Of a stretch of 64,000 nucleotides of DNA, positions 1 through 64,000 are shown piece by piece (the first letter of the stretch is position 1; each line of letters opens with the position of its first letter). The stretch comes from an uncultured Oxalobacter sp. (GTDB taxonomy: Bacteria > Pseudomonadota > Gammaproteobacteria > Burkholderiales > Burkholderiaceae_D). Location: assembly GCA_905202055.1 (NCBI GenBank), contig CAJKQK010000003.1:1264-65263 (forward strand), in the 5' to 3' direction. The notes under the pieces are model-generated. The model searched no databases, was not told where the DNA came from, and was given only the letters and a program-made list of their open reading frames with translations. The translations under genes were made by a program, and so were the position numbers.

Positions 1-1413
1 CGTATTTATGAATTCATCAGCGAGGCAAAAATATACAAGGACTCACTTGAAAAACTGGTCAAAGACATTGTGACCAAAAAGCAAGGGACTATTCCTCAAC
101 TGACCGCTGCGGCGTCTCTTGAAATTCCGACAGGAACCGAAGCAGTCATTCAGTTCGCGCCGAACATTGCATTAAATCACAATAAAGAAAAAGTCGATGA
201 TGTTCTGGGCGCTTACCTGCTCTGCCTGTATGGATTGAAAGGGGTTGCCGCCTACATGGAACATGCCGCCGTTCTGGGGCAAACCGACAGTGAAGTCTAT
301 AAGAGCTTCCATGAAATCATGAGTTATCTGGGCGACAAGCCGGACGATCTGGAAGAATTGCTTGGCACCGCCCTTAAAATTGGTGAACTGAACTATCGCG
401 TCATGACCATGCTCGATCATGGTGAAACAAGCCATTTCGGAGACCCGGTCCCGACAACGGTCAATATTGCCAAAACAAAAGGCAAGTGCATTCTTGTCTC
501 AGGCCACGATCTGGAAGATCTGTACGATATTCTCGTGCAAACCGAGGGCAAGGGAATCAATGTTTATACCCACGGCGAAATGTTGCCAGCACATGGCTAT
601 CCCAAATTGAACGCCTTTAAACATTTGATTGGAAATTACGGTACTGCCTGGCAAAACCAGCAGAAAGAATTTGCCCAATTTCCAGGCGCTATAGTGATGA
701 CCTCAAACTGCATTATCAATCCTGACATTGGTCGTTACAAAGACCGCATCTTTACACGCAGCATCGTCGGCTGGCCCGGTGTAAAACATATCGTGGGCAA
801 TGATTTCAGCGAAGTCATTAATTGCGCCCTCTCGCAAGTTGGGTTTGCTGAAACAGAAGTACCACACCATATTACCGTCGGGTTCGGCAGAGCCGCGCTG
901 GCGAATGCCGCACCTGCTGTCATACAGGAAATCAGGGCTGGTAACGTCAAACACGTCTTTTTGGTAGGCGGATGCGACGGCGATAAAAAAGAAAGAAATT
1001 ACTTCACCGAATTCGCGCAAAAAACACCTGCAGACACCCTGATGCTGACGCTGGCGTGCGGAAAATTCCGCTTCAACAGCCTTGATTTCGGCAACATCAA
1101 CGGTATTCCGCGATTGCTCGACGTGGGGCAATGCAACGATTCCTACTCAGCTATCCAGCTGGCATTGTCACTGGCAAAAGAATTCAACTGCGGCGTTAAC
1201 GATTTGCCACTAACGCTGGTTGTATCCTGGTTTGAACAAAAAGCCATTGCTGTCCTCCTGACTTTGCTCTCACTGGGAGTCAAGGGAATCTATCTCGGCC
1301 CATCGATACCTGTTTTCCTGACACCGAATCTGGTCAATTTGCTGGTCAATACTTTTGATATCCGCCCGATTTCAGATCCGGATACGGATTTGAAAAACAT
1401 GCTTCATGCCTGA
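1..1413 (+). CDS. hcp: Hybrid-cluster protein / hydroxylamine reductase. The 5' end is truncated by the window edge: the frame is open from base 1, and the ORF-track GTG at 70 is not the true start.
   Basis: 447 aa ORF plus 23 open upstream codons. The C-terminal two thirds of Hcp are recognisable (the motif region [15 protein letters not shown] and a Cys-rich hybrid-cluster ligand region). An hcr gene lies immediately downstream. Confidence 0.88.
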
Positions 1414-1486
1414 TGGATTTTTCAATCCGGCTCATCAAAACGTCCCGTAACTCATACGGGACGTTCCAAAATCGGGGAACAATCAC

Positions 1487-2542
1487 ATGACTAACCATGA
1501 AAACGGCTTATTGACTCTGGTTGAATCGGCATTTGAAACGGCAGACACAAAAAGCTTTTTCTTTCGCCATCCTATGGGAACACCGGATTTCAAACCTGGA
1601 CAATTCATCAATATTGGTGTCACGATTGATGGCAAGACACACTATCGCGCCTATTCAGTCAGTTCTCTTCCTTCAGACAAACTGATCCAGCTGACAATCA
1701 AACGCGTACCGGGAGGAACCGTATCCAACTGGATGATCGATCAGCTGAACGCCGGTGACCAGATCAGCCTGCACGGCCTCGCCGGTACATTCAACATCAT
1801 TGATTCCCCATACAGGAAAAACATTATTCTGATCAGCGCCGGATGTGGTATCACGCCAGTCATGTCAATGGCGCGATATCTGCTTTCACTCAATGACGAA
1901 CGCATCCAATCCATCCAGTTCATCCATTGCGCCCGGGATGAAGACAACATCATCTATTTCAAAGAACTCTGCAAATTAAACGAGGCGTACGATAAATTCA
2001 GTCCGGTCTTTTATTGCAGCCATCCCCAAAAAGAACATCGCAGCCTGATCCATAAAGGCCGACTGAATGCGGATTCGCTTATGGCGCACCTGAAGGACTA
2101 CTTCAATGACAGCTCGATTTATTTGTGCGGCCCCGACGAATTCATGGACATGGTCAAAACGGAAATCGACGCGTCCGGTTTCGATATGGGCCACTTCCAC
2201 ATGGAAAGCTTCGCGAGTTCATGCGAAACCCCTGAACCAAAGAGTGCCTCCATTCATGAAGGGAAAAACCATACGTTATCACTCCCGGATTTTGGTATTG
2301 AGAAAGAAGTACCGGACGGGACGATTCTGTTGGATATATTGCAGGAAAACAGCATCCCCATTGTCGCTGCATGTCGCTCCGGCATTTGCGGTTCATGCAA
2401 ATGCAAGGTCGAAACCGGAAAAATACAACTGACAGTCGATGCAGTCGCCAACGGAACCCTCACCCGTGAAGAAATTGACGAAGGCTACACATTGGCATGC
2501 TCCAGCAGGATAATCAACAACATCAGTGTCATCCTCAAATGA
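1487..2542 (+). CDS. hcr: NADH oxidoreductase Hcr, with an FAD/NAD-binding ferredoxin-reductase fold and a C-terminal 2Fe-2S ferredoxin domain.
   Basis: 351 aa. The C-terminal CRSGICGSCKC cluster motif is typical of plant-type 2Fe-2S ferredoxin domains. The gene is directly downstream of hcp, as in the hcp-hcr operon. Confidence 0.82.
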   Translation: MTNHENGLLTLVESAFETADTKSFFFRHPMGTPDFKPGQFINIGVTIDGKTHYRAYSVSSLPSDKLIQLTIKRVPGGTVSNWMIDQLNAGDQISLHGLAGTFNIIDSPYRKNIILISAGCGITPVMSMARYLLSLNDERIQSIQFIHCARDEDNIIYFKELCKLNEAYDKFSPVFYCSHPQKEHRSLIHKGRLNADSLMAHLKDYFNDSSIYLCGPDEFMDMVKTEIDASGFDMGHFHMESFASSCETPEPKSASIHEGKNHTLSLPDFGIEKEVPDGTILLDILQENSIPIVAACRSGICGSCKCKVETGKIQLTVDAVANGTLTREEIDEGYTLACSSRIINNISVILK

Positions 2543-2647
2543 TGACTTGCCTGACAAATTCCCGACAAACTGAAGCAATATTATGGAAGGCATTAATAAC
2601 GGTATAATCGAACAAAATTCCCGAAGTGCACGCTATCCGATCGACAC

Positions 2648-3067
2648 ATGCAATTAACCCAACAAACCGATTACGCGTTGCGCATATTAATGTATGCAGC
2701 GGCACATCCCGAGCGGCTGGTCAACATCACCGAGATAGCCGAGTTGTATGGCATTTCCAGAAGCCACCTGACAAAAATCGTCGCCAGCCTCGCCAGCAGC
2801 CACTATCTTGAAAGCATCCGCGGCAACAAAGGCGGCATCCGGCTCAACAGGCCTGCCAGCGAAATCAACATCGGAGAAATCATCCGCCGCTTCGAGCCAT
2901 TGGCCATAGTCGACTGTATGTCAAAAGCCCGAAGCTGCGTCATTACCCCCAACTGCAAACTGAAACATGTTTTCTTTGAAGCGACCGACGCTTTCCTGAA
3001 AACCTTTGACCAATATACCCTCGCTGACATGCTCACCCCTGCACTGATCAGACAGCTGAATACTTGA
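2648..3067 (+). CDS. nsrR: Rrf2-family transcriptional repressor, NO-sensing NsrR type.
   Basis: 139 aa. It has an N-terminal Rrf2 winged helix (MQLTQQTDYALRILMY...) and conserved C-terminal Cys residues (CMSKARSCVITPNC) that would ligate an Fe-S cluster. The genomic context is hcp-hcr. Confidence 0.75.
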   Translation: MQLTQQTDYALRILMYAAAHPERLVNITEIAELYGISRSHLTKIVASLASSHYLESIRGNKGGIRLNRPASEINIGEIIRRFEPLAIVDCMSKARSCVITPNCKLKHVFFEATDAFLKTFDQYTLADMLTPALIRQLNT

Positions 3068-3116
3068 ATCCATATCTGCTTCATCTTCCTTCCACAAAAC
3101 ATTTCAGCATCGCCCG

Positions 3117-3229
3117 AAATCGGACTTTCCCGGACGACAGATACAAAAAAACCCGCATAACTCATTGAATTTATGCGGGTTAATGTACTTCCAGGGGACG
3201 GATTGAAATAATCTTTTGGTGATGAGAGA
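3117..3229. repeat. Direct repeat copy A (~113 bp, ~90% identical to 7278..7390). It includes a partial tRNA-Thr 3' end (3217..3229) and a terminator hairpin.
   Basis: Aligned by eye: aatcggactttcccggacNacagatacaaaaaaacccNcataactcattgaatttatgcgggttaatNtacttc...gggacggNttgaaataat...tggtgNNgatgagag, with about 9 substitutions and a 2-nt indel. Confidence 0.8.
3144..3179 (-). terminator. Rho-independent terminator on the minus strand (stem cccgcataa/ttatgcggg, then a U7 run on the minus-strand RNA). It lies downstream of the restriction-modification operon.
   Basis: Plus strand reads aaaaaaacccgcataactcattgaatttatgcggg. The reverse complement gives a hairpin followed by a T7 run. Confidence 0.6.
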
Positions 3230-3370
3230 CATCAAACTGTATATATTAAACAACAAGTTACGCAATTAAATATAAAATATGCTCCCAAAATGATTATTGC
3301 CTGACATTTTAATTTTGATCATTTCTAATTTATAGGCAATGGAACCGTACTCTTGTGAGAAGGTTACTTG

Positions 3371-4621
3371 TCATTTAGAAGAAATACATTCATTAATTTC
3401 TTTAATAAATCCTTCTAACGACAAAAGATAAGGCTGAATCTTCTTCGGATATTTCGTAACAATTCCATAGGGAACCACCAGTTTGACATGAGCATTGGTC
3501 ATCTCTATGAACTGGTTTTCCGAAACACCTTCCTGTAACGTCAGGAGATGCTTTGTTTCAATCCTGTCCGCTTCATTCAGAATTTGTCTCCAGCGATCCT
3601 TGCAGGTTGTCTTGACTGCCAGCATTCGAAGCTTTTCAGAAGAGAATGATGCATTTTTATAATGACTCTCTGAAGGAAACAAAAAATCTGGTCTTTTGCC
3701 TTTTTCGGATTCAGGTCCGTGAGAAAAATCCTTTCCTTCCACAAGTCCCTCTTCCGTGAAAATATACTTTGTATGAAGCTCAAGAGATCTTCCCGAACGT
3801 GCTTTTCTTCTCTGGAGAATTGTCTGTGCTTTGGCAAGAAAATCATCAATACAGGAAAATCCCGCTTTGATGTATGGAAGTTCTACTGCGAGTTCAAGAC
3901 TTTTAAAAATATTAAATTCACATTCCCTGCGCCTCATAAGCCTCTTGTCAACAGGGAGATCTGCTTCAGGCCGCAACTTGATTGTATGTTCGATAATTTC
4001 CAAGGCTGAAGGAAAACTGGAAAGCCAAGGGAGAGGAATTTCATGTTCATCCAGCCAGCACGTTTCTTCCAGTTTAGCTGTCTTGACCTTTTTCTTTCTG
4101 AAAATGAGCGGGTGAGCTGCTTCATCAGAAGACCACGCTTTCATTTCCCCTGGATCTATTGAGCCAGTAACATTTTCTACAAGCTCCTCTTCTGCGACAT
4201 CCCGACAAACCCATACACGACAATTGATAGCATTCCCGCTTTCATTCAGCAGAAAAGCATAAACAACCAAAGCCCCCGTATTTTCATGATTTTGAAGAGG
4301 AGATCCTTTTCCACCAAAATTGGTTATTCTGACCTCGTTACGTCCCCCTTTAGGATTTTCATGAAAACGATTGTTATACCAAATAACACGAACCTTTTTC
4401 TTTACATCTTTATGAGAATCTGTATAGAGATCAAACCAAGCATCAGGATTTTTTTTCTTTTTATCATTCAGCGCGGGAAGAATACTAAAAAGAAAATCCT
4501 TCGAAATATAGGTACCCGCCTGATGGGTGTGATTAGCACCAGTGTCATTGGCAGAAAGCCTTTTGACAAACCAAATATGTGATGGTGATGAAACATCTTT
4601 AAGCCAGTCAGTCAGATCCAT
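3371..4621 (-). CDS. Type IIE restriction endonuclease of the EcoRII family (predicted CCWGG specificity).
   Basis: 416 aa. Blocks recalled from EcoRII match closely: RLSANDTGA..HQ.G.Y near the N-terminus, TGAL...AF, KPDFLFPS, and LRMLAVKTTCKDRWRQILNEAD...LFTLQEGVS...VKLVVP near the C-terminus. The gene is very AT-rich compared with its neighbours. It overlaps the vsr stop by 14 nt. Confidence 0.88.
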   Translation of the reverse strand: MDLTDWLKDVSSPSHIWFVKRLSANDTGANHTHQAGTYISKDFLFSILPALNDKKKKNPDAWFDLYTDSHKDVKKKVRVIWYNNRFHENPKGGRNEVRITNFGGKGSPLQNHENTGALVVYAFLLNESGNAINCRVWVCRDVAEEELVENVTGSIDPGEMKAWSSDEAAHPLIFRKKKVKTAKLEETCWLDEHEIPLPWLSSFPSALEIIEHTIKLRPEADLPVDKRLMRRRECEFNIFKSLELAVELPYIKAGFSCIDDFLAKAQTILQRRKARSGRSLELHTKYIFTEEGLVEGKDFSHGPESEKGKRPDFLFPSESHYKNASFSSEKLRMLAVKTTCKDRWRQILNEADRIETKHLLTLQEGVSENQFIEMTNAHVKLVVPYGIVTKYPKKIQPYLLSLEGFIKEINECISSK

Positions 4622-5075
4622 TTTTTACTCCACTAATACTGCCAGTTTCAGTGTTTCCTTTTATCCATTCTTCAACAACATCGAGAACCAGATCAAGAGA
4701 TTTCTTATTTTTACCCCGAAGCGTACACTCCCAAATGCTAAAAATGCGCCAATCTTTTTTTAATAAAAGATTTTTGACTTCCTCATCACGTCTGATATTG
4801 CCCTGAATTTTATTCTCCCAAAACTCCCTGTTGGTAGCAGGAAGCCGGAAAAGACTGCAATCATGTCCATGCCAATAGCAGCCATGAGTAAAAATCACAG
4901 CCTTGTACTTTGGCAGGACAATATCCGGCTTGCCCGGTAATTTTTTATCATTGATCCGGTAACGAAAACCTCTTGCAAACAATCCTTTGCGAACGAGCAC
5001 TTCAATTTTTGTGTTTTTTCCACGAATACCGGACATCATCCGGCTTCGTGTTTCCGGATCAACAATATCAGTCAT
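4608..5075 (-). CDS. vsr: Very short patch repair endonuclease (T:G mismatch endonuclease).
   Basis: 155 aa. The Vsr signature region is FTHGCYWHGHDC...NREFWENKI..N..RD. Its ATG overlaps the 3' end of the methyltransferase gene by 8 nt (ATGACTGA), as in dcm-vsr. Confidence 0.9.
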   Translation of the reverse strand: MTDIVDPETRSRMMSGIRGKNTKIEVLVRKGLFARGFRYRINDKKLPGKPDIVLPKYKAVIFTHGCYWHGHDCSLFRLPATNREFWENKIQGNIRRDEEVKNLLLKKDWRIFSIWECTLRGKNKKSLDLVLDVVEEWIKGNTETGSISGVKNGSD

Positions 5076-6375
5076 AACTGAGCTGTTCCTGAATAATGGC
5101 GTTTTCCTCGCGTTCCTTCAGTTCAAGGATCCATGGCTGCATCAGGGAAGCCACATGCTCCATCAACGGCATGACGACCGAATTGCCAAACTGTTTGTAG
5201 GCTCTTGTATCGGAGACGTTAATTTTGAAATCGTCCGGATAGCCCATCAACCTTGCGCATTCTCTTGGAGTGAGACGGCGCGGATTCTTGCCTTCACCGC
5301 GATAAATCAGGATTTCGGAACCGTCCTTGTGATACCGGGCAGACAGCGTTCTGGAGGTATTTTCAGGCTTCACCACACTGCAACCAAAACCGTTCCCCTT
5401 GGCCCGGTGTTTTTCTGCATAGGCCTGCAGATAGTTCCACAACTTGTCAGACAGGATATATTTATCGTGGACCTTTCCGTTCCGGTCAATATATTTGCCG
5501 TCATCCACATCCGTTTCCGTTCCATCTTCAGGATGCAAAATATCTTTCAGTTTCGGCGTTTCAGTTCCGAGTTGTGGAAGCTGGAGAGCATCCCAGTCAA
5601 AACCGGTTTTTTCCCTGAAGCCGACGATCAGGATACGTTCACGATGCTGCGGTACAAAATGCTGCCCATCAATGACGCGCCATGTGATGTGATAGCCAAG
5701 TTCCCGTTCCAGAGTATCCTTGATAACCGAAAAGGTATGGCCCTTGTTATGTGAGAGCAGGTTTTTGACATTCTCAAGCAGGAAGGCCTTAGGCTTCTTT
5801 TCTGCAATAATTCTGGCGACATCAAAAAACAGGGTTCCCTGCGTGGCGCATTCAAACCCGTGCGGACGCCCCATGGCATTTTTCTTGGAAACACCGGCAA
5901 GACTGAACGGCTGGCAGGGAAAACCGGCCAGCAGGACATCATGATCCGGTATGTCGGCCGCATCCACCTTTGTGATGTCGCCGGCGATATTGTGATCATC
6001 CGGGAAGTTGTCTACATAGGTTTTCTGTGCATAGCTGTCCCATTCGCTGGTATAGACGCAACGTCCACCCTGAGCCTCAAACCCCATCCGGATGCCGCCG
6101 ATACCGGCGAACAGATCAATAAAGGTAAATTTGCTTTCGGGTTTCATCTTGGCAGGTTTTGAAGCAATCACTCTGAGTGCCGGAAGAAGTGCAAAAGGTA
6201 TTTCGATCTGCCCCGATTCCCAGCGCGATATATGACGTGGTGAATAATGTAAAAGAGAGGCCAGTTCCTTTTGCGTGTAACGTTCACGCACTTTAGACAA
6301 TACCTGATGAGCCTCGTTATAGTCAGAAATATTCATTTGTTTTTCCATTAAATCGCTGGGACAAACTGCTGACAT
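5068..6375 (-). CDS. DNA (cytosine-5)-methyltransferase, Dcm/M.EcoRII-like, with an N-terminal XRE-type HTH domain.
   Basis: 435 aa. C5-MTase motifs are present: FAGIGG (motif I), PCQPFS (motif IV), ENV (motif VI) and QFGNSV (motif X). The N-terminal region ~YTQKELASLLHYSPRHISRWESGQ is an HTH. The true start may be an internal Met (MEKQMNIS...). Confidence 0.9.
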   Translation of the reverse strand: MSAVCPSDLMEKQMNISDYNEAHQVLSKVRERYTQKELASLLHYSPRHISRWESGQIEIPFALLPALRVIASKPAKMKPESKFTFIDLFAGIGGIRMGFEAQGGRCVYTSEWDSYAQKTYVDNFPDDHNIAGDITKVDAADIPDHDVLLAGFPCQPFSLAGVSKKNAMGRPHGFECATQGTLFFDVARIIAEKKPKAFLLENVKNLLSHNKGHTFSVIKDTLERELGYHITWRVIDGQHFVPQHRERILIVGFREKTGFDWDALQLPQLGTETPKLKDILHPEDGTETDVDDGKYIDRNGKVHDKYILSDKLWNYLQAYAEKHRAKGNGFGCSVVKPENTSRTLSARYHKDGSEILIYRGEGKNPRRLTPRECARLMGYPDDFKINVSDTRAYKQFGNSVVMPLMEHVASLMQPWILELKEREENAIIQEQLSYD

Positions 6376-6398
6376 TATGTCATGTATCCGTCCCGAAT

Positions 6399-6415
6399 AG
6401 TAGCAATTTGCTACT
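6399..6415. promoter_or_regulatory. 17-bp perfect palindrome AGTAGCAA-T-TTGCTACT, 24 bp upstream of the methyltransferase start. Candidate operator for the methyltransferase's own HTH domain.
   Basis: Seen directly in the sequence. HTH-fused C5-MTases such as M.SsoII, M.EcoRII and M.MspI bind inverted repeats in their own promoter regions. Confidence 0.4.
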
Positions 6416-6572
6416 GATTTGATCTGCCCGAAATCAGGAGAAATACCGGAAGAATTATCCGATCAAACAAGAGATCTGTCTGCCCCGGTCCTGTCCGTTT
6501 TGATACGGACGAATCAATATCCCGGACGGGTGTATCCATAAATGGACACACCCGCCAATCAGGAAACAGGGT

Positions 6573-7233
6573 TTAATTGCAATTGGTTTTTCCCGTGCAT
6601 TGGGAAAGACATTTTCGGCCATGCCTCTTCAGTCCCATGTTGGCGCTTTTCGAAAGGTTCCTGTCGTCCGGCCGGTTCAGATAATTTTCTTTTTCACTGA
6701 CAGACACATGTATGAACCGGTCGATTTCCGAAATAAACCCGACCATCTGGCCTTTCAGGGATTTGTGTCCGGACGCTGCTTTTTTCGGGATTGCATTCCG
6801 AACATGTCCAGAACAATATACTGAAGGAATGTGATGTCCTGCCGGTTCTCTTTCCTGCACCTGAGATAAACAAGGGCCAGCGCCCTGCCTGTCGCACAAC
6901 CTCCGGAATATCCGCCAGCACGCGGAACGTTCCAGTAACAGACACTTTTCTTCCTGAGCCTGAAAAAAGGAAGACTGTGAACGGGCAGTGACCTGTCTGA
7001 TAACAGCTTCAAATACAACATCATCCATCGCCAAATAAGCTGCCTCGGCAACAGCCCTGAACCGTCGCGAAGATAACGGAGTCAAGTTCATGAAAACATC
7101 TAGCGACCTTGATGACTACCGTGCCATACTGTCTTCCATAAAGAATGACTTTCCACATTAATGCTTCCTGTCCAAGTTCTTCATGGAACAAGGCATGGTT
7201 TGGCATTACCGGAAAAGGAAGAATGTTCTTCAT
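6573..7233 (-). pseudogene. Frame-disrupted gene remnant of unknown function inside the insertion. At least three overlapping minus-strand reading frames; no recognisable integrase motifs.
   Basis: ORFs 7021..7233, 6573..7091, 6755..7051 and 6694..6945 overlap in different frames. None has a recognisable domain. GC content looks intermediate by eye. Confidence 0.3.
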
Positions 7234-7277
7234 GATCAGTCCCAGTCTTGGCGATTGCGTGAATCATGAACGGACGG

Positions 7278-7375
7278 AATCGGACTTTCCCGGACTACAG
7301 ATACAAAAAAACCCACATAACTCATTGAATTTATGCGGGTTAATATACTTCTTGGGACGGCTTGAAATAATTCTG

Positions 7376-7390
<15 letters not shown>
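7278..7390. repeat. Direct repeat copy B. It lies immediately 3' of, and partly overlaps, the intact tRNA-Thr 3' end.
   Basis: See copy A. Copy B contains the terminator hairpin at 7304..7339, with a G-U wobble in the minus-strand stem. Confidence 0.8.
7304..7339 (-). terminator. Rho-independent terminator downstream of tRNA-Thr on the minus strand.
   Basis: Plus strand reads aaaaaaacccacataactcattgaatttatgcggg. The minus-strand RNA forms the hairpin followed by a U7 run. Confidence 0.55.
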
Positions 7391-7451
<61 letters not shown>

Positions 7452-8328
7452 GAAGCGTGCATTGTAGCAAAAAAAATGCACATCTTGTCGCTATTCATTA
7501 TATAAGAATGATGTTATTCAAACCAGCAACACAATTGTCCGTTTGTGTCTCAGTGTTTCCGGCTGATGCGGGCAATATCTCCGGGAAAATTCTCCGGAGT
7601 AAGCGGTCACCTTTCACTCTTGCACCTGTCTGCCATAACGGCAGATTTACTCTGTTTCCCTTTTTCTGCCTTTGTTTTGGATCTGTTTTTTGTCGGGTAT
7701 CGATGGATATGAAAAAATCCGTCGGGCCGGGCCCAAAACGCACCTGTTGATTGTGAACGTATATTTGTCATCAGCCTCACATCGAGGCTATATCTGAAAG
7801 CACGTGTCGGATCATCAAGGAACACCAGTGTTACAGCTGCAAACGGCGAGATATTTTTTTCAGGAAAGTCTGAAGTGTCAGAGGGCAGGAATAAAAACGT
7901 ATGCGATCCGACTTGCGTCGGGTCTATACTCACATTCCTGGCAAATCATCGTACTAAATCAGTTCAGGCGCAATGGCGTTATTGATGAAGATGATTTGCT
8001 GGCACAGCCTTGCTATGACAAGGAATAAAAGACGCAAGGCAAAAATCATAAAAAATGAGAAGGCTGTTGTCTTGTCTCTGAACTGGAATGACAAGGAGTG
8101 ATCAGGAAAATCAAAAACGTCATTGAAAGAACTTCTTGCCAGTTTATAAACATGATTTTTTTGCGCCCGTATTTCGAACGGGACGAACGCCTTCCAAACA
8201 ACACAGGGATTATATTTTTAATCAATAGTGTGCAATAAATTTTGAAGCCTAAAATTAGTACATAAATCAGAATGGAAAATTTTCGGTAAACTGTCTGTAC
8301 AATTCGCCCTTTCTTTTAAGGAACCATA

Positions 8329-9063
8329 ATGAAATATTTCCTTTCGACCTTTCTGAGACGTTTTTCACTCGCTGCCCTGTTGCTGGCGGGATGTCTTGCT
8401 CACGCGGCGGCGACTTCACCTGAAGCCCGTATCCAGCAACGCCTGCAAAACTATCTTGGTGTCGACGTTCCGAAAAGCGCCATTGTCAAAACACCTTATA
8501 TGGGTTTGTATGAAGTCAGGCTCGGGAACAATCTCGTTTATACGGACAAGCAGGCTCAATATCTGTTTCTTGGCGAAATCATGAATCTGGAAACGAGGGA
8601 AAATTACACCGAGGAAAAACTTAAAAAGATGGTTACCCGGTTTGCCGATCTGCCAAAAGATCTGGCCATCAAGATCGTGAAGGGAAACGGGAAACGCGAA
8701 ATCGCCGTTTTTTCCGATCCGAATTGCGCTTATTGCAAACGGTTTGAAGGCAACCTGAAAGAAATCGACAATGTGACGGTTTATCTTTATCCGTACAATA
8801 TTCTGTCGGCCAATTCGGTTGAGATTTCGAAAAATGCCTGGTGTTCGGCCAACCCTGCAAAAGCATGGGAAGACTGGATGCTGAATGGAAATGTACCGGA
8901 AAAGGCAAAACCCGATTGCAACTTCCCTAATGAAAAAATCCGCGAATTGGGACAAAAACTCAAAGTCAGTGGCACGCCGACTATTTTCTTTACCGACAAT
9001 ACTCGCGTAGCGGGCGCTATCGATGCTGAATCACTGGAGAAAAAGTTGAAATCGCTGAAATAA
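8329..9063 (+). CDS. dsbC: Periplasmic thiol:disulfide interchange protein, DsbC/DsbG family.
   Basis: 244 aa. It has a signal peptide, an N-terminal dimerisation region and a thioredoxin fold with a CAYC active site. Confidence 0.75.
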   Translation: MKYFLSTFLRRFSLAALLLAGCLAHAAATSPEARIQQRLQNYLGVDVPKSAIVKTPYMGLYEVRLGNNLVYTDKQAQYLFLGEIMNLETRENYTEEKLKKMVTRFADLPKDLAIKIVKGNGKREIAVFSDPNCAYCKRFEGNLKEIDNVTVYLYPYNILSANSVEISKNAWCSANPAKAWEDWMLNGNVPEKAKPDCNFPNEKIRELGQKLKVSGTPTIFFTDNTRVAGAIDAESLEKKLKSLK

Positions 9064-9082
9064 CCGGTTCCGGATAATAAAT

Positions 9083-9117
9083 AAATCCTGTCCATCGCTG
9101 ATGGACGGGATTTATTT
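9083..9117. terminator. Bidirectional hairpin terminator between dsbC and the convergent DMT transporter gene.
   Basis: aaatcctgtccatcgctgatggacgggatttattttt: a 12-bp stem with a T-run. Confidence 0.5.
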
Positions 9118-10032
9118 TTGTGTGAGTTTATGGACAAGCGCCTTGATGGAGGCCAGAGACATGTTGAACGACTTGCCCAGAATAATGACGATCACGGCCA
9201 GTATGATCATGAATATGCCGACGGCCATATTGACGGTCAGCGGTTCGTGAAACACGACAATCCCCACAAAAACAGCCGTTAAGGGTTCGAGCGCTCCGAG
9301 AATAGCGGTAACGGTCGAGCCGACATTGTGAACCGCCCACACCATTGCAACGCACGATACGACGGTCGGAACCAGCGCCAGCATGAGGATATCGAACCAC
9401 GACGCGACACCGGAGATCATTTCCAGATTCGCACCGAATTTCAGTTTGATGAAGAAAATTCCGCTTCCAACCAGGAGCGCATAAAAGGTCAGTTTGTCCC
9501 CATCCATTGTATTGACACGCGTTTTGTTGACGCCGACGATATAAAGCGCATAAGCCAGTGCCGACAGGAAAACGATAAATATGCCGAACATGCTTAACGG
9601 CATTCCCTGGTTTCCTTTATAGAGCAGCCCAATACCGACGAATGCCAGCATGATGGAGGTGATTGTCGCCCAGGTAATTTTCTCCCTGAAAAAAATCGCC
9701 ATGATCAGCGTCACCAGAATCGGATAGAAAAACAGGATGGTCGAGGCAATGCCCGATTCCATGTAGAGATAGCTCATGAAAAGAAACAGCGACGACAGCG
9801 CGAAAAGGCTTCCCAGTCCCATCAGCGGCAGGATATCGGCACGCTCGAGCCTGAACGATTTGCCGGTCAGTTTCAGGACGGCTCCCAGAAACAGGGTCGC
9901 AAAGAAATAACGATAGAACAGGATACTATCGTAATGCATTCCACGGGACATCAGGGGCAGAGTAAACAGGGGAACCAGCCCGTAGGTCGCGGAAGAAATA
10001 CAGCCATAAAGATAGCCTTTGATTTTATTCAT
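9112..10032 (-). CDS. DMT-superfamily (EamA-like) transporter, 10 transmembrane helices.
   Basis: 306 aa, very hydrophobic, with a duplicated EamA-like architecture. Confidence 0.7.
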   Translation of the reverse strand: MNKIKGYLYGCISSATYGLVPLFTLPLMSRGMHYDSILFYRYFFATLFLGAVLKLTGKSFRLERADILPLMGLGSLFALSSLFLFMSYLYMESGIASTILFFYPILVTLIMAIFFREKITWATITSIMLAFVGIGLLYKGNQGMPLSMFGIFIVFLSALAYALYIVGVNKTRVNTMDGDKLTFYALLVGSGIFFIKLKFGANLEMISGVASWFDILMLALVPTVVSCVAMVWAVHNVGSTVTAILGALEPLTAVFVGIVVFHEPLTVNMAVGIFMIILAVIVIILGKSFNMSLASIKALVHKLTQK

Positions 10033-10332
10033 GTTATTTGTGACTGTATTGCGAGAAAAGACTGTAAAAAAGTCTCATCATACCGAGTTCCCGCATGGAA
10101 ACATCTATTTTTTCATTCTTCCTTGTTCAATCTTTATATCGTTTATCAAATATAAAAGTAAGTCCGTTTTACCATTTTATATATGACAAATCAGACGATA
10201 TTGGGTTTGGACAATCGATATTAACCCTGCCATTCGTCTGGTCTGGTTGATTACAGTATAATTTTTACCTTGTTGCTCCGTTTTTGGCACAATCGGATTC
10301 CGGAAATAATTAAACAGTTTTCTTCAATAAAA

Positions 10333-13300
10333 ATGACCTCGACAGATAAAACCTCTACTGAAGCCTGTCTTCGCGAAATTATGTCCAAACGCATTCTTGT
10401 TCTGGACGGTGCAATGGGTACGATGATCCAGCGTTACGGACTGACCGAAGAGGATTATCGGGGTGGCCCCGGTGGCCGGTTTGCGAATTTTGTGCCTCCG
10501 GCTTCCGAAAGCAAACGGGAACTGTTCGTCAAGGGCAACAACGAATTGTTGTCGCTGACCCAGCCGCACATCATTTCAGCCATTCATGAAGAATACCTGA
10601 AAGCGGGTGCCGACGTGATCGAAACGAATACGTTTGGCGCAACATCGATTGCCCAGGGCGATTATCACATGGCACATCTCGTTTACGAGATGAATGTGCA
10701 ATCGGCGAAAATCGCCCGTGAAATTTGCGACATGTATTCCACACCTGATCGTCCACGTTTCGTGGCGGGTTCTATCGGGCCGACCCCAAGAACCGCGTCG
10801 ATCTCTCCCGATGTCAGCGATCCGGGCGCGCGTAATGTCACGTTCGACCAACTGGTCGAGGCATACATGGAACAAATCAGGGGACTTGTCGAAGGCGGTG
10901 CCGACCTGCTGCTGGTCGAAACGGTTTTCGATACCCTGAACTGCAAGGCCGCTCTTTTCGCCATCGATTCGTTTTTCGAAGAATCCGGCAAGAAATTGCC
11001 GATCATGATTTCCGGTACGGTGACGGACGCTTCCGGCCGTATCCTGTCGGGACAGACAGTGACGGCTTTCTGGTATTCCATCCGCCATGCCCGTCCTTTG
11101 ACGGTCGGGCTGAACTGCGCACTGGGTGCCGTACTGATGAGGCCTTATGTTGAAGAACTGTCCCGCATTGCCGATACGCATATCTGCATTTATCCCAATG
11201 CCGGCTTGCCCAATCCAATGAGCGAAACGGGCTTTGACGAATTGCCTGAAGACACGTCGGCCTTTTTGAAGGAATTTGCCGAAAGCGGCTTTATCAACGT
11301 TGTGGGCGGATGTTGCGGTACGACGCCCGACCATATTCGCGCTATTGCAAAAGCGGTCGCGCCTTTGCCTCCGAGAAAAGTCCCGACTATTCCGCCTGCC
11401 ATGCGCCTGTCCGGGCTGGAACCTTTCACGATTGACGACAATTCCCTGTTCGTCAATGTCGGGGAACGGACCAACGTAACCGGTTCGAAAGCTTTCGCCC
11501 GGATGATCCTGAACGAGGAATACGACAACGCGCTTGCGGTCGCACGACAACAGGTCGAAAACGGTGCCCAGATCATCGACATCAATATGGATGAGGCCAT
11601 GCTGGATTCGGTCAGTGCGATGAAACGTTTTCTGAATCTGATAGCATCGGAGCCGGAAATCTCGCGTGTGCCGGTTATGCTGGACTCGTCCAAATGGGAA
11701 GTCATTGAGACTGGCTTGAAATGCCTGCAAGGCAAATCGATCGTCAATTCCATATCTCTGAAAAATGGTGAAGAAGAATTCATTCATCATGCCAAACTGT
11801 GCCGTCGTTATGGTGCAGCCATTATCGTGATGGCATTCGATGAAAAGGGACAGGCCGACACGTACCAGCGCAAAATCGATATCTGCAAACGGGCATATGA
11901 CTTGCTGGTCAACCAGATCGGGTTCCCGTCTGAAGACATCATTTTCGATCCGAATATCTTTGCGATCGCGACCGGTATCGAAGAGCATAACAATTATGCG
12001 GTCGATTTTATCGAGGCGACCCGCTGGATCAGGAACAACCTGCCGAATGCAAGAATCAGCGGTGGCGTCTCCAACGTCAGTTTCAGTTTGCGCGGCAATA
12101 ATCCTGCCCGTGAAGCCATCCATACCGTTTTCCTGTATCACGCCATTTCAGCCGGGATGACGATGGGTATCGTCAACGCGGGCATGATGGGCGTTTACGA
12201 CGAGATTCCGGAAGCCTTGCGTGAACGGGTTGAAGACGCCGTCCTGAATCGCCGTGAAGATGCGACGGAACGTCTGATCGACGTGGCTGGAGAATTCCAG
12301 TCCGGAGCCAAAAAAGAAGGTGAAAATCTTCAGTGGAGAGAAGAATCCGTCAACAAACGCCTGTCTTATGCTTTCGTGCATGGCGTAACGGACTTCATCA
12401 TTGAAGACACGGAAGAAGCCCTGCAGGATACACTGAAGAACGGTGGCAAACCGATTGAAGTTATCGAAGGACCGTTGATGGACGGGATGAATGCTGTCGG
12501 CGATCTTTTCGGGCAGGGCAAAATGTTCCTGCCTCAGGTCGTCAAGTCCGCACGCGTCATGAAACAGGCCGTCGCGCATCTGGTACCTTATATCGAGGAA
12601 GAAAAGCGTCAGAGTGGCAGCAGCCAGTCGAACGGAAAGATCGTTATTGCTACGGTCAAGGGTGACGTTCACGATATCGGCAAAAACATTGTTGCCGTCG
12701 TTTTGCAGTGCAACAACTTTGAAGTCATCAATCTGGGCGTCATGGTTCCATGTGAGGAAATCCTTGCAAAGGCCAAGGAGGTCAACGCCGATGCCATTGG
12801 CCTGTCCGGCCTGATCACGCCGTCGCTGGAAGAAATGATGTACGTTGCCGGTGAAATGCAGCGGGATGAATATTTCCGTTCCCGCAATATTCCGCTCTTT
12901 ATCGGTGGCGCGACGACCAGCAAGACCCATACTGCTGTCAAGATCGCACCGAATTACGAAGGCCCGGTTGTCCATGTCACCGATGCTTCCAGAACCGTCA
13001 CGGTCATCCAGGCACTGCTTTCAGACAGTATCCGTGAGAAATATCTCAAGGTTCTGTCGGACGATTACGAGCATATCCGGGAATTGCATGCCCAGAAAAA
13101 ACCCCAGAAACTGCTGTCTATCGGGGATGCACGAAAGAACAAGGCCCAGTTATCGTTTGAAGGAAAAGACGCACCGAAGCGGCCGACTTATCTCGGACAG
13201 CGTTTCCTGAGAAATATCGATTTGGCCACGCTGGTCGATTACATCGACTGGTCGCCGTTTTTCAGGGTATGGGATTTGTCCGGCTCCTATCCGACCATCC

Positions 13301-14094
13301 TGAACGATGCCGTCCATGGCGAAATGGCCAGAAAAGTTTTCGCCGATGGCCAGAAAATGCTGGAAAGGCTCATCAAGGGTAAATGGCTGACGGCAAATGC
13401 CACGCTGGCGCTGATGCCGGCCAACACCGTCAACGATGACGATATTGAAATCTATACCGATGAATCACGTTCCAAGGTCGCCTTCACTTATTATGGTGTC
13501 CGTCAACAAAACGAAAAACCGGTTGTCGATGGCGTTGCACGCCCGAACCAGTGCATGTCCGATTTCATTGCGCCGAAATCCTCCGGAATAAAGGACTATA
13601 TCGGTATGTTCGGCGTCACGGCAGGTTTGGGAATCGAAAAGCATCTTGAGCAATTCGAAACTGAACTGGACGATTATGACGCTATCATGCTGAAGGCGCT
13701 TGCCGACCGCCTCGTCGAGGCTTTGGCCGAGTACCTGCACGAACTGGTGAGGAAGGACCTCTGGGGCTATTCGTCCGACGAAGCATTCACGAATGAACAG
13801 CTCGTCAAGGAACATTACAGGGGCATCAGGCCTGCGCCGGGTTATCCGTCCTGCCCTGAACATACGGTGAAAGATGATCTCTTCCGGATATTGAGATGCG
13901 AGGAAATCGGCATGAAGCTGACGGAGTCATACGCCATGTTGCCGACAGCATCCATTACCGGATTTTATTTCGCCCATCCTGATGCCCATTACTTCACGAT
14001 CGGGAAAATCGGAAAAGACCAGATGAGCGACATGGCGAAAAGAAGGAATGTGCCGGAAGAACAGCTTGCAAAATGGCTGGCTCCGATTCTCTGA
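10333..14094 (+). CDS. metH: Cobalamin-dependent methionine synthase.
   Basis: Homocysteine-binding ([13 protein letters not shown]), pterin-binding, B12-binding ([10 protein letters not shown]) and AdoMet-activation domains are all present. The ORF-track start at 10270 is probably over-extended. The ATG at 10333 (MTSTDKTS...) matches the length of E. coli MetH. Confidence 0.92.
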
Positions 14095-14124
14095 ATGGAC
14101 TGACTGATTATCGACGGAATTGCC

Positions 14125-15948
14125 ATGACACAAGCTATCCAATATTGTATTGAACCCTTCGATCTGAACGGTCATTTGTTCAGGGTATCGATGACGGTAA
14201 GCGATCCAGACAAAAACGGACAACTGTTCAGGTTGCCGGCATGGATTCCGGGTAGCTATATGATCCGTGAATTTGCCAAAAATATCGTCCAGATCCGTGC
14301 CACTTGCCAGAACAGAACCATTCGGCTGCACAAAATCGATAAGCATACATGGCAGGCTGAACCCTCTGATGGGCCGGTTACGTTAAGTTACGAAGTGTAT
14401 GCATGGGATCTGTCTGTCCGATCCGCACATGTGGATCAAACCCATGCTTTTTTCAACGGTTCGAGTGTTTTCCTGGAGGCAGTTGGACTGGAAAACCGGC
14501 CACACATCGTCGACATCAAAAAACCGGATTCACCTGATACCCTGACTTGGCGGGTCATAACGGCACTTCCGGAACACAAGGCTTCCCGTTACGGTTTCGG
14601 AACGTACATGGCGAAGGATTACGATGAACTGATCGATTCGCCTGTCGAAATGGGTAACTTCATGCTGGGCCAGTTCGAGGCTTGCGGCGTGCCCCATGAA
14701 ATCGCGATTACCGGGAAAGTCCCCAATCTGGATCTGAAACGCATTGAAGACGATCTCAGGAAAATCTGCGAAACCGAAATCGCATTTTTTGAACCGGAAA
14801 CCCGAAAGGCACCTGTTTCACGATACGTATTTTTTGTCATGGTCGTCAAGAACGGTTATGGCGGACTCGAGCACCGCGCCTCAACCGCCCTGCTCTGTTC
14901 AAGGTCGTCGCTGCCAGCGAAAAACAGGGCGGAAAATCCTGCTCAGAAAATCGACGAGGACTATCTGCAATTTCTCGGGCTGTGCAGTCACGAGTATTTC
15001 CATACATGGAATGTCAAAAGGATCAAACCGGCCGTATTCGCCCCTTATGATTTGCAGCAGGAAACCTATACACGTCTTTTGTGGATGTTCGAAGGTTTCA
15101 CGAGCTATTACGACGACTTGACGATTGTCCGGAGCAGCATAACAGATGTAAGCACTTACTTGCATCAAATCGCCCAGACTATCAATAATGTGTTACGTGG
15201 ACACGGCCGATTCAAACAGAGCCTTGCCGAAGCGAGTTTCGACGCATGGATCAAATATTACCGTCAGGATGAAAATACACCCAATGCGCTGGTCAGCTAT
15301 TACACCAAGGGTTCGCTGGTTGCGCTTGCGCTCGATTTGACGATCCGGCTCGGTACCGGCAATAGCAAATCGCTTGATGATGTCATGCGGGCATTGTGGC
15401 ACCGGTATGGCCGCGATTTTTACGATGGCAAAAACAGCGGCATCACCGATACGGAAGCGGAAGCGATTATTGAGGAAATCAGCGGACTGGATTTGCAGGA
15501 ATTCTTCAGGAAATACATTTACGGAACAACCGAACTTTCTTTGGCAGACCTGTTTTTCTCTTTCGGCGTTTCCATGAACGACGCGAATATCGATGTTAAA
15601 CCAGGGCTCGACATTCGTGTCAAGCGTTCAGGAAGCGATTGTCTCGTGACTCACGTATTTGAAGGCGGAGCTGCCCACCGCGCCGGAATTTCAGCTGGCG
15701 ACGTCTTGCTGGCCATCGATGGCCTGAGGGTCTCTTCGGAAAACCCTGCGGTGAATCTGGAAAAACAGCTTTCCCGTTACTCGGTCGGCGAAAAAGTAGA
15801 GGCTTACGTTTTCCGCCGGGATGAATTGATGAAGTTCGACGTCATTCTTGCCGACGAGCATATCCCGAAATTCATCCTGACCTTGTCGAAAGACGAAACG
15901 CCTGCCATGAAGGAAGCCCGGCAACTCTGGCTACACAAAGCCGAATAA
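14125..15948 (+). CDS. M61-family glycyl aminopeptidase-like metallopeptidase with a C-terminal PDZ domain.
   Basis: 607 aa. It has a HEYFH zinc motif and a PDZ-like C-terminus (GISAGDVLLAIDG). Confidence 0.75.
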   Translation: MTQAIQYCIEPFDLNGHLFRVSMTVSDPDKNGQLFRLPAWIPGSYMIREFAKNIVQIRATCQNRTIRLHKIDKHTWQAEPSDGPVTLSYEVYAWDLSVRSAHVDQTHAFFNGSSVFLEAVGLENRPHIVDIKKPDSPDTLTWRVITALPEHKASRYGFGTYMAKDYDELIDSPVEMGNFMLGQFEACGVPHEIAITGKVPNLDLKRIEDDLRKICETEIAFFEPETRKAPVSRYVFFVMVVKNGYGGLEHRASTALLCSRSSLPAKNRAENPAQKIDEDYLQFLGLCSHEYFHTWNVKRIKPAVFAPYDLQQETYTRLLWMFEGFTSYYDDLTIVRSSITDVSTYLHQIAQTINNVLRGHGRFKQSLAEASFDAWIKYYRQDENTPNALVSYYTKGSLVALALDLTIRLGTGNSKSLDDVMRALWHRYGRDFYDGKNSGITDTEAEAIIEEISGLDLQEFFRKYIYGTTELSLADLFFSFGVSMNDANIDVKPGLDIRVKRSGSDCLVTHVFEGGAAHRAGISAGDVLLAIDGLRVSSENPAVNLEKQLSRYSVGEKVEAYVFRRDELMKFDVILADEHIPKFILTLSKDETPAMKEARQLWLHKAE

Positions 15949-15988
15949 ACGTGATTTCCAATGCCCTGTTCGACTGATGGCAACTTCA

Positions 15989-16789
15989 TCAGGCGAACAG
16001 TTTCGCCAATTCTTCCCCCGGTTCTTTGGCACGCATAAACGCTTCGCCGATCAGGAACGCATTGACACCTGCCTGACGCATTTTCTGAACGTCTTGTCGT
16101 TGCAAAATGCCTGATTCCGTCACAACCAGTTTGTCTTCAGGCAAGCCGGGCAACAGATCGATTGTATTTTGAATGGTCGTTTTGAACGTACGAAGATCCC
16201 GGTTATTGATTCCCAAAAGGCTTGTTTTCAATGCAAGCGCCCTTTCCAGTTCTTCGGCATTGTGAACCTCGACCAGAACGTTCATTCCCAATTCGAACGC
16301 ACAGGCTTCGAGTTCAGCCATCTGGCTATCGGACAAAGCGGCAACGATCAGAAGAATACAATCGGCCCCCCATGCTCCGGCTTCATAAACCTGATAGGGA
16401 TCGATCATGAAATCTTTGCGTAAGACAGGCAGGGAACAGGCCGCTTTCGCCTGAAGCAGATAATCGGGAGAACCCTGGAAAAATTCCTTGTCAGTGAGTA
16501 CTGACAAACATGCTGCGCCATGTTTTTCATAGCTTTTTGCAATTTCATCAGGATAAAAGGCTTCGCGAATTACCCCTTTTGATGGCGACGCTTTCTTCAC
16601 TTCGGCAATCACTCCGGCACGGCCTGCTGCAATTTTCCGTCGAAGCGCCTCTTCGAAATTCCGGCGTATCCCTTTCAAGTCAATACCGTTTTCGACTCTG
16701 TTTCGCAAAGCGGAAAACGGTTCCCTGCTTTTGGCGGATTCGATTTCATTTTCTTTGACGGAAAGGATTTTCTTCAGAATGTCAGACAT
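15989..16789 (-). CDS. trpC: Indole-3-glycerol phosphate synthase.
   Basis: TrpC fold motifs are present. The ORF-track start at 16945 overlaps trpD. The internal ATG at 16789 (MSDILKKIL...) is the likely true start, 10 bp downstream of the trpD stop. Confidence 0.85.
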
Positions 16790-16799
16790 ATGCCGCCCG

Positions 16800-17840
16800 T
16801 TATTTGTTGTTGATCGATTGGGTAAACCCGACAAACTGGTCAAGTTTCGTTCTCGCTGCGCCTGATTTGATGGCAGCCTGCGCCTGTGCAAGGCCATCGG
16901 CAATCGAAGTCGCTTTTCCGGCGGCATACAGGGCCGCTCCTGCATTCAGGGCAATGATATCCGTTGCGGGAGTCACTTTGTTGTTCAGTGCATCCAGAAC
17001 GATTTTTTTCGATTCCTGTGCATTTTCAACCTGAAAATTGCGGCTGGCGTACATCCTCAGCCCGAAATCTTCCGGATGAATGTCATACTCGCGAACCTTT
17101 CCGTCAGAAAGCTCGCCAACCAGCGTACTGGCTCCAAGCGAGACCTCATCCAGATTGTCCCTTCCCCAGACGACAAGCGCCCTTTTGACGCCCATTTTCT
17201 GAAGGACACGCACCTGAATGCCGACGAGATCGGGATGGAAGACGCCCATCATCATATTGTCTGCATAAGCCGGGTTGGTCAAAGGGCCCAGGATATTGAA
17301 AATAGTCCTGACACCCAGTTCCTCACGCACGGCCCTGGCATGTTTCATCGCCGAATGGTGATTCGGGGCATACATGAAGCCGATACCGACATTGTCGATG
17401 GACCGGGCGATCTGTTCCGGAGACAGGTTGATATTGACGTTTAACGCTTCCAGCAAATCGGCGCTTCCGGACGAGGAAGAAACACTCCGGCTCCCGTGTT
17501 TTGCGACCCTCGCGCCACAGGCCGCGGCGACAAACATGGATGCGGTCGAAATATTGAAAGTATGCGCCCCATCGCCGCCGGTTCCGACAATATCAAGAAG
17601 GTTAGCCGTGTCATTGACTTTGACCTTGAGTGAAAACTCGCGCATCACTTCGGCTGCTGCAGCGATTTCCCCGACGGTTTCTTTCTTTACCCGGAAACCG
17701 ATAGTTAACGCCGCAATCATGACCGGTGTCATTTCACCGCTCATGATGCTTCGGAACAGGGACAACATTTCATCGTGAAAAATTTCACGGTGTTCAATGC
17801 ATCGTAAAAGCGCTTCCTGAGGTTTGATACTGGTTGTCAT
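16800..17840 (-). CDS. trpD: Anthranilate phosphoribosyltransferase.
   Basis: 346 aa, with a [15 protein letters not shown] motif. Confidence 0.9.
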
Positions 17841-17842
17841 GA

Positions 17843-18406
17843 TTATTCCGCTATAAAGTTTTTAAGCAGGGCATGGCCCTCTTCGGACAAAATGGATTCA
17901 GGATGGAATTGCACCCCTTCAATGGCATATTGTTTGTGGCGCACGCCCATGATTTCGCCATCTTCCGTCCATGCAGTGATTTCGAGGCAATCCGGAAGGC
18001 TTTCCCTCTCGATTGCCAGAGAATGGTATCGGGTTATCGTTACCGGATTCGGCAATCCACGGAAAACACCTTCATTCTTGTGGAATACCGGAGAGGTTTT
18101 TCCATGCATGACCTGTCTGGCACGGATGATTTTTCCGCCGAATGCCGCACCGATGGACTGATGGCCCAGGCATACTCCGAAAAGAGGGATTTTTCCGGCA
18201 AAATGTGTCAGGACTTCAAGAGAAATGCCCGCTTCGTAAGGAGTTTTCGGTCCCGGAGATATGCAGATATGATCAGGCCTCAGTTTCTCGATCTGATCGA
18301 GCGTAATTTCGTCGTTCCGGAACGTCCGGACATCGACACCCAATTCCCCGAAGTATTGAACGAGGTTATATGTAAACGAATCGTAATTATCAATCATCAC
18401 TAACAT
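17843..18406 (-). CDS. trpG: Anthranilate synthase component II / glutamine amidotransferase (TrpG/PabA).
   Basis: Class I GATase with a Cys-His-Glu triad (GVCLGHQ). The likely true start is [11 protein letters not shown] at 18406. The ORF-track start at 18487 is an over-extension. Confidence 0.85.
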
Positions 18407-18667
18407 GATCGTCACCCTGCAGGTATTTAAAAAGAGAAATGGTTCGTGCAAGACATGATGGCCATACAGCCAGACCGTCAACAACAAGAGAAGTGTGCGC
18501 GCACGAAAGGCGCAAAGGGATATCAGGCGACAGGCTTACGCCAGCGCAAGGTGAGGAAGATAACTGCTGATTGGATTTTTTTGCACATGGTGCAGATTAT
18601 TACTTAACTTGTTTAACTTATCAAGTGAACATGCTTATTTAAAAACAATAACGGATATCGGTCAAGC

Positions 18668-18847
18668 CTAAACAGGCTCTTCCTTGTCGTTATCATCTTC
18701 ATCGGCAGATGGAACCTTGTATTGTTCATCCGCCCATGCACCCAGATCGATTTCTTTGCAACGTTCGGAACAGAAAGGACGATAGGCATTCGCCTCTTTC
18801 CATTCAACATCTTTACCGCAAACGGGACATTTAACAATAGTAACCAT
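18668..18847 (-). CDS. yacG: DNA gyrase inhibitor YacG, a zinc-ribbon protein. This gene is absent from the supplied ORF track.
   Basis: I translated it by hand from the minus strand: [59 protein letters not shown]. It is 59 aa with a C4 zinc ribbon and an acidic tail, and sits downstream of zapD as in the coaE-zapD-yacG arrangement. Confidence 0.75.
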
Positions 18848-18848
18848 A

Positions 18849-19598
18849 TCAGCACAAAGTCAATTCACACGATACATCTTCTTCCAGCAATTTCGGTTTC
18901 AAATCGCCGTCCTGTTTCGTGAAACGTATCCACAACATGTATTTGTTGGCCGACGCTTCGGGAATCGCGCCACTTTTCTCTTCCACCTGGATTCTCAACA
19001 TCTGGTGGACTTTTCCCTGCAGCATCTGCTGGTAGCTTCCCGACTCGGCAACAACCCTGAATTGTACACCGGAGGCCCGCAACAGGCGCAAGACCAGTCC
19101 GACTGCCGCCAGAAGCGATGCCATCGGCGCAAACCAGTTCTGGATATCCTTGTAGCGTTCTTCCGTACTCCGGTGCTGCCAGGCATAGTAGGAAGGCAAG
19201 TCGAATTCACAGGCACCACCGGGAATCATGGTTCTTCCGCGGACACTCATCAGCCATTCGTTTTCACGAATGCTCTGTCCTGTTTTTCCCAGGGTATTGA
19301 CGAGTGCGGCACTGACCTGATCGATTTCTTTCAAGACATCGTCAAGGACTTCTTTTTGAATATTCGGATGTTCCCTGTATCCCGCCAGAATCTGTTTTTG
19401 ACGTTCGAGCTCCTGAAGCAAATCCGATTTCAAATCGGAACGGGAAGCGACTTCAAGCATTTCGAAGATAAGGGTTAACGCAACATGATGTTGCAGGGCA
19501 TGATTCTGATGCAGGAAAAAGTTGAATCTTTCATGCAAATCCTCAAGCCGCAACAAGGTGCGGATACGTTCGTTGAAAGGGTATTCGTAAGTTATCAA
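18849..19598 (-). CDS. zapD: Cell division protein ZapD.
   Basis: 249 aa. The N-terminus is [21 protein letters not shown]. Flanked by coaE and yacG. Confidence 0.82.
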
Positions 19599-19678
19599 AA
19601 TGATTCCTCTTTCAATTCCGATGTTTCATTTAAGCAAGATTCTGAACGAAGCATTAAAAAATTACAAATAAAGTGACC

Positions 19679-20299
19679 TCATAAACCGGTTTGTTGCGCC
19701 ATTGCAGTATATTTTGCATGCAAAATAACCACTTCTTTCAAAACTTCTCCCACACTTTTGTCATTGACGATGACATCGTCCGCAATCGCCAGCCTCTGCT
19801 GGCGTGTCGCCTGTGTCGCCATAATCGCGGCAACCTGCTCATGACTCATGTTATTTCGCTTCATGACGCGTTCTACCTGTAACTCTTCCGGACAGTCGAC
19901 TGTCAGAATCCTCGTCCCCATTCCATGCCATATCGGCACCTCGACCAATAGCGGGATGACAAATATGACATAAGTCCCTGTTGCCATTTCTGCCTGTTCC
20001 AGCGATACTTTCCTGATCAGCGGATGCATGATCGCTTCCAGTTTCAGGCGTTCATCCGGATTGGAAAATACCAGTTCACGCATCAGTGAACGGTTCATCG
20101 CCCCGTCCGGCTGTATGAATTGGCCGCCGAATTCTTTCCGTATCGATTCGATTGCCTCGCCCCCCGGCAAAGTCAGATTTCGTGCCACGTCGTCCGTATC
20201 CACAATGGAGGCGCCCTGTTCCGCAAACAAATTGGCAATCATGGTTTTTCCACTGCCGATTCCGCCAGTCAAACCGATTGAGAAATCCTTATAACTCAT
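19679..20299 (-). CDS. coaE: Dephospho-CoA kinase.
   Basis: P-loop GLTGGIGSGKT. The likely start is MSYKDFSIGLTGG at 20299; the ORF track extends to 20338. Confidence 0.85.
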   Translation of the reverse strand: MSYKDFSIGLTGGIGSGKTMIANLFAEQGASIVDTDDVARNLTLPGGEAIESIRKEFGGQFIQPDGAMNRSLMRELVFSNPDERLKLEAIMHPLIRKVSLEQAEMATGTYVIFVIPLLVEVPIWHGMGTRILTVDCPEELQVERVMKRNNMSHEQVAAIMATQATRQQRLAIADDVIVNDKSVGEVLKEVVILHAKYTAMAQQTGL

Positions 20300-20324
20300 T
20301 TTAGGCAAATTCTTCATCAAAAAT

Positions 20325-21110
20325 TTAAGAAAAATCATTCAGGGTCTGCATTAGTATTCTTCCATATAAAAGAATCGGCAGTGTGGCTATCGCCAGATAA
20401 GGGCCAAATGGAAAATACTCCTCAAAACGGGCCCGGCCGGAAAACATTCTGATCAGTCCGGCTGCAATAGCCAGAAACGAAGCCATGATAACGATAAAGG
20501 CCAGACACATCCAGCCAAACCATGCTCCCAGTGCCGCAATCATCTTGAAATCACCGTTTCCCATTCCATCCTTGCCTGTGACACATCTGAAAACCGCATT
20601 TGCCATCCGGCAAACCAGATAGGCGGACAAGGCACTGATGACACCGACATGAAGCGTGACGAACGTGGCCTTTATATTGACAAGCAGCCCGGCCCACAAA
20701 AATGAATATGTCAGGCAATCCGGAAGATACCCTGTTCCCGAATCAACGAATCCGAGCAAAATCAGAAAATAAAGACATAATAAGGCCGCCAGCCCGGCAA
20801 ATGTCACCCCAAAATGCCAAACAACAAGTCCGGAGAAGACCGACGACATCAGAACAATTGTCTTTCCTGCCGGAGATTTACTATAGCCCCCTTCAAGGAA
20901 AGGCTGGAGATATTTTTGCAGTAAACCGGAAACGCCATTTTTCGGGAATTGGCCGACAAGAGAAGTCTGCCTTACAGGAGCACATGTTATGGCTCCAATT
21001 CCGGTACAGGCTTCTTTTTCATGAATGAAACGAATAAAACATGACGCCAGCCGATCCAAAAGGCAGCCAATCAAACAACCCACAACCAGAGCGACAAGGA
21101 TTACCCGCAT
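20325..21110 (-). CDS. pilD: Prepilin peptidase / N-methyltransferase (A24 family).
   Basis: Polytopic membrane protein with a GMGNGDFKMIAALGAWFGW motif. The start is uncertain: the ORF track starts at 21239, and an internal ATG at 21110 gives about 261 aa. Confidence 0.7.
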   Translation of the reverse strand: MRVILVALVVGCLIGCLLDRLASCFIRFIHEKEACTGIGAITCAPVRQTSLVGQFPKNGVSGLLQKYLQPFLEGGYSKSPAGKTIVLMSSVFSGLVVWHFGVTFAGLAALLCLYFLILLGFVDSGTGYLPDCLTYSFLWAGLLVNIKATFVTLHVGVISALSAYLVCRMANAVFRCVTGKDGMGNGDFKMIAALGAWFGWMCLAFIVIMASFLAIAAGLIRMFSGRARFEEYFPFGPYLAIATLPILLYGRILMQTLNDFS

Positions 21111-21256
21111 ATCGTCCACTCCATTTGAATCGAAATTGCGTGAGAGGCTTCCGGAAAACAAGCCATATCGAACAAAACGACGAAAAAAAACAAAAGCTTC
21201 GCTTTGACAACAATAACAAAACACCGACTGTTTCAGCAATCCGGAATGGCGGCGTA

Positions 21257-21832
21257 TCAGCTTAAGATGAAATTGATCTGGGAAACCATATCTTCCGTTG
21301 GAATCTGTTTGAACTGGGTTTTGGCAAAACGGAACAAACGGCCGATCAAATAGCTCATCATCAAATTGCTTCTCGAATTGATGTTTTCTTCTATGAACTG
21401 CCCCTGCGTCACCGCAATTTTCATGCTCTGTTTCAACGCCAGTTCAACACGGTCGAAAAACCGGTTCATTCTCGATTGCAGGCGCGCATCTTCATTGATC
21501 AGTGCATCCCCGATCATTACCCGGGTCATACCGGGATTCTTTTCGGCAAAATTAAGAATCAGCAGGGCCACAGACTGCGCCTGCAACAGGCCATTTTCTT
21601 CCTTTTCGGCAATCTGGTTGATCAGCCCGAATATGCTTGATTCGATGAATTCAATCAACCCTTCAAACATTTGTGCCTTGCTTGCGAAATGCCGGTAAAG
21701 GGCCGCCTCAGACAGACTGAGGTGCCGTGCAAGTGATGCGGTCGTTATCTTTTCACTCCGCGGTTGTTCGAGCATTTGCGCCAACGCCTGCAGGATTTGT
21801 AATTTTCTTTCTCCGGATTTGGTATTTCCCAT
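21257..21832 (-). CDS. slmA: TetR-family regulator resembling the nucleoid occlusion factor SlmA.
   Basis: 191 aa. [35 protein letters not shown] closely parallels E. coli SlmA [35 protein letters not shown]. Confidence 0.7.
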   Translation of the reverse strand: [191 protein letters not shown]

Positions 21833-21853
21833 GATGGATAAATATGAAAAGAA

Positions 21854-22570
21854 TTAATGAATTCGGTTTAAACGCCGTGACAGCTGGCGAACTGACGACA
21901 CTTTCAGGTCCACGTAAGGAGGTCTTGAAAATGGCAATTTTCTGTACGCGACAGGATATGCATGATTCGAATGCCGGCTCTCGTTCAGGTATCGTGTTAC
22001 CAGAACGGTTTTTATTCCCAGTGATTTGGCTGTTTTCAAAATATGGACGTTATCTTCAACAAGAATGCACTCTCCCGGCCTCGCCTTTTCTCTCATCAAA
22101 AACTGGCGAAAGAATTTTTTCGATGGTTTGGGTTCCAGTTTTCCATGTACTCGCATCGATTCAATGGAAATATGCCCGTCGAAAACAGATGACAATCCGA
22201 GTACATCAAGCACGTTTTTCGAATAACGGTATGCCGAATTCGTCAAAAGAATTTTCTTGCCCGGCAGATTCTTCAATAGCACGGACAAGCCTCTTTCCGC
22301 ATGAATCAAAGAATCCAGATTGTCGAACTGATGTGCACTTTCCAGGAAATCCTTCGCTTTCCGGTCATACGTCCGGCTGATCCCCAGCAATGTCGCACCG
22401 AAACGCTTCCAGAAAGCGATACGTAACTGATCCGCCTGTTCCGGGGTCAATTTCTTTCCCCCGGGACTGTATTTCTCTGCAATATAGCCATTCATGTTCT
22501 CGCTGATCCTGGGAAAAATCGCAAGAGATGCATTATGCAGGGTATTGTCCAGATCAAATAACCAAATCAT
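21854..22570 (-). CDS. HAD-superfamily hydrolase (pyrimidine 5'-nucleotidase-like).
   Basis: 238 aa. The N-terminal DxDxT motif is FDLDNTL. Confidence 0.7.
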   Translation of the reverse strand: MIWLFDLDNTLHNASLAIFPRISENMNGYIAEKYSPGGKKLTPEQADQLRIAFWKRFGATLLGISRTYDRKAKDFLESAHQFDNLDSLIHAERGLSVLLKNLPGKKILLTNSAYRYSKNVLDVLGLSSVFDGHISIESMRVHGKLEPKPSKKFFRQFLMREKARPGECILVEDNVHILKTAKSLGIKTVLVTRYLNESRHSNHAYPVAYRKLPFSRPPYVDLKVSSVRQLSRRLNRIH

Positions 22571-22641
22571 TGATGAATCCGCAGTTCACTCATAAAAAAG
22601 CCCATGCATGCACGGGCTTTTTTACTGTCAGAAACCACATG

Positions 22642-24321
22642 TCATGCCGGTTTCTTCGTTTTCGTGTTGTCGTATTTTCTCGTAATCCAGTACTGCTGCG
22701 CAATCGACAACAGATTGTTGACCACCCAGTACAGAACCAGCCCGGACGGGAAGAAAAAGAACGTAATCGAAAAGGCAATCGGCAAGAACATCATCATTTT
22801 GGCCTGCATCGGATCAGGTGGCGGCGGGCTCATCTTTTGCTGGATGAACATCGAACCGGCCATGATAATCGGCAAAATGTAATACGGATCAGGCGCTGCC
22901 AGATTCTGAATCCAGCCCAGCCAGGGAGCGTTTCTGATTTCAACGCTGGCGAGAAGTACCCAGTACAGGGAAATGAAGACCGGAATCTGAATCACAACCG
23001 GCAGACAACCGCCCAAAGGATTGATTTTTTCAGCTTTGTACAAGGCCATCAATTCCTTGTTCATACGCTGTTTGTCGTCCTTGTATCTTTCACGGAGTTC
23101 CGTAATTCTCGGCGTAAACTGCTTCATCTTGGCCATGCTGCGATAGCTGGCCGCGGAAAGCGGAGCGAAAACCAGTTTGATCAGGCAGGTTAACAGGATA
23201 ATTGTCCAGCCCCAGTTGCCCACTTCATTATGAATGTGAGTCATCAGCCAGAAGATCGGTTTGGCGATAATCGTCAGCCAGCCATAATCCTTGACCAGTT
23301 CCAGACCCGGAGCGGTTTTTTCCAGCAGCTTGGATTCCTGAGGGCCGACATACAGTCTCGTGTCATTGGAAGCGCTTGCGTTCGGAGCGATCGTACCCAG
23401 TGGGATGACGGTGCCGATGGCGTACAGGTTTTCACCCACTTTTCTCGTATAGTTTTCGCGGGGGACTTTATCCTGAGGAATGAAGGCGGAAACAAAATAA
23501 TGCTGAACCATACCGACCCAGCCATTGTCGGTCTTGGTCGCATGATCCATTTTTCCTTCACCAATATTGTCGAATTTGATTTTCTGGAATTTGTCCTGTT
23601 CGGAATAAACCGCCGGCCCCGTAAAGGTGCTGATAAATCTCGACTGGCCTTCCGGTCTTTCGCTATCCCGGAGCAGTTGCAGGTACAGGGACGCATTGAT
23701 CGGCTCATGGCTCAGGTTCGTGACTTTCTGGTCGACATCGACGACATAACTGCCGCGTTTGAAAGTATACGTCTTGGTCAGGCGAACGCCATCCTGTTCG
23801 GCATCCATAACGAGTTTGACTTCATCGTTATTCTCGCCAAGCGTTCTTTCACCGGGACGGATATGGAAACGGGTCGCATGATTCGGGTACAAACCACCGG
23901 TCAGGCCGGTTTGTGCCAGATAAATTCTTGGAGGTGATGATTCAAAGAGAACCATGTCCTTTTCGGAATCGACATTATCAGGATATTTAAGCAATTCCAG
24001 ATTCTGGAAAACACCGCCATCCGGATTGATCTGGACCTTGAAAACGTCAGTCGTTATCGATACCAGTTCGGCAGGCTGGTTTTTGGGTTCTTCTTTTTTG
24101 GCAACGGCTTTTGAAGCAATCGCGTCAGGATTTTCTTCTGCGGCAACAGAAGCAGTCTGGACAGGAACTTCAGGCAATCCGGTCTGGGTTTCGGATTTTT
24201 TCGCTTTTTCCTGTGTAAAAATCAGGGACTTCCCGCCTCTGTATACCTGCCAGTTATCCCAAAGGAAAAAAAGCGAAACCACCAGAATCAGCAACAACGT
24301 AGTACGTTTTTTGGCTTCCAT
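22642..24321 (-). CDS. yidC: Membrane protein insertase YidC.
   Basis: 559 aa, with a large periplasmic domain and a conserved C-terminal 5-TM insertase core. Confidence 0.92.
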   Translation of the reverse strand: MEAKKRTTLLLILVVSLFFLWDNWQVYRGGKSLIFTQEKAKKSETQTGLPEVPVQTASVAAEENPDAIASKAVAKKEEPKNQPAELVSITTDVFKVQINPDGGVFQNLELLKYPDNVDSEKDMVLFESSPPRIYLAQTGLTGGLYPNHATRFHIRPGERTLGENNDEVKLVMDAEQDGVRLTKTYTFKRGSYVVDVDQKVTNLSHEPINASLYLQLLRDSERPEGQSRFISTFTGPAVYSEQDKFQKIKFDNIGEGKMDHATKTDNGWVGMVQHYFVSAFIPQDKVPRENYTRKVGENLYAIGTVIPLGTIAPNASASNDTRLYVGPQESKLLEKTAPGLELVKDYGWLTIIAKPIFWLMTHIHNEVGNWGWTIILLTCLIKLVFAPLSAASYRSMAKMKQFTPRITELRERYKDDKQRMNKELMALYKAEKINPLGGCLPVVIQIPVFISLYWVLLASVEIRNAPWLGWIQNLAAPDPYYILPIIMAGSMFIQQKMSPPPPDPMQAKMMMFLPIAFSITFFFFPSGLVLYWVVNNLLSIAQQYWITRKYDNTKTKKPA

Positions 24322-24331
24322 AATCTACTTT

Positions 24332-24613
24332 TCAAATATCTTTTCCATCATTTTTCAATGATGAACTACAAGCACAACCGGATTTTCTCGCAGGGACGGG
24401 ATCGACTCCCCCCGGATGCAAGGGATGACATTTGCACAGCCGTATAAAAGTGAGACAACACCCTTTCCAACAGCCATGCACCGAAATGGCTTCGATTGCA
24501 TATTGAGAACAACTCGGGTAAAAACGACAATTTTGCCCTATCAATGGGCTAATGCACAACTGATATCCCCGAATTAAAACGATAAGCAACCATTTTAATG
24601 GCGATTGCATCAT
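24332..24613 (-). CDS. yidD: Membrane protein insertion efficiency factor YidD.
   Basis: The YidD motif [27 protein letters not shown] is present. Confidence 0.8.
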
Positions 24614-24987
24614 TGCCTGCTTTTCTGGTTCATTCCCGAAGAGGCGATCAACTGGTCCAGTTCTGCCCTGAGAATACGTTTTACCTGCCTGTTTGTGGCA
24701 GGATCTTTCCGTTTATTAACTGGTGACGTCAAACGGATAATACAGTCCATTGCAGGAATTTGTATACAGCGGAATGTTTCGCGACACAGCCGTTTGATTG
24801 TATTTCGCGTTACGGCCCGATGTGCGAACCGCTTGGCAACGACAATTCCGAGTCGTGCATTTTCCAGCTGGTTGGGACGTGCGTACAAAACAAAATGTTT
24901 CGTCCGCGCACGGGGACGCATACGAAAAACGGATGAAAAATCATCCGTTTTAACGATACGCCGATCGGAAGAAAAATTTCTGTTCAC
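24610..24987 (-). CDS. rnpA: RNase P protein component.
   Basis: 125 aa, basic. Sits in the rpmH-rnpA-yidD-yidC arrangement. Confidence 0.85.
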
Positions 24988-25010
24988 ACAACCAGCTGAA
25001 CATCGTCTGG

Positions 25011-25145
25011 TTATACAGCCAAACGTTTGCGGCCTTTGGCACGACGTGCATTTAAAACTGCACGGCCGCTTTTGGTCGCCATACGGGCACGGAAGCCGTG
25101 GGTGCGTTTGCGACGCACAACTGAAGGTTGATAAGTACGTTTCAT
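25011..25145 (-). CDS. rpmH: 50S ribosomal protein L34. This gene is absent from the ORF track because it is under 60 aa.
   Basis: Hand translation gives [44 protein letters not shown]. Confidence 0.88.
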
Positions 25146-25343
25146 GATGGTCTCGCTAATCAGCAAAAAAAAATCAAAATCCGATGCCAGCTGCCCCGTT
25201 AAAATACCGTCTGACCGGCCATATTAACCATGACAAGGCATCAATTATGCGCAAGGAACCAATGATTAGACCGTAATTTTCACCATCCTGTCAATATGAA
25301 TCTGTATTTCATGACAGAAATAAGTGAAAAAACAGACGGCGCC

Positions 25344-25352
25344 TGTGGATAA
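25344..25352. promoter_or_regulatory. Perfect consensus DnaA box (TGTGGATAA, which is TTATCCACA on the other strand) in the rpmH-dnaA intergenic / dnaA promoter region.
   Basis: Exact 9-mer match to the TTATCCACA consensus. Confidence 0.5.
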
Positions 25353-25511
25353 CTTGCCTAATTCAAGGTAAAATAGCAACTTATTGGAAAATTGTTTATT
25401 GAATATTTTGACTTTTCCCGGACAATACATCCGTATCTGTTTTTTCCGGGAGACTGGCAATGACCAGCTGCGTCAAGTCAACCGGTAACTGATGTCTAGT
25501 CGATTGGAATT

Positions 25512-26891
25512 ATGGAAAAATTTTGGCAGAGCTGCTTGTCCCAACTGGAATCGGAATTGACTCCGCAGCAGTATAGCGCCTGGATCAAGCCGCTGGTGCC
25601 GCTGGATTATAAAGATGGCATTTTACGTGTTGCCGCACCCAACCGCTTCAAGCTGGACTGGGTAAAAACACAATATGCCGATCGTATTACCTCTCTGGCT
25701 TGCCAGTTTCTGGAATCGACGGTCGATGTGCAGTTTATGTTGAACCCCGGGACACGTTCGGCGTCGCTCTCAAAACCGGTTCCCTCGCATCCGAAGCCTG
25801 AACCGGTTATGCCTGTGGAAACAGCGGACACCAGTCACAGGATTCCCGTTTCCGACACACCTACCCGCGAGCAAAGCCGGATCAATGTCGAGATGACTTT
25901 CGACAGTTTTGTTACCGGCAAGGCAAACCAGCTTGCCCGGGCTGCGGCCATTCAGGTTGCCAACAATCCGGGTGTTTCCTATAACCCGCTTTATTTGTTC
26001 GGTGGTGTGGGCCTTGGCAAAACCCATTTGATCCATGCCATCGGCAATCAGGTTCTGGCCGATACGCCTTCGGCAAAAATCCGTTATATTCATGCCGAAC
26101 AATATGTCCGGGATGTCGTCACCGCCTATCAGCGCAAGGGGTTCGATGACTTCAAGCGTTACTACCATTCACTGGACATGCTTCTGATCGACGATATCCA
26201 GTTTTTTTCTGGCAAGAGCCGTACGCAGGAAGAATTTTTCTATGCCTTTGAAGCATTGATCGCGGCACGAAAACAGATCATTATTACCAGCGATACCTAT
26301 CCTAAAGAAATTTCGGGGATGGATGACCGGCTGACCTCACGTTTCGACTCTGGCCTGACTGTCGCCATCGAGCCCCCTGAACTGGAAATGCGTGTGGCCA
26401 TTCTGATCAAGAAAGCCAGCCAGGAAGGGATCCAGCTTTCCGACGATGTCGCTTTTTTTGTGGCAAAACACCTGCGCTCCAACGTTCGTGAACTTGAAGG
26501 TGCCCTCCGCAAGATACTGGCTTTTTCCCGTTTCCACGGCAGGGATATCACTATCGAACTGACCAAGGAAGCCTTAAAGGATTTGCTGAATGTGCAAAAC
26601 CGGCAGATTTCGGTGGAAAACATCCAGAAAACGGTCGCCGACTTTTTCCGTATCAAGGTTGCCGATATGTATTCGAAACGACGTCCGGCCAATATTGCAA
26701 GGCCCCGTCAGATCGCCATGTATTTAACGAAAGAATTGACTCAAAAAAGCCTGCCCGAGATCGGTGAATTGTTTGGTGGACGTGACCATACGACTGTTTT
26801 GCACGCTGTTCGCAAAATTGCACAGGACAGGTTGAAAAATCCTGAATGCAATCATGAGCTTCATGTGCTGGAACAAACTCTGAAAGGTTGA
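25512..26891 (+). CDS. dnaA: Chromosomal replication initiator DnaA.
   Basis: 459 aa. It has an AAA+ domain with Walker [10 protein letters not shown] and a C-terminal DNA-binding domain. Confidence 0.95.
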
Positions 26892-26950
26892 CAGCATTAC
26901 AATTGAAAGATCTTGGGATAAAGAACAATTAAATTTTCAAGGATAAGAAC

Positions 26951-28057
26951 ATGCAACTGGTAAAAACCGGCAGAGACAATCTTCTTCGCCCTTTACAGAT
27001 CGTTAGCGGTATCGTGGAACGCAGGCATACCTTGCCAATTCTGGCCAACATCCTGATCAGGAAAGAAGGTCAGGCTGTTTCTTTCCTGTCAACCGACACT
27101 GAAATCCAGATCGTCACCCATGCCGAAATCGGTACGAATGAGGAAAATACGACGACGACGGTCGCTGCACGCAAACTTCTTGACATTCTCCGTGCATTGC
27201 CGGATACATCCGATATTGCCATCACCCTGAATGACAAACGGCTTGTTGTTCAGGCCGGCAAATCCCGGTTTTCCCTGCAAACCCTGCCGGCCGACGATTT
27301 TCCGATCGTTTCGCAACCGGCTGAATATGAAACATCTGTCACCGTTTCGCAAAAAGCACTGAAAAACCTGCTCGGCATGGTTTACTTTTCGATGGCGCAA
27401 CAGGACATTCGCTATTATCTGAATGGCCTGCTCTTGCAGGTTGACGGCAAAAAAATGACGGCTGTTGCAACCGATGGCCACCGTCTTGCTTTCTGCGAAA
27501 TGGAGACCGATCAGGAATTTGCCAAAAATGACGTCATTATCCCGCGTAAAACTATCCTTGAATTGCAAAGATTGCTTGAAGACAGCGAAGAACCTGTCCG
27601 TATCGATTTCTCGGGTGGCCAGGTCAGGTTCGTTTTCGGTGATGTCGAACTCATTTCGAAACTGGTCGAAGGCAAGTTCCCCGATTACACCCGCGTTATT
27701 CCGAAAGGGTACAAAAACAAGTTCTCTCTTTCCCGTGAACAGCTGCAAAGAGCCCTGCAGCGTGCCGCCATCATGACAAGCGACAAATTCAAGGGAATCC
27801 GCTGTATATTGGGTCCCGGCAGCCTGAAAATCAGTTCTACCAATGCCGATCAGGAAGAAGCCATCGAGGAAATCGAACTTGACTATAGCGGTGACAGCAT
27901 CGACATCGGATTTAACGTCACCTATCTTCTGGATGTTCTGGGAAATCTGAAAAACGAACAGGTCAGTGTGGAACTGGGTGATGCCAATTCTTCCGCACTC
28001 GTATCCGTTCCTGACAATTCGGATTTCAAATATGTTGTTATGCCGATGCGTATTTAA
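26951..28057 (+). CDS. dnaN: DNA polymerase III beta sliding clamp.
   Basis: 368 aa. Sits in the dnaA-dnaN-gyrB arrangement. Confidence 0.95.
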   Translation: MQLVKTGRDNLLRPLQIVSGIVERRHTLPILANILIRKEGQAVSFLSTDTEIQIVTHAEIGTNEENTTTTVAARKLLDILRALPDTSDIAITLNDKRLVVQAGKSRFSLQTLPADDFPIVSQPAEYETSVTVSQKALKNLLGMVYFSMAQQDIRYYLNGLLLQVDGKKMTAVATDGHRLAFCEMETDQEFAKNDVIIPRKTILELQRLLEDSEEPVRIDFSGGQVRFVFGDVELISKLVEGKFPDYTRVIPKGYKNKFSLSREQLQRALQRAAIMTSDKFKGIRCILGPGSLKISSTNADQEEAIEEIELDYSGDSIDIGFNVTYLLDVLGNLKNEQVSVELGDANSSALVSVPDNSDFKYVVMPMRI

Positions 28058-28114
28058 TCGCGCAACAGACCCGTATTGATGATTTATAAATCATTGCATT
28101 GAGTCATGTCGTAG

Positions 28115-30655
<2,541 letters not shown>

Positions 30656-30675
30656 TTTTCTTTCAGACTTTGTTA

Positions 30676-30708
30676 AAAGCTGTTTCACTGTTTGTGAAAC
30701 AGCTTTTT
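30676..30708 (+). terminator. gyrB rho-independent terminator (13-bp stem, 5-nt loop, T-run).
   Basis: aaagctgtttcac-tgttt-gtgaaacagcttttt. Confidence 0.6.
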
Positions 30709-30876
30709 CATCCGTTCACCGCTTTTCATTTATCCTTTCATTTCCTTGTCTCTCCCTTCTTCATAAAACAGGAGCTGAACGTCATTTGACTTCACTCATG
30801 GTCGATATATGAATTTAACGTAACGTGACATCAGGGACATTCAATATCACTGCGACGTTTTTTTCATGCCAGCACC

Positions 30877-32004
30877 ATGAATACGAATGAAATCAGGGAA
30901 GAAGCGCATCTTCCGGAAAAAGAAGACTGGAAATCCCGAAATCATATCCGGTCTTTCATACAGCTCGGGATAACGATACTGGGGGTATTTCTCTGCTATC
31001 TGATGACAGTTCCATTCCTGTCTTCGCTGGCATGGGCGCTTGCGCTGGCGGTTTTATTCATGCCTGTCCACAAACGTATTTTAAAAAAACTGAAGAAAAA
31101 GAATATGGCTGCCATGCTCACATCCGCGCTGGCCATCATCATTGTGGTCATCCCGGTCATGTGGATGGTCATTCGCCTCGTTCTGGAAATCGACAAAGGG
31201 GCTGCCTTAATTATGGACCGTGTCAGCTCGGGGGAATGGCAAAACAATCTGGAAACGATGCCTTTTGTCGGAAAAGCCGTCTTCTGGCTGGAAAATCACC
31301 TGAATATTCCCCAGGCCGTCAATAATCTGACATCCTGGCTAACCGCTCAGGTAACTTTGTTTTTGCGCTCCTCTTTCATACAGATTATCGTTATTGTTCT
31401 GACGTTTTATCTTCTCTTTTACTTTCTCCGGGACCGTAATGAAATCCTGCGCACGGTCAGACGATTTTCACCACTTTGCGGCAGGGAAACAAACGGTCTT
31501 TTCAAGGTCGTCAACAACACTATTCGCGCGACTGTTTTCGGTACTCTGGCCGTTTCGGCAATAAAAGGTTTCCTGACCGGTTTCATGTTCTGGGTTCTCG
31601 GGCTACCGGCACCACTGTTGTGGGGATCGATTATGGGAATTCTGTCGATCATTCCCCTTCTGGGCTCTTACATCATCTGGATACCGGCAGCGGTGTATCT
31701 GGCTCTGGATGGATACTGGGCTCAGGCTTTCGTTCTGGTTATCTGGGGGATTGTGGTGGGAGGAGTGGTAAACAACGTACTTTATCCCATTCTGGTCAGC
31801 AAAAAACTCAAATTACATACGATTGTTGCGTTCATCGCGCTGGCAGGCGGCATTCTTGTCTATGGTGCCTCCGGAGTCATTCTGGGGCCCATTACACTGA
31901 CGGGCAGCGCTTTCCTGCTTCATCTGTGGCGCCTCAAGGCCACCGGATACAAAAAGAACATCTCTTTACCAACCGCTTTCGATGATTCGACAGAATCCTT
32001 GTAG
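30877..32004 (+). CDS. AI-2E family transporter (PerM/YhhT-like).
   Basis: 375 aa polytopic membrane protein with the AI-2E family architecture. Confidence 0.75.
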   Translation: MNTNEIREEAHLPEKEDWKSRNHIRSFIQLGITILGVFLCYLMTVPFLSSLAWALALAVLFMPVHKRILKKLKKKNMAAMLTSALAIIIVVIPVMWMVIRLVLEIDKGAALIMDRVSSGEWQNNLETMPFVGKAVFWLENHLNIPQAVNNLTSWLTAQVTLFLRSSFIQIIVIVLTFYLLFYFLRDRNEILRTVRRFSPLCGRETNGLFKVVNNTIRATVFGTLAVSAIKGFLTGFMFWVLGLPAPLLWGSIMGILSIIPLLGSYIIWIPAAVYLALDGYWAQAFVLVIWGIVVGGVVNNVLYPILVSKKLKLHTIVAFIALAGGILVYGASGVILGPITLTGSAFLLHLWRLKATGYKKNISLPTAFDDSTESL

Positions 32005-32036
32005 CCAATCAACTTTTCCATATGTCTCATTCATAA

Positions 32037-32285
32037 ATGGAGGAAAAAATGAGAGTCGACATTTTCAAACGTGAAGAAGCCAGCGGAATTTATTCCTATC
32101 TTTTGATTCCGGAAGGGAAAAACATTCCGGGAGAAGCGACAAATACCGACTGGGAGCTCGATGCGAAAGGAGTGGACATTAACGTAGACGAGGAAAGCCT
32201 TGACGATTTTTCAATCGTTTATCCGGCCATACAAATCAGGGACAAGGGTTATGCCATCAGCAATCTGTCAAGCCTGTCGAATTGA
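32037..32285 (+). CDS. YcgL-domain protein (DUF709).
   Basis: 82 aa. The pattern DIFKREEASGIYSYLLIPEGKNI parallels the IYRSS...TYLYV core of E. coli YcgL. Confidence 0.55.
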   Translation: MEEKMRVDIFKREEASGIYSYLLIPEGKNIPGEATNTDWELDAKGVDINVDEESLDDFSIVYPAIQIRDKGYAISNLSSLSN

Positions 32286-32440
32286 TTGATTTTTCAGGTG
32301 CCGACAACTGAAAATTTTTCCTTTAAGAACATTTCCTTGAAATGTATCAAACCGATTGTCCTCAGGCTGGTTTTCAATGAACCTCTGAATGATTCAAAGA
32401 CATTTCATTCATGTCTGCAAAACAGTAAAGGAACACCAGT

Positions 32441-32887
32441 ATGAATACAAGTTGGGTTATCGTGACTGACAGTACACGGGCACGTATTTTTGAAAAAAAA
32501 GGAGCTAACGAACCTTTGATGGAGTTCGAGGATCTGGTCGATCCGGCCGCTTTTGAAAATCAGAACGAACTGGAACATCACACTCGCGGTCGTTATCATG
32601 ATGTCGGAACAGGACACAGCCATACCAACGATCCGTCTGTGAGCCCAATGGCACATCAAAATGATCTTTTCGCAAAATCGATCGCACTTTATCTGGATAA
32701 AGGAAGAAAAGACTCAAAATTTCATCGTCTGTATCTGATTTCTTCGCCTCATTTTCTGGGCACCTTGCGAAACAAACTGGGCAAGGAAGTCAACCGGTTG
32801 ATTGAAAACGAATGGTCAGAAGAAATTTCAGACTATTCAGCTGCCGAGATTGAACAATTCCTCAGGGACAAAACGGTCTGGCACTGA
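32441..32887 (+). CDS. Host_attach-family protein (PF10116-like).
   Basis: 148 aa and acidic. The family assignment is from memory of the pattern, so confidence is moderate. Confidence 0.5.
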   Translation: MNTSWVIVTDSTRARIFEKKGANEPLMEFEDLVDPAAFENQNELEHHTRGRYHDVGTGHSHTNDPSVSPMAHQNDLFAKSIALYLDKGRKDSKFHRLYLISSPHFLGTLRNKLGKEVNRLIENEWSEEISDYSAAEIEQFLRDKTVWH

Positions 32888-32958
32888 TTCCCGATCCATT
32901 CAATATCAGAAAAAAAGCGTATTCAGGAATGAATACGCTTTTTTTTTAAATGGCATTT

Positions 32959-33219
32959 TTAATAATTGTTCATCCGTTTTTGTGCTTCCCATGACCATTC
33001 ACATTTGGCACGGTTCATATCGTTGATATCGAAGACCAGAGTCGTACCGGCAGGACAGTCCCTGTCAGTCAGTTCAGCCGTAATCTTGCTGGCCGGTATT
33101 TCCTCGACGACGTAAGTCGTGGTTGTCGTTACGGTCGTATTGGGATAATAGACCTGTGCCGAAGCAATGCCGGATACACCAATGGCTGCCATTAACAGAG
33201 CAAAACGTATTTTTCTCAT
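32959..33219 (-). CDS. Small secreted protein of unknown function, with a signal peptide and a Thr-rich stretch.
   Basis: 86 aa. The signal peptide is MRKIRFALLMAAIGVSGIASA, and there are 2 Cys in the mature part. Confidence 0.45.
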   Translation of the reverse strand: MRKIRFALLMAAIGVSGIASAQVYYPNTTVTTTTTYVVEEIPASKITAELTDRDCPAGTTLVFDINDMNRAKCEWSWEAQKRMNNY

Positions 33220-33404
33220 AGTATTACCTCAATGTAAATAATGAATGTTCAGGCTTTCCGCCATCATTGGCCCACACACTTCAGACGAGGAAAATTCCGG
33301 GTAGTTTCATCTTCACCTTTAATTTCAAAGTATCCTGAGCTACATCAATTGCCCTTTTGCAATATCATCCTTTCAATCATCATTCTGACGGTATGCCTGT
33401 TTTG

Positions 33405-35219
33405 TCAAAGCGGCTCCGTACGTCTGATGAGCCAGTTTTTGACGTGTTCGGGCACGAAAGGCATGAGCTTGTCACGCACGCCCTCGTGATACCGGTTCAG
33501 CCATGCGATCTCATTTTCGTCAAGCAGGTCCTTTTCAATGCACCTCGTGTCGATGGGGCATTGGGTCAGCGTCTCAAAGTTCAGAAATCTGCCGAATTCA
33601 GTATCCTTGTAAAAGCGGTTGACGACCAGATTTTCTATCCGGATGCCCCATCTGCCTTCTTTGTAGAGTCCCGGTTCCACAGACGTTACCATGCCTTCTT
33701 CCATTGCGGTTTGTGGTTCCGGTTTTGCATGATACGAGATGCCCTGAGGGCCTTCATGCACGTTCAGGAAATATCCGACCCCATGCCCTGTTCCATGTCC
33801 GTAATCGGCTCCATGAGCCCATAAAGGCTTTCTGGCTATGCTGTCGAGCATGGCCGCCGGTATCGATTGCGGAAAACAGGTATCCGACAATGCAATCATT
33901 CCTTTCAGAACGAGCGTGAAGTCCTTTTTCTGTTCCTGACCCGGCAAGCCAACCGGAATGACTCTCGTCATGTCAGTCGTTCCGCCCAGATACTGTCCGC
34001 CTGTATCGATCAGCAACAGGCCATCTTTTTCAATGAAAGAAAAATCTGTTTCCGTCGCCTGATAATGAGGCAAGGCTGCATTTTCATTGAACCCTGCAAT
34101 CGTTTTGAAACTGGGAGAAATATAACAGGGTCTTTTCGAGCGGAATTCCTCGATTTTCTCAGCGACAGCCAGTTCGGATATCCGGCTGTTTCCGTTTTCG
34201 ATAGCCGTATCGAACCATGCCTGAAACTCGCAGAAAGCCGCACCATCCTCGATCATCGTTCTGCGAATGTTTTCTATTTCAAATGCTTCTTTTCTGGACT
34301 TCAGAAGTACGGCGGGATTGATGGTCTCAATGAATTTCACTCCAGAATTGACTTGACGATACATTGAATAGGATGTTCTTCTGGGATCAAGTAACATTGC
34401 CGTTCCCGAAGGTATCCGTTGCAAAACTCCGGAAATTTCTTCATAAGCTTTTATTTCAATACCGTCGGATACAAGAGACTTCCGGATTTCATCAGAAAGC
34501 TTATCACTATCGATAAACAGTACGGCCTTTTCAGGACCGATCAGGGCATAAGCAATGAAAACCGGATTGAATTCGATATCGCTTCCTCTCAGGTTGAACG
34601 TCCAGGCGATATCGTCAAGTGTCGATATCAGATGCCAATTCACCGCCGACTCTTTCATATGATATCTGATACGTTCGATTTTATCGATTCTCGACATGGC
34701 CACAAATTGCCTCGTATGCTCGAATACGGGTGTTTTCGGAATGGACGCCCGGTCTTTCCAGATGGACGAAATCAAATCGACGTCAGGCCTGAATGACAGT
34801 TGATTGTCAGTCAGCGCCTTTTCCAGCAGTCTTCCCTGACTCAGGGAAAGAAGATGTCCATCAATGGCGACCGTCGCACCTGCAGGAAGATGTGCCTCAA
34901 TCCACTTCAGATAGGGTATCTGCGCTCCTCCGGATACCCTGCACATTTCAATTCCAGACCCTTCCAGCTGTTTTTCGGCTTGTGTCCAGTACCGGCTGTC
35001 TACCCATAATGAAGCCTTTTTCATCCCCACAATCAGGGTACCCGCTGAACCGGTAAAACCTGAAAGCCATTCCCTGCTTCGCCAGTGCAAAGGCAGATAT
35101 TCGGAAAGGTGCGGATCGGAAGTGGGAACAATCAGGGTATCGACGGACTGCTCTTTCATTTCCTGTCTTAATGCCGTCAGACGCGTCCTGATGTCATTCG
35201 ATATGGAGGATGTATTCAT
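33405..35219 (-). CDS. Aminopeptidase P family (M24B Xaa-Pro aminopeptidase, three-domain type).
   Basis: About 604 aa from the likely start MNTSSISND at 35219. The C-terminal pita-bread fold carries metal ligands (HGTGHGVGYFLNVHE, EPG). Confidence 0.8.
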   Translation of the reverse strand: MNTSSISNDIRTRLTALRQEMKEQSVDTLIVPTSDPHLSEYLPLHWRSREWLSGFTGSAGTLIVGMKKASLWVDSRYWTQAEKQLEGSGIEMCRVSGGAQIPYLKWIEAHLPAGATVAIDGHLLSLSQGRLLEKALTDNQLSFRPDVDLISSIWKDRASIPKTPVFEHTRQFVAMSRIDKIERIRYHMKESAVNWHLISTLDDIAWTFNLRGSDIEFNPVFIAYALIGPEKAVLFIDSDKLSDEIRKSLVSDGIEIKAYEEISGVLQRIPSGTAMLLDPRRTSYSMYRQVNSGVKFIETINPAVLLKSRKEAFEIENIRRTMIEDGAAFCEFQAWFDTAIENGNSRISELAVAEKIEEFRSKRPCYISPSFKTIAGFNENAALPHYQATETDFSFIEKDGLLLIDTGGQYLGGTTDMTRVIPVGLPGQEQKKDFTLVLKGMIALSDTCFPQSIPAAMLDSIARKPLWAHGADYGHGTGHGVGYFLNVHEGPQGISYHAKPEPQTAMEEGMVTSVEPGLYKEGRWGIRIENLVVNRFYKDTEFGRFLNFETLTQCPIDTRCIEKDLLDENEIAWLNRYHEGVRDKLMPFVPEHVKNWLIRRTEPL

Positions 35220-35354
35220 ATTTTTCTTTTTGGAAACTGATGAAACAATTATTGTCGAATAATCTTTAAACGATATCATCTTTAAGACAATAGGAATTGT
35301 CAAAATAGGGATTTTCATCTTATAGTCGGCTTATTCCGAACTACTTCAGTATTA

Positions 35355-35939
35355 GTGAAAGTTTCCGTTATGACAGAATCGATCAAAGCAAAGGCCCTGG
35401 ATATTCTGAAAAATTCCGAACGGATTTTTTCACCTGAGCAAATTCAGAAGGCGATAAATGAGGTGGCGATGAAACTGAATCATGACTTCGACACTCTGGA
35501 TGTCAAAACACCTCCTCTTGTTTTGAGCATTATGGGAGGTGCAGCCATTTTCACAGGGCAACTGTTACCTCATCTGAGTTTTCCTCTTGAATTCGATTTC
35601 ATACATGTTTCCCGCTACGGTAATGAAGAATATGGCGGTGAATTCATCTGGAAAGTCATTCCCAGACAAAATGTCATCAACAGAACCGTCATTGTTCTGG
35701 ATGACATTCTGGACGAAGGACAGACCCTGCTGCATGTTCGTGACAAATTGATGGATATGGGAGCGGCAAAGGTGGCTATCGCTGTCTTTGCCGACAAACA
35801 GACTGGGGCGACAAAACCGATCAGGGCCGACTATGTCGGCCTGGAGGTACCTAACCAGTTCGTTATCGGGTTTGGTATGGATATAGGAGGCTTCTGGCGC
35901 AATCTGCCCGATATACGCGTCCTCTCGAAGGAATTGTAA
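35355..35939 (+). CDS. hpt: Hypoxanthine-guanine phosphoribosyltransferase (type I PRTase).
   Basis: The PRPP-binding motif VIVLDDILDEGQTL is present. Confidence 0.78.
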   Translation: MKVSVMTESIKAKALDILKNSERIFSPEQIQKAINEVAMKLNHDFDTLDVKTPPLVLSIMGGAAIFTGQLLPHLSFPLEFDFIHVSRYGNEEYGGEFIWKVIPRQNVINRTVIVLDDILDEGQTLLHVRDKLMDMGAAKVAIAVFADKQTGATKPIRADYVGLEVPNQFVIGFGMDIGGFWRNLPDIRVLSKEL

Positions 35940-35987
35940 TCAGATTCCAGACAATGATCATTAAATAGTTATCAAAATAATAATTAT

Positions 35988-36926
35988 TTAATGCATCGGC
36001 CTTATTTTCTGAATCAGTCCATCCAGAATATCGAGATTGGCAAAATCGATAACGAGCTGCCCGCGTCCTTTCGAACCCAGACGGAAACTGACTTTGGTCG
36101 CCAGCAAGTCTGACAGTTCTTCTTCCAGCTGTACCAGATCGGACGATTTTTCCTCTGCGGTTTTTTTTGCGGAATTCCTGTTATTCAATTCCTGTGCCAC
36201 CAGCTTTTCAGCTTCCCGAACCGACATTCTTTTTGCAACGATCTGGGTTGCCAGGGCAATCTGGGTTGCCCCGTCCACTGCGAGCAGTGCCCGGGCATGT
36301 CCCATATCGATATCACCGGCAACAAGCATTGTCTGGACAGGACGTGTCAGGTTCAAAAGGCGCAAGAGGTTCGACACGGCGCTTCTCGAACGACCGACTG
36401 CCGAGGCTGCCTGTTCATGGGTGAATTCGAAATCGGTAATCAGTCGATGAATGCCCTGTGCTTCTTCAAGTGGATTCAGGTCTTCGCGCTGCATGTTTTC
36501 GATCAACGCCATTGCAGCAGCCGTTTGATCGTCAACGTCTTTCACGATGACCGGCATATCGGACAGGCCTGCTATCTGGGCGGCACGATAACGGCGTTCG
36601 CCGGCAATGATTTCATATACCGTTTTATTTCCATTGCCGGAAACGGGTCTGACGAGAATCGGCTGCATAACCCCCTGTTCACGTATGGACTGGGCCAGTT
36701 CATTCAAGGCCCCCTCATCCATGCGGTTACGGGGCTGGTATTTTCCCGCCTGCAACTGGGTGATCGGCAAACTCGATACCGGCGAAGGGTCGGCTGAAAA
36801 ATCAGGCGCGGATCCAAGTAATACTTCAAGTCCGCGTCCCAAACCTTTTTTCTTTTTCGTACTCGTTTCACTCATTTTATCGCCCGTATCCTTATTTAAA
36901 AAGTTCAGTTCCGGTTTTTCAGCCAT
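35988..36926 (-). CDS. parB: Chromosome partitioning protein ParB.
   Basis: 312 aa, with the ParB box GERRYRAAQIAG and an HTH. Confidence 0.9.
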   Translation of the reverse strand: MAEKPELNFLNKDTGDKMSETSTKKKKGLGRGLEVLLGSAPDFSADPSPVSSLPITQLQAGKYQPRNRMDEGALNELAQSIREQGVMQPILVRPVSGNGNKTVYEIIAGERRYRAAQIAGLSDMPVIVKDVDDQTAAAMALIENMQREDLNPLEEAQGIHRLITDFEFTHEQAASAVGRSRSAVSNLLRLLNLTRPVQTMLVAGDIDMGHARALLAVDGATQIALATQIVAKRMSVREAEKLVAQELNNRNSAKKTAEEKSSDLVQLEEELSDLLATKVSFRLGSKGRGQLVIDFANLDILDGLIQKIRPMH

Positions 36927-37678
36927 CCCAGCATTTCCTCGGCAAAGCTGAGGTACGCTTGTGCCCCGCGCGAGGAAGGATCGAAATCAATGCCCGGCAA
37001 ACCGTAGGAAGGTGCCTCAGCCAAACGGACATTTCGTGGAATCACCGTTTTAAAGACTCTGTCCCCAAAATGTCTTTCGAGCTGTTCTGACACATGCTGG
37101 GACAGGGTTGCCCGCTTGTCGAACATGACTCTCAGCAAACCGATTATTTTCAGATCACGGTTCATATTGGCATGAACCTGCTTGATTGTATTGACCAGAT
37201 CGGACAATCCTTCCAGAGCGTAATATTCACATTGCATCGGTATGATGACCCCATTTGCCGAACAAAACGCATTCAGAGTCAGCAGGGACAAGGCTGGAGG
37301 ACAATCGATGAGAATGTAATCATACCCGTCCTTTACGGTATCCAGCGCTTCTTTAAGACGTTTTTCCCGACGTTCGATATCGACCATTTCGACCTCGGCA
37401 CCTGCAAGGTCCCGGTTTGACGGAAGCAAGTCATAATTGCCTGTCGATGAGCGTACACATGCCGATTCGATATTATCAAGACCCAGAAGCACCTGATAAA
37501 CGGATGTTTCCAGTTCCGATTTCTGAATGCCGCTTCCCATCGTTGCATTGCCTTGCGGATCGAGATCGACCAGAAGCACTTTCTGATCCAGTCGCGCAAG
37601 GCCGGCTGCCAGATTGACTGTGGTCGTTGTTTTTCCGACTCCACCCTTCTGATTGGCGATACAAAATATCGTGGCCAT
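36905..37678 (-). CDS. parA: Chromosome partitioning ATPase ParA/Soj.
   Basis: The deviant Walker A KGGVGKTTT is present. Confidence 0.9.
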   Translation of the reverse strand: MATIFCIANQKGGVGKTTTTVNLAAGLARLDQKVLLVDLDPQGNATMGSGIQKSELETSVYQVLLGLDNIESACVRSSTGNYDLLPSNRDLAGAEVEMVDIERREKRLKEALDTVKDGYDYILIDCPPALSLLTLNAFCSANGVIIPMQCEYYALEGLSDLVNTIKQVHANMNRDLKIIGLLRVMFDKRATLSQHVSEQLERHFGDRVFKTVIPRNVRLAEAPSYGLPGIDFDPSSRGAQAYLSFAEEMLGWLKNRN

Positions 37679-37730
37679 AACTATGCTCTATAAAAAGACA
37701 ATGATCGATACATGCTGATACCTCCGGCAA

Positions 37731-38420
37731 TCATTTCTTTTTATCGATAAAAAGAAGATGGCGTTGTGCATCAAGCTGCGGTACTTTTAATGCTTCAATA
37801 CGTTTTACAGTCCAGCCAGATTCAAGGTTACTGATTTCATCCCCGGGAATCAATCCTTTCATGGCATAAAAGAGACCGTTTTCCGATAACAAATGAGCAG
37901 ACAGGCCGACAAAGTCATTCAAACTGGCAAATGCACGGGAAATAATCCCGTCAAACGGCTCCTCAACTTCCAGTTCTTCAACACGCCCCGTATAAACCGT
38001 CACATTATTCAAACCAAGTTCAATCTTGGCCTGATTCAAAAAAGCTGTCTTTTTATGCACAATATCGATCATCGATACTTTCATATCCGGATAGACAATT
38101 GACAAAACAAGTCCGGGCAATCCTCCTCCTGACCCTACATCCAGCAGACGCCTTGTTTCCGACAAATACGGAACGACAGCAAGCGAATCCAGCAAATGAT
38201 AAGTCAGCATGGCCTGCGGGTTTCTGACGGCCGTTAAATTATAGGTAGAATTCCATTTATCCAACAGAACCAGATAGTCCAGCAATTTTTTTACCTGATC
38301 ATTTGCCAGCCTGATATTCAAGGCAATAATGCCATCTATCAGGTCAGTCCGGATTTCATCCCAATCAATCAGATTTCTCTGTTTTTTATACATGAAACGA
38401 TCAGGCCTCCAGTTCAGCAA
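37731..38420 (-). CDS. rsmG: 16S rRNA (guanine527-N7)-methyltransferase RsmG (GidB).
   Basis: 229 aa, with the SAM motif [13 protein letters not shown]. Confidence 0.85.
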
Positions 38421-40332
38421 AATCGATCAATCCCTGCTTCTTCAAGTAAATCAGCAATAATGAAATGGCGGCTGGAGTGACCCCGGAAATACGGGATGCC
38501 TGTCCCAGTGTTTCAGGTTTTTGCCTGTCCAGTTTTTGCCTGACTTCTATCGACAGGGCATTGACTTCTGCATAACTCATGTCCTGTGGCAAACGCAGAT
38601 TTTCATAATACTGCTGACGCCTGACTTCACGGGTTTGCCTTTCGATATAACCCGCGTATTTGATCTGGATTTCAACCTGTTCCCTGACCTTTTCGTCCAG
38701 TTCTTCTTCAGATGCCCAGTTTTTACCCTCAACTGACGTCAGGCTTGCCAGTTTGTCATAATCCACATCCGGACGTTTCATCAGGTCAGCCAGCGAATAT
38801 TCACGTTCAATTTCCTTGCCAATAACTCTTTCAGCTTCTTTTGAACTCAACATAGAAGGATGAACCCAGGTCGATTTCATTCGTTCGATTTCACGGGCGA
38901 TTTTTTCCCGCTTTTGCTCGAAATCGATCCACTGCTCCAAAGGTACACACCCCAGTTTATAACCGATTTCAGTCAGGCGGATATCGGCATTATCTTCACG
39001 CAGACTCAATCTGTATTCAGCACGACTTGTAAACATGCGATAAGGCTCCTGTACACCTTGTGTGATAAGATCATCCACCATGACGCCCATATAAGCCTCA
39101 CTGCGTTTCGGCACCCACGGCTCTTTTTCCTGAACATAGAGTGAAGCATTGATCCCCGCCAGTAAACCCTGTGCGGCAGCTTCTTCATATCCAGTCGTTC
39201 CGTTTATCTGTCCGGCAAAGAAAAGGCCCTTGATCTGGCGTGTTTCCAGGGACGATTTCAGACAACGTGGATCATAGAAATCATATTCGATCGCATAACC
39301 CGGCCTTAAAATATGTGCCTTTTCCAGGCCCGGAATCGACCTTACCAGATCAATCTGTGTTTCAAATGACAGACTTGTTGAAATTCCATTCGGATAATAT
39401 TCATTCGTTTTCACTCCCTCAGGCTCCAAAAAGATCTGATGGGAATTCTTATCCGAAAAACGATGAATTTTATCTTCGATGGAAGGACAGTAACGTGGTC
39501 CCACTCCTTCGATAACACCAGTAAAAAGCGGACTTTTATCCAGACCTGCCCGGATAATGTCGTGCGTTTTCGTATTCGTATGCGTTATCCAGCACGGTAA
39601 TTGTTCCGGATGCATTGAAGCGTTTCCACGGAGGGAAAAAACAGGCACAGGATCAAGATCACCCAGCTGTTTTTTCATCACTGAAAAATTAATGGTATTT
39701 CCATCAATTCTGGGAGGAGTTCCTGTTTTCAAACGTCCCTGTGGTAAATTCAATTCTTTAAGAGAATGAGATAAAACCAATGCAGGAACATCGCCAGCAC
39801 GCCCACCCGGATAAGAATTCAAACCAACAAATATTTTCCCATCAATAAAAGTACCGGCTGTCAAAACAACAGAAGCGCCTCGAAATTGAACACCACCCTG
39901 CGTTTTAACACCAACAACTTTTTCACCTTCCAGAATCAGATCATCAACCTGCTGCTGGAACAGAAGAAGATTTTTCTGGTTTTCCAACTGATAACGAATA
40001 GCCTGTCGATAAATCACCCTATCAATTTGAGCACGTGTCGCCCTAACAGCAGGACCTTTAGAGGAATTAAGAATTCTGAATTGAATCCCCGCCTCATCCG
40101 TTGCCAAAGCCATCACACCACCCATTGCATCCACTTCTTTAACGAGATGGCTTTTACCAATCCCACCAATAGATGGATTACAAGATAATTGACCAAGAGT
40201 TTCCAGATTATGGGTTATCAACAATGTTTTCATACCCATTCTTGCCGAAACCAGAGCAGCTTCCGTCCCGGCATGACCACCACCAACAACTATGACATCA
40301 AATTGAACCGAATAAAGCATAACGTTTTTCAT
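38401..40332 (-). CDS. mnmG: tRNA uridine-5-carboxymethylaminomethyl modification enzyme MnmG (GidA).
   Basis: 643 aa, with the FAD motif [15 protein letters not shown]. Confidence 0.95.
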
Positions 40333-40814
40333 CAGCTGTTTTGAGCTGAAAAATTGAAATGTTTCACGTGAAACATTGAAAAAGAATGAAAGGAAATTTG
40401 AGAAACGGAAAAAGATATTTTAGATCGTTTTTTCTTTCAATCACAAATTGAAGAATTTTTAATTTACCTATTGTTCAAAAAACCAACAAAAAGAGAATAA
40501 AATATGTTAACAAGATTGTTGATAAGTTGTGAGCCTTTTGGGAACAACCTTGCATAAAAAAAAGGCAGAAAAAATATACAAAATATATACTTCACTTATC
40601 CAGAAAGCTTATTTTTTATAACACATTGATTTTAAATGAATTATAATACTTATTCACATAAAAATGGAATTCTATTATTCCTATGTATATATATGAATAA
40701 CTATTAAATAAATGCATTTCAGTATCACCAACCTGAACAATTTTAGCTTTAGTTGTTCATCTGATAGAATGATGCCTGTTCAACATGGCCTTTTAATTTG
40801 AGAAGACAAAACAA
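40333..40814. other. Candidate chromosomal replication origin (oriC): an AT-rich ~480-bp intergenic region with parS and DnaA-box-like 9-mers.
   Basis: TTATTCACA at 40650..40658 fits TTATNCACA. TTATCCAGA at about 40595 and TTATCAACA on the minus strand at 40517..40525 each have one mismatch. GATCGTTTTTTCT resembles the E. coli 13-mer DUE GATCTNTTNTTTT. The region is next to gidA/mnmG, as in E. coli. Confidence 0.4.
40360..40375. promoter_or_regulatory. Perfect parS centromere site TGTTTCACGTGAAACA.
   Basis: Exact 16-bp palindrome matching the chromosomal ParB-binding consensus, 28 bp upstream of the mnmG start. Confidence 0.75.
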
Positions 40815-42104
40815 ATGAATTCGCAAGATCAAAAAAAAGAGCTGCTTAAAAAAAATGCACTCGCTTTCCATCGTTTCCCCATTCCGGGAAAAATCAGTGT
40901 TACTCCAACCAAGGAAGTCAGAGATCAGAATGAACTGGCACTTGCCTACACTCCGGGTGTAGCATGCGCCTGTGAAGAAATTCATGCCGATCCTGAAAAT
41001 GCCTATATTTACACGACCAAGGGAAATCTGGTTGCTGTTATTTCAAACGGCACTGCCGTCCTGGGCCTTGGCAATATCGGAGCACAAGCTTCCAAACCGG
41101 TTATGGAAGGTAAGGGCGTTCTTTTCAAAAAATTTGCCGACATCAACGTTTTCGATCTGGAAATCGACGAACTGGATCCGGAAAAACTGTGCGATATCAT
41201 TGCTTCCCTGGAACCTACTTTCGGTGGTATCAATCTTGAAGACATCCGCGCGCCTGAATGCTTCTATATTGAAAGAAAACTGCGGGAAAGAATGAATATT
41301 CCTGTTTTCCACGATGATCAGCATGGTACGGCTGTCATCGTCGGAGCAGCTGTTCTGAATGCCCTGAAAGTCGTCGGCAAGGATATCAGGAATTGCAAAA
41401 TGGTTGTGTCGGGTGCAGGTGCAGGTGCTCTGGGCTGTCTGGAACTGCTGGTCGATTTGGGATTTCCTGTTGAAAACATCTGGGTCACCGACATCAAGGG
41501 CGTGGTCTATAAAGGCCGTAAGGAACTGATGGATCCGGAAAAAGAAAAATATGCCCAGGATACTGACAAACGTACCTTGATGGATGTTATTCCCGATGCG
41601 GATATTTTCCTAGGATTGTCTGCAGGCAATGTTCTGAAACCGGAAATGGTGCTGAAAATGGCAAAAGATCCCATTATCTTCGCTATGGCCAATCCAATTC
41701 CAGAAATTCTGCCGGAAGTCGCACACGCCACGCGTGACGATGTTGTCATGGGAACAGGACGTTCCGACTATCCGAACCAGATCAACAATTCCATGTGTTT
41801 CCCTTATCTTTTCAGAGGAGCTCTGGATTGCCGCGCAAAAACAATCAATCGTGAGATGGAACTGGCAGCCGTTCGTGCCATTGCAAGTCTGGCTGAAATG
41901 GAATGTCCGGATGAAATCGTGGCAATGTATGGCAAAAAATATACCTTTGGCCGTGATTATCTGTTGCCGTTCCAGTTCGATCCACGTCTGTTGTGGGTTG
42001 TTGCTCCTGCTGTGGCTCAGGCAGCTATGGATTCCGGTGTGGCGCGTGCGCCGATCGCCGATATGGATGCATATCGGGCAAAACTGAAAGAATTCGTGAA
42101 GTAA
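40815..42104 (+). CDS. NAD(P)-dependent malic enzyme (short form, no PTA domain).
   Basis: 429 aa, with malic enzyme N- and NAD-binding domains ([11 protein letters not shown]). Confidence 0.82.
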
Positions 42105-42111
42105 TTTCCGA

Positions 42112-42148
42112 AGATAAAAAAACCGCGCTTGAGGCGCGGTTTTTTTTA
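42112..42148. terminator. Bidirectional terminator shared by the malic enzyme gene (+) and pyrC (-).
   Basis: aaaaaaaccgcgcttgaggcgcggtttttttt. Confidence 0.6.
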
Positions 42149-43177
42149 TTTCAATTGCCAGTTGAGGGTTTCACCTGCCATAAGCGGAATAATCCTGTTC
42201 TCTCCAAATGGCAAATCCTGCGGGATAGTCCATTCTTTTTTAACCAGTGTGATTTTATTCCGGTTAACGTTCTGATTGTAGAATTTGGGACCGTTAATGC
42301 TGGTGAACCATTCGATTTTTTCCAGTGCACCGATTTCATCAAAGGCCTGAACATAAAGTTCAATGGCATGCAAAGCTGTGTAGCAACCGGCACATCCACA
42401 AGCGTTTTCTTTTGCATCCTGCGCATGAGGAGCGGAATCGGTTCCCATAAAGAACCGCCTGTTTTCGATTGAAACAGCCTTTAAAAGAGCCTGTCTGTTT
42501 TCTTCCCGCTTCAAAATAGGCAGACAATAGTAATGTGGCCTCAGACCGCCCTGAAAGAGGCTGTTACGATTGAAAAGCAGGTGGTGGGCAGTAACGGTCG
42601 CGCCGATGTATCCTTCAGCCTCTGTGACGTATTGTGCGGCTTCCTTGGTGGTTATATGTTCGAATACGATCTTGAGGTCTGGCAGTTTTTTACGAAGTGG
42701 AATCAAAACCTTGTCGATGAAAACGGCTTCCCTGTCGAAAATATCAATGGACGGGTCAGTTACTTCACCATGCATCAGTAATGGAATACCCTGTTTTTGC
42801 ATTTCTTCGAGGGTGGCAATGCAATTGTCCAGGGATGTAACTCCTGCATCGGAATTGGTAGTCGCTCCTGCAGGATACAGTTTGACGCCATGAATGATTC
42901 CGCTTTCCTTTGCACATTTGATATCTTCCGGGCTTGTATTGTCCGTCAGATAAAGTGTCATCAATGGTTCGAACTCGCTGCCGGGAGGTAATGAATCCAG
43001 AATTCTTTTACGGTATTCCAGAGCCTGTTCCGTTGTCGTAACGGGCGGTTTGAGATTCGGCATAATGATGGCACGATGAAATTGCCGGGCAGCCTGTTGC
43101 ACGGTCGATTTCAATACATCCCCATCTCTCAGATGAAGATGCCAGTCGTCTGGTTGAATGATCGTCAAGGTTTGCAT
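42146..43177 (-). CDS. pyrC: Dihydroorotase, class II (homodimeric type).
   Basis: The N-terminal TIIQPDDWHLHLRDGD parallels E. coli PyrC KIRRPDDWHLHLRDGD. The likely start is MQTLTII at 43177; the ORF track extends to 43252. Confidence 0.85.
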   Translation of the reverse strand: MQTLTIIQPDDWHLHLRDGDVLKSTVQQAARQFHRAIIMPNLKPPVTTTEQALEYRKRILDSLPPGSEFEPLMTLYLTDNTSPEDIKCAKESGIIHGVKLYPAGATTNSDAGVTSLDNCIATLEEMQKQGIPLLMHGEVTDPSIDIFDREAVFIDKVLIPLRKKLPDLKIVFEHITTKEAAQYVTEAEGYIGATVTAHHLLFNRNSLFQGGLRPHYYCLPILKREENRQALLKAVSIENRRFFMGTDSAPHAQDAKENACGCAGCYTALHAIELYVQAFDEIGALEKIEWFTSINGPKFYNQNVNRNKITLVKKEWTIPQDLPFGENRIIPLMAGETLNWQLK

Positions 43178-43280
43178 ATTGGATTCTGGCATAGTAAATA
43201 ATAGGTCTTGGCTCTTTGAAACTTTTATTTTATTGTATTTGCTCCGGTTCATTCATCTTTTTTATAAGGTTTTCGTCAAA

Positions 43281-43820
43281 GTGAAAAATCGCATATCGAG
43301 AGTGATCACCCGTTCCGGCGATCGGGGCACAACAGGTCTTGCCGATGGCAGTCGTGTGTCGAAGGATAATATCAGGGTCGATGCCATCGGTCAGGTGGAT
43401 GAGCTTAATTCAGTGATCGGTCTGGTCATCAGTGAAGGTTTGCCTGAAAAAATGAGGCAGGAACTCCAGACCATTCAAAATGAATTGTTCAATATCGGTG
43501 GAGAGCTGGCAGTTGTGAAAACTTCATTGATGACGAAAGAAAAAGTGCTCGTTCTGGAGAAACTGGTTGAGGAATATAACAGGAAACTGCCTCCTCTTCG
43601 CGATTTCATATTGCCTGGAGGAACGAAGACAGCTGCCTTGTGTCATCTTGCCAGAAGCGTTTGCAGGCGTACCGAGCGCACTGTTGTGGCACTAGGAAAA
43701 CAGGAAGATATATCTCCTGTTCTTTACCAGTACCTTAACCGTCTGTCGGATCTGTTTTTTATTGTTGCACGTGTCGCCAACAAAATGGCGGACCAGTCCG
43801 ATATTTTCTGGAAAAAATAA
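43281..43820 (+). CDS. PduO-type ATP:cob(I)alamin adenosyltransferase.
   Basis: About 179 aa from the GTG at 43281. ITRSGDRGTTGLADGSRVSKD is the characteristic N-terminus. The ORF-track start at 43158 overlaps pyrC and is over-extended. Confidence 0.75.
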   Translation: MKNRISRVITRSGDRGTTGLADGSRVSKDNIRVDAIGQVDELNSVIGLVISEGLPEKMRQELQTIQNELFNIGGELAVVKTSLMTKEKVLVLEKLVEEYNRKLPPLRDFILPGGTKTAALCHLARSVCRRTERTVVALGKQEDISPVLYQYLNRLSDLFFIVARVANKMADQSDIFWKK

Positions 43821-43822
43821 GT

Positions 43823-44725
43823 TTACTGCTTTCGTTTGTCGAATTCGATACGGGCGTAAGCGGAATGGTTATGAATCGATTCAAAATTTTCCGCTTCCAG
43901 AGAATAAGCCTGTACGCGTGAATCGGCATTCAACATGCCAGCCACGTCACGAACCAGATCTTCGACGAATTTCGGATTGTCGTAAGCATGCTCGGTCACA
44001 TACTTTTCATCGGGACGTTTCAACAGGCCAAACAATTCACAGGAAGCCTGTGCCTCGATTTTCGAAATCAGGTCTTCGATCGGCAAGTCATCCTTGATAA
44101 TGGCATTGACGGTAATATGCGAACGCTGGTTATGGGCGCCGTACGCCGAGATTTCCTTGGAACACGGACACAGGCTGGTTACCGGAACGAGCACTTTTTG
44201 TGAAATTTCAATCTGGCCGTTTTTCATTTCCCCTGTCAGGCCCACTTCGTAATCCATCAGGCTTTTGACACCGGAAACCGGGGCTGCCTTGGTAATGAAA
44301 AACGGAAAAGACAGTTCTATACGTCCGGACTCAGCATCGAGCAATTCCAGCATATTGCGGATCAGTTTGCCGAAGATATCGATATTCAGCGGTTTGGAAT
44401 CGGAACTGGTGAATTCTTCGAGCAGGGCCATGAAACGTGACATGTGTGTGCCCTTTTTCTGTTCGGGGAGGTGCACATACATATTCCATGTACCGACGGA
44501 AGACTGGATGCCGTCTCTGGTCTGGATCTGAAGTGGATGGCGAACGCCTTTGACACCAACCCTTTGTATGGCTATGTGTCTGGTATCCAGCGTATTTTGT
44601 ACGTCCGGAATGGAAAAGTTGTCGTCTGCATTCATTTTTGGTGCCGATGAACTGGTTATGGTTGTATGAATGTTTGAGCAATCATCCCAGTTACATTCAA
44701 AAGAGTGTGAATCTCGGAAATTCAT
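43823..44725 (-). CDS. folE2: GTP cyclohydrolase FolE2 (type IB).
   Basis: 300 aa, FolE2/MptA family (DUF198-like core). Confidence 0.75.
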
Positions 44726-44781
44726 TATTAAACCTTAAAAAACGGCGGTCGGTACAGGAAAGAAACAAAAAAGCTGACGAT

Positions 44782-46641
44782 TTACTCTTTACCCGAGTCA
44801 TCTATCTTTCCAAAACGTTCGACAATGGATGCAATGATGCCATGTTTATCCAATTTGTGCATGGCAAGCAATTGTCCCACGTCACCGTGATCGATGAATT
44901 TGTCTGGCAGTCCCAATGGGAGTACCGGATAGGTCAGTTTTTCTTCCGCGAGTGCTTCCATAACGGCAGAGCCTGCACCGCCATGAATGGTTCCTTCTTC
45001 AACCGTGACCAGACAGGAATGGGTTTTCGCCATTTCGAAAACCAGTTCATTGTCGATCGGCTTGACGAATCGCATATTGACGACAGTCGCATCCAGTTCT
45101 TCGCCAGCGGACAGTGCCGGATTGACCATCGTACCGAAAGCCAGAATGGCGATATTTTTTCCCCTGCGCAGGACTTCTCCCTTGCCGAGCGGTACCGCAG
45201 ACAATTCTTTTTCGGGCTGGATGCCGATTCCTGTACCGCGGGGGTAACGCACGGCTGCGGGCCCATTGTAGCGATAGGCTGTCGTCAGCATTTGCCGGGC
45301 TTCATTTTCATTGGATGGAGCCATGACGACCATATTCGGGATACAACGAAGATAAGCCATATCATAGTTGCCCGCATGGGTTGCGCCGTCGGCTCCAACA
45401 AGGCCGGAACGGTCGAGCGCAAATGTCACATCCAGATTTTGCAGGGCAACATCGTGAATCAGCTGGTCATATGCCCTTTGAAGGAAAGTCGAATAGATGG
45501 CCACGACTGGTTTCAGGCCTTCACACGCCAGCCCAGCGGCAAAAGTGACAGCATGTTGTTCGGCTATGCCGACATCGAAAAAGCGGTCAGGATAATCTTT
45601 TGCGAACTGAACCATTCCCGAGCCTTCTTTCATGGCGGGGGTAATGCCGATCAGTTTCTTGTCAATGGTCGCCATATCGCATAACCAGTTACCGAATATA
45701 TCGGCATAGGTCGGTTTGGCTGCCAAAACCGGCTTGATTCCTTCTTCAGGACAAAATTTGCCGAGACCATGATAAAGAATGGGATCAGCCTCGGCCAGTT
45801 TATAACCATGTCCCTTTTTCGTGACGATATGCAGGAATTGGGGCCCTTTTCTTTCCTTCAGATTTTGCAGGGTAGGAACCAGCGTTTCCAGATCATGTCC
45901 GTCAATCGGTCCGATGTAATTGAAACCGAATTCTTCGAACAGGGTGGCCGGTGCGATCATGCTTTTGGCGTGTTCCTCGAATTTCCGGGCGATATGTCTC
46001 ATAGGCGCTGGTAAAACCGTCTTGCCTACGTTTTTTGCTGCTGCATAGAATTTCCCGGACATCAACCTCGCAAAATAACTGTTCAGGGCGCCGACAGGCG
46101 GGGAAATGGACATGTCGTTATCGTTCAGGATAACCAGCATATTGATGTCGTCGTAAATGCCGACATTATTCATGGCTTCAAAAGCCATTCCACCTGTAAT
46201 GGCACCATCTCCGATAACGGCAATGGAATAGGTGTCTTCCCCTTTCAGTTTTGCAGCCAGTGCCATTCCCAGTGCAGCAGAAATAGACGTGGAGGAATGC
46301 GCAGTACCGAAAGAATCGAATTCACTTTCATCCCGTTTTGGAAATCCGGAAAGGCCGTTTAACTGGCGAAGCGTATTCATCCGGTCTTTCCGTCCAGTCA
46401 GGATTTTGTGGGCATAGCTTTGGTGACCGACGTCCCAGATCAGTCTGTCGCTTGGCGTATCGAAAATGTAATGCAGAGCGATAGCCAGTTCGACCGTACC
46501 CAGATTCGACGATAAATGCCCTCCGGTTCTGGAAACGGATTGAATGATGTATTCCCTTAATTCATCCGCCAGGACCGGCAATTGCGCTGCCGGCAGGCGT
46601 TTTAAATCAGCGGGACTGTTAATCGTATTCAGCAGCTTCAT
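44782..46641 (-). CDS. dxs: 1-deoxy-D-xylulose-5-phosphate synthase.
   Basis: 619 aa, with TPP-binding [15 protein letters not shown]. Confidence 0.95.
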
Positions 46642-47534
46642 TATTTCTTTCTGCGTACAACCAGATCGGCCAGTTGCCGGAGATAATCCGCTTTTTCGTC
46701 GAAAATGGAAAGAGCCGCATAAGCGTCATTCCGTAATTTTTCCGCCAGTTGCCGGGATTCTTCCAGCCCCAACAGTGAAACGTAAGTGGGCTTGTTGTCT
46801 GCGCTGTCTTTTCCCGCTGTTTTACCCAGCTCGGCAGAATCTGCCGTGACATCCAGAATGTCGTCGACGACCTGAAAAGCAAGTCCGATAGCTTTTGCAT
46901 AAGCATTCAGGGCATTTTTTTCCTGTTCGGTCGGAATTTTCGAGCAATAGGCTCCGAGAAAAACGGAGGCGGTCAAAAGTGCGCCTGTTTTCAGCCGGTG
47001 CATGTTTTCGAGTTCATCGACCGTCAGGGATTTGCCGACGCTGGCCAGATCAATCGCCTGGCCGCCACACATGCCCGCTGCCCCGGCAGCACGGGATAAC
47101 AATCTCATCATTTCAACGACCAGAACGGGGTCACATTGCTGGTTCGACAAGACGACAAAAGCCTGAGCCTGCAAGGCATCCCCGGCCAGAAGAGCGGTAG
47201 CTCCACCGAATTCGACATGAACGGTCGGTTTGCCCCGTCTCAACACGTCATTGTCCATACAGGGCATATCGTCGTGAACAAGCGAATATGCGTGGATCAT
47301 CTCGACGGCTGCGGCAGCCCGGGCAAGCGCGGGCGCTCTGGCATTAAAAAGATGGCCTGTCGCAAAAACCAGTAATGGACGAATACGTTTTCCACCATCC
47401 AGAACGGCATAACGCATGGATTCATGCAGTGAAGAAGAAGAAAGTTTTCCTACCGGCAAAAAACTGAAAAGCGTTTCTTCCATCGTAGACTGGACATTAC
47501 GCATCCAATCGTCAAAACTGGCGGGCACGGTCAT
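46641..47534 (-). CDS. ispA: Farnesyl diphosphate synthase.
   Basis: Contains the DDMPCMDND and DDILD motifs. Confidence 0.9.
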
Positions 47535-47782
47535 TATTCGATATCACTTTTATCGGAAGAGAAAGGCTTCAACAATTCCTTGTCCAGTATCCTGATCTGG
47601 TTTTCCACCTTCTCGAGTCGGGATGTACACAGCTGGACGAGTTCAACTCCCTTTTTGTAGGCGGCAATCGATTCTTCAAGAGGCAATTCACCTGCTTCGA
47701 GTCTGGACACCAGCGACCCGAGTTCGGCAATGGCATCTTCAAAAGACATGTCGTCTTTTCGGTCCTGATTTTCTGTCGTCAT
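47534..47782 (-). CDS. xseB: Exodeoxyribonuclease VII small subunit.
   Basis: 82 aa. Sits in the xseB-ispA-dxs operon arrangement. Confidence 0.85.
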   Translation of the reverse strand: MTTENQDRKDDMSFEDAIAELGSLVSRLEAGELPLEESIAAYKKGVELVQLCTSRLEKVENQIRILDKELLKPFSSDKSDIE

Positions 47783-48029
47783 AAAGTAAGAGAGAAAAAA
47801 TACAGTTTAATTAAGCCGTTATTATACCCTTCAAGCGTTTTCAGACTGCGTTTTTCTGCGTTTTAAACCAGAGAAATGAATTTCCCGTGACATACGATCC
47901 GCTTCTGTCTGAAACAGGCTGACAGCCTTTTCCATCTGGATTTGCAAAGTAAAACTTGTCAAAGAACCAAATCGGTATAAGATCACAGTTTCTTCCTTTT
48001 TTGTTTTTTTATTCTTTTCAGGTCTTTTC

Positions 48030-48983
48030 ATGCAGTCTCTCTGGATGCTCGTTGCCGCCTTTGTATTTTCCCTGATGGCAGTGTGTGTCAAGCTCGTCTC
48101 CGATACGTATTCCACTCCTGAAATCGTCATGTATCGTAGTCTGATAGGGGCTATTTTTCTTTTTTGCATGGTGCTGGTAAAAGGGGGATCGTTCAAAACG
48201 AAGTATCCGCTTCAGCATCTCTGGAGGGGAACAGTCGGTGCCACCGCGTTCGGCCTGTGGTTTTTTTCCATGTCGCAATTGCCTCTGGCAACGTCGATTA
48301 CCCTGAATTACATGTCGCCTATATGGATCGCGGCAATCCTGTTTGGTATGGGTTTATTTCATGGTCGGCTCCAGTTTGAATGGCGGCTTGTCTGCGCAAT
48401 CATCGCCAGTTTTATTGGCATATACATTCTTTTGCAGCCGACTCTGGCAGAAGATCAGTGGCTGGGTGCCCTGATCGCTTTCATCTCGGGCATTCTGGCC
48501 GCGCTGGCTTATCTGCAGGTAAAACATCTGGGCAATCTGGGCGAGCCGGAATACCGGGTTGTATTTTACTTCTGCGTGATCGGAACGCTGGGTGGCGCGA
48601 TTATGGCCGTTGTCGCGGCTCATATGCCCGGCGGTGACGGCATTCCTTTCCACAGACATTCATTTTTGAGTATTTTTTATCTGGTTTTTATCGGCGTGTC
48701 TGCCGCACTTGGCCAGATGGCCATGACGCGGGCGTACCATTTGGGTAATACGCTTGTCACCGCCAATCTCCAATATTCCGGCATCGTTTTTTCCTGCATA
48801 TGGGGATTGCTGATATGGAACGATACCTTGAGCTGGCATGGATGGCTTGGCATTGCCATCATTATCGCCAGTGGTATCACCACGACGTTTTTCGACGTGC
48901 GTCATCGTATGGCAGCGACTGCGGCCACTTACGACGCGGCAAAGAAAAAGCTGTCACAACAGAATCAGCCTGAAAAAGCCTGA
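48030..48983 (+). CDS. EamA/DMT family transporter.
   Basis: 317 aa, 10 TM, duplicated EamA domains. Confidence 0.7.
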   Translation: MQSLWMLVAAFVFSLMAVCVKLVSDTYSTPEIVMYRSLIGAIFLFCMVLVKGGSFKTKYPLQHLWRGTVGATAFGLWFFSMSQLPLATSITLNYMSPIWIAAILFGMGLFHGRLQFEWRLVCAIIASFIGIYILLQPTLAEDQWLGALIAFISGILAALAYLQVKHLGNLGEPEYRVVFYFCVIGTLGGAIMAVVAAHMPGGDGIPFHRHSFLSIFYLVFIGVSAALGQMAMTRAYHLGNTLVTANLQYSGIVFSCIWGLLIWNDTLSWHGWLGIAIIIASGITTTFFDVRHRMAATAATYDAAKKKLSQQNQPEKA

Positions 48984-48988
48984 TTTTC

Positions 48989-51733
48989 CTAGTGTGCCTG
49001 ATCCCAGTTATCCCCAACGCCGACTTCCGCTATCAATGGCACTTTCAGTCGGGCAACCTGCGCCATCAGTTCAGGCAGTTTTTCACGAACGATTGCCAGT
49101 TCTTTTTCCGGTACATCCAGCACCAGTTCATCGTGAACCTGCATGATCAGTTTTGAATCCAGCTTTTCTTTTTCCAGCCAGTTCTGCACGGCAATCATCG
49201 ACAATTTGATGATATCGGCCGCCGTTCCCTGCATCGGTGCATTGATGGCGGCACGTTCAGCAGCCTGACGGCGGGGACCGTTCGGTGAATTGATCTCGGG
49301 CAGCCACAGTCTTCTTCCGAAAACCGTTTCCACGTAGCCCTGTTCCCGGGCCAGCTGACGGGTTTCATCCATATAACGGGCAACGCCGGGGTAGCGTTCA
49401 AAGTAACGGTCGATATAGTTTTTGGCGTCCGTGCGGGAAATACCCAGATTGGAAGCGACACCGAAAGCGCTCATGCCATAAATGAGGCCGAAATTGATGA
49501 CTTTGGCATAACGTCTCTGGTCTGATGTGACTTCAAGGGGTGTAATATCGAATATTTCGGACGCTGTCGCACGGTGAACGTCCTGTCCGTCATGGAAAGC
49601 TTTCAGCAAACTGGCATCGTCGGAAAGATGTGCCATGATCCTGAGTTCGATTTGGGAATAGTCGGCGGAAATGATTTTGTTTCCGGGTGAAGCAATAAAC
49701 GCTTCACGGATTCGCCTGCCCTCTTCTGAACGTATCGGGATATTCTGGAGATTGGGGTCGTTCGATGCCAGCCGTCCGGTGACGGCTACGGCCTGTGCAT
49801 AATTTGTGTGAACGCGTCCGGTTTCGGGATTGACCATTCTCGGCAATTTGTCGGTATAAGTCGTTTTCAGCTTCGACATGCCCCGGTAATCCAGAATGAT
49901 TTTCGGAAGCGGGAAATCTTCGGCCAGTTTTTCAAGCACTTCCTCACTTGTCGACGGCGCGCCAGATGGCGTTTTCTTGATCATCGGCAGTTTGAGCTTG
50001 TCAAAGAGCAGTTCACCCAGTTGTTTCGGCGAATTGAGATTGAAGGGCTGCCCTGCCGCGTCGAAGGCGTTTTCCTGCAATCCATCCATTTTGACCCCGA
50101 GTTCGCGCGATTGGGTGTTCAGTTTTTCAACGTCGATCAATACGCCATTGCGTTCCATTTTCTGAAGCACAATCGATGTCGGGATTTCGATTTTTTCGTA
50201 GATAAAACGAAGACCGTCGTTTTCTTTCAGGCGAGGCCACATGGATTGATGAAGCTGCAGGGTCACATCGGCATCTTCAGCAGCGTAATTGGTGGCGACA
50301 TCGATGGCGATTTCATCAAATCCGATTTGCGACACACCTTTGCCGCAGATATCGGTGTAGCTGACTGGTTTGTAATCCAGAAACCTTTCGGACAGGCTAT
50401 CCATGTCATGCCGCCTGTGCGACTCGAGGACATAGGATTCGAGGAGGGTATCGTGAACGATCCCCTCCAGCCGGATACCATAATTGGCGAGCACATGGCT
50501 GTCATACTTGAGGTTCTGGCCGACTTTCGGTTTTTTCGGGTTTTCCAGCCAGGGTTTCATCTTGTCGAGGACGAATTGGAGTGGCAGCTGCTCATTTTGT
50601 TCCATGCTGTGATGGGCAAGCGGAATGTAAGCGGCATGACCGGGTTCGACGGACAGGGATATCCCGACGAGTTTTGCGTCCATGACATCCAGTGATGTCG
50701 TCTCCGTATCGATAGCAGTCAGTTCTGACTTGTCGATTTTTTCAAGCCATTTTTCAAGTTGTTTTTCAGTCAGGACGGTTTCATATTCCTTGTCGCTGAC
50801 GAATCCCGATTTTTTTTCTTCCGGTTCGTCAAACAGTGCGATCTGTCCGGCTGCATTTGGCGTTTCCTGACGGGTCGCATTCAACTCTTTTGCCCAGCTT
50901 TTGAAACCGAAGCGCTCGAAAGCTTTTTTCAGGCCTTTGGTATTTTCCGGTTTTTTAACGAGCGATGTTTCGATGGAGACGAATTTTTCCGGCAGGTCGC
51001 AATTCGTCCGGATTCTGACCAGCTCATGCGCCTGCACAAGCCAGTCCAGTGACTGTCTCAGATTTTCTCCGACCGTTCCGGTAATGTTTTGCGCGTTTTC
51101 GATAATGCCGTCGAGTGACTGATATTGTGTCAGCCACTTGACGGCCGTTTTCGGCCCTACCTTGGCAACACCCGGCACGTTGTCGGATGTATCGCCGATC
51201 AGCGAAAGGTAATCGACGATTCTTTCAGGCGGTACGCCAAATTTTTTGATGACCCCTTCCCTGTCCAGTACTTCATTGTTCATCGTGTTGACGAGCGTGA
51301 CCTTGTCATCGACCAGCTGGGACATATCCTTGTCGCCGGTTGAAACGATCGTATCGAATCCGTTTTCATGTGCCTTGACCGTCAGCGTCCCGATAATGTC
51401 GTCCGCTTCAACTCCTTCCACCTGCAAAATAGGCCAGCCCAGCATGTCCACGAGCTCGAGAATGTGGCCTGTCTGTTCAACCAGATCGTCAGGCATCGCT
51501 GCCCTGTTCGCCTTGTATTCCTGATAGAGATCATTGCGGAATGTTTTACCCTTTGCGTCAAATATACAGGCACGGTATGCTGTGGGATAATCTTTCTGCA
51601 AACGGCGAAGCATATTCAGAAAACCGTAAATAGCTCCGGTAGGTTCCCCTGCAGAGTTGCGAAGATCTGGCAATGCATGATAAGCGCGGTAAAGATAACT
51701 GGAACCGTCAACTAATAACAAAAGTTTGTTCAT
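48989..51733 (-). CDS. polA: DNA polymerase I.
   Basis: 914 aa, with 5'-3' exonuclease, 3'-5' exonuclease and polymerase domains (RRQAKVINFGLIYG; QVHDELVLDV). Confidence 0.95.
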   Translation of the reverse strand: MNKLLLLVDGSSYLYRAYHALPDLRNSAGEPTGAIYGFLNMLRRLQKDYPTAYRACIFDAKGKTFRNDLYQEYKANRAAMPDDLVEQTGHILELVDMLGWPILQVEGVEADDIIGTLTVKAHENGFDTIVSTGDKDMSQLVDDKVTLVNTMNNEVLDREGVIKKFGVPPERIVDYLSLIGDTSDNVPGVAKVGPKTAVKWLTQYQSLDGIIENAQNITGTVGENLRQSLDWLVQAHELVRIRTNCDLPEKFVSIETSLVKKPENTKGLKKAFERFGFKSWAKELNATRQETPNAAGQIALFDEPEEKKSGFVSDKEYETVLTEKQLEKWLEKIDKSELTAIDTETTSLDVMDAKLVGISLSVEPGHAAYIPLAHHSMEQNEQLPLQFVLDKMKPWLENPKKPKVGQNLKYDSHVLANYGIRLEGIVHDTLLESYVLESHRRHDMDSLSERFLDYKPVSYTDICGKGVSQIGFDEIAIDVATNYAAEDADVTLQLHQSMWPRLKENDGLRFIYEKIEIPTSIVLQKMERNGVLIDVEKLNTQSRELGVKMDGLQENAFDAAGQPFNLNSPKQLGELLFDKLKLPMIKKTPSGAPSTSEEVLEKLAEDFPLPKIILDYRGMSKLKTTYTDKLPRMVNPETGRVHTNYAQAVAVTGRLASNDPNLQNIPIRSEEGRRIREAFIASPGNKIISADYSQIELRIMAHLSDDASLLKAFHDGQDVHRATASEIFDITPLEVTSDQRRYAKVINFGLIYGMSAFGVASNLGISRTDAKNYIDRYFERYPGVARYMDETRQLAREQGYVETVFGRRLWLPEINSPNGPRRQAAERAAINAPMQGTAADIIKLSMIAVQNWLEKEKLDSKLIMQVHDELVLDVPEKELAIVREKLPELMAQVARLKVPLIAEVGVGDNWDQAH

Positions 51734-51823
51734 ATGGAAGAAAACTCAAAAAGCGCGCAAAAGCTGCACGAAATAACTGACGTCAATTATGCAACGATTT
51801 TGAAGGCACGAGAATCGTGGAGC

Positions 51824-52471
51824 ATGTTCTCCATTATGTCAGAGTTTATCGAATCGACAGAGAGACTCTCGGAAATAAATCCTGCCGTGACGATTTTCGG
51901 GTCTGCCCGGCTCCATCCCGACAACCCTTACTACATTAAATGCATGGAACTGGCCAGGCGATTGTCCGACGCCGGTTTTGCGGTTATTTCAGGGGGCGGT
52001 CCCGGCATTATGGCTGCAGCCAATCGCGGTGCCTATGAAGGCAAATCGCTCTCAGTCGGCCTGAATATCGAATTGCCCCAGGAACAGGCCCCCAATCGCT
52101 GGCAGAATGTGTCTTTGAATTACAGACACTTCTTTGCCAGAAAAGTTGCATTTGCCAAGTATGCCGACGCTTTCGTTCTATTCCCGGGCGGTTTCGGGAC
52201 GCTGGATGAAATGAGCGAAGTGCTCACCCTGATACAGACGGGCAAATCCCGGCGCATTCCGGTGATACTCGTCGGCAGCAAATTCTGGGAAGGCTTCATG
52301 AAATGGCTCTCCGACACCATGCTGGCCGAAGAAATGATCCATAAGGAAGATCTCGACCTGATGCAGGTGATCGATGACGTCGACAAAGTCATCGGAGCCA
52401 TTTTCACTTTTTATGAAAAACGTGCTATCGGTCCCTCGGAAGAAGAAAGACAGAAAATGCTTTACCTGTAA
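51824..52471 (+). CDS. LOG-family / TIGR00730 Rossmann-fold nucleotide-binding protein.
   Basis: The PGGFGTLDE motif is present. The ORF-track start at 51734 abuts the polA start codon. An internal Met (51824 or 51836) is more plausible. Confidence 0.7.
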   Translation: MFSIMSEFIESTERLSEINPAVTIFGSARLHPDNPYYIKCMELARRLSDAGFAVISGGGPGIMAAANRGAYEGKSLSVGLNIELPQEQAPNRWQNVSLNYRHFFARKVAFAKYADAFVLFPGGFGTLDEMSEVLTLIQTGKSRRIPVILVGSKFWEGFMKWLSDTMLAEEMIHKEDLDLMQVIDDVDKVIGAIFTFYEKRAIGPSEEERQKMLYL

Positions 52472-52525
52472 AACTCATCCCTTTGTTACAATAGCATCAT
52501 TCATTTACTTTAAGGTGCCACAACC

Positions 52526-52939
52526 ATGCGAGTTCTTTTTCACTTCAGAAAAACCATAGCGTTGGCCGTGCTTGCGGTAACGTCTGTGGCTGTGGGACAG
52601 GAAGTTCAACAGAGGGCTCCGGCTTCCGATCTTGAAATTATCGACGAAGTCGATCAGCCCGCCATTACCATTCGCAAACCGGATACAACAGGCGAAATTA
52701 CCGAAAAACGTCAGGGCGGCATGGTTGAGGAAGTCAAGGTTAAAAGCGGTCCAAGCACCTATTATCTTTATCCGAACGGCCCGAATGGCGTTCCGGGTTC
52801 TTTCATGAGCAATGAAGTCCGGCCGGCACTTTTCCGCATCCATGAATTCGATGTCGGTGAAAAGAAACAGGACGAAAACAAGGATCAGAAGCAGGAACCA
52901 CTAAATGCACCGGCCTTGCCGCCTCCTTCCATGAAGTGA
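52526..52939 (+). CDS. Secreted hypothetical protein (signal peptide, Pro-rich C-terminus).
   Basis: 137 aa. The signal peptide is MRVLFHFRKTIALAVLAVTSVAVGQ. Confidence 0.5.
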   Translation: MRVLFHFRKTIALAVLAVTSVAVGQEVQQRAPASDLEIIDEVDQPAITIRKPDTTGEITEKRQGGMVEEVKVKSGPSTYYLYPNGPNGVPGSFMSNEVRPALFRIHEFDVGEKKQDENKDQKQEPLNAPALPPPSMK

Positions 52940-52987
52940 AGCGGGTCTAGATCTCGAATTGAAGTTTGTTAATCACGATTACATCTC

Positions 52988-53947
52988 ATGGCAGTTTTTA
53001 CATCGGTCAGTTTGCAGGATCTGACTCCCTGGATTTCATCCTTTTCTCTTGGGCAGGTTCACAGTATCAAAGGGATCAGTTCCGGCATTGAAAACAGTAA
53101 TTTTTTTGTCAAAACTGATAAAGGTGAGTATGTACTTACTCTCTTTGAGAAGCTGACGGCTGAAGAACTGCCATTTTATCTGAACCTTATGAACCATCTG
53201 GCACACAAAGGAATCAAGGTGCCTGCCCCGATCCCGGACAAAGAGGGGCATATCCTGCATTTCCTTTGCGGTAAACCGGCTTCTCTGGTCACCAAACTCG
53301 AAGGAGACTGGCAGCCGGAACCGAAACCGGTTCATTGCGCGGAAGTCGGCAACATGATGGCGAAAATGCATCTGGCCGGGCGGGATTATCCGGAGGAACA
53401 ACCCAATTTACGCGGTATCGACTGGTGGCGTAAAACCGCTCCGCTGGTTCAGGATTTTCTCCCTGTCGAAGCCTCCCTTTTTCTTCAGAATGAAATGCGT
53501 TTTCAGGAAGAATTCGCGGATTCGGATCTCTATTGGAAGTTGTTTCGGGGACCGATTCATGCCGACCTGTTTCGCAATAATGTCATGTTCGACGGGGAAA
53601 AGCTGTCCGGCTTTTTCGATTTTTATTTCGCCGGTTGCGACACCTGGTTGTTCGACGTGGCTGTTGCCATCAATGACTGGTGTATCGATCTTGAAACGGG
53701 TGAGTTCGATGACGCTCGCGTTCGGGCATTTCTTGATGCCTATCATGCTATTCGCCCTTTTACACTTGACGAATGCGCCGCATGGAAAGCAATATTGAGA
53801 GGAGCAGCCTTGCGGTTCTGGCTTTCCAGACTGTACGACTACTATTTACCACGCGAGGCTGAAATGCTGACGCCACACGATCCCCGTCATTTTGAACGTA
53901 TTTTGAGATTACGGGTCAATAAACCTGCCCCTGAACTGATTGCATGA
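52988..53947 (+). CDS. thrB: Homoserine kinase type II (APH-fold ThrB).
   Basis: 319 aa. Aminoglycoside-phosphotransferase-like fold (HADLFRNN) typical of Pseudomonas- and beta-proteobacterial ThrB. Confidence 0.8.
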
Positions 53948-54708
53948 ATTCGATGACCGCTAAAACAGGCTGGACCTGGATTGTAAACGGTTACGGTATT
54001 TTTCGCCAGAGACCGTTTTTACTGACGAATCTTTTTTTCGGCTATATGATTGGCCTGATGGCGCTTGGCGTCATTCCCTTTATCGGCCAGATTCTTCCGG
54101 CCGTGGTGATTCCCCTGTTTTCGTTCCTGTTCATGCAGGCCTGTTTCAAAATCGATTCGGGCACCTATGTTTCATTCAGGGATCTTTTCAATATCTTCAA
54201 TCGACAGACAGTGAACCGCCTGCTGCTGCTGGGCAGTTTGTACCTCTTGTATATATTTTTGTTAGCTGTCATTGCCATATGGATTGATGGGGGTCTTCTG
54301 CTGGGTACGGTTTCCCAACAGACCCAGCAGGAACTGACTTCATCGCAGCAGACAAAATTAATGCTGACATTTGTCCTGGTCATTGCGCTTTATATACCGT
54401 TTGCCATGGCGGTCTGGTTTGCAACGCCATTGATCGGCTGGCAAAAGATGAGTATCGGAAAAGCCATCTTTTTCAGTTTTTTTGCCGTTCTCCGTTCGTT
54501 GAAAGCGTTTCTCGTTTACGTTTTTTGCTGGTTGGTGCTCGGATTGTTTATGCCGGTCATTCTCGGAAGTGTTCTGATCCTGATGGGATTCCAGAATCTG
54601 GCCATGTTTGTCATGATGGTTTTATCCGTAGTGCTGAGCATTCTGGCATATTGTTCTTTTTATCCCACGTATAAAGACGTTTTCGGGCAGCCGGATACCG
54701 ACAATTGA
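53944..54708 (+). CDS. Inner membrane protein of unknown function (BPSS1780-like family commonly found downstream of thrB).
   Basis: 254 aa, multiple TM helices. Confidence 0.55.
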
Positions 54709-54793
54709 TCATTTTTGAATTTTAAACGGTAAAATTCTCCTTTATTCCCATTTCGCCAATCCATTTTTTCATGCCATCTTCTAGAGGCTGTGA

Positions 54794-55684
<891 letters not shown>

Positions 55685-55700
55685 TGTCTTTAACAAATAA

Positions 55701-55731
55701 AAAGGGCAGCTTTTCGCTGCCCTTTTTATTT
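55701..55731. terminator. Bidirectional terminator between argB (+) and atpC (-).
   Basis: aaaagggcagcttttcgctgcccttttt. Confidence 0.6.
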
Positions 55732-55746
55732 AAATGACCGAAATCA

Positions 55747-56169
55747 TCAATGCTTGCGCCGCAATTTTTTAATCATGGCCAACTGCGCGACTGCCATTGC
55801 AATTTCTGCTTGAGCTTTGGCATAGTCGATCTGGGATTCACGATTCAAAATAGCGTCTTCAGCCAGTTTCTTCGCTTCACTAGCCTTGGCTTCATCAAGA
55901 TCTTTTGCACGGATTGCCGTATCAGCCAAAACGGTGACGGCATGCGGTTGAACTTCAAGAACACCACCCGCGACAAAGACGTATTCTTCTTCTTCCTTGC
56001 CGCTTATTTTAATGCGCACAGCACCAGGCTTGATACGGGTAATCAGGGGAGCATGGCGTGGAAGGATACCCAGCTCGCCCAGTTCACCCGGCAACACGAC
56101 GAATTCGGCTTCCCCAGAAAAAATCAATTCTTCTGCAGAGACTACGTCAACATGTATGGTGTTTGCCAT
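55747..56169 (-). CDS. atpC: ATP synthase epsilon subunit.
   Basis: 140 aa. Last gene of the atp operon. Confidence 0.9.
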
Positions 56170-56262
56170 GTTTGAAACCTTTATGATCGTTCAGTTGCTT
56201 ATCGATTTTGTTTCTGTGTGAGTGCAAAAATACCCTCACACAGATAACCCAATCACAACCGA

Positions 56263-57660
<1,398 letters not shown>

Positions 57661-57698
57661 TTATTCGTTTAATGCAATTCCATCTAACCGGTCACGGA

Positions 57699-58568
57699 TC
57701 AAACCGCTGCCGCCCCTGCCACAATTTCGGACAATTCTGTTGTAATCGCTGCCTGACGGGTTTTGTTATAAACCAGTTTCAGTTCTGAAATAACGTTACC
57801 CGCATTATCGCTAGCGGCTTTCATTGCAACCATTCGCGCCGATTGTTCCGACCCGATATTTTCGGCAACAGACTGATACAGCAGTGCTTCAATATAACGC
57901 TGCAACAAAGTATCGATAACAGCCGGTGCATCCGGTTCGTAAATATATTCCCAACTGTGGCTTTTGGTTTCCACTTTGAGAGTTTCTTTAGGTAATGGAA
58001 GCAACTGGTCAATTACCGGTTCCTGTTTCATCGTATTGATGAACTTGTTGTAGCACAGGTAGATGGCATCCAGATTTTCCGCGTTGTACTCATCCAGTAA
58101 AACTTTAAAAGGCCCAATCAGCTGTTCGAGACGGGGTGTATCACCGAGCTGAACGACAGAGGATAAAACCTTTGCGCCAATCCGGTTCAAAAATCCCAGA
58201 CCTTTGGTACCGATAGCGACTGTTACGATACTGTTACCCTTGGCTTCTTCTTCACGCATTTTATTGGTGACGACCCTTAATACGTTTGTATTCAGGCCGC
58301 CACACAAACCCTTGTCGGTCGTGACGACAACCAGACCGATTCGTTTGGCTTGTGCCCGTTCAACAGTAAACGGATGAACGTAATCAGGGTTTGCTTCTGC
58401 CAAGTGAGCTGCAATATTGCGAACAATTTCGCTATATGGACGACTGGAGCGCATCCGGTCCTGCGCCTTGCGCATTTTGGATGCGGCCACCATTTCCATA
58501 GCCTTGGTAATTTTCCTCGTGTTTTCTACGCTGCTGATTTGGCCGCGTATTTCCTTGCCTGATGCCAT
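57699..58568 (-). CDS. atpG: ATP synthase gamma subunit.
   Basis: 289 aa. Confidence 0.9.
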
Positions 58569-58605
58569 GAGGCTTTACTCCTTGTCGCGTCAGTTAAATC
58601 GTTAA

Positions 58606-60156
58606 TCAGGCAGCTTCCTGAGAACGGATCTGTTTGAAATCCGTAATCGCTGCTGCAAGAGTCGATTCATCGTCCTTGTCCAGCTTCTTGTTTTCATCAA
58701 TTCTTCTCAGGAGATCGGAATGATTGTCTTTCATGTAAGCGTGCAGTTCGGCTTCGAATGGCAGGACATCCTTTACTTCGATGTCATCCAGGAAACCGCT
58801 GTTGACGGCAAACAGGGAAACGGACATTAAGGAAATCGGCAGTGGCGAGTACTGATCCTGTTTCAACAGTTCGGTAACACGGGCGCCACGATCGAGCTGG
58901 CGTCTGGTCGCTTCGTCCAGATCGGACGCAAACTGTGCAAACGCAGCCAATTCACGATACTGGGCCAAGTCGGTACGAATACCGCCGGAGAGGCTCTTGA
59001 TCGCTTTGGTCTGTGCAGCACCACCCACACGCGAAACCGAAATACCGGCGTTAATCGCAGGACGGATACCAGCGTTGAACAAGTTGGTTTCCAGGAAGAT
59101 CTGACCGTCGGTAATGGAAATAACGTTGGTCGGAACGAACGCGGAAACGTCACCTGCTTGGGTTTCAATGATCGGCAAAGCGGTCAATGAACCGGTCTTG
59201 CCCTTGACTTCGCCATTGGTGAATTCTTCGACGTAATGTTCGTTGACACGAGCGGCACGTTCCAACAGGCGGGAGTGCAAATAGAAAACGTCACCAGGGA
59301 ATGCTTCACGTCCAGGTGGACGACGCAACAGCAGGGAAACCTGACGATAGGCAACGGCCTGTTTGGACAGATCATCATAAACAATCAGGGCATCCTGACC
59401 GCGGTCGCGGAAGTATTCACCCATGGCACAGCCGGCATATGGTGCAATGTACTGCATTGCAGCAGATTCGGAAGCGGTTGCAGCGACAACGATGGTGTAA
59501 TCCATGGCGCCATTGTCTTCCAGGGCGCGAACGGTATTCTTGATCGAAGAAGCTTTCTGGCCGACAGCGACATAAATACAGATCATGTCCTGGCCTTTTT
59601 GATTGATGATGGCATCAATTGCAACAGCGGTTTTGCCTGTCTGACGGTCGCCAATGATCAATTCACGTTGTCCACGTCCGATTGGCACCATGGAGTCAAT
59701 CGCCTTCAAACCGGTTTGCATCGGCTGGGAAACGGACTGGCGGGCAATAACGCCCGGAGCGATTTTTTCGATTGGGCTGGTCAGTTTTGCATTGACCGGG
59801 CCTTTGCCGTCAATCGGTGCTCCCAGGGAATCAACGACACGACCGATCAATTCGGGACCGGTCGGGACTTCCAGAATACGACCCGTACATTTAACGGTGT
59901 CGCCTTCTGAAATATGTTCGTATGCACCCAGAACCACGGCACCGACGGAATCACGTTCCAGGTTCAATGCCAGGCCAAAAGTATTACCGGGGAATTCAAG
60001 CATTTCCCCCTGCATAACGTCAGAGAGGCCATGAATACGGCAGATACCGTCGGAGACGGAAATAACGGTACCCTGATTGCGAATCTCGGCCGAGTCACCC
60101 AGATTCTCTATCCGATTTTTAATCAGATCACTGATTTCGGACGGGTTTAGTAACAT
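58606..60156 (-). CDS. atpA: ATP synthase alpha subunit.
   Basis: 516 aa, with GDRQTGKT. Confidence 0.95.
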
Positions 60157-60205
60157 GCTAACTCCTAATATTGTTCTATCGGTTCGCGCCGCTCAAGCAG
60201 CTTGA

Positions 60206-60736
60206 TTACGAAACAAGGGTTTCCTGCATTTTTTGCAGCTTTCCACGCACAGACAGGTCTAAAACTTCATCGCCGACAGTAGCACAGATGCCGCCGATGA
60301 GTGATTCATCGACCTCGACAGTAGGAATAAGCTTGCGTCCAAACCGCTTTTCCAGTTTGCCGACGATGTCATCGACCTGAGCTTCAGTCAATGGAAAAGC
60401 TGTGGCTATTTTTGCAATTGCCGCTCCCTGGCTTGCATTTTTCAGTTCTTCAAACTGATTGGCAATTTCAGGGAGTAGAGAAACACGGTCATTATCAACG
60501 AGAACCTTGATGAAATTTTTTACCGTTTCATCATTTTCACATCGAAAAATCGAGTAAAGGATTTCAGCTATCTGATCCTTTCTCAAATTCGGATTGTTCG
60601 CAACCTCAAGAACTTGAGGATGCGATCCGATTTTAGACAATGCTTCAATCAGCTGAGACCACTGTGTCAAATCCTGCTTTTGCGCTATCTGAAAAAGTGC
60701 TTCAGCATATGGGCGCGCTACAGTAGCTATTTCCAT
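60206..60736 (-). CDS. atpH: ATP synthase delta subunit.
   Basis: 176 aa. Confidence 0.85.
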   Translation of the reverse strand: MEIATVARPYAEALFQIAQKQDLTQWSQLIEALSKIGSHPQVLEVANNPNLRKDQIAEILYSIFRCENDETVKNFIKVLVDNDRVSLLPEIANQFEELKNASQGAAIAKIATAFPLTEAQVDDIVGKLEKRFGRKLIPTVEVDESLIGGICATVGDEVLDLSVRGKLQKMQETLVS

Positions 60737-60738
60737 AA

Positions 60739-61239
60739 TTAAAGTTCAGCAGAAATTTTGTTTAACAGATCAGCGTGAGCCTGAGCGTCGATTTCCTTTT
60801 TGAGAATCTGCTCTGCTCCCTTGACAGCCAGTGCCGCAACTTCTGCACGAAGTTGTTCTCTTGCCTGTTTGATCTGCAGATCGGCCTGAGCTCTGGCTTG
60901 AGCCAGAATTTCGGCAGCCTCGCTCTCAGCATCGTTTTTGATGTCATCCGCAATTTTCTGTGCCCGTGTTTCAGCTTCCAGAACACGTTTTTGACCTTCT
61001 TCTCTTGCTTTGGCAAGTTCGGTCTGAACGTGCTTTTGTACGGCAATCATTTCCTGTTTGCTGCGGTCAGCTGCAGTCAAACCTTCCTGAATTCTTTTCG
61101 CGCGTTCATCCAGTACTTTTACCAAAGGTGGCCATACTACTTTTGCCGTGAATATGGCAAGAACAATAAAGACCACGAATTGCGCGAATAAAGTCGCATT
61201 TAAATTCACGGTGTATTCCTTTTTAATAGCTTTCGCCAA
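60739..61239 (-). CDS. atpF: ATP synthase b subunit.
   Basis: 166 aa, an N-terminal TM helix followed by a long coiled-coil. Confidence 0.85.
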
Positions 61240-61282
61240 TTAAATGACTCGAGATGTTGCCATCCGAACCGTCGTACATTGA

Positions 61283-61582
<300 letters not shown>

Positions 61583-61585
61583 TTA

Positions 61586-62428
61586 TTAGTGACCTTCGTG
61601 TGCAAGACCCAGATAAACGAGTGTCAACATCATGAAAATGAAAGCTTGCAGGAAGACGATCAGAATATGGAAAATCGCCCAGATTGCGCCGGCTATCACG
61701 TGTCCGATAAACAGGAAAGAACCGCCGATTGACAGGGAAGCATAGGCACCCAGCATGGCAATCATCAGGAACAGCAATTCACCTGCATACATATTTCCCC
61801 AGAGTCGCATTGCCAGGGAAACCATTTTGGAAATGTATTCAATACAGTTCAAAACAAAGTTGGCAGGAGCCAGGGCCAGTCCGAACGGAGCACCGAACAG
61901 TTCATGCAGGAAGCCTTTCAGGCCTTTTACCTTGATACCAAAATAAATCATCAGTACAACAACACCTAATGAAATACCGACAGTACCGTTCAGGTCTGAG
62001 GTCGGAACGGCACGATGATACGGAATGTGAACATTAAGGCCGAGCCAGTTGAAAATCTGGCTGAACAGATCCACTGGCAAAAAGTCCATGGAGTTCATCA
62101 GGGAAATCCAGACGAACATGGTCAGGGCAAGAGGAGCGATAAAACGACGGTCCCCGTGGATCTGCGCCTTTGACTGACTGTCAGCCATTTCAACCAGTAC
62201 TTCTACGATGGATTGAACACGGTTAGGTGTATCCGAGGTAGCCTTGCGGGCGACGTAGTACATAAAAATACAGGCAACGACACCACAAAAAACAGACCAG
62301 AAGACGGTATCAAGATTAATAATAGAAAAATCTATAATTTTTTCCTGATGACTTGTCCCGAAGTTCTGAAGGTGGTGGGTTACGTATTCTGCCAATGTTG
62401 GCGAATGGGCATCTGCAGACATAGTCAA
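61586..62428 (-). CDS. atpB: ATP synthase a subunit.
   Basis: 280 aa, with a conserved Arg in the penultimate TM helix. Confidence 0.9.
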   Translation of the reverse strand: MTMSADAHSPTLAEYVTHHLQNFGTSHQEKIIDFSIINLDTVFWSVFCGVVACIFMYYVARKATSDTPNRVQSIVEVLVEMADSQSKAQIHGDRRFIAPLALTMFVWISLMNSMDFLPVDLFSQIFNWLGLNVHIPYHRAVPTSDLNGTVGISLGVVVLMIYFGIKVKGLKGFLHELFGAPFGLALAPANFVLNCIEYISKMVSLAMRLWGNMYAGELLFLMIAMLGAYASLSIGGSFLFIGHVIAGAIWAIFHILIVFLQAFIFMMLTLVYLGLAHEGH

Positions 62429-62781
62429 CTCTTCGATTTCGACAATAAAAAAATATAACTTTTAAGAACCAGTATATAGCTCACGATAAATGCAACCCAT
62501 TTGACATCCTGATATAGCCAGAAAACCAGAAACATCAGGACAATCGAGATTGCAATCTTCACAAATTCCATTACAAAAAAGGTGGCAGGGATAATTTTGC
62601 GAAAGATTTTCTGGGCCAGAAAAAGTCCCACGAAAAAAATTACATTGGGTACAACACAACTTAATCCGGCCAGAAACGAAGAAACTCCCGAAGGACGCCC
62701 TCCAATCAATACCGCAATCAAGGCAATGATTATCGCAATGCCGAACTGCCACAACAATACACGTCCCAGTTTTGGTCCCAT
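62425..62781 (-). CDS. atpI: ATP synthase protein I.
   Basis: 118 aa small membrane protein, first gene of the operon. Confidence 0.65.
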   Translation of the reverse strand: MGPKLGRVLLWQFGIAIIIALIAVLIGGRPSGVSSFLAGLSCVVPNVIFFVGLFLAQKIFRKIIPATFFVMEFVKIAISIVLMFLVFWLYQDVKWVAFIVSYILVLKSYIFLLSKSKS

Positions 62782-63027
62782 AAGTCTGATGACATCAAAT
62801 AAGGTACGTGCTGTCAGAACGTTTCATCTTTTGTAAAAAGCAAGAAATTTACGCTCTGACTAACATCAAACCCCCAAATTATACTTGTGCTAAAGAGTGT
62901 CAGTCAACGAAACTTTGCACAATAAATATGCAAAATATTTCTTATTTGGTAATTCGTCGAATCTGTTTTTTTCTTTAAAAATTAGTTGGCTTTGCAATAT
63001 TTTTAAAGCAAATTATTAATTCGGTTT

Positions 63028-63663
63028 TCATCCCTTCACGAATGCATTTCCCTTGCGTTCATTTCCAATGGAAGAAACAGGGCCATGACCCGGGATGAAT
63101 TGTACGTCATCACCCAATGTATACATGTTTTCCTTGATCGACTTCGAAAGCTGGGTAAAGCTGCCTTTGGGAAGATCGGTGCGCCCAACCGAACCGGCAA
63201 AAAGCACGTCACCTGAGATGGCAACTTTGGTCGGGGTGTGGAAGAAAATGACGTGACCGGGAGAATGTCCGGGGCAATGAAAGACCTTCAGTATTTCGTT
63301 TCCTACTGTGACTTCATCACCCTGATCCAGCCAGCGATTGGGGGTGAATGGTTCGCCTGCGGGCAAGCCCCACATACGGGACTGTTCCGAGCCGAGTTGT
63401 TCGAGAAGGTAGGCGTCGTCCTTATGGGGGCCTTCGATAGGCACATCATATTCTTCAGCCAGTTTTTTGGCTCCGCCGCAATGATCGAGATGACCATGTG
63501 TCACCAGCACTTTTTCAAGGGTCAGGCCACGCTGTTTCAAGGCGTCACTGATTTTATTGATATCTCCGCCCGGATCGACGACGGCCGCTTTATTTGTGTT
63601 TTCATCCCACATCAGCGTGCAGTTTTGCTGAAATGGCGTTACAGGAATGATTTGAAACTTCAT
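63028..63663 (-). CDS. MBL-fold metallo-hydrolase (glyoxalase II-like).
   Basis: The THGHLDHCGG metal-binding motif is present. Confidence 0.75.
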   Translation of the reverse strand: MKFQIIPVTPFQQNCTLMWDENTNKAAVVDPGGDINKISDALKQRGLTLEKVLVTHGHLDHCGGAKKLAEEYDVPIEGPHKDDAYLLEQLGSEQSRMWGLPAGEPFTPNRWLDQGDEVTVGNEILKVFHCPGHSPGHVIFFHTPTKVAISGDVLFAGSVGRTDLPKGSFTQLSKSIKENMYTLGDDVQFIPGHGPVSSIGNERKGNAFVKG

Positions 63664-64000
63664 GGCTGCTCACATTATAAAAGTTTGAAACGGGAAGTCG
63701 GAAGCAACAACTCTGATTTCATACCCTTCAAATCAGGGGATTCAATGGCGTTGCCCGGGTCAAAACCGGAACATTATAGCCATAATTGATCGATTTGAGA
63801 CAAATCGATTCCAGTATCTTTATGTTTTTATATGGATTTAATTATTGTCGGCAAAATTATTGCGGGATTCGCATTCTTTTTTTGACACTTGCGGGAAGCC
63901 GGCAAGAATGAGCTCCAGTTGTTGCAACTGGCTCTTGTCCGGATTTCGTATCTGGAATGTGGTTGATCCGGATGGTCTGGTCCGGACGTGTGTCAGGGCA

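Follow-up and report, generated by a model that had tools for sequence, protein, structure and literature searches.

Integrase-less derivatives of integrative elements have been described in Streptococcus thermophilus as CIMEs, which are flanked by att sites and are cis-mobilizable. Restriction-modification (R-M) systems can be maintained by addiction, and the loss of an EcoRII-type system kills the cell. Islands that occupy tRNA genes and encode P4-type (DUF4102 / Arm-DNA-bind_3) tyrosine integrases are collected in the Islander catalogue (PMC4383910), and the direct repeats of tRNA-gene islands in Klebsiella span 15-221 bp (bioRxiv 10.1101/2020.11.02.365908). P4-like satellites and P2-like phages hold hotspots of defence cargo (Rousset et al. 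2022, PMC9122126). Integrase-independent insertion of R-M units with a long target duplication is recognized by the criteria of Furuta, Abe and Kobayashi (2010), which are the presence of R and M genes, an insert of <20 kb, a repeat of >30 bp, and no integrase (PMC2853133).

The window analysed here is the whole 64-kb stretch of DNA, which comes from an Oxalobacter formigenes-group chromosome and encodes an NsrR that is 96% identical to that of O. formigenes OxB. Between nsrR and a tRNA-Thr(CGU) gene the window carries a 4-kb segment with an EcoRII-like R-M system that is bracketed by two direct repeat copies, A and B (Table 1). This segment is very probably an integrase-less remnant of a family of islands that target tRNA-Thr(CGU) by means of a P4-type tyrosine integrase, with the two repeats as its worn attL and attR. 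Long duplications are characteristic of the island family, which makes an unusual mechanism unnecessary. The element type is ordinary, and the locus is an unusually busy hotspot for defence genes. The loci compared are labelled L001, L011, L117 and so on; they are mostly metagenome contigs and may be chimeric, and several independent assemblies agree.

Table 1. Features of the nsrR/tRNA-Thr(CGU) interval in the window (+ and -, strand; a point, no strand).
Feature	Position	Strand	Evidence
nsrR (Rrf2 family), conserved distal flank	2648-3067	+	Pfam Rrf2, E = 8e-37
Copy A, putative distal att site, attR-like	3117-3229	.	Repeat search, MAFFT, BLAST, folding
Conserved left-end module, putative P' arm remnant of attP	3230-3295	.	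Common to islands with unrelated cargo
EcoRII-like endonuclease gene, 416 aa, apparently intact	3371-4621	-	Pfam EcoRII-N and EcoRII-C; PADLOC REase_II
vsr, very-short-patch repair endonuclease, 155 aa	4608-5075	-	Pfam Vsr (PF03852), E = 2e-34; TIGR00632, E = 1e-42
C5-cytosine methyltransferase, Dcm/M.EcoRII-like, 435 aa, N-terminal HTH	5068-6375	-	Pfam, NCBIfam
Perfect 17-bp palindrome AGTAGCAA-T-TTGCTACT	6399-6415	.	Sequence; hairpin listing
Decayed small island genes ("broken gene")	6573-7266	-	blastn and alignment to L107/L108
Putative deletion junction, from L107-type interior homology to att-region homology	7262-7268	.	blastn, alignments
Copy B, putative tRNA-proximal att site, attL-like	7269-7390	.	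Repeat search, MAFFT, BLAST, folding
tRNA-Thr(CGU), intact, putative integration target	7376-7451	-	ARAGORN; Rfam tRNA, 76.7 bits

The stretch that copy B has in common with copy A is 7278-7390, and the two are about 89% identical. Direct repeats of ~113 bp with ~90% identity had been read from the letters alone, and they are confirmed here by a repeat search, by MAFFT and by BLAST self-comparison. The repeat search of the window returned the pairs 3104-3196 / 7264-7356 (88%) and 3195-3225 / 7354-7384, MAFFT joined the copies in a single unbroken alignment with indels of 1 nt and 3 nt, and BLAST aligned 3115-3229 with 7275-7389 (88.8% over 116 nt, E = 5e-36). Copy A contains a displaced 3' fragment of tRNA-Thr and the region downstream of the tRNA, including a terminator hairpin at 3150-3181. 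The tRNA fragment is 12 nt long (3218-3229), reads TGG---TGATGAGAG and has a 3-nt deletion. Copy B contains a homolog of the tRNA-downstream region, T', with a terminator hairpin at 7310-7341, and the 15-nt 3' end of the tRNA; its T-loop differs from that of copy A by 3 mismatches. Folding studies determined that in each copy the hairpin precedes U7 on the tRNA strand, with energies of -21.9 and -16.8 kcal/mol (z = -3.9 and -2.6), in line with the proposal that each copy consists of a tRNA 3' end and a terminator hairpin. These hairpins were overlooked by a simple terminator scan because the loop is 9 nt, and folding confirmed them. Exactly two occurrences of the 42-nt terminator core are present in the 64 kb of the window, versus 0 expected from shuffles, and among the ~130 loci compared the core is confined to the nsrR/tRNA-Thr locus; the repeat is not a dispersed multi-copy element in the sequence examined. 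The repeat was also considered as a structured RNA gene, which was rejected; Rfam (E <= 1) matched the tRNA alone.

At the sequence level the cargo has the components of an EcoRII-type R-M system with Vsr, namely a two-domain endonuclease, a C5-methyltransferase, and a linked Vsr. The endonuclease domains are full length (EcoRII-N, PF09217, E = 2e-46; EcoRII-C, PF09019, E = 2e-60; REase_II, E = 2e-83), the methylase matches DNA_methylase (PF00145, E = 5e-88), HTH_3, PRK10458 and TIGR00675, and vsr overlaps both adjacent genes by 8-14 nt. The Pfam domains bear out the earlier assignment of an EcoRII-like system with vsr, and the broken gene described beside it corresponds to decayed small genes. 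The palindrome lies ~25 bp upstream of the methylase start, is unchanged in L107 and L108, and is a candidate operator for the methylase HTH. The sequence-only reading described the endonuclease gene as far more AT-rich than its surroundings. This holds for the endonuclease and vsr genes, which have 40% GC (endonuclease 40.1%) compared with 47.5% in the window as a whole and 46-52% in the genes nearby, but not for the methylase gene (48.9%) and positions 6376-7266 (47.4%), which are host-like, and the strongly AT-rich part is only the 140-bp left end with 29% GC. A plasmid origin was rejected; a PLSDB megablast search with 3000-7500 matched merely 140 bp of the methylase. The insert had been said to lack an integrase, and neither tblastn with three integrases from the locus nor Pfam revealed one anywhere in the window.

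The open reading frames at 6573-7233 (minus strand) have no family assignment, and the broken gene has no Pfam, NCBIfam or meaningful PHROG match. A search of 5.8 billion proteins with the broken gene found 3 homologues, and the matches led to two larger islands, L107 and L108, which feature the same dcm-vsr module (93.5% nucleotide identity) followed by six more island genes. The decayed genes have homologues in these islands, namely genes of 147/187 aa, 97/100 aa and 98 aa, and differ from them by deletions of 2, 12, 64 and 1 nt; blastn of the region against L107 gave identities of 93.5% and 82.5%. The possibility that the broken gene is an integrase remnant was rejected; tblastn with the three locus integrases against 6300-7300 and the whole window was empty. 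Homology to L107/L108 ends at ~7266, with additional small deletions, and genes of 98, 560, 217 and 700 aa that are present in the relatives are absent at the junction. AlpA, an integrase and the P arm were presumably removed at this junction as well. Judged from the alignments to L107, the larger relative, the island in the window arose from a longer form by deletion. The 700-aa gene of L107 has 67% nucleotide identity to the DUF927 gene of L003, the L107 contig terminates inside it, and the tRNA-proximal ends of the L003 and L107 islands were not recovered. The loci compared did not include a full-length EcoRII island with an integrase, and exact-protein look-ups with DsbC and EamA gave empty, EcoRII, BglII and other types. 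Because no full-length EcoRII island was recovered, the ancestral integrase is deduced from the ends and genes that the segment has in common with members of the family.

The flank at 70-3067 is 99.2-100% identical among strains that carry different inserts or are empty. In strains with 99% identical flanks the nsrR/tRNA-Thr(CGU) interval is either empty, with one repeat copy, or holds one of about ten inserts. The empty sites of L001 and L047 consist of nsrR, a single repeat copy, tRNA-Thr and dsbC, with flanks that are 98.9-99.2% identical to the window, and L061 is an empty site of the OxB lineage. These single-copy sites, with flanks that are 99% identical, establish the insertion at tRNA-Thr(CGU) that had been proposed; two copies surround unrelated cargo in some relatives and one copy stands in the empty sites, so the two-copy arrangement is not common to all of them. 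The same remnant with identical repeats is present in at least 3 other independent metagenome assemblies (L006/L050/L123, L051/L124, L052/L125). L049 features a second small R-M insert, BglII-like and 2.2 kb long, in the same place between the repeat copies. The alternative cargos include EcoRII, BglII-like R-M, Dcm+HATPase+Vsr, Z1/AIPR/DUF4420, a Gabija/PARIS-like ATPase, a CapP-like M78, and Mrr/CTD6/MC2.

The origin of the repeats is revealed by relatives that still encode an integrase. The integrase adjoins the tRNA in L011, L059, L117-L122, L109-L116 and L060, and T' lies between the integrase start and the tRNA in L117/L119, L059, L120, L109-L116 and L060. L011, from the OxB lineage, is a 9.8-kb island between two copies, and its 427-aa integrase (Arm-DNA-bind_3, Phage_int_M and Phage_integrase) adjoins the tRNA-side copy. 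The nsrR-side copy of L011, taken with its flank, matches L061, the empty site, at 100% for 194 bp, as far as GGAGTCGAA in the T-loop, and the tRNA-side copy differs as near as 6 nt from the tRNA end. Since the nsrR-side copy equals the empty site and the tRNA-side copy differs from it, the island itself brings T', and the crossover falls within the tRNA in the OxB lineage. A crossover in the downstream T region instead of the tRNA was considered because the distal copies in the window's species all carry damaged tRNA fragments, and the L011/L061 comparison rejects it for the OxB lineage only. L117 and L119 are complete islands of 6.2 kb from the same species as the window. Copy A is 97.8% identical to the distal copy of L117, which bears an integrase, and copy B is 93.9% (L120) and 97.5% (L117) identical to the integrase-tRNA interval and 96% identical to copy B of L011. 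These comparisons uphold the suggestion that the island brought a homeologous version of the tRNA-downstream sequence, which is now the copy next to the tRNA. The premise that integration duplicates only 15-20 bp is not supported, in view of the long imperfect repeats that flank integrase-bearing islands, which are 93 nt at 94% identity in L011 and are also present in L117/L119.

These comparisons bear on the mechanism of Nobusato, Furuta and Kobayashi, by which the R-M unit itself would have inserted beside the tRNA independently of an integrase and duplicated a ~113-bp target. The window has the formal features listed by Furuta et al., with R and M genes in an insert of <20 kb, a repeat of >30 bp and no integrase, and the BglII-like insert of L049 is a second small R-M unit at the same position. 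However, L117 and L011 bear the same repeats around islands that have an integrase and no R-M genes, the R-M module sits within a larger island in L107, and the left end of the window has arm-type integrase sites in common with integrase islands. Additionally, there is an overlap between the repeat and the tRNA 3' end, and Furuta et al. regard such an overlap as a sign of site-specific recombination (PMC2853133). Target duplicates also start out identical, yet copy B is closer to T' alleles (94-97.5%) than to copy A (89%). Insertion by long target duplication is already largely refuted and has hardly any probability left.

For an integrase-less remnant of the island family the following course of events can be proposed. 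The attP of the family would consist of the last ~15-23 nt of the tRNA and T', a ~90-110-bp homolog of the downstream sequence with an intrinsic terminator. Integration would rebuild the tRNA gene with the 3' end and terminator supplied by the island (copy B), and the chromosomal 3' end and terminator would end up beyond the distal end of the island (copy A). An attP with both a tRNA end and T' would therefore leave an imperfect direct repeat of ~113 bp and not one of ~20 bp. In the order that we infer, an internal deletion at ~7262-7268 would then have taken the integrase, the arm sites and the genes for replication and regulation, and later small deletions would have broken the neighbouring small genes. 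The survivors would be the left-end defence cargo, a dcm-vsr-ecoRIIR operon, and two att scars. Such a remnant would be incapable of self-excision, probably passes between strains only by homologous recombination in its flanks, and by analogy with known systems is probably kept for phage defence and by the lethality of losing an EcoRII-type system. The proposal of an ancient attL/attR pair that has decayed was essentially correct.

The integrase arm sites further link the window to the family. Arm-type repeats track the integrase variant at both island ends, with GGGGCA/TGCCCC in L011 and L120, GGGGTA/TACCCC in L117 and L059, and TGTGTATA in L109 and L060. L011 has a 54-nt arm repeat on each arm, and both arms are also present in L117. 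The left ends of the relatives feature one or two TGCCCC or TACCCC sites, which match the sites beside their own integrase genes, and the left-end module of the window is also present in L003, L005, L008, L049, L011 and L012 despite unrelated cargo. The window retains one mutated arm-type site, ATGCTCCCAAAA at 3279-3290, which reads TGCTCCC for TGCCCCC, and arm-type sites are not present on both sides of the core, as the integrase-side (P) arm is missing. A cassette that is still mobile, excised and re-integrated by a related integrase in trans as a CIME would be, is favoured by the attL- and attR-like flanks without an integrase, by the circulation of related integrases at this site within the species, and by two distinct small R-M inserts, those of the window and L049. 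This is nevertheless very unlikely, given the deletion of the P arm with its arm-type sites, the mutation of the sole left-end arm site, the 3-nt deletion in the core of copy A with its T-loop mismatches to copy B, and the absence of a circular or attP form from viral contigs, where the pattern GATGAGAGRCATCRAACTGTATA was unmatched. Damage of this kind is found in all nsrR-side copies of the window's species, which lack 3-26 nt and are mismatched in the T-loop (GCATCAAAC for GAGTCGAAC), including that of the apparently intact L117. The damaged distal junctions may either be old and inherited, with cargo and integrase modules swapped, or reflect an attP core that is unlike the tRNA.

There is also evidence of exchange by homologous recombination at the locus. 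L051 and the window have 2 mismatches over 8.5 kb of island and right flank and 78 mismatches over 3 kb of left flank, a pattern that reads as a recombination tract with its end at the island. The T alleles of different strains are mosaic, and the T region of nsrR-side copies is ~10% divergent between strains whose flanks differ by 0.4%. Simple vertical inheritance of attB does not predict this divergence, which calls for either recurrent exchange between T and T' or the import of old haplotypes. One source proposed for the duplication was the import of the island, from a related species that carried it at the same locus, through transformation and homologous recombination; the duplication would then be a by-product. 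The L051 tract that stops at the island and the mosaic T alleles are in its favour, as is copy B, which reaches to ~7265 and is closer to the chromosomal tRNA-downstream sequence of the OxB lineage (91.8%, 134 nt) than to copy A. However, homologous replacement exchanges alleles and yields no two direct copies, attL and attR of the integrase family fully account for the two-copy structure, and T' of L120, directly beside the integrase gene, matches the left part of copy B equally well or better (93.9%). Import is thus an improbable source of the duplication, and homologous recombination is likely the means of later spread and not the origin of the repeats; the proposal stands for the remnant's probable spread, as in the L051 tract. 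It is conceivable, if doubtful, that T' doubles as a homology anchor, which together with the left-end module would allow RecA-dependent deletion, swapping or re-insertion of cargo without an integrase, for example after DNA uptake. Integrase-less R-M cassettes such as those of the window and L049 would then be exchangeable "alleles" of the defence hotspot, and the anchor would explain why T alleles are mosaic, why T diverges by ~10% beside 99.6% identical flanks, and why R-M-only remnants recur.

The locus is a worked case of a decayed tRNA island that presents itself as an R-M cassette between long repeats, with no gene for mobility. Published criteria would score this cassette as an integrase-independent long target duplication, which calls for caution in surveys of R-M mobility. 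The Oxalobacter nsrR/tRNA-Thr(CGU) interval is a highly variable defence hotspot with about ten alternative occupants on a ~99% identical backbone. Oxalobacter is a gut oxalate degrader of clinical interest, and the hotspot bears on strain typing, phage susceptibility, and probiotic engineering. The integrase family with its attB is a possible integration tool.

Like known tRNA-gene islands, the window has an intact, regenerated tRNA on one side of the insert and, on the opposite side, a displaced 3' piece in direct orientation; sister strains have empty sites, identity starts in the T-loop or 3' end, the repeat length falls within 15-221 bp, and the integrase of relatives lies by the tRNA with arm-type sites. 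Unlike those islands, it lacks the integrase and its arm, which makes it a remnant and not a functional member; its att homology reaches ~100 bp beyond the tRNA into the terminator at ~89% identity, and its displaced tRNA fragment has a deletion. The hotspots of P4-like satellites and P2-like phages likewise have a conserved integrative backbone with varied defence systems at one fixed position. The integrase-bearing relatives have AlpA, L110, L112 and L114 add primase-helicase genes (Toprim_3 and DUF3987), and a DUF927-type gene is present in L003 and L107. In contrast, the host here is Oxalobacter and not Enterobacteria, and the window keeps the cargo alone; of the P4-like satellite gene set, Pfam found no integrase, AlpA or alpha-type primase in it. 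The long target duplications of Furuta et al. differ in that the repeats of the window belong to an integrase family as its att sites and the absence of an integrase is secondary. Like CIMEs, the window segment arose by deletion from an integrative element, has attL/attR flanks and lacks recombination genes, whereas its att sites look damaged, with the P arm missing and the core mutated, and mobilisation in trans is therefore unlikely. The EcoRII, Dcm and Vsr proteins of E. coli have the same two-domain endonuclease, C5 methylase with a regulatory N-terminus, and vsr gene overlapping the methylase gene, whereas the genes in the window form one co-directional overlapping M-V-R operon.

The nsrR-side (distal) copy A at 3117-3229 and the tRNA-side (proximal) copy B at 7269-7390, whose shared part spans 7278-7390, form a pair of imperfect direct repeats. 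A direct-repeat search returned the segment pairs 3104-3196 with 7264-7356 (88%) and 3195-3225 with 7354-7384, which MAFFT placed in one alignment with indels of 1 nt and 3 nt, and BLAST aligned 3115-3229 with 7275-7389 at 88.8% identity over 116 nt (E = 5e-36). Agreement among the three methods confirms the ~113-bp repeat that the sequence-only reading had claimed. The position and strand of the tRNA-Thr gene place its last 15 nt inside copy B; copy A features 12 of these 15 nt, the other 3 being deleted from the acceptor strand. Folding of the tRNA strand gives an 11-bp hairpin followed by U7 in each copy. Across the 64-kb window there are exactly two occurrences of the 42-nt hairpin core, against none in shuffled sequences, and Rfam found no RNA family besides tRNA in the repeat copies. 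The copy A terminator lies 50 bp past the nsrR stop codon, but it faces the other strand.

The ~4-kb island between the copies carries an endonuclease, Vsr and a methylase, the genes of which overlap one another, and no integrase is encoded in the whole 64-kb window. The endonuclease gene had been described as far more AT-rich than its surroundings. Its lower GC content holds, however, "far more" is overstated, because the endonuclease and vsr genes are at 40% GC and the 140-bp left end of the island at 29%, while the methylase gene and 6376-7266 are host-like (47-49%) and the window mean is 47.5%. In SsoII/EcoRII-type systems the N-terminal HTH domain of the methylase is autoregulatory and acts via an operator. 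A perfect 17-bp palindrome, AGTAGCAA-T-TTGCTACT, is located at 6399-6415, ~25 bp before the start codon of the HTH-methylase, and the related contigs L107 and L108 have it in identical form; the methylase HTH would probably use it as the operator for autoregulation of the operon.

Features of the window, occupants of the nsrR/tRNA-Thr site and short repeats near the integrase genes
Sequence	Feature	Position	Strand
Window	Hybrid-cluster protein (Prismane), ORF truncated at window start		
Window	FAD/NAD/2Fe-2S oxidoreductase	1487-2542	
Window	NsrR	2648-3067	
Window	EcoRII-N/EcoRII-C endonuclease	3371-4621	minus
Window	Vsr	4608-5075	minus
Window	HTH-C5-methylase	5068-6375	minus
Window	ORFs without any family	6573-7233	minus
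Window	tRNA-Thr(CGT) (ARAGORN and Rfam)	7376-7451	minus
L001/L047	Empty, single repeat copy		
L006/L050/L123, L051/L124, L052/L125	EcoRII segment as in window		
L049	N4/N6-methylase and BglII-like endonuclease pair, 2.2 kb		
L003, L004, L007, L010	Dcm, HATPase_c_3, 355-aa protein and Vsr, then DUF927 gene		
L005, L009	HATPase-Z1-DUF4420-AIPR-Dcm-Vsr		
L008	676-aa unknown protein		
L117-L119, L059	6.2-kb island: integrase, AlpA, CapP-like M78 peptidase, 386-aa protein		
L120	Integrase island with KilA-N and Mrr/CTD6/MC2/AAA_23 cargo		
L048	Integrase and relaxase element		
L002	Conjugative element with type IV secretion genes		
L011 (sister lineage OxB)	9.8-kb island: integrase, Gabija/PARIS-like ATPase, D12 methylase		
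L061 (OxB lineage)	Empty site		
L011, L120	Short repeat GGGGCA/TGCCCC		
L117, L059	Short repeat GGGGTA/TACCCC		
L109, L060	Short repeat TGTGTATA		

The window NsrR shares 96% identity with its Oxalobacter formigenes OxB counterpart, and the upstream region (70-3067) is a nitrosative-stress cluster of a hybrid-cluster protein, an oxidoreductase and NsrR. The locus was sampled by exact-protein look-ups with NsrR, DsbC and EamA, which gave many same-species human-gut metagenome contigs and genomes, whose flanks match the window at 98.8-100% identity. The insertion at tRNA-Thr, proposed in the sequence-only reading, is borne out by the empty-site comparison, in which L001 and L047 hold no insert. 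The variety of alternative occupants in strains and in the sister lineage establishes the nsrR/tRNA-Thr locus as an integration and defence hotspot. The Z1 gene of the Z1/AIPR insert encodes 886 aa in L005 (12677-15337) and 774 + 85 aa in L009 (3258-5918); a frameshift or misassembly in one of the two may account for this. The OxB-like lineage (L061 8401-9579, L057 and L058) features ~1.1 kb between tRNA-Thr and dsbC that is absent from the window's species (window 7909-7931).

The origin of the duplication is seen in relatives that retain an integrase. In O. formigenes OxB (L011), the nsrR-side copy and its flank match the empty site L061 without a difference (100%) for 194 bp, and the match stops precisely at GGAGTCGAA, where the tRNA T-loop has its 5' edge. 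The tRNA-side copy has several differences from L061, up to 6 nt from the tRNA end, and over their 93 nt the two L011 copies share 94% identity. This comparison indicates that in the OxB lineage the distal copy is displaced chromosomal sequence (T, the tRNA-downstream region with its terminator), that the proximal copy (T', the island-borne homolog, with the tRNA 3' end) arrived with the island, and that strand exchange took place within the last 23 nt of the tRNA. The 427-aa integrase of L011 (Arm-DNA-bind_3, Phage_int_M, Phage_integrase) directly adjoins the proximal copy. Homologous integrases (61-76% identity, hundreds of variants) occupy the equivalent place in L059, L117-L122, L109-L116 and L060, each with a T' segment and its terminator hairpin between integrase and tRNA. 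Two direct and two inverted short repeats are located upstream of each integrase start, and their sequence changes together with the integrase variant. At the other (left) end of the island the same motif class occurs 1-2 times, ~45 bp from the core, and in L011 a 54-nt block with two TGCCCC sites is present on both arms. The short repeats are predicted arm-type sites, and attP is expected to take the form P arm - T' - tRNA 3' end - P' arm. Given the arm sites and an attP that includes T', the long imperfect duplication is a property of the attP of this island family. The repeat length is unexceptional against tRNA-gene islands in Klebsiella, which have direct repeats of 15-221 bp (bioRxiv 10.1101/2020.11.02.365908).

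Two further elements were observed at the site. At 8930-9090, the L048 element, with a 347-aa integrase and a relaxase, supplies its own tRNA-Thr 3' half, in which the T-stem differs by compensatory changes (GAGAAGAATCGAACTTC vs GAGAGGAGTCGAACCTC). The element also carries an unrelated terminator hairpin of its own and, next to its integrase gene, four direct repeats of TGTACCG; it is an independent element that likewise brings a terminator together with a tRNA 3' end. In L002 (10453-10640), a conjugative element with a 483-aa integrase and type IV secretion genes is inserted at the tRNA-Thr anticodon loop. In its distal copy, an L003-type downstream allele that has a 4-nt deletion in the acceptor stem is fused to a genuine tRNA 3' half, as would be expected of the leftover if an L003-type island had excised by crossover in GATGAGAGG.

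The window island shares both of its ends with this family. Copy A shares 97.8% identity with its distal counterpart in L117, a complete integrase island, and the adjoining 3230-3295 is homologous to the left ends of L003, L005, L008, L049, L011 and L012; islands with this type of left end carry unrelated cargo. The left end features a single mutated predicted arm site, ATGCTCCCAAAA, at 3279-3290. Copy B is 97.5% identical to the L117 proximal copy from 7300 onward and, from 7269, 93.9% identical over 164 nt to the integrase-tRNA segment of L120. The broken gene of the island has just three homologs among 5.8 billion proteins, and these led to L107 and L108, which carry the same dcm-vsr module at 93.5% nucleotide identity, preceded by genes of 147/187, 97/100, 98, 560, 217 and 700 aa. 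The L003-type island matches their 98-aa gene region at 88% identity, and the DUF927 gene of L003 matches their 700-aa gene at 67%. Relative to L107/L108, the small genes of the window have deletions of 2, 12, 64 and 1 nt, and the homology stops at ~7262-7266, directly abutting T'. The shared ends, this stop and the small-gene deletions show a deletion derivative that has kept the left-end R-M operon cargo and both att scars. The island interior and the P arm are lost and, judging from family members, AlpA and the integrase would have been lost as well. Since the copy A core is damaged, only one mutated P' site is left and there is no P arm, the island is unlikely to excise either autonomously or by mobilisation in trans. 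L049, which features no arm motifs beside the tRNA, is a second, independent R-M-only remnant. R-M systems have defence value and exert post-segregational killing, and retention of exactly the R-M part would fit both.

In all distal copies in the window's species, the tRNA fragment is shortened by 3, 4, 21 or 26 nt and GCATCAAAC stands in place of the tRNA's GAGTCGAAC, the neighbour copy of L117 included. Either these are old inherited junctions to the right of which modules were exchanged, or the attP core of the islands of this species is itself imperfect. The displaced hairpin is damaged in L003 (10468-10590), L005, L002, L049 and L008 (GCAAG for GCGGG, 1-nt C deletion), and the distal copies of L008, L049 and L117 lack a further 21-26 nt. 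Displaced terminator copies thus decay; by contrast, the copy A hairpin is intact. The T region of the distal copies is ~10% divergent between strains whose 3-kb flanks differ by only 0.4%, and the L001 empty-site allele is a mosaic of copy A and copy B variants, which suggests that T and T' were repeatedly exchanged, for example by RecA-mediated island loss via the 100-bp repeats, and that old haplotypes were imported. Additionally, L051 (equivalent to window 1-11500) has 2 mismatches to the window in 3001-11500 (8.5 kb of island and right flank) and 78 in 1-3000, left of the island, so homologous recombination shuffles this region. The L051 tract ends within the hcp / NADH-oxidoreductase / nsrR cluster, at the island or close to it. 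The earlier proposal that the island brought a homeologous flank and came by recombination is therefore supported for the flank and, from the L051 tract and the mosaic T, for recombination as a means of spread, but not for recombination as the origin of the duplication.

The window element derives from a tRNA-integrating island with a P4-type integrase and works in the same manner. With no integrase and only one of the two arms represented, it is filed as a remnant. AlpA is found in the integrase-bearing relatives, with primase-helicase genes added in L110, L112 and L114. No literature on Oxalobacter with restriction-modification and an integrase was found. The findings call for no new mechanism, and their main value is a clean explanation together with the description of a very variable Oxalobacter defence hotspot. 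The window would qualify as an R-M "insertion with long target duplication" under the formal criteria in Furuta et al. 2010 (PMC2853133); the present evidence rejects this label and shows a site-specific insertion that has decayed. P4-like satellites (PMC9122126) likewise have defence hotspots in which a conserved integrative backbone carries varying defence cargo at one set position; the likeness is one of layout, and in the Oxalobacter family the cargo sits at the end far from the integrase.

What the first reader, a model, noticed from the sequence alone, without database searches (positions are those of the whole stretch)
3371..6375. Tightly overlapping co-directional MTase–Vsr–REase operon (EcoRII-like), with Vsr embedded inside the R-M unit
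The gene order on the minus strand is C5-MTase → vsr → REase. There is an 8-nt overlap between MTase and vsr (ATGACTGA) and a 14-nt overlap between vsr and REase. This implies translational coupling of all three genes. The REase shares several long sequence blocks with EcoRII, which cuts CCWGG and is a type IIE enzyme with an N-terminal effector domain, so the MTase is predicted to make C5-methyl-CCWGG. Vsr would repair the T:G mismatches produced by deamination of 5mC at those sites. dcm-vsr pairing is well known, but having vsr physically wedged between M and R and co-translated with the nuclease is an unusual architecture. From memory, the classical EcoRII plasmid system has no vsr and its R and M genes are not arranged this way. 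It would make the mutation-avoidance function co-inherited and co-expressed with the restriction activity.
Basis: partly seen in the sequence, partly recalled or inferred. Interest (0 to 1): 0.6.

Follow-up and report, generated by a model that had tools for sequence, protein, structure and literature searches.

The report
EcoRII-like methylase–Vsr–nuclease operon, ordinary layout
This is an intact three-gene restriction-modification operon (cytosine methylase, Vsr mismatch-repair nuclease, EcoRII-type restriction enzyme) in a gut Oxalobacter genome. Its overlapping gene layout is the usual one for this branch of the family and was published for a phage in 2010, so it is correctly read but not new.

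Summary
Three minus-strand ORFs encode a C5-methyltransferase (5068-6375), Vsr (4608-5075) and an EcoRII-type endonuclease (3371-4621). They overlap by exactly 8 nt (ATGACTGA) and 14 nt (ATGGATCTGACTGA).

All three proteins look functional. EcoRII's four catalytic residues, its K-D-R CC:GG-reading triplet and all seven base-contacting residues of its effector domain are conserved. The methylase is 52-55% identical to Dcm and M.EcoRII. Vsr keeps its catalytic and zinc residues. CCWGG is strongly depleted in the window (72 observed, 219 expected).

- Of the 80 closest loci from GTDB species genomes, 64 have the same M→V→R order. The 8-nt overlap is modal (37/64), and so is the 14-nt overlap (21/64).
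- All six complete loci of this clade in IMG/VR have the same order.
- The same module order was described in Burkholderia phage KL3 in 2010, with an EcoRII-C-type nuclease and the same functional model.

The classical convergent, vsr-less EcoRII of enterobacterial plasmids is a different clade.

Extras: the methylase has an N-terminal HTH, and an SsoII-like palindrome (TGACATAATGTCA) spans its start codon. The 4-kb island sits beside tRNA-Thr, a strain-variable slot, between ~120-bp direct repeats.

The parts
5068..6375 (-). C5-cytosine DNA methyltransferase of the Dcm/M.EcoRII type, 435 aa, first gene of the operon
   Evidence: ORF. Pfam DNA_methylase at residues 83-410, E=4.7e-88. TIGR00675 scores 336.9 bits against a cut-off of 100.65. 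It is 52% identical to E. coli Dcm and 55% to M.EcoRII, and 60-68% in the target-recognition core. The start codon is uncertain (M1 at 6375, M10 or M14); gene callers chose 435, 426 or 422 aa on near-identical contigs.
6187..6306 (-). N-terminal helix-turn-helix (XRE-type) region of the methylase, roughly residues 24-63; the presumed repressor domain
   Evidence: Pfam HTH_3 at residues 32-63, 26.2 bits against a cut-off of 23, and HTH_31 at residues 30-61. It aligns with the N-terminal regions of Dcm and M.EcoRII. M.EcoRII and M.SsoII repress their own genes through such a domain (PMC3874152; PMC12707154; PMC3978073).
6370..6382 (.). 13-bp perfect palindrome TGACATAATGTCA spanning the first ATG of the methylase ORF; candidate operator
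   Evidence: It is the only perfect TGNCA-N3-TGNCA site in the 64-kb window. The same motif occurs at the 5' end of M in related loci: 11 perfect sites in 14.6 kb there against 1 in 876 kb of background, and 31 of 73 loci with at most one mismatch. It keeps its dyad through paired changes: TGCCA..TGGCA 7 times, TGACA..TGTCA 3, TGGCA..TGCCA 1. It goes with HTH-bearing methylases (Fisher p=0.002). Its core GACA-N3-TGTC equals that of the SsoII regulatory site AGGACAAATTGTCCT (PMC3978073). Binding was not tested.
6399..6415 (.). Second palindrome AGTAGCAAATTGCTACT, centred 31 bp upstream of the first; possible auxiliary operator
   Evidence: 8-bp arms around a single central base. The terminator scan also lists it as a plus-strand hairpin. 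Its layout resembles the SsoII site (AG...AAATT...CT). Function is inferred only.
5068..5075 (-). M/V junction: 8-nt overlap ATGACTGA (V start ATG, M stop TGA)
   Evidence: Read directly. The same 8-nt geometry is found in 37 of 64 M-V-R loci and was checked by eye in several.
4608..5075 (-). Vsr very-short-patch-repair T:G mismatch endonuclease, 155 aa
   Evidence: Pfam Vsr E=2.2e-34. TIGR00632 scores 145.3 bits against a cut-off of 97.85. It is 41% identical to E. coli Vsr. The residues equivalent to D51, T63, H64, H69 and D97, the zinc ligands C66/H71/C73/C117 and the intercalating W68/W86 are all conserved, with F67 changed to Y. The roles assigned to these residues are from memory of the Vsr crystal-structure literature.
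4608..4621 (-). V/R junction: 14-nt overlap ATGGATCTGACTGA, with GGAG 6 nt upstream of the R start
   Evidence: Read directly. The same 14-nt overlap is modal in related loci, 21 of 64.
3371..4621 (-). EcoRII-type (Type IIE) restriction endonuclease, 416 aa, last gene of the operon
   Evidence: Matches PDB 1na6 EcoRII at E=3.7e-88 over residues 5-410. Catalytic E271/D299/K324/E337 correspond to E281/D312/K337/E350. The CC:GG readers K328-D329-R330 correspond to K341-D342-R343 (residue roles from PMC2770665).
4121..4588 (-). EcoRII-N effector (B3-like) DNA-binding domain, residues 12-167
   Evidence: Pfam PF09217 E=1.8e-46. All seven base-contacting residues of EcoRII-N (N28, H36, Q37, Y85, R94, E96, R98) are conserved.
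3404..3907 (-). EcoRII-C catalytic domain, residues 239-406
   Evidence: Pfam PF09019 E=2.2e-60. In the flipped-base pocket, R222, E225, F229 and R265 are conserved, while Y226 is F and A266 is S; N260 is Q.
3144..3179 (-). Intrinsic terminator hairpin (CCCGCATAA...TTATGCGGG followed by U7), about 190 nt downstream of the R stop
   Evidence: RNA fold -19.9 kcal/mol, z=-6.2 against shuffles. It lies inside the left flanking repeat, so it is a copy of the native tRNA-Thr terminator.
3104..3225 (.). Left copy of the ~120-bp direct repeat flanking the island
   Evidence: the repeat finder families D1 and D2, 84-88% identical to 7264-7384. A strain with the empty site (L090) has one copy.
7264..7384 (.). 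Right copy of the direct repeat; its end overlaps the 3' end of tRNA-Thr
7376..7451 (-). tRNA-Thr(CGT), the landmark of the insertion slot
   Evidence: ARAGORN. Rfam tRNA at 76.7 bits.
6573..7091 (-). 172-aa ORF of unknown function inside the island, upstream of M; may not be a gene
   Evidence: No Pfam hit. No homologue in the 80 related loci. It was called as a gene on only some near-identical contigs.

Best explanation
This is an intact, horizontally acquired Type IIE restriction-modification operon of the EcoRII family, most probably specific for CCWGG. It lies on a ~4-kb island beside tRNA-Thr in a human-gut Oxalobacter genome.

How it most likely works:
- One transcript runs M→V→R and ends at a strong hairpin terminator.
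- The methylase (Dcm/M.EcoRII type) makes C(5mC)WGG and so protects host DNA.
- Its N-terminal HTH probably binds an SsoII-like palindrome over its own start codon and holds the whole operon under negative feedback.
- Vsr nicks 5' of the T in C(T:G)WGG mismatches left by 5mC deamination. Very-short-patch repair then restores the C, which lowers the mutational cost of carrying the methylase.
- The endonuclease cuts unmethylated CCWGG only after its N-terminal effector domain has bound a second site.
- The 8-nt and 14-nt stop/start overlaps probably couple V and R translation to the upstream gene, which sets M ≥ V ≥ R output and makes the methylase first.

Shown: gene identities, intact catalytic and DNA-reading residues, the exact overlaps, conservation of the order and overlap geometry across many phyla, CCWGG depletion, and the island boundaries.

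Inferred: specificity, translational coupling, autoregulation and in vivo activity.

The M-V-R layout is the standard one for this clade, not a new architecture.
For: - Gene identities.
- Residue conservation. E271/D299/K324/E337, K328-D329-R330 and 7 of 7 EcoRII-N base contacts are conserved. The methylase target-recognition core is 60-68% identical to Dcm/M.EcoRII. Vsr catalytic and zinc residues are intact.
- Overlaps were read directly.
- Architecture is common: 64 of 80 GTDB species loci are M+V+R+, with a modal M/V overlap of 8 nt (37/64) and V/R overlap of 14 nt (21/64). They span Alpha-, Beta- and Gammaproteobacteria, Acidobacteriota, Chloroflexota, Planctomycetota, Nitrospinota, Bacteroidota and one archaeal MAG.
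- 6 of 6 complete loci of this clade in IMG/VR have the same order.
- It is annotated on the Sphingomonas melonis TY plasmid.
- It was published for phage KL3 gp47-46-45, with 1-nt and 4-nt overlaps (PMC3091744).
- REBASE nomenclature has a 'V.' prefix for Vsr members of R-M systems (PMC4081073), and NmeDI and NmeAI carry Vsr (PMC7973814).
- CCWGG observed/expected is 72/219 = 0.33, against 0.91 for CCSGG.
- Operator. HTH-methylase autorepression: PMC3874152 and PMC12707154.
- Terminator.
- Island and slot.
Against: - No experimental or methylome data exist for this strain, so specificity rests on homology at about 40% (REase) and 52-55% (methylase) identity to characterised enzymes.
- Three pocket or minor-groove residues differ from EcoRII: Y226F, A266S and N260Q.
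- The methylase scores below NCBI's Dcm subfamily cut-off, 431 against 710 bits.
- CCWGG depletion is a property of the whole Oxalobacter flank, which is 98-99% identical in strains without the island. It cannot be credited to this particular island.
- The promoter scan gave nothing above chance, 6 sites against 6.6 expected.
- The methylase start codon is ambiguous.
- SD-like sequences precede both internal starts, so independent initiation is possible instead of coupling.
- The survey kept only the best 80 of at least 575 genomic matches.
Confidence: 0.88

Rival explanations
1. One reading: vsr embedded between M and R, and co-translated with the nuclease, is an unusual and previously unrecognised architecture for EcoRII-like systems.
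For: Classical enterobacterial EcoRII has convergent R and M genes and no vsr. So do 37 of the 63 IMG/VR loci, most at about 42% identity.
Against: 64 of the 80 closest species-level loci have the same order, and the same overlaps are modal. All 6 complete loci of this clade in IMG/VR have it. It is PGAP-annotated on a Sphingomonas plasmid. It was described, with the same model, for phage KL3 in 2010.
Confidence: 0.03
2. The architecture is the same, but the specificity is not CCWGG. It could be CCNGG, as for SsoII/Ecl18kI, or an extended or variant CC-N-GG site.
For: The pocket and minor-groove residues Y226F, A266S and N260Q differ from EcoRII. Central-base discrimination in this family is not understood from structure (PMC2770665). 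The methylase is below the Dcm subfamily cut-off. The operator resembles that of SsoII, which is a CCNGG system.
Against: All seven EcoRII-N residues that read CCTGG are conserved, including the A:T-specific contacts N28, Q37, Y85 and R98. E225 and F229 are conserved too. The methylase target-recognition core is 60-68% identical to two CCWGG methylases. CCWGG is depleted to 0.33, while CCSGG is at 0.91.
Confidence: 0.08
3. The overlaps reflect genome compaction only. V and R are initiated independently, or the system is silent or decaying in this host.
For: SD-like GGAG and AGGAA precede the R and V starts. No convincing promoter was found. Gene callers disagree on the M and V starts among near-identical contigs. 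The island lacks its own mobility genes.
Against: The exact overlap lengths are conserved across phyla although the junction sequences differ, which argues for constraint. All three ORFs are intact with complete catalytic sets. From memory, vsr translation in E. coli depends on translation of the overlapping dcm gene (Dar and Bhagwat 1993; not retrievable here).
Confidence: 0.1

Closest known systems
Burkholderia phage KL3 DNA-modification module, gp47 (EcoRII methylase), gp46 (Vsr), gp45 (EcoRII-C endonuclease); Lynch et al. 2010, PMC3091744
   Same: It has the same three functions in the same co-directional order M→V→R with overlapping stop and start codons. The published model is also the same: restrict CCWGG, protect by 5mC, repair deamination with Vsr.
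   Different: KL3's nuclease matches only the EcoRII-C half, residues 225-405 at 38% identity, so it lacks a recognisable EcoRII-N effector domain. Its overlaps are 1 and 4 nt rather than 8 and 14. It is carried on a P2-like phage rather than a chromosomal islet.
Classical EcoRII R-M system of enterobacterial IncN and other plasmids (R.EcoRII, PDB 1na6/3hqf/3hqg; M.EcoRII)
   Same: It has the same two-domain Type IIE nuclease. Identity is about 40% over the full length, with the catalytic, CC:GG-reading and effector-domain base-contact residues conserved. The methylase is 55% identical and also has an N-terminal regulatory region.
   Different: R and M are convergent and 33 nt apart, with no vsr gene. 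M.EcoRII represses only its own gene (PMC12707154), whereas here a single operon would be repressed as a whole.
E. coli K-12 dcm-vsr operon
   Same: The methylase gene is followed by an overlapping vsr gene. The overlap is 20 nt in K-12. Dcm is 52% and Vsr 41% identical to the proteins here. Vsr plays the same CCWGG / C(T:G)WGG repair role.
   Different: K-12 has no restriction gene; Dcm is a solitary methylase (PMC4924334). The overlap length differs.
SsoII/Ecl18kI-type bifunctional methylases (N-terminal HTH that binds the regulatory site AGGACAAATTGTCCT)
   Same: The methylase has an N-terminal HTH. Palindromes at the 5' end of M share the core GACA-N3-TGTC and the AG...AAATT...CT layout.
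   Different: SsoII recognises CCNGG. Its R and M genes are divergent, and methylase binding switches between two promoters (PMC3978073, PMC2760811). Here the site lies over the start codon of the first gene of a single operon. Binding is untested.
Neisseria R-M systems that carry Vsr (NmeDI, NmeAI, NgoAXIV)
   Same: They are Type II C5-methylase R-M systems with a Vsr gene as a named third component, REBASE prefix 'V.' (PMC7973814; PMC6789123; PMC4081073).
   Different: The specificities differ (RCCGGY, CCGG), the nucleases are unrelated, and the gene order differs (Vsr is described as preceding the R-M genes).

Membership tests
EcoRII family, Type IIE restriction endonuclease | Two-domain architecture: an N-terminal effector domain (Pfam EcoRII-N) plus a C-terminal PD-(D/E)XK catalytic domain (Pfam EcoRII-C) | tested here: met
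   PF09217 E=1.8e-46 at residues 12-167, and PF09019 E=2.2e-60 at residues 239-406. Full-length match to 1na6 at E=3.7e-88.
EcoRII family, Type IIE restriction endonuclease | Catalytic residues E271, D299, K324 and E337 | tested here: met
   They align to E281, D312, K337 and E350. Residue roles come from PMC2770665.
EcoRII family, Type IIE restriction endonuclease | CC:GG half-site readers K328-D329-R330, and the base contacts of EcoRII-N (N28, H36, Q37, Y85, R94, E96, R98) | tested here: met
   All are conserved. N260 is Q, Y226 is F and A266 is S.
EcoRII family, Type IIE restriction endonuclease | Cleaves unmethylated CCWGG only when a second site is bound (autoinhibition relieved by the effector site) | not testable with these tools
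   This needs cleavage assays on one-site and two-site substrates.
Dcm / M.EcoRII C5-cytosine methyltransferases (CCWGG) | C5-methyltransferase catalytic domain with the conserved motifs | tested here: met
   PF00145 E=4.7e-88. TIGR00675 scores 336.9 against a cut-off of 100.65. FPCQPFS, ENVKN and QHRER are identical to Dcm.
Dcm / M.EcoRII C5-cytosine methyltransferases (CCWGG) | NCBIfam Dcm subfamily model NF007772 at its curated cut-off | tested here: not met
   431.2 bits against a cut-off of 710. It is a relative of Dcm, but not a member of that narrow enterobacterial subfamily.
Dcm / M.EcoRII C5-cytosine methyltransferases (CCWGG) | Target-recognition domain of the CCWGG type, and methylation of the inner C of CCWGG | tested here: inconclusive
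   The target-recognition core is 60% identical to Dcm and 68% to M.EcoRII, which supports CCWGG. The methylation itself was not measured.
[quoted passage not shown] | Vsr fold with the catalytic Asp/His residues and the Zn site | tested here: met
   PF03852 E=2.2e-34. TIGR00632 scores 145.3 against a cut-off of 97.85. D51, H64, H69, D97, C66, H71, C73 and C117 are conserved. Residue roles are from memory of the Vsr structure literature.
M-V-R three-gene EcoRII-like operon (as in phage KL3 and the 64 GTDB loci) | Co-directional order methylase, then vsr, then nuclease, with overlapping or abutting reading frames | tested here: met
   for the window. for the comparison set.
SsoII-type self-repressing methylases | N-terminal HTH domain fused to the methyltransferase | tested here: met
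   HTH_3 scores 26.2 bits against a cut-off of 23, at residues 32-63.
SsoII-type self-repressing methylases | Binding of the methylase to a palindromic regulatory site at its own promoter, with repression | not testable with these tools
   Candidate sites lie at 6370-6382 and 6399-6415. They are enriched and keep their dyad symmetry through paired changes in relatives and are SsoII-like. No binding or expression data exist.

The most novel reading that the evidence does not exclude
In this clade the HTH-methylase may bind an SsoII-like TGNCA-N3-TGNCA operator lying right on the start codon of the first gene. That would put methylase, Vsr and nuclease under one negative-feedback loop, with fixed 8-nt and 14-nt translational couplings setting their ratio. 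This regulatory design differs from the characterised EcoRII design (self-repression of M only) and from the SsoII/Ecl18kI design (promoter switching between divergent genes). Vsr might also be kept less for the host's benefit than to stop the element's own CCWGG target sites from decaying. In addition, the islet may move by ~120-bp target duplication at tRNA-Thr, swapping with other R-M cassettes.
Probability: 0.2. Interest if true: 0.35.

Novelty: new member of a known kind. Interest (0 to 1): 0.12.

Why it matters
Mostly it does not change anything. It is a correct annotation of an uncharacterised Oxalobacter R-M system, whose nuclease is at most 63% identical to its closest non-self relatives in the database, and it belongs to a well-populated, already described architecture.

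Three points have modest value:
- The survey makes explicit that, among the families sampled, Vsr-containing operons (M-V-R, M-R-V, V-M-R) are common for EcoRII relatives. The textbook vsr-less convergent EcoRII is a clade-specific exception.
- A strain-variable CCWGG restriction barrier could affect genetic manipulation, and phage or plasmid uptake, in Oxalobacter, a gut oxalate degrader of clinical interest. DNA prepared in a dcm+ E. coli host should be protected.
- The conserved start-codon palindrome gives a testable operator for HTH-methylase feedback.

Tried and rejected
- Promoter scan of 3000-6800: 6 sites against 6.6 expected from shuffles, so not informative.
- Rfam on the whole window found only the tRNA.
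- NCBIfam has no model that hits the nuclease.
- The 172-aa ORF upstream of M has no Pfam hit and no homologue or DNA similarity in the 80 related loci, so it is left unassigned.
- Deciding the methylase start codon: the N-terminal 'MS.(V/I).P' recurs in a few relatives whose ATG also lies in the palindrome. In two of them that ATG sits inside a -10-like TAATGT placed 17-18 nt after TTGAC(A/G). The start could therefore be M1 or a downstream Met. Inconclusive.
- I first took the 6399-6415 palindrome as the main operator. The comparative scan showed that the conserved element is the 6370-6382 site.
- An N-terminal 83-aa tblastn search against plasmids found other HTH-dcm fusions. One is an Enterobacter M→R system with a near-palindrome GGGTCATAATGTCCC upstream, but it is not SsoII/Ecl18kI itself.
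- Kwiatek 2010 (PMC2916375) and Som & Friedman 1994 (PMC332081) are not held. No literature on Oxalobacter R-M systems was found.
- Crediting the CCWGG depletion to this island was rejected, because the flanks are 98-99% identical in strains that lack it.
- Structure prediction and the large protein-representative search were not run. The matches to solved structures made them unnecessary.

Full report
**1. Observation**

- methylase (M), 5068-6375, 435 aa;
- Vsr (V), 4608-5075, 155 aa;
- endonuclease (R), 3371-4621, 416 aa.

Reading the minus strand gives both junctions.
- The M stop TGA (5070-5068) lies 5 nt after the V start ATG (5075-5073). This is an 8-nt overlap, ATGACTGA.
- The V stop TGA (4610-4608) lies 11 nt after the R start ATG (4621-4619). 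This is a 14-nt overlap, ATGGATCTGACTGA.
- GGAG sits 6 nt before the R start, and AGGAA 11 nt before the V start.

These are real genes.
- Pfam gives DNA_methylase (4.7e-88) plus an N-terminal HTH_3 (8.5e-6) for M, Vsr (2.2e-34) for V, and EcoRII-N (1.8e-46) plus EcoRII-C (2.2e-60) for R.
- NCBIfam agrees for M and V and has no model for R.
- Against solved structures, R matches EcoRII 1na6 over its full length (E=3.7e-88), V matches E. coli Vsr (6.4e-39), and M matches Dcm (9.8e-100).

**2. What the proteins look like in detail**

I took EcoRII and M.EcoRII from IncN plasmid pEcNDM1 and Dcm and Vsr from E. coli K-12. I then mapped the residues that the EcoRII-DNA structures identify (PMC2770665).
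- Conserved in R: catalytic E271/D299/K324/E337; the CC:GG readers K328-D329-R330; all seven EcoRII-N base contacts (N28, H36, Q37, Y85, R94, E96, R98); and pocket residues R222, E225, F229 and R265.
- Changed in R: Y226F, A266S and N260Q.
- Overall identity of R to EcoRII is about 40%.
- M is 52% identical to Dcm and 55% to M.EcoRII. In the core of the target-recognition region the figures are 60% and 68%. M falls below NCBI's narrow Dcm subfamily cut-off (431 against 710 bits).
- V is 41% identical to E. coli Vsr, with D51, H64, H69, D97, the zinc ligands and the intercalating tryptophans conserved. The roles of these Vsr residues are from my memory of the structure papers.
- CCWGG occurs 72 times in the window against 219 expected from a maximal-order Markov model (0.33). 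The control CCSGG is at 0.91 and CTWGG/CCWAG at 0.88.

Together this makes CCWGG the likely specificity. The depletion belongs to the lineage rather than to this island, because strains without the island share 98-99% identical flanks.

**3. Is the architecture unusual?**

No. I aligned 19 homologues of R and scanned one genome per GTDB species. At least 575 stretches encode relatives, and the best 80 were fetched (44-60% identity).

tblastn with the window's M, V and R shows the following.
- 64 of 80 loci have M+ V+ R+ in one direction.
- 10 have M+ R+ without V.
- Three have other arrangements.
- Three have no M or V hit; in two of them R lies near a contig end.
- Among the 64, the modal M/V overlap is 8 nt (37 loci) and the modal V/R overlap is 14 nt (21 loci). 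The window's exact geometry is therefore the family norm.
- I checked several junctions by eye. Examples are TTGGCTGA at M/V and ATGGCAGTCTCTGA at V/R, so the geometry is the same although the sequences differ.
- The 64 loci come from Alpha-, Beta- and Gammaproteobacteria, Acidobacteriota, Chloroflexota, Planctomycetota, Nitrospinota, Thermodesulfobacteriota, Bacteroidota and one archaeal MAG.

A second, unselected sample of 63 IMG/VR loci covers 29-63% identity.
- All six complete loci of this clade (48-60% identity) are M-V-R.
- The enterobacterial EcoRII group is R+ M- convergent without V: 37 loci, nearly all at about 42% identity.
- The distant clades (29-35%) show M-R-V, V-M-R and M-R.
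- Four loci whose nuclease matches only the EcoRII-C half include three M-V-R loci.

Annotated records agree.
- The Sphingomonas melonis TY plasmid carries dcm, then a 'very short patch repair endonuclease', then a 'type II restriction endonuclease'.
- pEcNDM1 and two Klebsiella/E. coli plasmids carry the convergent, vsr-less form.

**4. Literature**

- Lynch et al. [quoted passage not shown] The order is the same, the frames overlap, and the restriction / protection / VSP-repair model is the same (PMC3091744; record checked). KL3's nuclease matches only the C-terminal domain.
- REBASE nomenclature reserves 'V.' for Vsr members of R-M systems (PMC4081073).
- The Neisseria NmeDI and NmeAI systems include Vsr (PMC7973814; PMC6789123).
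- Gene-neighbourhood studies had noted Vsr beside methylases and EcoRII-like nucleases (PMC2292703).

Its recollection about classical EcoRII is correct.

**5. Regulation (inferred)**

The methylase carries an N-terminal HTH. M.EcoRII, M.SsoII/Ecl18kI, M.MspI and M.ScrFIA repress their own genes through such a domain (PMC3874152; PMC12707154; PMC3978073).

- A perfect 13-bp palindrome, TGACATAATGTCA (6370-6382), spans the first ATG of M. It is the only perfect TGNCA-N3-TGNCA site in the 64-kb window.
- In related loci the motif sits at the 5' end of M: 11 perfect sites in 14.6 kb there, against 1 in 876 kb elsewhere in the same loci. With at most one mismatch it is found in 31 of 73 loci.
- The arms change in pairs that keep the dyad: TGCCA..TGGCA, TGACA..TGTCA and TGGCA..TGCCA.
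- The motif goes with methylases whose HTH region aligns (29/55 against 2/18, Fisher p=0.002). The loci are related to one another, so this is not an independent-sample test.
- Its core GACA-N3-TGTC is that of the SsoII regulatory site AGGACAAATTGTCCT.
- A second palindrome, AGTAGCAAATTGCTACT (6399-6415), lies 31 bp upstream.

I infer SsoII-type negative feedback, here acting on one M-V-R transcript. Binding, the promoter and the true start codon (M1, M10 or M14) are not established. The transcript should end at a strong hairpin plus U7 at 3144-3179 (-19.9 kcal/mol, z=-6.2).

**6. Genomic setting**

Exact-sequence look-ups place the flanking genes in Oxalobacter formigenes-group genomes and human-gut metagenomes.

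- The R-M genes are rare there, with clusters of 1-4 members. The flanking NsrR, DsbC and EamA proteins have clusters of 60-70 members.
- Comparison with a strain that has an empty site (L090) shows that 3230-7274 is an insertion.
- The insertion is bounded by ~120-bp direct repeats, 3104-3225 and 7264-7384, which are 84-88% identical.
- The right repeat abuts tRNA-Thr(CGT) at 7376-7451. The repeat contains the tRNA's terminator, so the operon ends at a duplicated copy of it.
- The same slot holds a BglII-like R-M system in another strain (L093) and an integrase/relaxase element in a third (L091).
- The island has lower G+C (0.44; R and V 0.40) than the window (0.475).

**7. Verdict**

The architecture is ordinary for this clade and is already in the literature. 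The system is a new, uncharacterised member of a known kind, so interest is low. The small residual interest lies in the conserved start-codon operator and in the cassette-swapping slot at tRNA-Thr.

Noticed in passing
window 3104-3225 and 7264-7384; tRNA-Thr 7376-7451; loci L090, L091, L093: The R-M island (about 3230-7274) lies in a strain-variable slot between nsrR and tRNA-Thr/dsbC, flanked by ~120-bp direct repeats that include the tRNA terminator. Other Oxalobacter contigs have the slot empty (L090), filled by an N6/N4-methylase plus BglII-like nuclease (L093), or filled by an integrase/relaxase element (L091). This resembles 'insertion with long target duplication' and cassette exchange.
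   Followed up: partly
window, whole 64 kb: CCWGG is strongly under-represented (72 observed, 219 expected; 0.33). GGWCC is also low (40 against 80; 0.50). CCSGG and CTWGG/CCWAG are near expectation. This suggests long-standing restriction pressure on these sites in the lineage.
   Followed up: partly
window 6370-6382 and 6399-6415; 5' ends of M in L003, L035, L038, L045, L050, L053, L054, L059, L063, L065, L075 and others: A conserved TGNCA-N3-TGNCA palindrome lies at or over the methylase start codon, with paired arm changes that keep the dyad. Its core is identical to the SsoII regulatory site. It is probably the operator of the HTH-methylase.
   Followed up: partly
window 6573-7091 (-): A 172-aa ORF inside the island, upstream of M, has no Pfam hit and no homologue in 80 related loci. 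It is called as a gene on only some near-identical contigs and may be non-coding.
   Followed up: partly
window 7452-8328: About 870 bp between tRNA-Thr and dsbC have no convincing ORF and no Rfam hit. Their function is unknown.
   Followed up: no
L079 5968-6474 and 6529-7731: In a Dehalococcoidia MAG the operon reads M, V, a stand-alone 168-aa EcoRII-N-like ORF, and then a full-length EcoRII-like nuclease. That is an extra, separate effector-domain protein.
   Followed up: no
L086 (Sphingomonas melonis TY plasmid) 4124-4726 and 7200-7613: The nuclease downstream of dcm-vsr is annotated only as a 200-aa C-terminal piece, so it may be disrupted. A separate 'EcoRII N-terminal effector-binding domain' protein sits next to a DEAD/DEAH helicase, an ATPase and an HNH nuclease.
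   Followed up: no
IMG/VR loci L139, L141, L146, L149, L158 (M-R-V) and L142, L148, L150 (V-M-R): Distant EcoRII relatives (29-35% identity) also carry vsr, but in other positions. Vsr association with this nuclease family is therefore widespread and has been rearranged several times.
   Followed up: partly
L160 2430-2465 (Enterobacter cloacae plasmid p3442-IncR): Another HTH-dcm fusion, 38% identical in the N-terminal region and followed by a co-directional nuclease, has the near-palindrome GGGTCATAATGTCCC about 20 bp (roughly 18-32 bp) upstream of its start codon.
   Followed up: no
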